A DNA stretch of 31,303 nucleotides from a virus (Duplodnaviria > Caudoviricetes). Made by a program: the position numbers and the translations under genes. The notes below the pieces were generated by a model. It was not told the origin of the DNA, did not search any database, and saw only the letters and a list, made by a program, of their open reading frames with translations. Positions within the stretch are counted from its first letter, which is position 1. Each line of letters starts with the position of its first letter. Where the stretch lies: positions 1 to 31,303 of IMG/VR virus record IMGVR_UViG_3300030397_000744; one strand, written 5' to 3'. This document shows, one piece after another, positions 1 through 31,303 of the stretch.

Positions 1-17
1 GTTTCCCAGTCACGATC
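1..17 (+). other. Random-amplification (Round A/B, SISPA-type) primer tag; library artefact
   Basis: The first 17 nt, GTTTCCCAGTCACGATC, are the fixed part of the widely used primer GTTTCCCAGTCACGATC-N9. The tag sits exactly at the contig end and truncates an ORF. Confidence 0.9.
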
Positions 18-84
18 CCAGTACGCCGATATTCACCAAAATTACCGCAATAATCCCACCCATCTTTGCACAAAAATTTGCCAT
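18..84 (-). CDS. Partial small hydrophobic protein (MANFCAKMGGIIAVILVNIGVL...), truncated by the primer tag
   Basis: ATG at 84 preceded by GGAGG; follows the 107..307 ORF on the same strand and runs into the primer tag. Confidence 0.55.
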
Positions 85-106
85 AATTATTCCTCCGTAT
101 CAAAAA

Positions 107-307
107 TTAATCTGCCTTGGTTTCCTGTTTTATCTCTCGAATTAGGTCATTTTTAGCATGAACTGTTAGCAATACTAAAATCAATCCTCCGTTTAGGTGT
201 ATGTGCCCGACCTGCCTACCTAGGGATATTTCAAGCATTGCAACGGCTATCATTACACTTGCTGAAATCCCCATGAATCTTAGATAATACAGTTTTCTCT
301 TGTCCAT
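107..307 (-). CDS. Hypothetical small membrane protein (66 aa)
   Basis: AAGGA upstream; two hydrophobic stretches; co-directional with neighbours. Confidence 0.65.
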   Translation of the reverse strand: MDKRKLYYLRFMGISASVMIAVAMLEISLGRQVGHIHLNGGLILVLLTVHAKNDLIREIKQETKAD

Positions 308-332
308 AATCGCGATTCCTTTCCACTGGGTA

Positions 333-521
333 TTATTGCAACATTCCGATATATGATGCGCTTGTCTCTATTCCATCGACCTTGTTCACATAGATATAAT
401 CAGATTGCTCGTAGTACCAATCCGGTATTGCAGTAGTTGTAAAATTATCCGTTTTCCTGTACACGTCCGTGGTGTTCAGTGGCGTTGCACCTTGCTCCGT
501 GTGTGAGTATTCGTATGGCAT
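333..521 (-). CDS. Hypothetical protein (62 aa, Thr/Tyr-rich)
   Basis: AAGGAG/AGGA upstream of the ATG; fits the tightly packed minus-strand gene string. Confidence 0.6.
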   Translation of the reverse strand: MPYEYSHTEQGATPLNTTDVYRKTDNFTTTAIPDWYYEQSDYIYVNKVDGIETSASYIGMLQ

Positions 522-530
522 AGCCTATTC

Positions 531-641
531 CTAACTCCTTGCTTCGTTGATGATGATGAAATAGCAGTTGTTCGTGCTAGTAGGCGAACTAGTGTATCTG
601 TCTTCGCCGCTGTAGACGGTGGTTTTTTCCTGTTCGTCCAT
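531..641 (-). CDS. Hypothetical micro-protein (36 aa, MDEQEKTTVYSGEDRY...)
   Basis: Read manually (below the ORF-track cutoff). AGGGGG upstream; fills the gap between 652 and 521. Confidence 0.5.
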   Translation of the reverse strand: MDEQEKTTVYSGEDRYTSSPTSTNNCYFIIINEARS

Positions 642-651
642 GCCTTTCCCC

Positions 652-924
652 CTATGCTGGACTAATCCAGGCCGTTGTTTTGGCCTTCGGGTAAATCGTT
701 ACATTGTTAGACTCGACATACTTCTCCTTCGGATCCATTGCCTCGATCTTGTAGCAACCGAAAAATTCGTCGAGTATTTCGGCGCTTCTGCCTTGCATAT
801 GTGCGTGCTTGACTTCCGCTATATGTTGCAATAGTTCGAGTAAGCCGTGGGTGTATATGCCTTTGCCATCGCCGCTCATGGTTTTACAAGCGTTCGTTAT
901 CATTCCTTCCAGATCTACGTTCAT
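652..924 (-). CDS. Hypothetical protein (90 aa, start re-assigned to MNVDLEG)
   Basis: ATG at 924 has GGAG 7 nt upstream within the conserved repeat; the track start at 942 lacks an RBS. Confidence 0.7.
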   Translation of the reverse strand: MNVDLEGMITNACKTMSGDGKGIYTHGLLELLQHIAEVKHAHMQGRSAEILDEFFGCYKIEAMDPKEKYVESNNVTIYPKAKTTAWISPA

Positions 925-965
925 ATCTTTGCTCCAATCCATCCGCGCAACCTTATACGGTTGCT
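922..965 (-). repeat. Hairpin-RBS-ATG element, copy C
   Basis: Minus strand AGCAACC-GTATAA-GGTTGC-GC-GGATGGATT-GGAGCAAAGATATG. Confidence 0.85.
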
Positions 966-1069
966 ACCTTGTATATCCTTACACCTGCTACCAAACCCGC
1001 TTCTGCGTACAGGGTGTGATCTACTATCCATGTTTCTTCTTTGCTGTCGTTTTCGCCTGTTCCGGCCAT
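953..1069 (-). CDS. Hypothetical micro-protein (38 aa, MAGTGENDSKEETW...)
   Basis: Starts at the ATG of repeat copy B (GGAG 7 nt upstream); its TAA lies in the loop of copy C. Confidence 0.6.
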   Translation of the reverse strand: MAGTGENDSKEETWIVDHTLYAEAGLVAGVRIYKVATV

Positions 1070-1111
1070 ATCTTTGCTCCGTTTCAGTCTGCGCAAGCTT
1101 GTACGCTTGCT
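1067..1111 (-). repeat. Hairpin-RBS-ATG element, copy B
   Basis: Minus strand AGCAAGC-GTACAA-GCTTGC-GC-AGACTGAAAC-GGAGCAAAGATATG. Confidence 0.85.
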
Positions 1112-1257
1112 ATCTCGTTTTCGATAATATCCGCGGTTTTGTCGATCCCGATCTCGACGCACATTGCTAGCACAACGAGAGTCTTTCCCGTACCGCAGTA
1201 ATTTTGACTCTGGCATTTTCCGCATTTGCTTAGATGATTTTGCCAAGCCTGTTTCAT
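1084..1257 (-). CDS. Small Cys/His protein, possible zinc binder (57 aa, MKQAWQNHLSKCGKCQSQNYCGTGKTL...)
   Basis: Read manually. Starts at the ATG of repeat copy A; HxxxCxxCx5C motif; TGA lies inside copy B. Confidence 0.65.
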   Translation of the reverse strand: MKQAWQNHLSKCGKCQSQNYCGTGKTLVVLAMCVEIGIDKTADIIENEIASVQACAD

Positions 1258-1298
1258 GTCTTCGCTCCAATATATTCGCGCAAGCTTTTACGCTTGCT
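1255..1298 (-). repeat. Hairpin-RBS-ATG element, copy A
   Basis: Minus strand AGCAAGC-GTAAAA-GCTTGC-GC-GAATATATT-GGAGCGAAGACATG. Confidence 0.85.
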
Positions 1299-1301
1299 TC
1301 A

Positions 1302-1886
1302 CTAATACCCTAATTTGTTGTACAATATTGAAAAATCTTGCAGGTCAACGCCTAGCATAGCTGTTATCCATAATGCTAGATTTAGAGCTTGCCTGCGATT
1401 TAGCCTCTTTCCTGCGAAAATAATATCTGTGTTTTGACCACCAACTGTGTGCATATTTGATAGGTCTAGCTCTTTCCATTCCTCGCTTAGTTCGCAAGGC
1501 TCATCCACTATTTTTTGCGTCTCTTGTGCATCTTGAGGATTTTCCTTTGCAACATTTGCAATATGTTCTTTTGCGGCTTCTGCTTCAGGATGCGGATATT
1601 GGTGCATCATCCAGTCGCCAGATATCGCCCATTTTATTGATCGCTTTACGTGGTTATACTCAGCACTCGCTTGCTCTGCCGTTATAAATATGAAAGTCCA
1701 CGATCTCTTTCCTGAATATATAGAAAAGGAGCTGCCGTATTTTTCTATATGATTCACCTCCAGCGGGTTTATTAGCAATTCTATAGACTTAATACTCTCC
1801 ACATGATTGCCATTTTGAGATATTGTGATCTCGTCCAGTTTTCCATCAACCAGCATCTTTAGCTCTAGCATTCCTTGCTTTTCCAT
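1302..1886 (-). CDS. Hypothetical protein (194 aa)
   Basis: AGGAG RBS; long ORF with normal composition; no family recognised. Confidence 0.8.
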   Translation of the reverse strand: MEKQGMLELKMLVDGKLDEITISQNGNHVESIKSIELLINPLEVNHIEKYGSSFSIYSGKRSWTFIFITAEQASAEYNHVKRSIKWAISGDWMMHQYPHPEAEAAKEHIANVAKENPQDAQETQKIVDEPCELSEEWKELDLSNMHTVGGQNTDIIFAGKRLNRRQALNLALWITAMLGVDLQDFSILYNKLGY

Positions 1887-1895
1887 TATATTCTC

Positions 1896-2012
1896 CTATT
1901 TGAAAAATATGTAAGCGACTACGTAGATAAACATTAGTAAGCTCATAAAGTCTAGCTTGCTGTTGATTCCAGCAAGAACTATCTTGAAATCTTTTATATC
2001 CTGTTCGGTCAT
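1896..2012 (-). CDS. Small membrane protein (38 aa, MTEQDIKDFKIVL...), start re-assigned
   Basis: TTGGAGCAAGAGATG RBS/start resembles the 3' half of the repeat element; hydrophobic C-terminus. Confidence 0.6.
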   Translation of the reverse strand: MTEQDIKDFKIVLAGINSKLDFMSLLMFIYVVAYIFFK

Positions 2013-2065
2013 CTCTTGCTCCAAAATTTCCCTACCTTTGCAGGGCTGTGTAGTACTCAAGGAGT

Positions 2066-2099
2066 ACGTGTCTGATTCAATAAGCACGTGTCTGATTCA
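2066..2099. repeat. Direct repeat 2x ACGTGTCTGATTCA, 20-bp period
   Basis: Exact 14-mers at 2066-2079 and 2086-2099, each followed by (C)ATAAG. Confidence 0.85.
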
Positions 2100-2103
2100 C
2101 ATA

Positions 2104-2400
2104 AGTAAGGTATAGGCTTACTGCTAAAATATTGCCTCCCACCCAAACCAGGGAGGCATTGTAAAACCGTTAATCTGTATAAAGTTGTATCATATTGTTT
2201 CGTAAGTCCTCCTAGGATAGAAAATATGTGAATAACTACGATTTTTCCTATTGCGACGAGCAACAGTGTTTTCATGAAAAATTAACCTACTTACGTTTCG
2301 GTTATAGGCCGAAATTATCACCCCTATTCGGGGTGGTATAGCTTTGTACTAACAGAAACATATCTGTTATAGGCAGATATGCTGCCCCTGTTGCGGGGCA
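2104..2400 (-). ncRNA. Candidate structured non-coding RNA or cis-element with three paired-hairpin units
   Basis: Hairpins at 2104-2122, 2133-2158, 2296-2314, 2319-2335, 2359-2381 and 2383-2400, plus a long-range stem 2201-2207/2289-2295. Three hairpins share the loop CCUAUA(A/C). Strand is inferred from the flanking genes. Confidence 0.55.
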
Positions 2401-2409
2401 TGGGGTTAT

Positions 2410-2739
2410 CTATGCAAAACCTTCGCCTGTTTCAAACAACACCCATTTTTCGGGGCCTTGTCTTTGCCATTTACCAGCGCGAAGTGGTAAGTCTAAGCGA
2501 ATCTGCCAATCGTTGTTGGGGTCTTGCGCGGCTTCCTTCTCGATATCTGCGAGAGTCTTGTTTTCCTCCCAAGGCTTATCCATCTCCTCCTCGAAATATT
2601 CCTCGCCGTTCTTTAGCACGACGTAGCCGCCAAAAGCGTTATATAGAACAGTGTCTAGTGCAAGATGGCTCTCTGTATTTGGGCAGCACAAGCATGGCCC
2701 GTGTGCGGTTTGTAAAGGTTTTTTGATCTCGTAGCTCAT
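2410..2739 (-). CDS. Conserved phage hypothetical protein (109 aa, CLCC motif, C-terminal ...WQRQG..W.L.E..EGFA)
   Basis: GAGG RBS; resembles a recurrent phage family of unknown function (from memory, not searched). Confidence 0.8.
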   Translation of the reverse strand: MSYEIKKPLQTAHGPCLCCPNTESHLALDTVLYNAFGGYVVLKNGEEYFEEEMDKPWEENKTLADIEKEAAQDPNNDWQIRLDLPLRAGKWQRQGPEKWVLFETGEGFA

Positions 2740-2837
2740 TTTTGCAACCTCGCTTTCATCTTAGATTTTCGTGTAATACGCAGGGGTATTCTCAAGTAGT
2801 ACAGTATTGATACTTTTGCAATAGGTGCTATTTTCAT
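2736..2837 (-). CDS. Basic micro-protein (33 aa, MKIAPIAKVSILYYLRIPLRITRKSKMKARLQK)
   Basis: GGAGGT RBS; ATGA overlaps with both neighbours, suggesting translational coupling. Confidence 0.55.
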   Translation of the reverse strand: MKIAPIAKVSILYYLRIPLRITRKSKMKARLQK

Positions 2838-3853
2838 GCTGATACCTCCGCGGGGTCTTTGTGTTCTGCTGTATTAGGCGTATTGTCGAACAGATCCGAT
2901 TGCTCCTCTTGTTCCTTGAATATGTTTGCAGCAGCCTTTGACTTAAGATGCAAATCTGTGTGGTATACATTGCGGTCATTCGCAAGTATACGCAGGTATT
3001 GCCGTGGGTTAGTGTATTCCTTGCCGTTGGAATCTGTCATGGTGTCGGCTTCTCGAATCTGATTCCACGTGAAGCTCTCGTACATTTCACCATCTTTTAT
3101 GATATTTGCTTTTGCAATAGGGAATGGCTTATTGCACCACTTTGCAAAATTTTCTTCGTACCACTTCACTTTTTCGTTGTCGGGTATTGGGTTGAGGATT
3201 TTTTCAATATAGGAAAAATCAGGAACAAATTTGTCCGGTAATGATTTTTCAAATGGACTATGTCGGTGTTTTTCTGTTATAGCTAGGCGGTTTTGGTATT
3301 CGTCTCTGGTTAGGTGCAATATAACGTCGAATTCGTAGAGAGTCTTCTTTACCTCGATAGCCATTCGAGGTACTTCGTTGTATTTAGTCTTCTCGTACTG
3401 GCTTTTTTTCTCCTCCTCCTCTTGCTTATATGCTTCGCGCACTGTAAAAACTATATTCATGTCCAAGTCACGAAGCATACCGAGAAACCTCATCCAATTA
3501 TTTTTGATGATTCTCCATTCCCATATAGCAATATTATCTTTTTGTACTTGCCTCATGTAGCTATCAACTACCATATCCCAAACTGTGCTGGCTGAATCAA
3601 TCACAAGTGTTTCAAAATCATGCTTTTGGGTTTTTAGGAATGTGAGAGCTTCATTGATTCTCTCAAAAGAATCATCATCTGAGGAATTTACATGAAATAT
3701 CGCTTGACCAAAATTCTCTTGGTGTGCCCCTTCTCTATCAGTTGCAATCATGCAAACCTTTGGCATTTGCAAAGCTAGGTATGTTTTCCCTGTTCCATAT
3801 TGGCCCCAAAAAAGGAGCCAAAGGTTACTGGCTTTTGTCCCTTTTGCAAACAT
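2834..3853 (-). CDS. AAA_24 / Sak4-like ATPase (putative single-strand annealing recombinase)
   Basis: Walker A GQYGTGKT, Walker B LVIDS, and a downstream YEFDVILHL motif typical of phage Sak4-like ATPases. Confidence 0.8.
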   Translation of the reverse strand: MFAKGTKASNLWLLFWGQYGTGKTYLALQMPKVCMIATDREGAHQENFGQAIFHVNSSDDDSFERINEALTFLKTQKHDFETLVIDSASTVWDMVVDSYMRQVQKDNIAIWEWRIIKNNWMRFLGMLRDLDMNIVFTVREAYKQEEEEKKSQYEKTKYNEVPRMAIEVKKTLYEFDVILHLTRDEYQNRLAITEKHRHSPFEKSLPDKFVPDFSYIEKILNPIPDNEKVKWYEENFAKWCNKPFPIAKANIIKDGEMYESFTWNQIREADTMTDSNGKEYTNPRQYLRILANDRNVYHTDLHLKSKAAANIFKEQEEQSDLFDNTPNTAEHKDPAEVSA

Positions 3854-5211
3854 TACACACCTACTTTCTTGAAAGGATTAGTGGGGGCTGTGATCTTTTT
3901 AAACCCAAACAGTTGTTTTTTAGGTGCTGTCTTTTCTTGGATTGGCTCAATATCTATTACGGTAGGTGCTTGTGGTTGTGGATTATTGAAATGTTGCGAT
4001 AAGTCACACATTGCGCGGTGTCCAACACGTGCGGTTTTTCTCCATGAATCACGATCTTCTTGCAATTTTTCGATCTTCTTTTCTTTGTCTAATATTAGAG
4101 AATGTGCGCTATCAAGACGTTTTTCTTGCATCGCTATTTTCTGCGATTGTTCGCGAATAATTTTGGCGAGAGCTTCGTTTTCCTCTTTTGCATTTTTCGC
4201 TGATTCTTCTGCTTTTTCAAGGCGTTTGGTAAGGATTGCGTTTTTTTGCTCTTGTATGGCTAGATCTTTTGCCTCATTAACCATATCAGTTAGGGCAGCG
4301 ACTTTGTCCTTCAGTTTGTCGTTTTCGGTTTCTAGCTGCTCAATCCTATCACGCAGCTCCTCGTTTTCGACATCCATATTCGTTGATCGTTCGATCTCAT
4401 CCTGTAGGAGTTTTTTGAGACGGTCTACCTCGTTGATAAGGCTTGCGTTATCCTCTGTTGCTTGTTCGTAATCTGCTGCAAGCTCCGAGTTTTGTTTTTG
4501 CAGATCTGCAATTTTCTCATCCAACATCTCGCATTCTTTGACGTGGTGATCCAGGTCAGACTGAGCAGCTTCGCGGCGTGTTTCTGTCCACTCCAGTTTT
4601 TCTTGCAACTGTTCGTTTTCGTGCAAAAGTCTTTCGTTTTCGTTTGTTAATCCACGTTTTTCAGCAGATAGAGCCATATTTTCTTTTTGCAATTTTGTTA
4701 TAATTGTGTCTTCAGACTCGCGCTTTTCAATGCATTTTTCGGTGGGGCAATGGATAGCATCTTGCAATTCTTGTTTCCAAGATTGTTTGCTCTGTTTCTG
4801 TTCGGGTTGTGGGGTATCTCGATTTACCAGCGTTGCTTTGACCTTGGCCTTAAACTTGCGTTTTGGAGGCATGTCGATAAATACATCTTCCTCTGTTTCC
4901 AAGGGAGTATCCTCATGGGTGCTACCTTCTGTATTCGATTTATACGGCTGCTTTTTGATTTTCTTATACAAAGCGCGAAATTTGTCATCCACCGTAAAAA
5001 TGCAAGCTTGGTCATTGTATCGCGTTAGTTTTTCTGTACGGCCCCAGGTGTATACTGCACTTTTCGATCTGCCGAAAAGCTCCATAACATTTTTCAGGCA
5101 CATTGTTTCCACGTTTTTCTCCTTTTTTTCGGCAGATGCATTAGCGAGATAATTGTCTCGGATGCTGCATTTTTTCGGTTTTTCGTTGCGATTTTGTTCA
5201 GTTTTGTACAT
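3853..5211 (-). CDS. N-terminal HTH plus long coiled-coil protein (452 aa)
   Basis: LKNVMELFGRSKSAVYTWGR is HTH-like; about 220 aa of E/K/L heptads; first gene after the promoter. Confidence 0.75.
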   Translation of the reverse strand: MYKTEQNRNEKPKKCSIRDNYLANASAEKKEKNVETMCLKNVMELFGRSKSAVYTWGRTEKLTRYNDQACIFTVDDKFRALYKKIKKQPYKSNTEGSTHEDTPLETEEDVFIDMPPKRKFKAKVKATLVNRDTPQPEQKQSKQSWKQELQDAIHCPTEKCIEKRESEDTIITKLQKENMALSAEKRGLTNENERLLHENEQLQEKLEWTETRREAAQSDLDHHVKECEMLDEKIADLQKQNSELAADYEQATEDNASLINEVDRLKKLLQDEIERSTNMDVENEELRDRIEQLETENDKLKDKVAALTDMVNEAKDLAIQEQKNAILTKRLEKAEESAKNAKEENEALAKIIREQSQKIAMQEKRLDSAHSLILDKEKKIEKLQEDRDSWRKTARVGHRAMCDLSQHFNNPQPQAPTVIDIEPIQEKTAPKKQLFGFKKITAPTNPFKKVGV

Positions 5212-5242
5212 AATTAAAATAGCCTTTCTTGGCGAAGGGTTT

Positions 5243-5283
5243 AAAAAGATCGGGAAACTCTCCAGGTGAACCGGTCTTTTTTT
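5243..5283. terminator. Imperfect hairpin with A and T tracts; possible terminator or attenuator in the leader
   Basis: AAAAAGATCGG-N17-CCGGTCTTTTTTT, lying between the promoter (5297) and the ATG (5211). Confidence 0.4.
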
Positions 5284-5296
5284 GGTTTATGCTTTA

Positions 5297-5324
5297 ATTA
5301 TATCACGTTGTTAAAATTTTGCAA
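5297..5324 (-). promoter_or_regulatory. Sigma70-type promoter with extended -10
   Basis: Minus strand TTGCAA-N16-TATAAT with TGn extension (TGATATAAT) and an AT-rich upstream tract. Confidence 0.7.
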
Positions 5325-5354
5325 CAACAAAATAAAAAAATATGTAAAATTTTT

Positions 5355-5645
5355 TCAACTATGTTTCCTCATCACATGATCATGCAATCCCTGTTTTTCT
5401 AGAAACATGTCAATCTTTTTTTTCATATCTCTGAGGTTGGGAGATACGACTGTTTTAACCTTGCCCTGTATTCTCTGAAAAGCCCTGTAGCCTTTGTATT
5501 CTATATTGTTTGATTTATAAGTGTACGGATTTATATTGAACCCCAAGTAACCTGTTTTTAGCAGATATTGGCAAGATTTTTCAAGCTCATCTGTCCAAAA
5601 TTTTAGCTTTCTACGCGCTTCTATTTCGCTTATCGAATTATGCAT
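5355..5645 (-). CDS. Hypothetical basic protein (96 aa)
   Basis: GAGG RBS and a promoter directly upstream. Confidence 0.75.
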   Translation of the reverse strand: MHNSISEIEARRKLKFWTDELEKSCQYLLKTGYLGFNINPYTYKSNNIEYKGYRAFQRIQGKVKTVVSPNLRDMKKKIDMFLEKQGLHDHVMRKHS

Positions 5646-5691
5646 GTTATGATAACCTCAATAAAATTTTTGACATGTTTTGTATGCAAAA

Positions 5692-5719
5692 ATTATACAA
5701 CTGCGCGGAAATATTGCAA
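5692..5719 (-). promoter_or_regulatory. Sigma70-type promoter
   Basis: Minus strand TTGCAA-N16-TATAAT, with the same hexamers and spacing as 5297..5324. Confidence 0.65.
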
Positions 5720-5748
5720 TAAAAAAATCCCTGGGGGATACCAGGGAT
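5720..5748 (-). terminator. Rho-independent terminator after the pilin gene
   Basis: Minus strand ATCCCTGG-N6-CCAGGGAT followed by a T-run. Confidence 0.8.
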
Positions 5749-5789
5749 GCGGAAAACTACGAAGGTATGTGCCGTTCGTGTATGGAAAA

Positions 5790-6518
5790 TTAGTCTAATT
5801 CTGTCCAAGTCGCTCCAGCCTCATCAACCTCTCCATTTTTCATGGGCTTAAAATTTCCAGCAAAAAGTACTGCGTCATCTGAGCCATTAACCCCCGTATC
5901 AATTCCGCTATTAAATACAGGTGTAGTGGCAGCATTGCGCCCGTCGAAAAAAGCAGCCCCGGTTCCATCGTTGTTTGCAGTGGAAAGAACATCGCCGCCT
6001 TGATCTATCGCAAATGCACGAATACCTGTAGTTTCTGCTGACGTTGGCCAAGCAAAAATTCGAAATTTTTGTTCTTGCAAGTCAATTATTGCAGCATCAT
6101 TAGAAGCGGGTCTCTCTGCTGCGGCATCGTCTTGGATATCCCCAGGAAGAAAGCACTTGTACAGGTAGCCAGATTTATCACCAATACCATCACCTGCTAG
6201 ATTTGGAGCAAGGCCAGCAGTAATAAATGCTGGGTCTGCAACTTCACCAGAGACAGCTAGGGTTTTTATTCCACCGAGTTCATCTAGCAAACCATATTCT
6301 CCAGATCCATCTAGATCCTGATTGACTAGAGATTGTTGTTGAAATTGAACTTCTGATGTTGAGATAGATCGTAAGCTTCCGATAGCTGAGCTTTCATTTG
6401 ATGAGATTCTAGCACGAAGCAAACCAGGAATGGCAATTGCTGCGATGATAGCAATAATGGCTACCACAATCATCAATTCAATGAGGGTGAAACCTCTTTT
6501 TCTATTTGTCGATATCAT
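5790..6518 (-). CDS. Type IV pilin-like protein (prepilin N-terminal cleavage/methylation domain)
   Basis: Class III signal peptide MISTNRKRG|FTLIELMIVVAIIAIIAAIAIP with Glu+5, followed by LLRARISSNESSAIGSLRSI; AAGGAG RBS. Confidence 0.92.
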   Translation of the reverse strand: MISTNRKRGFTLIELMIVVAIIAIIAAIAIPGLLRARISSNESSAIGSLRSISTSEVQFQQQSLVNQDLDGSGEYGLLDELGGIKTLAVSGEVADPAFITAGLAPNLAGDGIGDKSGYLYKCFLPGDIQDDAAAERPASNDAAIIDLQEQKFRIFAWPTSAETTGIRAFAIDQGGDVLSTANNDGTGAAFFDGRNAATTPVFNSGIDTGVNGSDDAVLFAGNFKPMKNGEVDEAGATWTELD

Positions 6519-6537
6519 TCAAGTTCTCCTTGAAAAT

Positions 6538-6556
6538 GCCTATCTCAGAGATAGGC
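6538..6556. promoter_or_regulatory. Perfect dyad GCCTATCTC-A-GAGATAGGC upstream of the pilin RBS
   Basis: 9-bp arms, about 6 nt before the AAGGAG, flanked by T-rich sequence on both strands. Confidence 0.55.
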
Positions 6557-6600
6557 TGTTTTGTGTTTTAAGTGAAATTAATTGCGAGATTTGAAATTGC

Positions 6601-6927
6601 TTATTTGATTAGATTCTTTATATTTTTGTAAGTGTTGTTTGGGCTAGAGGAAATATTGACCTTTGTTTTATCGTCTGATAATTTTTCTTCGATTTTTTGC
6701 AGCTCCTCCTCGTTGAAGGTGTAAAGTTGTTCTGTTTTTCCATCGACGTTTTGATCTACGACAACGCCACCGGACTCATCGGATTTCTGCTTATTAAAAC
6801 CGATATCACCGCAGTATTCTTTGCCCTCGTCTTTGTAACAAAAACCTATGGAGTCAATGGGCACACTGCTGCAACCTGTGCAAGAAAATAAGTACGATAA
6901 AATAATCAATATTGGGATAAGTTTCAT
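6601..6927 (-). CDS. Putative lipoprotein (108 aa)
   Basis: MK + hydrophobic core + lipobox-like LFSC/TGC; GGAG RBS; two further Cys. Confidence 0.75.
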   Translation of the reverse strand: MKLIPILIILSYLFSCTGCSSVPIDSIGFCYKDEGKEYCGDIGFNKQKSDESGGVVVDQNVDGKTEQLYTFNEEELQKIEEKLSDDKTKVNISSSPNNTYKNIKNLIK

Positions 6928-6949
6928 AATTATGCTCCGTGTTTTAAAT

Positions 6950-6989
6950 AAACCTTTGCATTACAAAGGTTTTCGTTTTTATAAAAACG
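6950..6989. promoter_or_regulatory. Two adjacent dyads between the kinase and lipoprotein genes
   Basis: AAACCTTTG-N5-CAAAGGTTT (6950-6972) and the perfect palindrome CGTTTTTATAAAAACG (6974-6989). Confidence 0.5.
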
Positions 6990-7004
6990 GTAAATAAAAT
7001 GGCT

Positions 7005-8591
7005 CTAATACATATTTCGATTTTTTGTGATGTTGTGAACCATCAATAAGGATCTTGCGAAATTCTTTTTTCTTTCGTCTTTAATATTCTCTAAGACCTT
7101 TTCTATATCGAGAGGGTCTTTCTTTTTCTCTAATCGTCCAACGGCCTCTAGTCTCTGTGATATTTTTTTGTTTTTATCTTCCTTAGGTATAATTTCAGGG
7201 ATGATCTTATCAGCAACTTTTGGGATTGTTTCTTTTGCAACTTCTGGAAGGGCTTCGCGCAAAGCTTTCTCCACAGTCTCTTTTATTTCGATCATAGCCT
7301 CGCTAACCGCTTCTTGTATATCCGAAGAACTTCCGCGGCTAATCTGTTCTTGTTCTTTTTTGTCTTTGGGCTCTTCGTCTTGTATTATTACCTCTGTGTC
7401 TTGGTGATAATTAACTTGATCTATAGTGCATTGATAGGACTTTTGTAGATATTTCGCAATGTCTGTAGACATCTGCACAAGATGCTCGTAATTTCCGCTA
7501 TCGCTCTGTCTAGTTGCTTTTTTGAATATTTCTCGCAAATCTGGACACATAATTTCTTGAGGTGGGAATAGATGTAATTGGTTTTGCCTTGGATCGCCAC
7601 GTAAGCCTGGAAAATTTTCAGTTATTATGTTGTGCATTAGAATTCCAATGCTCCATATATCGCTCTTATAATTTCTAGCGATATAGTTATCTTTTTGTTC
7701 CGGAGCACTGTAAACAGGGTTATATCTAACATCTTCTGAAACACTGTGCCCTATGTGCCATAGAGGATTTTTAGAATAGCTAAAATCTATTAATATTACC
7801 TCGTCTTGCATATCTCCGTTACGATCTTGAAATTCTTTTATCATGATATTTTTATCAGATATGTCTGAGTGCATGAATTTTTCTTTATGGAAGCATTCCC
7901 ATAAAAAATGACACATTTTTGCGAGAACTTTAATTTTTCTAAAATCACTCTTTCCTTCAGCCCAATGCTGTGCTGTTTGAGCTTCTACGTATTCATACAC
8001 AACCCAGCAGAACTTAATTAATCCAGGATCTTTATATTTTATTTTTCCCTTCTTTTTGTATTCGATAAAAGCTTGAAATTCTTCTGGCTTATCTTCTTCC
8101 ACGTAAAAAGGGTGATCAAAAACAGCAGGGACATAGCCTATTCCCTTAAATTTTTTTGCTCTATAGTGAGCATCGTTTTGTATGTCAATACTCCTTTTAA
8201 AAAACTCCATCCCACGTGACATTTTGTGATTTTTGTATACCATAGAAAGACTATTAGACCTGTTAAGTCTAACATCAGAATAGATGTCCATTTGCTCATT
8301 GTCTATTCCGGGCTTTCTCGTTTTCACTTTAGATTTTTGTTTTGTTAAAGGTTTTCCTAGATTTGAGAAAGGGAATTTAACTATTACTATGTTGTCTGTT
8401 TTAAGATATTTAGCCTTGTAGACAACACTTTCCCCAAATATTCCTATGGGGCAAAGGTATTCATATACTTGTGGGATTTTGGAAAAAAGCACCCTGGTTT
8501 TATTTCTGTTTTTTGGGGTGTGCAGCTCTTGAGGAGTATATTTATTTGTTTTAAAATCTTTTAAGACACCACCATAAGTATTGAAAAGCAT
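7005..8591 (-). CDS. Hanks-type Ser/Thr protein kinase with a charged C-terminal tail
   Basis: Subdomains in order: IGIFGESVVYKA (I), VIVKF (II), HSDISDKNIMI (VIb), IDFS (VII), YSAPEQ (VIII), SDIWSIG (IX). Confidence 0.88.
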   Translation of the reverse strand: MLFNTYGGVLKDFKTNKYTPQELHTPKNRNKTRVLFSKIPQVYEYLCPIGIFGESVVYKAKYLKTDNIVIVKFPFSNLGKPLTKQKSKVKTRKPGIDNEQMDIYSDVRLNRSNSLSMVYKNHKMSRGMEFFKRSIDIQNDAHYRAKKFKGIGYVPAVFDHPFYVEEDKPEEFQAFIEYKKKGKIKYKDPGLIKFCWVVYEYVEAQTAQHWAEGKSDFRKIKVLAKMCHFLWECFHKEKFMHSDISDKNIMIKEFQDRNGDMQDEVILIDFSYSKNPLWHIGHSVSEDVRYNPVYSAPEQKDNYIARNYKSDIWSIGILMHNIITENFPGLRGDPRQNQLHLFPPQEIMCPDLREIFKKATRQSDSGNYEHLVQMSTDIAKYLQKSYQCTIDQVNYHQDTEVIIQDEEPKDKKEQEQISRGSSSDIQEAVSEAMIEIKETVEKALREALPEVAKETIPKVADKIIPEIIPKEDKNKKISQRLEAVGRLEKKKDPLDIEKVLENIKDERKKNFARSLLMVHNITKNRNMY

Positions 8592-8595
8592 AGTT

Positions 8596-9129
8596 TTACC
8601 CCTTTATATTTTCAATACTGTGTTCAAATATTTCTTCTATCTTACCTTTTGGGAAAAGAAATTTGTTTATATGAAGGTACACTCCATATATAAAAGCAAG
8701 AATTGCAGCAGGCCAATTACCCCAGAACAGCATTGTGACAGACAAAAAATAACCACCATTACTGAAAACGTTTACGCTGTCAGAGCTTGACAATATCGTT
8801 TTTCCCTGCTCATTTATAGATCGCAAATCTTTTTCTGGAAGATAGCTTTTTGCAAAAGACAAAAAACCCGATCCTAATATTAGAACTAAAAATAGCCCTA
8901 CGTCTTGCAGTCCACCAACCATATCACCACTGATGAACCTGGATATTGCTTCATTGAAAAACCAAGACGCAGTTCCCACTGCTCCAACTCCCATTGTTGC
9001 AACGATAGGGCGAATGTTTCGTTTACTCTCTTTCACTACGACTTTCGCGCTTTCTTTTATGCTGGCGGTTTTTTTGATTTCTTTGTTTATGCCGCTTAGC
9101 TCTTCCATTGCTTCCTGATCACTCTTCAT
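8596..9129 (-). CDS. Membrane protein (177 aa, 3-4 hydrophobic segments), possibly holin-like
   Basis: Hydrophobic segments with charged termini; located after the tail genes. The holin role is positional inference only. Confidence 0.7.
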   Translation of the reverse strand: MKSDQEAMEELSGINKEIKKTASIKESAKVVVKESKRNIRPIVATMGVGAVGTASWFFNEAISRFISGDMVGGLQDVGLFLVLILGSGFLSFAKSYLPEKDLRSINEQGKTILSSSDSVNVFSNGGYFLSVTMLFWGNWPAAILAFIYGVYLHINKFLFPKGKIEEIFEHSIENIKG

Positions 9130-9292
9130 CTAAGCTTTCTCCCATCAAAATGCGACCAGCTTCACGCATAGCTTGACGGGCTTTTTTGTCTTCAAAAAAA
9201 TCCTCGTCTTCTTTAATGAAGCTTTTCATTAGCTCACAAAGGCTATCAATAGCCCGTTCTAAGAGCATCGCAAGCTTTTGTTCTACACCCAT
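9119..9292 (-). CDS. Hypothetical acidic protein (57 aa, MGVEQKLAMLLERAIDSL...)
   Basis: Read manually. AAGGT RBS; fills the gap and overlaps the next start by 11 nt. Confidence 0.7.
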   Translation of the reverse strand: MGVEQKLAMLLERAIDSLCELMKSFIKEDEDFFEDKKARQAMREAGRILMGESLDEE

Positions 9293-9316
9293 TTTATTTA
9301 CCTTTTTTAGCTTTGA

Positions 9317-9961
9317 TTACTTAGCGTCTTCAAACAGTCTTTTACCAGCTTCTTTGACTCTGTTATCGACCTCATCGAATCTTTTTTCCAGTTTTGTGTT
9401 CTGATCAGATAGCTCTTTTATCTTTTGTTCGTAATTTTTCGTCGAATATTCTAAAACCACATCTGTGTCTTTGTCAGCCGGAGCTTTTAAGGTAACCTCT
9501 ATTTTTCCCGACACGAAACGGCCAGACTCGACATCACCATTGAACTGATTGTTTTCGTATTTTACGAGGTTTGCTTTTCCATCTTTTGTGTAATGGATTT
9601 CGCATATCTTTTTTGGATCAGGAAAATGGAATGAGTAAACACGATTTTTTCCATCGCCCGTTTGTTTTTGTCGTATTCTTCCAGAGACTTTTTCTTCTAA
9701 AGATCGCAATCTATTACCATGTGATCTATGATTTTCTTCGGAACTTGTGTTTTTAGATTCGAGTTCTTTTATTTTTTCTTGTAGGCTAGATTTTTCTTTT
9801 TCTAGAGTATCTATTCTGTCTTTTAGTGTGGTTAGATTTTGTAACTGAGAAATTTTCCCTTCTATCGTATCTATAAGCTTTTTGGCTTTTCCCTCAGAGT
9901 CGTTTATTTTTTTATCTATAGCTTTGGTGATCTCTTGCTCGATCATCTGTCCCATTGACAT
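9317..9961 (-). CDS. Coiled-coil protein with a central beta-rich domain (214 aa)
   Basis: AAGGAG RBS; heptad-rich N- and C-termini. Confidence 0.8.
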   Translation of the reverse strand: MSMGQMIEQEITKAIDKKINDSEGKAKKLIDTIEGKISQLQNLTTLKDRIDTLEKEKSSLQEKIKELESKNTSSEENHRSHGNRLRSLEEKVSGRIRQKQTGDGKNRVYSFHFPDPKKICEIHYTKDGKANLVKYENNQFNGDVESGRFVSGKIEVTLKAPADKDTDVVLEYSTKNYEQKIKELSDQNTKLEKRFDEVDNRVKEAGKRLFEDAK

Positions 9962-9986
9962 AACTAAAACTCCTTTATAAAAATTG

Positions 9987-10496
9987 TTAACTGATTAATC
10001 CAAGTGTTCGAAGATCTGCTACGATTGTTCCGACTATGTCAGCGAGTTCAGGAAGTGTTACAGTGTCAGCATCAAAAGATCTTGACGTTGTAACGTTGGA
10101 CTCACTATATGTTTGCAAGCTAGTTGCAAGTCTCTTCAGTGTGAGGTCCCAGTTAGAACCATCAAAAGTTACATAAGTGTTTTCGTCCTCAAGCCAAGCG
10201 GTCATGCCCTCAGTAGCTGTTGCAAAAATCCAAGCTGTATTGTTATCATCCCAAATTGCAATATTGTTTGCCTGGCCAGCCCAATCTCCAGATGGAGAAC
10301 TACCAACAATATATCTGTCACCATCTGAAGGGGATCCAGGAGGAGAGTTAAGATCTCGATCTTTTGCTGGAAATTGCCATGGTTGTTTTTGGAATAGCTC
10401 TTGGTTGAGTTTTTGAAAATTCGCGGTGTAGATATCGTTATATCCTTGGCCACCGGTCGCAACTGTTTCTATTTTGCTAGGTTGTAATACTGTCAT
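9987..10496 (-). CDS. DUF2793-domain tail-associated protein
   Basis: PPGSPSDGDRYIVGSSPSGDWAGQANNIAIW...W.F....EG..AW..DE is the DUF2793 signature; follows the J-like gene. Confidence 0.85.
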   Translation of the reverse strand: MTVLQPSKIETVATGGQGYNDIYTANFQKLNQELFQKQPWQFPAKDRDLNSPPGSPSDGDRYIVGSSPSGDWAGQANNIAIWDDNNTAWIFATATEGMTAWLEDENTYVTFDGSNWDLTLKRLATSLQTYSESNVTTSRSFDADTVTLPELADIVGTIVADLRTLGLIS

Positions 10497-12787
10497 GCTA
10501 TGTACTCTCCATTTGCAGACCCAACCGAAACAGTTAAGCCGCTTGATTCAAATGCGTTTAGCCTTGATTTAACTGTAATATCAACATCCCCTGTAAAATT
10601 TATTCTAAAACTACTGATAGTTTTTATTTCTGTGGTACTATCATAAGACACAACAAAATCACCTAGGAAAGGGTACGGTTTTGGGGTATCTGTGACTGTA
10701 ACTAGGTCATCACTAGCACCATTTACACCAGGTGTATTTGGGTGTATTTGTACATCAATATTCGACGAACTTGTTCGTGTTGCAACTATACGCGCTGGAT
10801 TGCGTGGTTTTTTGGCTTTGCTTGTAGTTGTTACCGATATTGGAGTTACTAAAGAAGCATCTAGAACATTGTTGTTAAATCTTGGTAGTATCTTTACATG
10901 AAAGTCTGTAAAACCTGGGTTTTCAATTACATTAGAACTAATAAAAGCAAGGTATACCTCATCATTTACAGAGTGGCTTTGTATAGGAGTGTTAAAAGCA
11001 CCACGACGTATCCCTGTTAGTGTTATCGTTCCATCTAGATTTTTGGTAACTGTTTGGAAATACATCAATTCATCATTTATGCAAATAATTCTTTGCACAG
11101 AAAATAGTTGATCTCTGCTTATAGTATCGAATTCATCAAAGTCATTTTTAGGCTGGAAGGTTATTCCTATGGTGTCATCTATTTGGTAAGTGTTATCAGG
11201 GTATGATATAGTGAGAAATCCATTTTGCGAAAAAGTGCTAAAAGTTCCTTTTGCATCGAAAGCACTTGATGAGTTATCACTAATAAGAACATCATAGGAC
11301 ACTTCGAAACCTTTTTCTCTGCTAGCAAATATAATAAAAGCTGGTGTATCTTGAGTAAATTGGTTGTATGGCACCTCAAATATTTTTATTTTTGTTAGTG
11401 CGATTGGGGCCGTATCTAAATCAGTAGTGTTGTTATCAAATCTAACCTCGAAAACGTCGTCATGCAGTCCTTCGACAAATTGCCTTGCTTCTATATTTAC
11501 ATTGACCTCATCGACCTTTGGAAGATTTATCTTGGTAATTCTGAAATCTGCTGACACAATGCCAAACTTAGGATGATTTATTGTGATAATATCCCCTGGC
11601 TCTAATGTCATATAGCGCAATCCAACCTCTATAGATATTTGCAAAGATGGATAACTTTCTCTTTTTGCAATTTCGAATAGTCTTTTGCTTGCTGTTTCTT
11701 TATCTCTAAAGCACTTCAAATCGATACTTGTCGGGTTTTCGGTATCAGAGATAAAAATTGCTGCAGGATTTTCAACACTTATTGTTCTATCTGAGAAATC
11801 AAGTTCTTCTGAAATAAAAGTTGCATTGAATACGTTCGGAACTGCTTTCCAAGGTTTTTTGGAGAAACTGAATTTTCTCATATCTGCTTTGTTTATAGTG
11901 ACAACACTTGTATCAGTACCTTCTAGAGCTCTAACCTTCCATTGCCCCAAATTATTTCGATACAACATGCCATCAACGTATCCAAGTATTTTGTTTATGG
12001 CATTTTCAACGTTACCTTTTTCACCAAATATTAGGTTAAGGCCGTATCCCTTTGTGTTCCATGTGCCAGCAGCAGTAACAAATGATGTCAAATCAATTCT
12101 TGAATCACTTTCATCTGCTGTTTTTAAAATATCGTGAGCAAAAGCTGCTGGATTGCTACCATTGCTCATATTGCTATTTGCTATAGTCCCATCATAAACT
12201 TTCTCTGTTACAAAGTTTATTGTTGGGATAGTGTTTACATTATCGCCTAACCTAAAACGCTCATAGGCAATATGAGACAAGCCTGGATTAGCTGTTGCTC
12301 CTGGTGACCAATCAGGGAAATTTGTATCATCACCATCATTAAAAACAGTTTCACTTGCTCTTGCGCTTGCATCCTCTTCTTTGTCGTTGATGTAAGTTTT
12401 TATAAGATTGACATTTCCAATGCATATTCCAAACCATAAATCTGCAAAATAACGATATCCTGCTGTTGCAGCAGATGAAGATCCAAAGCCTTTCCCACCT
12501 TCTGCCTCTAATCTCTTTGTTTTCAAATTTCTAATGTCAAGATTATTTCCGGCATGTCTCACACGCCCACAAGTGTGGAACACCGTAAGCGCTTCCTTTG
12601 ATTGACTTTGCCTGAACACATCAATACTATTAGGCTTTTGTGCGTCTTGGTTCTGGTTTCTACTAGCCAGCAATGCAAAGCCTATTCCTATTACAGTACT
12701 TGCAATAGCTCCTGCAATAGTAAGCTCTACAACACCACCCAAAAAAGGAGTGTAAAAGTCGAAAATATTAATGACATCTGAAAACAT
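10493..12787 (-). CDS. Tail tip / central fibre protein (J-like, Phage-tail_3)
   Basis: 764 aa; GGKG...GYRYF motif, NPA motif, LEPGDII and RGAFNT motifs; position after NlpC/P60. Confidence 0.85.
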   Translation of the reverse strand: MFSDVINIFDFYTPFLGGVVELTIAGAIASTVIGIGFALLASRNQNQDAQKPNSIDVFRQSQSKEALTVFHTCGRVRHAGNNLDIRNLKTKRLEAEGGKGFGSSSAATAGYRYFADLWFGICIGNVNLIKTYINDKEEDASARASETVFNDGDDTNFPDWSPGATANPGLSHIAYERFRLGDNVNTIPTINFVTEKVYDGTIANSNMSNGSNPAAFAHDILKTADESDSRIDLTSFVTAAGTWNTKGYGLNLIFGEKGNVENAINKILGYVDGMLYRNNLGQWKVRALEGTDTSVVTINKADMRKFSFSKKPWKAVPNVFNATFISEELDFSDRTISVENPAAIFISDTENPTSIDLKCFRDKETASKRLFEIAKRESYPSLQISIEVGLRYMTLEPGDIITINHPKFGIVSADFRITKINLPKVDEVNVNIEARQFVEGLHDDVFEVRFDNNTTDLDTAPIALTKIKIFEVPYNQFTQDTPAFIIFASREKGFEVSYDVLISDNSSSAFDAKGTFSTFSQNGFLTISYPDNTYQIDDTIGITFQPKNDFDEFDTISRDQLFSVQRIICINDELMYFQTVTKNLDGTITLTGIRRGAFNTPIQSHSVNDEVYLAFISSNVIENPGFTDFHVKILPRFNNNVLDASLVTPISVTTTSKAKKPRNPARIVATRTSSSNIDVQIHPNTPGVNGASDDLVTVTDTPKPYPFLGDFVVSYDSTTEIKTISSFRINFTGDVDITVKSRLNAFESSGLTVSVGSANGEYIA

Positions 12788-13247
12788 AAGTTGCTTTATC
12801 TTTCCAATTAGAGAAACGTGTTATGTGAACATTTTTACCTGCTATAGCATGAACAAGGTCATCGTTGCTCATTTTTAGCGCTGTATGGTTCGTTAATCCT
12901 TTTGTGTTTAGGCAAAAGCCTATAATGTCGCCAAATTCTAATTTGAATAGTGGGCTATATCGAAACAGTGAAAATTTTCTTGTGCAATACTTTGCGAGCT
13001 GCGTAGTGAAAGATTGAATCACTATCTCTTGATTACCATGAACCATCCAATCTTTGGAATAATTAAAGCTGTCAATTTTTCGCATTAATCCAAGTTCTAT
13101 CCATATAAATGCCATAAGCTTAGTGCAATCAACACCTGCTTTGTTTTCTCCCATGTGGTGATAAGGAGTGCCAATCCAACCTTGCACAACTTCACAAAGT
13201 CTTGCACACTTTTGCACATCATCAAAATAACTTGGTAATTGCTTCAT
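12768..13247 (-). CDS. NlpC/P60-family tail-associated peptidase (start re-assigned to MKQLPSYF)
   Basis: WIGTPYHH, GVDC (Cys), NHTAL (His), LVHA; ATGA overlap with the upstream stop at 13244. Confidence 0.85.
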   Translation of the reverse strand: MKQLPSYFDDVQKCARLCEVVQGWIGTPYHHMGENKAGVDCTKLMAFIWIELGLMRKIDSFNYSKDWMVHGNQEIVIQSFTTQLAKYCTRKFSLFRYSPLFKLEFGDIIGFCLNTKGLTNHTALKMSNDDLVHAIAGKNVHITRFSNWKDKATYVFRCH

Positions 13248-14080
13248 TCTGTAAACCCAAAAATTGCATGATTTGTTGATGGTATGTTTTGAAATCCCCC
13301 CCATCTCGCAACGTTGTTAAATTTGTTTTCGCATGTATCTCGGCTCTTGTCATCACCTGGATAAGCATTTACACTTGAGCCATTTACTAACCTAGAATCA
13401 AAAGGTTGTTGCAAAGTTATTGTGTCACCAGAATGATTTGTTATCCATCTTGCATTGTTACCAAAAATAACGAATCCAAAAGTTAGCCAATCGTCATTAA
13501 TTGAGTCAAAATAGCTTTGCGTCATCCAGCTAGGTTTTTGGTCAAAAATTGAGCTAACCAAAGTACTTCCTGATATTGTTACGGGTGCAACAACTTCAAA
13601 ATCTTCTCTATTTAGTCCACAATTTTTTCGAAAAGTTGCAAAAGGGCAAGATGACTGGTATTGTCTACCAGGAAACTCCGCACGTAATATTTCTGTGTTC
13701 GCCTGGAAGGTTATCTTTACAGAGTTGCTTTGATCATCCCCAGAAATATCCATATATTTGCCACGAAATATTTGGTAGGAAAAACCTGAATCTATAAACA
13801 AAGTAGATATGTCTATCTCTATATCTTCAATTGGGTTACTAACAATAAACTGTAGAACAAAATCAACAACAGGCAATGTTATTTCTATTTGATCAGAACT
13901 TGTTTGGCTGTCATTTTCGTAACTGCTTCTGTCTATAGATCTTTTGATATACGTGTTACCACCAAAAGTTATAGAACGCGAATAATTAGTATAGTAGTAT
14001 ATGTCGTCTCCCACAGTAAACTTGAACAGTTCTGCAATGTTTGGTATCTCTGTTTTTGCTACTTCATCGCTGTAGGTCAT
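13244..14080 (-). CDS. Phage BR0599/DUF2163-family baseplate hub protein
   Basis: ELFKF N-terminus; C-terminal YPGDDKSRDTCENKFNN...GGF.NIP motif. Confidence 0.85.
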   Translation of the reverse strand: MTYSDEVAKTEIPNIAELFKFTVGDDIYYYTNYSRSITFGGNTYIKRSIDRSSYENDSQTSSDQIEITLPVVDFVLQFIVSNPIEDIEIDISTLFIDSGFSYQIFRGKYMDISGDDQSNSVKITFQANTEILRAEFPGRQYQSSCPFATFRKNCGLNREDFEVVAPVTISGSTLVSSIFDQKPSWMTQSYFDSINDDWLTFGFVIFGNNARWITNHSGDTITLQQPFDSRLVNGSSVNAYPGDDKSRDTCENKFNNVARWGGFQNIPSTNHAIFGFTE

Positions 14081-14688
14081 TATGCTTCCCCATATTCCTC
14101 TATGAGCTCACGAACTAAAACTCGCGTTTCTGATATAATTGGTGATTTATTAGTAAAATCTAAAGCGTCTTTATCAAAACGAACCAACAACATAAGTGAA
14201 CACATGACAATATCTTCTTTTGTTATAGATATCGTTATATTTGAGGACAAAGTTATAGTTGTTTCTCCAACAGAAGATATCTGCCTTGATATCATGTCTC
14301 CATTTTTCAGCAATAAATACAGTCTTTCATGTCCAAACAGTTCAAATTTATTTTCAGCAACAGTGATTGCATTCGAATTTATAATAATATCCTCTGTTAC
14401 AGTAAAACGGTTGATAGGGAGAGGAAACCAGAATCTCCGATATCGACCACGGAATTCGAAAAACTTACCTAAAAACTCTTTTTCCTTGAGTTTAGAAAAG
14501 AAGGTAACTAAAAATTCGAATGTCTCTGGCAAATTTTCACTGTTGTTGGTTAGGCGGATCGCAGTACCAGGGAATTCTAAAATAGTACGAGATGACAAAA
14601 AGTCTCTCTTTGGCAATTCGCGCCAGTTTACCTCTTCATCTAGTCTAAGTACCTGTGTTGTTCCTAAGTCTTGAAGATCATCCGCCAT
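14080..14688 (-). CDS. Tail tip structural protein (distal-tail-like, second part)
   Basis: FF...RGR...FW.P and LVRF..D motifs; synteny. Confidence 0.7.
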   Translation of the reverse strand: MADDLQDLGTTQVLRLDEEVNWRELPKRDFLSSRTILEFPGTAIRLTNNSENLPETFEFLVTFFSKLKEKEFLGKFFEFRGRYRRFWFPLPINRFTVTEDIIINSNAITVAENKFELFGHERLYLLLKNGDMISRQISSVGETTITLSSNITISITKEDIVMCSLMLLVRFDKDALDFTNKSPIISETRVLVRELIEEYGEA

Positions 14689-15718
14689 CGACTATTATCT
14701 CTCTAAACTCCATATCAACCTCATCTATACTAGAACCTATATCAGAAAAAGACTTTGTTGTTATAATTCCTATCATGACAGGGTAAATCTCCGTCGTTTG
14801 AGGTTGGAAATCAAAGTTACACGCCAAATTAACATCTATCGAATCGCTATTTAACTGAGAAATTTCCTTAATCTCTTGTTTAGAATAGTCTTCCATGTCT
14901 CTAACTAAAATTAAATCTGATATACTTAAATTTATGTATTCGCTAGGGTTCTCTAAAGTTGGAATATTTGTTAGTCCCTGCAATGCTGTATCTGTTGTTA
15001 TCCTTTCTGTCCAGATTGGAATGCCGACTATCTTTTTCCAAAGCCTACGCAGCTCGTTATAAAAAAGTTCCAAGTCAATTTCTTTTTCCGTAAAAAGAGC
15101 TTTTATGTTACGCAAAGGAATCTCATACAACGCTTTTCTTTGTTCTTTCATACTTGTTGATCTAAATATTTTAGTTTCAAACAAATATGATATTTGTGGC
15201 TTCTTTTTCCAATCGGGTACAAAGTTAAATGCTTCAACTCTCCGGCCCGAAAATTTGATAGTGAAGGTATCGGATCCGATTGTGTAGATGACACTACTCT
15301 CTTGAACAGGTGGACCATCCTCCGTAACCGTTATATTGAATTTTTTTTCATATATTCTGGGAATTACCACAGGAATAGTAAAAGAACTGTGGCTTAAACC
15401 TTCAGGGCTAGTAATTTGTATCTGCGTAATACTAGCTTCAGAATCAAGTTTTGCATTCCATATGTGTACCTCTTGGACAAAATCTTCAACAATTAAACCT
15501 AAGCTTATTTCTCCGGTAGGATAAAGGTATACATTCCCAAAAATTTCATCAGATATACAACTAACTTTTTTTGCAGTGTAGCTCAATCCATGAGCCGTCA
15601 TATTGACATTCATATAAGAACCATGTTTGGTGTCAGAATCGAATAGGCTCGAAAAACCTTGGTCAAAATCTACATTGCTGTCACTATTCTTTATGTTTTC
15701 AACATATTCAAATGACAT
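14678..15718 (-). CDS. Tail tip structural protein (distal-tail-like, first part)
   Basis: HIWNA, PDW, and F.T.IF.S...KEQR.AL...P.R motifs as in D3112/YuA-like virion proteins; synteny. Confidence 0.72.
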   Translation of the reverse strand: MSFEYVENIKNSDSNVDFDQGFSSLFDSDTKHGSYMNVNMTAHGLSYTAKKVSCISDEIFGNVYLYPTGEISLGLIVEDFVQEVHIWNAKLDSEASITQIQITSPEGLSHSSFTIPVVIPRIYEKKFNITVTEDGPPVQESSVIYTIGSDTFTIKFSGRRVEAFNFVPDWKKKPQISYLFETKIFRSTSMKEQRKALYEIPLRNIKALFTEKEIDLELFYNELRRLWKKIVGIPIWTERITTDTALQGLTNIPTLENPSEYINLSISDLILVRDMEDYSKQEIKEISQLNSDSIDVNLACNFDFQPQTTEIYPVMIGIITTKSFSDIGSSIDEVDMEFREIIVDGG

Positions 15719-16671
15719 TATGCTATCCTAACGGCTATGCCCTTTGAGAATTCAAGCTTACACGCAGGAAAAACAACGAATTTTTTAGATGAGTAACTTA
15801 ATACATCTCCAATCTGGTGATCGGACATGTCTATTCTATAAATGGGATACTGTCCTAAAACTCTATCAAGACTATCACTATCGTGCGTGATAGAAATATC
15901 AGGCTTTCTGAGAGGTCTTTGAGTAGAGTATCCATTGGGGACAATCAAGTTTGAATAATCGACCCTGTCTCCGCTTGGTAGATTAGAGGACGAAAATTTT
16001 ACATTACAAAAGCATTTACTGCTTGGTTTCTCATCTCCGTCATATAGGATGATATCATCCGTAAAATCAAATGGGGGCAACTGATTTTCATTAAACCATC
16101 TGGCTGCAACGCTTGTTGAAGTATTAGGGTATCCACAAAAATTTCCCTCATCTTCTGCTGTATCAAACAACTCAGGCGAACCGAAAGATATAAAATTGCA
16201 ATATGTGGAAGTTAGCTTGATTGCTACTAAAACAAACTTGTCATTCCCAAAGATCCAAATTTTTTCCATTATTCCAGGTTTCATGCTGTTAAATCTTTTG
16301 CTATTCCAGTTAGAAACTCCTCCAGGTGATGCACGCTGAACAGGATGAGTAGAATTTGCTGTGTCTCTTCCAGTCGCTCCAGACTTAAAAGCTCCTACTT
16401 GGAGCCACTCATGATCAGCTACACTTCCAGAATTTTCCATTCTGAACCTAAAATGCAATGTCTGACTTCCGTATCCAGAGGATTCAATCTCTAAATAGCT
16501 TTCACTCCCAGCACTGAAACCGTACACTCCCCCACCTTGATTGGCCCATTGCGAGTTTGTGTTAAATAGATTGATAGTCCACCCAGCAGAATCGCAAAAA
16601 TCTTTTATCTTTTCTAGTAACTCATGGTGGTCTGATACGTTTTGGTGCTCTTCCATTGTTAAAACTGTCAT
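15718..16671 (-). CDS. Virion structural protein (start re-assigned to MTVLTMEEH)
   Basis: TAATG overlap with the upstream stop; second gene after the tape measure; S/G/N-rich beta character. Confidence 0.75.
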   Translation of the reverse strand: MTVLTMEEHQNVSDHHELLEKIKDFCDSAGWTINLFNTNSQWANQGGGVYGFSAGSESYLEIESSGYGSQTLHFRFRMENSGSVADHEWLQVGAFKSGATGRDTANSTHPVQRASPGGVSNWNSKRFNSMKPGIMEKIWIFGNDKFVLVAIKLTSTYCNFISFGSPELFDTAEDEGNFCGYPNTSTSVAARWFNENQLPPFDFTDDIILYDGDEKPSSKCFCNVKFSSSNLPSGDRVDYSNLIVPNGYSTQRPLRKPDISITHDSDSLDRVLGQYPIYRIDMSDHQIGDVLSYSSKKFVVFPACKLEFSKGIAVRIA

Positions 16672-17894
16672 TAGGTTTCCCTCACGCACATAAAATCTTT
16701 GTCCGTATTTCTAAAGATGTTTTGAAAAATTCTGTAGGTTTTGGAATCTTGAGTGAAGGTTCCTTCTGAGTTGATAGAGTTACTTGGGCAGTAATAAACA
16801 TCCTCTAATTGCCAAAGTAGAAATGATGTTTCCGAGCTAAATCCATAGACATCGTATAAATGTGTATCACCATCGGTTCTCTCTGTGACAGTTCCACTTG
16901 TGTTTTCACCCTTTTTAGGGTGCAATTCTGTATCAGAATTAGAGGGCAAATTACTTCCTTTGAATTGATCAAAGGGGTCGAGGTAAATAAGTTGCAAAGA
17001 TGACGCTGAACGTAAATCTATAATAAAGCTATGCGAATCAGAAGTGTCTGTATAGTTGTTATTACCAAAGTGACTACCTAAAGCAATTATCGGATTAGGA
17101 TAGTCTGAAGGGCTCGAAAATCTTAAAGCTAAACCAAGATAACATGACACATAACGATTACCTGTTATTCTGGCAATAACCACAATCCTATTCTTGCTCG
17201 AATAGAACCAATATGTTATGGAATCATTGTTAAAACTTATGCCAGGGTGGTCGTCGTATGACTCTCTTGTGTTATCGTAGCTACTATAACCATGACCATT
17301 GGTTCCGTCTTTGTTGTGGTTCCAATGCTGAGTTTCATTAAAATTTTTGTAACAATTGAGATTCCATCTGTAGAAAGAGTTTGCAACGCTTTCACATTCG
17401 CGAATTCCCACGAAAATATTTTCTTTATATGAGGATCCACTATTCTTTAGAATTATTTCTTTTTTAGAGCTATCACCAAACGCATCGGATCCACTTGTGT
17501 CTTGAGAGTTTCTTTCGTCGATAACAACCCAATCAAGACCTTCTGTACCATGCGAATACAGTATGTCTAAATCTTCTGCGTTCTCTAGGGGGTTCGCAAG
17601 CTCAATGGAATATGCACCAGTGCTATAGGTTATGGTTGCTGCTGTAATTTCGTCGTGATCCCAATTCCCTTCACCATCGTCCCAAATATAGTAGGTAGTG
17701 CCATTTCTGACGAATTTTAGCCTTGCGCAACCTTCAGAAACGTTTGTATTAGATAGAGTACCTGAAAATGTATCCTCTACATCATCACCAGTTCCTAACG
17801 TTTCTGTAACTGTGTTTCCTGCAACAAAAGACTTTAAGGCCTGTAGCAATGCTGTAAAACTTCCGACTGTTCCTGTTGATTTTTGTATTGCCAT
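16671..17894 (-). CDS. Virion structural protein
   Basis: First gene after the tape measure; YWF.....R.VV.AR.....Y.S.YLG......P..YP.P motif typical of this tail-tip type. Confidence 0.78.
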   Translation of the reverse strand: MAIQKSTGTVGSFTALLQALKSFVAGNTVTETLGTGDDVEDTFSGTLSNTNVSEGCARLKFVRNGTTYYIWDDGEGNWDHDEITAATITYSTGAYSIELANPLENAEDLDILYSHGTEGLDWVVIDERNSQDTSGSDAFGDSSKKEIILKNSGSSYKENIFVGIRECESVANSFYRWNLNCYKNFNETQHWNHNKDGTNGHGYSSYDNTRESYDDHPGISFNNDSITYWFYSSKNRIVVIARITGNRYVSCYLGLALRFSSPSDYPNPIIALGSHFGNNNYTDTSDSHSFIIDLRSASSLQLIYLDPFDQFKGSNLPSNSDTELHPKKGENTSGTVTERTDGDTHLYDVYGFSSETSFLLWQLEDVYYCPSNSINSEGTFTQDSKTYRIFQNIFRNTDKDFMCVRET

Positions 17895-20800
17895 TACTTT
17901 ATCCCCAAAGCTTGGCGAAATTTAGATGGGTTAGAGCGCATTCTGTTTATCTGGATATTATCAGCAGATGTTGAATTCATAAACGACTCTAGCTCTTCTT
18001 TGCTTGTGACGTTAACGATGGTGACATTTTGTCCAGAATCTGATTGATTTGATCTTTGCAAAGGTATTCTAGATGATTTGCCAACACTTGGTTGACTAGA
18101 AGCAAAAGATCTATTCGCAACGCTGTTTATATTGCCAGCTATGTCAGGAGCACCAGCAAGTGCTGAAAAATCTCCAGCATTCAAAGCATTGACTGTGTTT
18201 TCTCCAATTACATCAACAGCATCGCGATTTAAAACACCTTCTCCTGGCGTTAAATTAGCTGGAACAATATCACGATCCACGCGAGGTCCTGGGACAATAC
18301 CACCATCATTGAAATTTAAAGACGTTGCAACTACTTTGGCTAGCTGAGCACCAGCCAAAACGCCAGCCTGTATAGCTTGTGCGCTACCAAAAAATCCAGT
18401 TGCTCCAATAGAATTAGATATTGCCCTGGCGATATTCAATGTTGCTTCAGCAATAGCCAGACCTTTTGATATTGCAAAAAGTTCTTTGCTTTGTCCTTTT
18501 GTGGCAGCAAGTAAAGTATCTGCTATCGCTATAGATTGACCTACAAAAGCTTGCACAAGTTCTATTTTTGTAGACTCTGTTTCTCTTGCTAAATCTACTC
18601 TTCTTTGTTCTCTCTGTCTTGATAGACTTAGCCTTGCTTGCTCAATAGCATCTTCTTTAACTCCAAACTCTCGAAGCAAAGCAAGCTTTCTTTCATTTTG
18701 AGCCTGCAATTCTAATAATTCTAACCTATTACGCTCTTTTTGTTGCTCTAAACCGAAAAAGCTGTCATCTTCAATTCCAGCGTCACCAACAGTTATCGTT
18801 TGCAGTTCTATTTGCCTTTGAATATTTTGGAAATTTTCTTCGTTCGCTATTCTTTCGTTAAAGATTTTTCTTTCTTTAGCCAGAACTTGATCTAAAGCAG
18901 ATAAACGACTTTGTTTTTCTCTTTCAGTTAATCCACCTTTTTCATCTAAAAGCTTTTCAAACTCTTTTCTTTGCCGTCTTTGTTCTAGATCAAACTCTTG
19001 CCGTTCTCTTTCAAAAACGCTTTCTATAGCTCTAATTTTTATCCTAGATATTTCTTCTTCTAATTCTGATTTGCTCTCAATTTCTTCAGCCTGAAATTTT
19101 TTTACAACTTCTTGGCGTTCTTTTTCTTGTATTTCTTGTAATTTTTTTATTTGGCTAGAACTACCACCATTTATCCTTAAAGATTCAAGTTCTTTTTCTT
19201 GCCTTTTTACAATATTGTCTAGTTCTTTTTTATGGATACTTTCTGATAGCTTGTTTCTGGCTTCTGATATTATTTTTATAGAATTTAACTGCTTTTCCTC
19301 AAATTCATCTTCTGCATCAAATCTTTCTTGCTGTAGTTGTATTATTTGGCGTTTAAAATCTTGTGAGGCTATTTGTGTTTGCAGTTTTATTTCTTGATCA
19401 CTCAAGTCATTATTTCCGACTATTTGATCTATGGTTCTTTTTTGCTCTAACCTTATCAGTTCCCTTCTCTTATTAAAAAAATCTTCTAAATTTTCTAGGC
19501 TTTCATTGCTTGCTTTTTGTATCTCTTGAATTTCTGTTCTAAGTACCTCAATAGAGAGATCCAGTTGTAAATCATTTATTTTTTGAATTTTTTGCTGCTG
19601 AATTCTTCTTTTCTGTAATTCTTCAGCTTGGCGTTTTTTAATACCATCAAGCCTTTGAATTTCCAGCTTTGCTTCTTTTTGGATTTCTTTGTTCGCTTTA
19701 TCTGTTATCTCACTAGATTCTTTTTGAACCTTTATTTTTTCTTGTCTGACCTGTATGTCTCTTTTTAGTTGTTTCTCAACTTCTTCTAAAACTTTTATTT
19801 CTTTAGTGATCGCTTTTATTGCACCATCTTCTATTGCAGTCGAAATACCTAGAAAATTCAATGCTGCTTTCCTGGTTTCAGCGAATAATAAAACTGCTTC
19901 GGCACTAAATTTTTTCAGAGAAATTATTCCTGACTGGACGGCTTCGTCTACTGTTATTCCAAATAACTCCCATTCCCTAACGACTCCGCCTATAGCTAGG
20001 CCAGTTGTGAAAGCACCTAATATTGGGATTGCTCGACTTGCCGCAAAGCTTATTCCCCTTATGGCCACTGCTAGCCTTGGTGCTGTTACAGTCATTGCGG
20101 TCATTAGCTTACTTGTAGATGTGAGTGCAAAACCCAATGTTCCAAGCAAAAATGTTAGGGCTCCTGTTGCAACAGTTAATCCACCAATTGCACCAGTTGT
20201 ACCAACGATAACCGGACCTAAATCACCTAAATCATCAAAAGCTTCTGACAATTCTCCAACAAAATCTGTTATCCCATCTACAGCCTCAGACAATGGCTTA
20301 AGAAAAGGAGTTCCTATCTTTATAGCAAACCCTTCTACAGCGCTAAAAAGTTTTGTAAAACTACCTTGTAGGTTGTCTATCTGGATGGCAGCTCTTTTAG
20401 CTGCTTCTCCTTGATTGCGACTCCTTTTTTCAAGATCTCTTATTACATTACTGCCTTGTGAAAGCAATCCTATAAACCCAGGACCACCACGTTCACCAAA
20501 AATTCTATTGAGTTTTACAGTTTTCTCTATATCGGACATGCCTTCAAGAGCATTTGAAAATTGATCAACAACATTGGCCAATCCAACAAAATTACCTGAT
20601 TCATTTTCTATGGTAATTCCCAATTTTTCTAATTCTTCGGCAGCCTCTCCAGAATCCTGAAATAATCCCCTTAAAATAGCTCTTAGGCTTGTTCCAGCAA
20701 GTGTTCCCTGTATACCAGCGTTACCCAAAGTCCCTACAGCGGCAACAACTTCGTTAAATTCTATACCAGCACTTTGTGCAACTGGGGCAGCACTCTTTAA

Positions 20801-21409
20801 AGCTTCTCCTAGCTGAACAAGGTTTACATTAGCTTTACCGGAAACACCTGCTAATGCGTCCACAAGTTCTCCAAATTTCTCAACTTCCAAACCAAAACCG
20901 GTTAAAACATTGCTGGCAATATCAGCTGTTTGTGCAAGATCTAAGTTCTCAACAGCGGCTAAGTTCAAAGTTCCTTGCAATGAGTTGAGTATCTCGTCTG
21001 TTTCAAAACCAGCTCTAGCTAAAAACTGAATGGCTTCTCCGGCTTGACTTGCAGTAAACTGGGTTGTTTCTCCCAGTCTTTTAGCCTCGTTTGATAAAGA
21101 ATTAAAAGCTTTCTCTAATTCACTTGAATCATCGAAAGAACTTTGAATTAAAGCCCTTACGCCAGAGAATGTTTTTTCAAAGTCGCTGGCAGCTTTAACA
21201 GGAGCTGCAAAAGCCAAGGACAATCCAGCACCAACCTTTACAAAGTCGGCACCAATAGTTTTTAGATCTCCAGATATGGCTGTGAAATCTCGTAGTTCTC
21301 TAGATGTCCTAGTAAGTTCTTGCCTTAGATTATGAAAATCTTTAGACAAGTTTTTTACGCTTTTTTCTCCTCTAGAGCGAGTATTGACAACTAAATTAAT
21401 TGAGGCCAA
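17894..21409 (-). CDS. Tail tape measure protein (TP901 family)
   Basis: 1171 aa; AKRLGETTQFTASQAGEAIQFLARAG and GIQGTLAGTSLR core; long helical region; TTG start with AAGGA RBS. Confidence 0.95.
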   Translation of the reverse strand: MASINLVVNTRSRGEKSVKNLSKDFHNLRQELTRTSRELRDFTAISGDLKTIGADFVKVGAGLSLAFAAPVKAASDFEKTFSGVRALIQSSFDDSSELEKAFNSLSNEAKRLGETTQFTASQAGEAIQFLARAGFETDEILNSLQGTLNLAAVENLDLAQTADIASNVLTGFGLEVEKFGELVDALAGVSGKANVNLVQLGEALKSAAPVAQSAGIEFNEVVAAVGTLGNAGIQGTLAGTSLRAILRGLFQDSGEAAEELEKLGITIENESGNFVGLANVVDQFSNALEGMSDIEKTVKLNRIFGERGGPGFIGLLSQGSNVIRDLEKRSRNQGEAAKRAAIQIDNLQGSFTKLFSAVEGFAIKIGTPFLKPLSEAVDGITDFVGELSEAFDDLGDLGPVIVGTTGAIGGLTVATGALTFLLGTLGFALTSTSKLMTAMTVTAPRLAVAIRGISFAASRAIPILGAFTTGLAIGGVVREWELFGITVDEAVQSGIISLKKFSAEAVLLFAETRKAALNFLGISTAIEDGAIKAITKEIKVLEEVEKQLKRDIQVRQEKIKVQKESSEITDKANKEIQKEAKLEIQRLDGIKKRQAEELQKRRIQQQKIQKINDLQLDLSIEVLRTEIQEIQKASNESLENLEDFFNKRRELIRLEQKRTIDQIVGNNDLSDQEIKLQTQIASQDFKRQIIQLQQERFDAEDEFEEKQLNSIKIISEARNKLSESIHKKELDNIVKRQEKELESLRINGGSSSQIKKLQEIQEKERQEVVKKFQAEEIESKSELEEEISRIKIRAIESVFERERQEFDLEQRRQRKEFEKLLDEKGGLTEREKQSRLSALDQVLAKERKIFNERIANEENFQNIQRQIELQTITVGDAGIEDDSFFGLEQQKERNRLELLELQAQNERKLALLREFGVKEDAIEQARLSLSRQREQRRVDLARETESTKIELVQAFVGQSIAIADTLLAATKGQSKELFAISKGLAIAEATLNIARAISNSIGATGFFGSAQAIQAGVLAGAQLAKVVATSLNFNDGGIVPGPRVDRDIVPANLTPGEGVLNRDAVDVIGENTVNALNAGDFSALAGAPDIAGNINSVANRSFASSQPSVGKSSRIPLQRSNQSDSGQNVTIVNVTSKEELESFMNSTSADNIQINRMRSNPSKFRQALGIK

Positions 21410-21410
21410 A

Positions 21411-21698
21411 CTATTGTTCCTTTAGGTATTTAGATAAATCTTCCTGATGATTTGCCGCGCGAACGCTTAGGGTTATTAATTCTTTTTGTTTTTGGTAGTC
21501 TCTTTTGAATTTTTCATTGCTCGAATACAACATCTTTAAATATAAACCATATGGATACTTAAAAACGTTTAAATGTCCACGTTCTATGAGCTGACAGACA
21601 GAGTCATATATGGTGAAAAATGTGCTATGAATATCGCCCTTATCATTTTTTTGCAGGTTATTTTGTCTATTCCGAAATAACCCGCTATCTCGAAAAAA
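21411..21698 (-). CDS. Tail assembly chaperone 'T' segment, probably reached by -1 frameshift
   Basis: Open -1 frame (...YDSVCQLIERGHLNVFKYPYGLYL...KYLKEQ*) overlapping the chaperone and ending 1 nt before the tape measure start; in-frame slippery T TTT TTC at 21692-21698. Confidence 0.65.
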   Translation of the reverse strand, partial: FFRDSGLFRNRQNNLQKNDKGDIHSTFFTIYDSVCQLIERGHLNVFKYPYGLYLKMLYSSNEKFKRDYQKQKELITLSVRAANHQEDLSKYLKEQ

Positions 21699-22027
21699 TC
21701 GCGGTTTACCTCTTCAATATGCGGCAGAAGCTCTTTTATTTTTGATGGCGTTTGCTTCGTAATATCTTCTATTTTCAAATCACCTTGGGTGCAAATGTCT
21801 ATTATCATAGTGACTTGCTCAAATAGATTCAGTCTTTTAGCCTGACTTTCCGTGGTTTCTTCTTTATTTTGTTCCTGATTTTTATTGTTTTCTGCTTTAG
21901 TCTTTTCTTCTTCGTCTTTGATTATGTTGACAATTGCTAAAACTTCATCCACCGTCAATTCCACAACAATAAAATCTTTCCCACACCAACTAACTTTTTT
22001 TTGTGTTCTCTTAATTGTTTCTGACAT
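21584..22027 (-). CDS. Tail assembly chaperone (G-like)
   Basis: Position before the tape measure; VELTV and EVNRDFF motifs; AAGGTG RBS. Confidence 0.75.
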   Translation of the reverse strand: MSETIKRTQKKVSWCGKDFIVVELTVDEVLAIVNIIKDEEEKTKAENNKNQEQNKEETTESQAKRLNLFEQVTMIIDICTQGDLKIEDITKQTPSKIKELLPHIEEVNRDFFEIAGYFGIDKITCKKMIRAIFIAHFSPYMTLSVSS

Positions 22028-22041
22028 AAAACACCTTCTGT

Positions 22042-22653
22042 CTATCGTTTAGAAAAACGAAAGTTTTTACCTGTTTTTCTGTTGTAAGATGCTATAAACC
22101 TTTTCTCAAATATTTCTGGTATTCTGTCTCGTTGTTTTTTTATGATTGGGTCAAAAATTTCTCTTCCAGGCAAATTAAGCTTTGTTTTTTCTTTGCTTAT
22201 AGGGAAAAATCCACGTCCTACCTGTGCTTTATTTCTTCCTTGTCTTGTCGCTCCGAAAAGCCTCCTAACTTTGTCGTTCACAGGTATATCTTTACCTTCT
22301 TGGACTTCTTTGGAGATCTTTTCCATTTTTTTACCAAGTGATACAATCACGTATTGGCCTTGCCTACGATCCACATTGAAACGAGCAAATTTACGAAGCC
22401 ATAAAAGAGCCTTACGACTTCTCTTTTTTTCCCATTCATCACTGGAGGATTTTCTAAATCCCCTAGTAAGTGGATGTTGTTTAGGCCAACTGGAGTCACC
22501 TTGTGATGATATGTAGCGCCTAATCTCTTTGCGCATATCATCGCCGACTCCTATTAGGGCAGAAATTCGAGCGCTACGAAAAACACCAGAATAATTAAAC
22601 GTGTCCTTTATTGCCTGGTCAATCTGATCTAGAGAAACTTTGCTAACAGTCAC
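22042..22653 (-). CDS. Basic neck / tail-completion-type protein
   Basis: R/K-rich 203 aa with an LPGREIFDP motif; lies in the tail module. Confidence 0.55.
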   Translation of the reverse strand: MTVSKVSLDQIDQAIKDTFNYSGVFRSARISALIGVGDDMRKEIRRYISSQGDSSWPKQHPLTRGFRKSSSDEWEKKRSRKALLWLRKFARFNVDRRQGQYVIVSLGKKMEKISKEVQEGKDIPVNDKVRRLFGATRQGRNKAQVGRGFFPISKEKTKLNLPGREIFDPIIKKQRDRIPEIFEKRFIASYNRKTGKNFRFSKR

Positions 22654-23648
22654 TAAACACCAGCAACAGAAATGTTTGATATCTCTTTAAAGATGTAAAG
22701 TTCTTCGCCTGATTTTTTTACGGCTTCAAAATTTATGGTGTAAACTTGAACGTCTGTTGAAATTAATGCGAAATCGCCATCAGGGAAAATCTTTACGTTT
22801 GCTTCAAAATATTGACGTACATTACCTTTACCATAAAAACGAATCTTGCCTTCTATATCAGATTTAGTGACACCTTCGATTTTGTTTTCAGTTATTTCAG
22901 AAAAACTACCTTCGATAGCCAAAACTTCATCAGCAGAAATTCCGCCTCCATTTGCAATGTGGATGCTGCCCCATTCGTAATTGATACCATAATCAGTATC
23001 CTCAATGTATCGCTGACGGTAAGTGTTTGATCCAGTCCCATCGTCGGTAATGGCAACTTCAGAACCACCTTTTGTCAAAGACACTTTAAAAGTGTTTGTG
23101 TCTGAACTAATTATATAGTATATGGTTCCTGCTGTTAGTCCCGCTGGCAATGTTCCCACTTCTTGAAACTCAATAGAATCACCATCTGACAATCCATGAG
23201 AACTAGATGTAAAAGTATTAGTGGAGTTGTCAGCAGTAAAAGCAACAGCTGCGCCATTTTTGAAAACCTTCACAGACCCCTCTGTAAGTCCTTGCTTACC
23301 AAGATCTATCCACTTGTGTTTTTTGGCTGTAACTGTTTTTGAAGAAAAACTTCCCGAAGATTGGATAGTTTCAACAACTTCTTTTGCAAGATTGAAAAAC
23401 CTTGCAATTTCTAAAGCTGTAGATGTTATAGACATAGATCCGGCAACATCTATTTGCGAAATTTGGTCAAAAGTTTTTACAGTGTTAAGGTTTCTATTTG
23501 AATATTTTTGGACTCGGTCAACACTTATATTAAAACTGAATTCATCAATCTCTTGGAAATCAAGCTCACCAACTTTTCCTGTCTCTTGGAAGGTAACATG
23601 ACCTCTCCCAAGATTTTGCGAATTGGCTTTTTTTACAATGTCGCTCAT
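22653..23648 (-). CDS. Major tail (tube) protein with an inserted decoration domain
   Basis: LGRG.V.F N-terminus, EG.IRF and PDGDFALI C-terminal motifs; internal HGLSDGD...YYI....NTFKVS insert. Confidence 0.8.
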   Translation of the reverse strand: MSDIVKKANSQNLGRGHVTFQETGKVGELDFQEIDEFSFNISVDRVQKYSNRNLNTVKTFDQISQIDVAGSMSITSTALEIARFFNLAKEVVETIQSSGSFSSKTVTAKKHKWIDLGKQGLTEGSVKVFKNGAAVAFTADNSTNTFTSSSHGLSDGDSIEFQEVGTLPAGLTAGTIYYIISSDTNTFKVSLTKGGSEVAITDDGTGSNTYRQRYIEDTDYGINYEWGSIHIANGGGISADEVLAIEGSFSEITENKIEGVTKSDIEGKIRFYGKGNVRQYFEANVKIFPDGDFALISTDVQVYTINFEAVKKSGEELYIFKEISNISVAGV

Positions 23649-23660
23649 TCGTATACCTAC

Positions 23661-24125
23661 CTATTTTAAAAGCTTCCTATTGCTACGTAAGAATTTGAGT
23701 TCAATTATTGAATCACTTGAAAAGTTAGGGAAAAATACTTGTGACATCGAATTGCCATCAATATTTGTGATAGTGGCAATTTCAGCTTTAAATATCACTT
23801 TTTCAACAATTTGGCGTAATTCTTCAGCTTCGATCATGCCTGTCAAAATCTTTCGGTTATCTATTACATCAACATTTTCGTTCTCTACAGCAACACCAAT
23901 ACTCAAAAGAAAATTTATGTATCGATCACTTTCTTGATAACTAGTTTTTTCAACTGCATAAAGAGCTACAGCCGGAAAATCTTCAGGAGGTGAATCAGCG
24001 TTTATGCCAACAAATACAGTGTGATCTTTTTCATATTTGCCTTGGCAATAATTCTTTATTTCCTGGCTTTCAGCTATAGTTTTAGACAGACTAACTAGTA
24101 TCTCTGAGTTTTCCATAAATTTCAT
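23661..24125 (-). CDS. Putative tail terminator protein
   Basis: Acidic 154 aa with an FPAV motif, immediately before the tail tube gene. Confidence 0.6.
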   Translation of the reverse strand: MKFMENSEILVSLSKTIAESQEIKNYCQGKYEKDHTVFVGINADSPPEDFPAVALYAVEKTSYQESDRYINFLLSIGVAVENENVDVIDNRKILTGMIEAEELRQIVEKVIFKAEIATITNIDGNSMSQVFFPNFSSDSIIELKFLRSNRKLLK

Positions 24126-24130
24126 TTTGA

Positions 24131-24463
24131 TTACCTGTTAATTACTCTAGTATCTTTTTGCAAATAAATATCCCAATGATCCTTGTCTTGGCTGTCGAAG
24201 TGGTAAATTGTCCAAACAATGTCATTTATGGTGACTTTGTTAATTTTCCCGTCACCACTCCCCGGTTTTCCGGGGTTTGCAAAAACACTTTTAGCTATCA
24301 ATAATTTACCTTTGAGCCTTGAATTGTGAGAGTTCTTCTCCTGTTTTTCATCTGTAGAAAAAACCCCTTTAACCTCTTCGCCATCAATGACGATCTTGTT
24401 AATCCCTGAAAGTTTATCTATTCCAAATGAATACATTTTTTCAACAGCTCTTTCAAAGCTCAT
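24131..24463 (-). CDS. Putative head-tail joining protein (gpFII-like)
   Basis: 110 aa beta-rich; GAGGT RBS; synteny after DUF2190. Confidence 0.6.
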   Translation of the reverse strand: MSFERAVEKMYSFGIDKLSGINKIVIDGEEVKGVFSTDEKQEKNSHNSRLKGKLLIAKSVFANPGKPGSGDGKINKVTINDIVWTIYHFDSQDKDHWDIYLQKDTRVINR

Positions 24464-24480
24464 TTTTTTACCTCAAATCT

Positions 24481-25155
24481 CTACGAAACTGCTACCACTT
24501 TTACGCCTGAAAGATGGACACTTTGTTCTGTGTCAGTGTTTGCCTGTGCTGTAAGTGCGTGACCTATGCTGTACAAACCGGATGCACTAGTTGGTGTGAC
24601 TTCTTTGTTGGTATCATCCCAAAAGATTTCTTGGCCTTCTGTCGTAGCGACAGAGTTATTTTTGGCAAGAGTCACAACACCATCAATTTTTGCCTCAAAA
24701 GCTTCTGCTTCATCTTTTGTTTCAAGCGCTACAACAAACATGCTTCCGATTATGTAGCCAACACCAGCCACAACGCCACCACTTGGAGCTGTAAGCGAAA
24801 TCGATCCACCACTGTCTCCGCCTTCTCCTTTTCCAAAAATAAAAGCTTGGACAGTTGTAGCAGTTTCAGCAGCAGCTCCGTTTGCTTGGCCGACATATGG
24901 ACCAACAGCTTTTGCTGTAAGTCTTTTATTAACAGAGTCAAAATATAGATCTGCTTTATCAGCAATAGCCTCAGTATTGTCTTTCGCAAGGTCAAAGATT
25001 CCAAATCTTTCGAGTATGGCATCATCACCAGCAGAATAAGCTCCCATTGACACACCAAATAAATTTCCGTGCATATATGGTTCACCACTGGCAATAGATA
25101 CGCCTCTTGGGACAGTAAATTTTATCTGTTTTCCAGATGCAAAATAATTTTTCAT
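24481..25155 (-). CDS. Capsid cement protein with two tandem DUF2190 domains
   Basis: MKNYF..G start; duplicated G.F.LAK....A...G..(L/I)(Y/F)(F/W)D..(N)K..T motif. Confidence 0.85.
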   Translation of the reverse strand: MKNYFASGKQIKFTVPRGVSIASGEPYMHGNLFGVSMGAYSAGDDAILERFGIFDLAKDNTEAIADKADLYFDSVNKRLTAKAVGPYVGQANGAAAETATTVQAFIFGKGEGGDSGGSISLTAPSGGVVAGVGYIIGSMFVVALETKDEAEAFEAKIDGVVTLAKNNSVATTEGQEIFWDDTNKEVTPTSASGLYSIGHALTAQANTDTEQSVHLSGVKVVAVS

Positions 25156-25169
25156 ATCTAAGGTTTCTC

Positions 25170-27176
25170 CTATGCTCCAGGGTTCTTGTAAAATCCACGG
25201 TAATCTAAAGGAGTACCACCAATAAAATATTTACATTTGATTTTGATGCCATCAGTATCAAAATCTTCTTTTACTTGGATAGTTGGTCCACGCATACCAT
25301 CCAAAGTAACCATTTTTACCATAGGTATTTGCGCAGACGATGCAAAAAGATACCATGCAGTAGCACTGTCATCACCAAGTCTGTGCTCAACAACAATATC
25401 CATAGTGCCACGAAAAGGATTACCATTTGCGTTATCATCTGCTGTTTGGCGAACATTGATTGCAAGAAACTGCTCTGCTACTGTTTCGTTTTCTGGTCCA
25501 ACAACTAAATGAGTAGGGCGAATACGAACTTTTCTGTCAGTATTTTTGTTTAATTTAGGCTGCTTTCTCATTACTTCTCGGCCTTTGCCTATGGTTGCAA
25601 TTGCAATTGCACCACCTGATGCAGCTAGATTTCCATGACCTGTACTGCCGCTAAACAAAGTTTTTCCTGTTGTAGAAAGTGTCGGATTTCCAGTAATAAA
25701 CCCCCAGAAAATATCGCTCTCTAGTTCAGCAGCTTCTTTTCCAAATTCACTTTGTACACGACTAAAAGCGTCTAGCTGATCATTGATAATTACAATATCT
25801 GTAACAATTACAGAGTTACCATATTTTTCAGCTTTGTATTTCTCTCCGCCCTCATCGATTGTTCCGCTTTTATACTCTTCACCTTCTGACATCTTTTTCA
25901 ATTTTGGAGCTTCACCAAATTGAACGCTAGAAGCTTGTTTTAGGTCAGATACTGTACCCCATTGAACAAAAGGAGAAAAAGTTTGTTCTATGCTGTCATA
26001 TCCGTCGCGAAGAGATATTTCGGAGATGTTTTCGAGGATAAGAGGAAAATCGGTTGTATGATGTAGAGCTCTACTAGCAATCCATTGATTGGATTTTCCT
26101 CGGGTGCTTTGTCCAGTAGCCTCTAAGCACTCTTTTGCAACATCAATCAATTTGAAGTAACGAAATTCTTGTTCTTTTCCTTCAAGTTTGTATTTGCGAG
26201 GGTTACTTCTAACAAGCAAAGCTTTTTCCATCAATTTACGAATTTCTGTTGTATCAGGATCACCAACACTTTCTATTTGTGTGTGATTTTTGATAGTTTT
26301 TGTCTTTTCTGAAGCTTTTTTGATGATGATTCCTCTTGCTTCATGTACTGAAACATCATCATCAATCAACTTTTGTGCAAAATCATTTTCCAGTTTTAAT
26401 CCTTTGCAGGCTAATCGGATTTGACTTTGTCTTTCCTTCTCTGCTTCTCTCGCCTCTAATTTCGCTTTTTCTAAATCATCAGCAGATAAAACAGTATCAG
26501 GAGTCTCCTGTGATTTTTGTTGAACTTTAGGTTCTACAGGATCACTTGGAGGTGTCTTTGTTGTGTCCAAACTAACACTCCTTTGTTTAAAGTTTTCGAT
26601 AATTACACTGTGTTTTTTTGATTCTTTTGATCTTATTTGTGCGTTAGGATCAGCACCTATAGGAACAAGTGAAACTTCGTAGGGCTCCCAGTCTACCGCA
26701 AGTAAAACTCTCTTTTCTATAACACCTTTATCATCTACGGGAGAAATATCTTGGTATCTGTGGACAATGTATCCAACCGACACATTAGGCAAAATACCAT
26801 CTTCGATATCTTGACGTTTTTCTGATAATGACTCTCTGTTTGACATTTGTATGTCACAAATTCCTTGATTAGTCTCTAGTTTTGCAGAATTTCTAACAAC
26901 AACACCAAGAACATTCTCAGTTCCACCCCAAGTTCTATGATCGTCAAGGAAAGGAGCCCCATTGTTTAAGCGATCCATCCGAACATGATCAGGATCCATA
27001 GAAAGAATTTCTTCATATTCTTCCCAGAAACCTCGCATAACAGGTGTATTCGTAGTAAAAACTACAGAAAATGTTCTTTTTTCCTTGTCATAACTACCGG
27101 GTTTTACACTAGCTCTTACTGAAAGCTCTGGAAATTCCTTTGTTATCTGTTTTTGTTCCGTTGCCATTGTTTCCAT
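25170..27176 (-). CDS. Prohead protease-major capsid fusion protein
   Basis: Protease motifs PFLDDH, VSVGY, WEPYEVSLVPIGAD; scaffold-like linker; capsid motifs DFPLIL, IINDQL.AF, DYRGFYKNPG. Confidence 0.92.
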   Translation of the reverse strand: METMATEQKQITKEFPELSVRASVKPGSYDKEKRTFSVVFTTNTPVMRGFWEEYEEILSMDPDHVRMDRLNNGAPFLDDHRTWGGTENVLGVVVRNSAKLETNQGICDIQMSNRESLSEKRQDIEDGILPNVSVGYIVHRYQDISPVDDKGVIEKRVLLAVDWEPYEVSLVPIGADPNAQIRSKESKKHSVIIENFKQRSVSLDTTKTPPSDPVEPKVQQKSQETPDTVLSADDLEKAKLEAREAEKERQSQIRLACKGLKLENDFAQKLIDDDVSVHEARGIIIKKASEKTKTIKNHTQIESVGDPDTTEIRKLMEKALLVRSNPRKYKLEGKEQEFRYFKLIDVAKECLEATGQSTRGKSNQWIASRALHHTTDFPLILENISEISLRDGYDSIEQTFSPFVQWGTVSDLKQASSVQFGEAPKLKKMSEGEEYKSGTIDEGGEKYKAEKYGNSVIVTDIVIINDQLDAFSRVQSEFGKEAAELESDIFWGFITGNPTLSTTGKTLFSGSTGHGNLAASGGAIAIATIGKGREVMRKQPKLNKNTDRKVRIRPTHLVVGPENETVAEQFLAINVRQTADDNANGNPFRGTMDIVVEHRLGDDSATAWYLFASSAQIPMVKMVTLDGMRGPTIQVKEDFDTDGIKIKCKYFIGGTPLDYRGFYKNPGA

Positions 27177-28635
27177 TACTATTCTCCACGTTGAAAACAG
27201 AGTTTACTAATGTGTCAAAATTTAGCCCTAGAGATTCGATTTTCTTTTTGTCTTCTGCATACTGCTTAATGATTTCATCAAAATCATAACCAAGCTCTCC
27301 TAGAGCTTGACTTAGAGGTTTTAATCCACCTTTTATTTGGCTTTTTATAGCGTTAGTTTCTTTTGATGGTTCTATAAATTCTTTTTTAGGAGGATTCCAT
27401 TCCATAGGGGTTTTTTTATCTGAAAAAGGTACTATTCCAGCAAGCTCTGCTGCTTCTTCAAACCAACAACCTATTTTAATTAGAGATTGAGGTATGATCA
27501 TTTGCCACTGCCATTGGTTGACATTTTCATACATGAAATTCTGTCCAATTTTGGCACTTGAAAAATTAACCTGAGATAAATCACCAAGGCTTTCGTAAGA
27601 AATGCCAACGCCTGCCGACATTCTTTGTTTTTGACCTCGTGTATATTCTCCATAACCTTCAACCCCTGGAGGTGTTGGGAAAACTATGTCTTTTCCTGGA
27701 GGAAGAGCCTCAATTATTCCAGGAGCAACCTCTTTGATTAGCTCAAATTTTCCATCCTGGTCTTCTGGAAAAGCCATATCTTTCACAAATCCAGCCCAAC
27801 AAGCAGCAATTTTTTGTCTTGTTAGATGTGCATCTTCGTATTCACCAAAACTTTTAGCAGTAACATAAGTTATTACTATCCAAGGTACTGCATGTATTTG
27901 ACCAGGACGTTCGATATCATATACATAGCAAAATTCATCTTTATCAAATCTGGTGCTTTCAAAATTTCTTAATATTGTGGGGTGAGTTTCTCCAGGGTGT
28001 TGGTCGTACATCCAATAAGCAACTTTTTTACCCTCTTTTGTGAACTCAACGCCTTGCTTTATGTAGTTGCTATCTCTTGTTTCAATACCTTCGTTGCGAG
28101 ATATATCAATGAAATCAGGCTCTAATACCTTTAATTCAAGTGGTACTATTTCATAATTAGTGGTTCTAATTCTCTGGACAAGGCAGCTACCAGACTCAAA
28201 AGTTGTTCCCATGATCAATTTTTGGATGCCATAAAAATCTAAATTTCCATCAAAATCTATGTTTGATGACTTTATCCATTGGTTCCAAGCATCGTTTAGT
28301 GCTCTAGATCTTGGAGTATCTCCCATAAATCTTCCAGTGATACCAAAACCTATAACACTAGAAACAACTGTTCTTTTTGCCTTTTTAGCATACTCATCGT
28401 TTCTTATGATATGCCTAGATCTTTGCCGTAATCTATGCAAAGCTGGGCCTATCTGAGAATTTACACCGCTTGGGCCTGTCTTGATATTTTTCAAACGTTC
28501 TCGAGTACTTGCAGCGTTATAACTTCTTAAATATTCACAAGTTATTCTTGCTTTATATCGATCTCTCGCGTAACTTGGAGCGAAATATTCGATAGCTCGA
28601 TCTATAAAATTTGCGTTTTTTATGCCTTTTGACAC
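27109..28635 (-). CDS. Portal protein, lambda family
   Basis: LRQRSR..IRN, L.L.VLEPDF, ERPGQ, G.SYE.L.DLSQVNFSS motifs; GTG start. Confidence 0.93.
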   Translation of the reverse strand: MSKGIKNANFIDRAIEYFAPSYARDRYKARITCEYLRSYNAASTRERLKNIKTGPSGVNSQIGPALHRLRQRSRHIIRNDEYAKKAKRTVVSSVIGFGITGRFMGDTPRSRALNDAWNQWIKSSNIDFDGNLDFYGIQKLIMGTTFESGSCLVQRIRTTNYEIVPLELKVLEPDFIDISRNEGIETRDSNYIKQGVEFTKEGKKVAYWMYDQHPGETHPTILRNFESTRFDKDEFCYVYDIERPGQIHAVPWIVITYVTAKSFGEYEDAHLTRQKIAACWAGFVKDMAFPEDQDGKFELIKEVAPGIIEALPPGKDIVFPTPPGVEGYGEYTRGQKQRMSAGVGISYESLGDLSQVNFSSAKIGQNFMYENVNQWQWQMIIPQSLIKIGCWFEEAAELAGIVPFSDKKTPMEWNPPKKEFIEPSKETNAIKSQIKGGLKPLSQALGELGYDFDEIIKQYAEDKKKIESLGLNFDTLVNSVFNVENSNGNNGNGTKTDNKGISRAFSKS

Positions 28636-28848
28636 TTAGAAACCTCTGTCAAATGATGGATTTGAACGTATTCCATAACCTTTACCAGAACTTACTCTAC
28701 ATTTAGATTCTAATGATGCTATAGCACTAGCCATCTCTTGGTCAGATTTGTACTCGATTGTCTGGCCATTGAGAGTTATCTTTCTTATTCCAGATGCCCT
28801 AGCACTTTTTAACTCATCTAAAAGGGCTTGATCATTAGATGTACTCAT
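28636..28848 (-). CDS. Head-tail adaptor gpW-like
   Basis: 70 aa between terL and portal; A.ASG...I..NG.TIEY.S..EM motif. Confidence 0.85.
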   Translation of the reverse strand: MSTSNDQALLDELKSARASGIRKITLNGQTIEYKSDQEMASAIASLESKCRVSSGKGYGIRSNPSFDRGF

Positions 28849-30773
28849 TACAAATAGCCTCCAGAATCCTTTTTAATTATGGTCAATTTACCTTTTTTCG
28901 ATATTGCGAGATCACACTCGCTTTCTATTTCTATCCATCTTTGTTCGTCGAATCTGTCTATTCCAGCTAAACAAGATGCTGCGCGGTTGTATACTCTGCA
29001 ATCAAGAGCTTCGTTTCTTTCCCGTTTTTTCTTCCATATATATTTGTAATAACCTTTTTTGTCTTTTTCCTTATGCTGCTCTTCTGCTGTAAGTTCCAAG
29101 AAGAAATCTTGGTCATACTCTGGAAAATGACAAAAACCAAAAGGGAAACCCTGATCTTTCTCAAGTGGTTCTTTCTGTCTTAAGAATCCAAATAGCTCTG
29201 ACTTTGCTTTGTCTACTCCAACAGGGTAAGAATTCATTGAAGATATCTTATGGTTTTTACCCTTCTTAGCATCTACTCTTCCAGGACTACCAATTATTTG
29301 CCGCTGTCCTGGGTTACCAAAAACGGGAACAACTTTAGAACGGGAATATTTTCTACACCAGTTTTGGACGATGGCTGTGTTATGTCCTGAGTCAATACAG
29401 AATTTTCTTAATCCAACTGAAGCACCTCTGTGGTTTTTCCAGGTTTTGCAAACCAATCTATCAAGTTTATCCCACACTTCACTTTGTGTGGTGTCACCAT
29501 GAAGTATCACATACTCAACAGACCAGGTCTCAAAATTACGACCCCAAGCAACTATCTCTACATGGATCCTATCGCTTTGAACGTCTGCCCCACCTGTGAG
29601 AAACAATCCACCTTTGGGTATGCTTCCAAACGGGTAGCTTTCACGTCTTCTGTAAAGTACTTCCCAGTCTGGAGCATCACCAACGATTTCAAAGGTTTCA
29701 CCTAGCACAGTGTTCACAAATACCATCAGCTCATCTGGGTTGTCTTTTTTATCTATAAATTCGGAAACAATCTCAGATAGCTTTCTGAATTGAGAACAAA
29801 GTTCGTTTAGTTGAAAACCAGCAACACCACGAAAAGGTTCTTCTGCAATCCACTTAGCAGATTGCAAAACTCTCCATCTTTCCCCATCGTACATTTCATG
29901 TTTGCATTTCTCATTTATACAAACATACCTAGCAGTTTCAGGAAGATAACGTTTCTTACCTTCAACAATTTCATGATCCCAAACTACTGTGTCTTCACTC
30001 CATTTAACGACCTGCCAAGTACTACACTTCTCGCATTTGATGTGCTGTTTTCTTTTGTCACTTCTGTTGTAGGATCTTTCTATTCGAGAAACATCTTTGA
30101 TCGTGGGAGTAGAAACTTTAACAATCTTTCTTCTAGAAAATGTAGCTGTTCTCTTTTCTGCAATGGAAACCGGATCACCTTCGGAAGTAGTTTCCATCCT
30201 ATCAACTTCATCTATAAGAAGATTCTTGATTGGCCTACTTGCTAACTGGCTAGGTGAGTTACTACCTGCCAAAGTGAGATGACCTCCTGGAAAAACTTTA
30301 TGCAAAATAGTATTTCCATTGGATTTAGTTTTTAGGTCAATCTTTTCCCACAATTTTTGGCAGTCACGAATCATTGGGAAAATTCTGTCTTTGCTGTAGT
30401 CTTCAGCCATCTTAATCGATGGTTGTAACATTAAAGTAGGAGCCGGATCTATATCAACAATGTACCCTATGGTATTGTTAAGTATTTCCGACTTTCCAAC
30501 TTGCGCACAAGACATAACGACGATCTCTTTCACAGAGTCATCTGTAAAACATTCCATGATTTCCTGTAGGTACGGAGCACGATAATGCTTCCACTTTCCA
30601 GGTTCAGCAGAACATTCTGGGGAAAGTATTCTGTATTTTTCCGACCACTCAGCGACGCTTATGTCTTCCGGTGGTTCAAGTTTTTTCAAAGATCGAATGA
30701 AAATTTGCTCTATAGCATTGAATTTATTTTTTTTCTTCTTCTTCTTTTTCTTCAATGCCTTCATATATCGCAA
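28848..30773 (-). CDS. terL: Terminase large subunit, GpA family
   Basis: AQVGKSE (Walker A), LLIDEVD (Walker B), VSTPT, F.NTVLGE, GADVQ, RNEALDC. The start may be the ATG at 30764. Confidence 0.95.
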   Translation of the reverse strand: MRYMKALKKKKKKKKNKFNAIEQIFIRSLKKLEPPEDISVAEWSEKYRILSPECSAEPGKWKHYRAPYLQEIMECFTDDSVKEIVVMSCAQVGKSEILNNTIGYIVDIDPAPTLMLQPSIKMAEDYSKDRIFPMIRDCQKLWEKIDLKTKSNGNTILHKVFPGGHLTLAGSNSPSQLASRPIKNLLIDEVDRMETTSEGDPVSIAEKRTATFSRRKIVKVSTPTIKDVSRIERSYNRSDKRKQHIKCEKCSTWQVVKWSEDTVVWDHEIVEGKKRYLPETARYVCINEKCKHEMYDGERWRVLQSAKWIAEEPFRGVAGFQLNELCSQFRKLSEIVSEFIDKKDNPDELMVFVNTVLGETFEIVGDAPDWEVLYRRRESYPFGSIPKGGLFLTGGADVQSDRIHVEIVAWGRNFETWSVEYVILHGDTTQSEVWDKLDRLVCKTWKNHRGASVGLRKFCIDSGHNTAIVQNWCRKYSRSKVVPVFGNPGQRQIIGSPGRVDAKKGKNHKISSMNSYPVGVDKAKSELFGFLRQKEPLEKDQGFPFGFCHFPEYDQDFFLELTAEEQHKEKDKKGYYKYIWKKKRERNEALDCRVYNRAASCLAGIDRFDEQRWIEIESECDLAISKKGKLTIIKKDSGGYL

Positions 30774-31205
30774 GCTCTTTCAGCATTTCGTATACTAGGT
30801 TTTTTATAAATGCTCTTGTTTCTTTTTCTCCCTGCAATGATTGCAAAGAATTTGTAATTCTATCAGGCAAAGACAAAGCGCGTTCTTTGAAGCGAACCAT
30901 AGCAGATTCCCAAAATGGTTCAACTTCGCTTGCTTTGATTAAAATTTTTTTAGATTCATCAACTTGAATTTTTTTTAGCTGAGTTTCAAATTTTAGTTTT
31001 TGAGTTCTCTGTCTAGCTTCTTTTGCTCTCTCTTGTTCCAGAGAAAGATCTGATTTGTTCTTCTTTTTTTCGCCGCGCTTTTGTTCTAGGTATTGAACAA
31101 CTTCAGGAAGATAATAAAAAATTTCTTTCTTGTTTCGTTTTACGGGCTCAATTTTCCATCGGCTAACAGAGGAGCTGTTGGCCAGGCCAAAAATTTTTGT
31201 AATGT
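30724..31205 (-). CDS. terS: Terminase small subunit (Nu1-like), native 5' end missing
   Basis: HTH-like DITKIFGLANSSSVSRWK, YYLPEVVQY, and an ERAKE coiled coil; directly upstream of terL. The first residues in the ORF track come from the duplicated segment. Confidence 0.8.
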
Positions 31206-31303
31206 CAGATTGCAAAACTCTCCATCTTTCCCCATCGTACATTTCATGTTTGCATTTCTCATTTATACAAACATACCTAGCAGTTTCAGGAAGATAACGT
31301 TTC
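31206..31303 (+). repeat. Exact 98-bp direct copy of 29858..29955 (internal terL); probable chimera
   Basis: Base-by-base identity from CAGATTGCAAAAC to GATAACGTTTC; located at the contig end. Confidence 0.92.

Follow-up and report, generated by a model that had tools for sequence, protein, structure and literature searches.

A repeated two-hairpin unit with a common CCUAUA loop in the early region of an uncultured aquatic phage

Introduction

Hairpin arrays that are defined by their loops are a known design. In Alphaproteobacteria, the cuckoo and CcsR RNAs are described as tandem hairpin modules in the 3' trailer of a small gene for a DUF1127 protein; their stems vary greatly, and every hairpin carries a fixed C/U-rich loop, CCUCCUCCC (PMC4615179, PMC8034643). 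CcsR RNAs are two-hairpin units with a common loop that RNase E cuts from the 3' UTR of this small gene (PMC8034643). The early promoters of phage N4, as described, are three DNA hairpins with partly free stems and a 3-nt purine-rich loop whose fixed bases can be protein sites, and they serve the virion RNA polymerase (PMC4496689). The boxB hairpin of the lambdoid nut sites is likewise small, read through its loop and placed in a phage early operon, and that of phi21 is described with a CUAACC hexaloop (PMC12550061). Reported ANTAR targets are hairpin pairs read via loop bases with stems free to vary, formed by two 3-bp stems with hexaloops (A1, G4) that overlap a terminator (PMC3369931). Among type I toxin mRNAs, of which AapA/IsoA is an example, long-distance occlusion of the Shine-Dalgarno (SD) site is described as a hallmark (PMC8594479).

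Here we follow up an initial annotation of a window of 31,303 nt, which is the whole record of one virus and carries nearly all of its genes on the minus strand. The annotation had proposed that positions 2104-2400 hold a structured, non-coding RNA made of three two-hairpin units that share a loop and offer three binding sites to one protein.

Of the described systems, the cuckoo and CcsR RNAs share with this locus the tandem arrangement of variable stems and a fixed loop behind a small gene. They differ in the loop, which here is CCUAUA(A/C) and is carried by one hairpin per unit with a GC-rich partner, and they come from another phylum; the upstream gene here encodes a 109-aa protein without a Pfam match and not a DUF1127 protein. 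Because the defining loop is absent, the relation is one of likeness to CcsR and not of membership. With the N4 promoters the locus has in common three inverted repeats, partly free stems and loop bases suited to reading by a protein, but the loop here has 7 nt instead of 3 nt with conserved purines, and no polymerase gene was recognised among the 39 ORFs scanned. Compared with the ANTAR targets, the loops here are heptaloops with C1 and A4, each pair has a single copy of the common loop, and there is no U-tailed terminator.

Results

The phage is tailed, with a gene set that includes a lambda-type terminase and portal, a fused protease-capsid, a tape measure and tail genes, together with a Ser/Thr kinase, a pilin-like gene and a Sak4-like annealing protein. 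It was present in three DNA runs (X1-X3), all from one aquatic-metagenome study and one of them perhaps the origin of the record, and the contig is probably incomplete. We regard it as an uncultured aquatic phage whose host is probably a planctomycete, a placement that draws on pilin matches, GC content and one terminase. The longest pilin matches in GTDB were mostly titled Planctomycetota (2 of 64 parts scanned), and when the pilin was compared with 301 genomes of Planctomycetota, genomes G180 and G013 ranked first and third (49 and 53%), with matches at loci with the same 38-40% GC as the phage. A further genome of the same class, G078, has a prophage-like contig with a terminase 45-47% identical to that of the phage. 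The pilin-like gene (5790-6518, minus strand) is a full-length prepilin gene of planctomycete type, its product about 50% identical to the G180 and G013 proteins, and it stands with the Ser/Thr kinase gene (7005-8591, minus) between the tail and early modules.

The element lies directly behind the stop codon of the gene for the 109-aa protein (2410-2739, minus), inside a run of genes on one strand. As had been claimed, the surrounding gap of 397 nt (2013-2409) is the largest gene-free stretch between 1 and 8.6 kb, provided that a 72-aa ORF within it is no gene. Its 3' border is formed by a gene for a 38-aa hydrophobic protein (1896-2012, minus) with a GGAG site. A sigma70-like promoter (5297-5324, minus; TTGCAA-16-TATAAT with a TG extension, a consensus match only) is the likely start of an early transcript that would cross the element. 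At 3853-5211 (minus) a 452-aa protein is encoded that has a helix-turn-helix-like start, judged by eye, and a long coiled coil; the one relative of this protein, P0005, nearly matches it in the final 90 residues but is weakly similar elsewhere. Very small hydrophobic ORFs of 24, 66 and 38 aa with ribosome sites occur in the early region at 10-84, 107-307 and 1896-2012 (minus), and those of 66 and 38 aa have no family match.

The 109-aa protein belongs to a broad, unnamed family with 372 representatives, which has an invariant GFA-like tail and a CxxC motif near the N-terminus. Its structure was modelled with a pLDDT of 93.7, and no fold match was obtained at E 0.001 (Foldseek, PDB and BFVD), making it a candidate new fold. 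It also had no match in Pfam.

All six hairpins of the three units proved to be perfect Watson-Crick inverted repeats at the positions assigned to them on the minus strand. Unit 1 consists of a GC-rich hairpin at 2383-2400 (TGCCCC/GGGGCA, 6-nt loop, -11.8 kcal/mol, no U-tail), which starts 9 nt past the stop codon of the 109-aa gene, and loop hairpin 1 at 2359-2381 (CATATCTG-CCTATAA-CAGATATG, 8 bp). Unit 2 has its GC-rich hairpin at 2319-2335 (CACCCC/GGGGTG) and loop hairpin 2 at 2296-2314 (TTTCGG-CCTATAA-CCGAAA, 6 bp), and unit 3 has a GC-rich hairpin at 2133-2158 (TGCCTCCC/GGGAGGCA, 10-nt loop) and loop hairpin 3 at 2104-2122 (AGTAAG-CCTATAC-CTTACT, 6 bp). All three units point the same way: read in the direction of the early genes, the GC-rich hairpin comes before the loop hairpin.

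The common loop CCTATA(A/C), displayed on three different perfect stems that all close with G-C, was confirmed in the sequence. The motif GCCTATA occurs on the minus strand at just three sites in the 31,303 nt (2374, 2309 and 2117), and three hairpins with a common loop arose in 0 of 20,000 dinucleotide shuffles of 2090-2410 when stems of at least 6 bp were counted and one mismatch in the loop was allowed; the best outcome was two loop-sharing hairpins, in 33 of the 20,000. The pairing of each loop hairpin with a GC-rich hairpin on its 5' side was also borne out. There are 112 perfect hairpins in the contig, only 5 with at least five G-C pairs, and 3 of these 5 lie 1, 4 and 10 nt from the loop hairpins, while a fourth is the U-tailed terminator at 5727-5748. 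The GC-rich hairpins of the element are as stable (-10.8 to -15.0 kcal/mol) as the hairpin of this terminator (-12.7) but lack its U-tail, with 3 T in the 9 nt after the unit 1 hairpin compared to 8 at the terminator. Canonical terminators were rejected for the GC-rich hairpins on this ground, and their terminator-like stability in the absence of a U-tail would fit a role as barriers instead.

In an alignment of the three copies anchored at the loop, pairing holds in 18 of 18 stem cells. Of the 6 pairs, 4 differ on both sides, and the two that stay constant are the closing G-C pair and a T-A pair four pairs down; because these three sequences also supplied the structure, the count is descriptive. 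Units 1 and 2 agree at 29 of 53 positions in an ungapped alignment with a period of 65, and they are a duplication that diverged while its stems were repaired or kept, the best sign of structural selection at this locus. The element is three diverged copies of a two-hairpin unit, a pattern that is real and far beyond chance. Across 1853-2900, no sequence variants were present in the three DNA runs of the one study.

The region as a whole folded better than shuffled controls on both strands (z of -4.2 on the minus and -4.7 on the plus strand), and this strength comes from the six hairpins. With these fixed and the linkers shuffled, z was -0.3 on the minus strand (48 of 120 shuffles as good) and -1.1 on the plus strand (16 of 120), and extra folding of the linkers beyond shuffles was absent on either strand, as RNA or as DNA. 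The idea of one large folded RNA was rejected because of this result. A long-range stem, CGTAAGT/ACTTACG, which had been thought to enclose further helices between units 2 and 3, is a genuine 7-bp complement, yet forcing it costs 3.5 kcal/mol compared to the free fold.

Measures of the active strand disagreed. The raw z of the inner region 2046-2356 (-5.2 plus, -2.6 minus) favours the plus strand, whereas loop openness favours the minus strand, on which loops 1 and 2 are open with a probability of at least 0.98 per base; on the plus strand U-G pairs close them. As minus-strand RNA, loop hairpin 1 forms with a pair probability of 0.91 and its loop is unpaired at 0.99. Loop hairpin 3 is weak in the same RNA (0.07-0.17) because its 3' arm is taken by a predicted rival helix of 11 bp, 3 of them G-U, between 2296-2286 and 2109-2099 (spanning 2099-2296, minus), which also covers the ribosome-binding-site-like (RBS-like) sequence of the 72-aa ORF. 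The two folds are less than 1 kcal/mol apart and the helix is not significant compared to linker shuffles; as single-stranded DNA, hairpin 3 reaches 0.55 on the minus and 0.91 on the plus strand. With linkers that fold no better than shuffles and strand measures that conflict, folding favours neither RNA nor DNA and neither strand.

The annotation had described an RNA that it did not recognise, and searches agreed. No Rfam match was found in the window (two junk matches, E 1.4 and 6.1), and ARAGORN returned 0 tRNA or tmRNA genes. The pattern searches all demanded this loop and would miss relatives whose loop differs. Among at least 119 double-loop loci in viral contigs (42 of 64 parts), one had two 4-bp Watson-Crick stems, an identical tandem repeat, and none had longer stems. 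The one-unit pattern gave a Watson-Crick stem of more than 3 bp at 0 of 41 viral loci, and the two-unit pattern gave two Watson-Crick stems of at least 4 bp at 0 of at least 118 loci in metagenome contigs (54 of 64 parts). BLAST returned two chance matches at E 0.9 from GenBank phages and no match from plasmids, and patterns for the terminase, for Sak4 and for a second hairpin family of this phage (described below) found no close viral relative.

Searches of the host lineage gave the same picture. In the class of G180, the pilin gene was the sole clear match at the DNA level. Among the 61 of 107 GCCTATAMC sites of G180 and G013 that were fetched, the longest stem was 5 bp, and when genomes were searched with a 25-position model of the loop hairpin, 4 of 9 and 3 of 151 had a single match each and no cluster appeared; 3 of the 4 matches inspected lay inside long ORFs and 1 had another loop. 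The prophage-like contig of G078 shares only the terminase, portal and capsid with the phage and has no cluster of same-loop hairpins. This contig (C80, L477-L479) is 40.6 kb long and low in GC, belongs to the likely host class, and has a terminase, portal and protease-capsid that are 37-47% identical to those of the phage. Homologues of the element were sought downstream of the 109-aa gene in other genomes, and it was present at 0 of the 5 homologous loci examined (7 were found, 2 apparent duplicates were left out, and one had about 250 nt downstream). The 109-aa protein was consequently rejected as a dedicated partner, having no fold match and no element at its homologous loci. A literature search, mostly outside subscription journals, found no published account of such an element. 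The element has no catalogued family and no homologue in the viral, metagenome, phage, plasmid and host-lineage searches.

Discussion

The element is a real, selected and uncatalogued signal array of a known general kind. The reading that we favour, at a probability of roughly 45%, is that it works at the RNA level, as a set of sites on the early transcript for binding or processing. A minus-strand transcript, read through from the promoter-like site at 5324, would carry the array; each GC-rich hairpin would act as a pause or a barrier to 3' exonucleases, and the hairpin behind it would present its G-C-closed CCUAUA loop to one sequence-specific protein that may bind or cut. Either event would leave the GC-rich hairpin as a 3' barrier, so that the long early mRNA would be processed, and this could stabilise the upstream part with the Sak4 and 109-aa genes and set the level of the small downstream genes. 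The units could also be released as small RNAs.

The orientation of all units, which is that of the genes of the contig, argues for this reading, as do the excess of the pattern over chance, the stems preserved through sequence change, the start of the first hairpin close behind a stop codon and the openness of loops 1 and 2 on the minus strand. The CcsR RNAs offer a precedent for the layout. That the phage uses repeated hairpin signals on the sense strand is also suggested by the second three-hairpin family, whose copies precede start codons of this operon by 21-22 nt. Against an RNA reading stand the lack of selected RNA structure beyond the six hairpins, the inner-region z that favours the plus strand, cores that are purely Watson-Crick, as those of DNA hairpins would be, the predicted displacement of hairpin 3 from most of the minus-strand RNA, and the lack of any homologue in the searches above. 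From the initial proposal of three binding sites for one protein, the three loop-specific sites on structurally maintained stems are retained and the single large RNA fold is dropped. No reader protein for the loops was identified; the 109-aa protein is without a fold match, and the element was absent from the 5 loci of its homologues that were examined. A more specific form of the reading, which we consider doubtful, is that a low-GC planctomycete phage makes a three-unit RNA array from an early-gene trailer, each unit with a protective GC-rich hairpin and a CCUAUA display hairpin, to titrate or recruit an undescribed sequence-specific RNA-binding or defence protein of the host.

N-type antitermination would be a minor form of the same RNA reading. 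The loop hairpins resemble boxB of the lambdoid nut sites, especially that of phi21, as small loop-read hairpins of a phage early operon with a pyrimidine-CUA-rich loop, but they have 7-nt loops and come in three copies about 2.9 kb from the promoter. This idea, raised in the annotation, found no local support: there was no boxA-like motif (GCTCTT, TCTTTRA) on the minus strand in 1-7000, no strongly Arg-rich stretch and no clear N-like protein among the 15 early or small proteins compared from the probably incomplete contig (at most 3 Arg in any 12 residues), and no U-tailed intrinsic terminator on the minus strand below 2100. The put RNA of HK022, with which the annotation had also compared the element, has two adjacent stems, as does unit 1 with its 1-nt spacer; put acts directly on RNA polymerase near a promoter and is not known to have a repeated common loop. 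The loops were also considered as sigma70 -10 boxes and rejected, there being no fitting -35, no match in a promoter scan and fewer copies of the motif than of its control in G180 and G013.

It is possible, if rather unlikely, that the hairpins act as DNA, extruded or single-stranded, and are read by a primase, initiator or polymerase in an origin or a cluster of hairpin promoters. Pure Watson-Crick cores without additional RNA structure fit this alternative, as does the formation of all three loop hairpins in single-stranded DNA (0.85-0.95, apart from the lower minus-strand value of hairpin 3), and the element lies downstream of the Sak4-like gene. The N4 early promoters are a precedent for three DNA hairpins as protein sites. 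The candidate initiator sites would be two exact 14-bp direct repeats (TGAATCAGACACGT; 2066-2099, minus) with a 20-bp period, which adjoin unit 3 on its 3' side and are the longer of the only two exact repeats of at least 12 nt within 100 nt in the contig. There is also one DnaA-box-like site, TTATTCACA (2227-2235, minus), with one mismatch to the consensus, but it is a weak match with 8 such sites in the contig, and DnaA-like sites are not clearly enriched (3 seen and 1.6 expected at two mismatches). Iteron-type phage origins have at least three iterons, an AT-rich unwinding region and an adjacent initiator gene. Here there are two repeats, the spacer is just moderately AT-rich (88th percentile), and no initiator, primase, helicase or RNA polymerase was recognised in the 39 ORFs scanned of a contig that is probably incomplete. 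All units point one way, which also speaks against a DNA role, and the difference in skew between its left and right sides is based on 198 sites, with gene class as a confounder. A 9-mer, ATTCACATA, occurs as an inverted pair around unit 3 (2095-2103, plus; 2225-2233, minus), its copies overlapping the first direct repeat and the DnaA-like box.

A further alternative, which we hold to be improbable, starts from the doubtful 72-aa ORF (2057-2275, minus), which would contain unit 3 if it were real. The region would then be the structured mRNA of a small membrane protein, silenced like a type I toxin mRNA, with 2109-2099 pairing over the ribosome site and the CCUA loops serving as spare anti-SD sequences. 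The ORF has a hydrophobic N-terminus, with a 19-residue hydropathy of 2.43 that exceeds all 16 spurious ORFs tested, and an RBS-like sequence (TAAGTAGGT) 9 nt before its ATG that is of ordinary strength (-6.4 kcal/mol, a value also seen at real genes); Sak4 is preceded by the same AAGTAGGT. Small hydrophobic proteins are encoded by several neighbouring genes, and as in AapA/IsoA a region of about 350 nt combines a small hydrophobic ORF with predicted long-distance pairing over the ribosome site. Occlusion by the cis anti-SD is predicted at 0.67-0.88, though not above linker shuffles, and is predicted to grow once the 3' end has been made, the unpaired probability of the site falling from 0.36-0.48 to 0.11-0.17.

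Other properties of the ORF argue against a toxin. Its codons are atypical (score -0.03; of 117 chunks taken from real genes, 116 score higher), its 72 aa exceed the 20-60 aa given for toxins in PMC8594479, and it had no match in Pfam or PHROG. Conservation of this ORF at the protein level had been named as a finding that would count against a non-coding element; it is not conserved, since neither a search of 5.8 billion proteins nor one of 9 genomes from the host class returned a homologue, but this is uninformative because nothing in the region has homologues. Neither a sigma70-like promoter near the element nor a terminator for an antitoxin was seen on the plus strand, the long helix is the one that is not significant compared to linker shuffles, and unit 1 is left unexplained.

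There is a slim probability that the units are small RNAs of the cuckoo type that repress translation in trans, with open loops pairing to ribosome-binding sites of the UAGG type. The cuckoo layout likewise places variable stems and a fixed C/U loop behind a small gene, and CCUAU is complementary to (A/G)UAGG, which is present before 5 of 38 phage starts (p 0.003). However, AAGG (9 of 38) and GAGG (7 of 38) are enriched equally, which shows only the common AGG core, the duplexes of open loops reach just -5 to -6 kcal/mol, and the likely host lineage has an ordinary CACCUCCU anti-SD that the loop does not copy.

Least probable is that the loop hairpins mimic an anticodon arm (UAU at 34-36, A37, A/C38) and are decoys for a synthetase or for a defence enzyme that cuts tRNA: the 7-nt loop has a pyrimidine at 32, A at 37, variation confined to 38 and 5 of 7 bases in common with the host-lineage tRNA-Ile loop CTGATAA, but such resemblance easily arises by chance, position 33 is C where 28 of the 29 distinct host-lineage anticodon loops printed have U33, no tRNA identity pairs are kept in the stems, and both ARAGORN and Rfam were empty.

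Whichever molecule is read, the CCUAUA(A/C) heptaloop with its closing G-C is a precisely specified ligand, and its reader, if found, would be a new RNA- or DNA-hairpin-binding protein. As a single orphan case of a known design, the array has its value as a good lead.

The second hairpin family of the phage has three copies on the minus strand (945-964, 1091-1110 and 1278-1297) of the form GCAASC-GTA(A/C/T)AA-GSTTGC-GC, with one compensatory pair change and a chance expectation of 0.01. Each copy precedes the start codon of a small gene by the 21-22 nt given above and is followed by GGAGC(A/G)AAGA, and no exact match was found in viral contigs. These hairpins may be signals for translation or processing, or they may mark cassette junctions. 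In each of the three runs, contigs break at the repeat of this family at 925-954, and in one contig 337 is joined to 925, suggesting that variant phages swap genes at this repeat. In run X1, read depth across 925-5315 amounts to about 2-3.6 times the flanking depth, and in X2 and X3 it changes in uneven steps.
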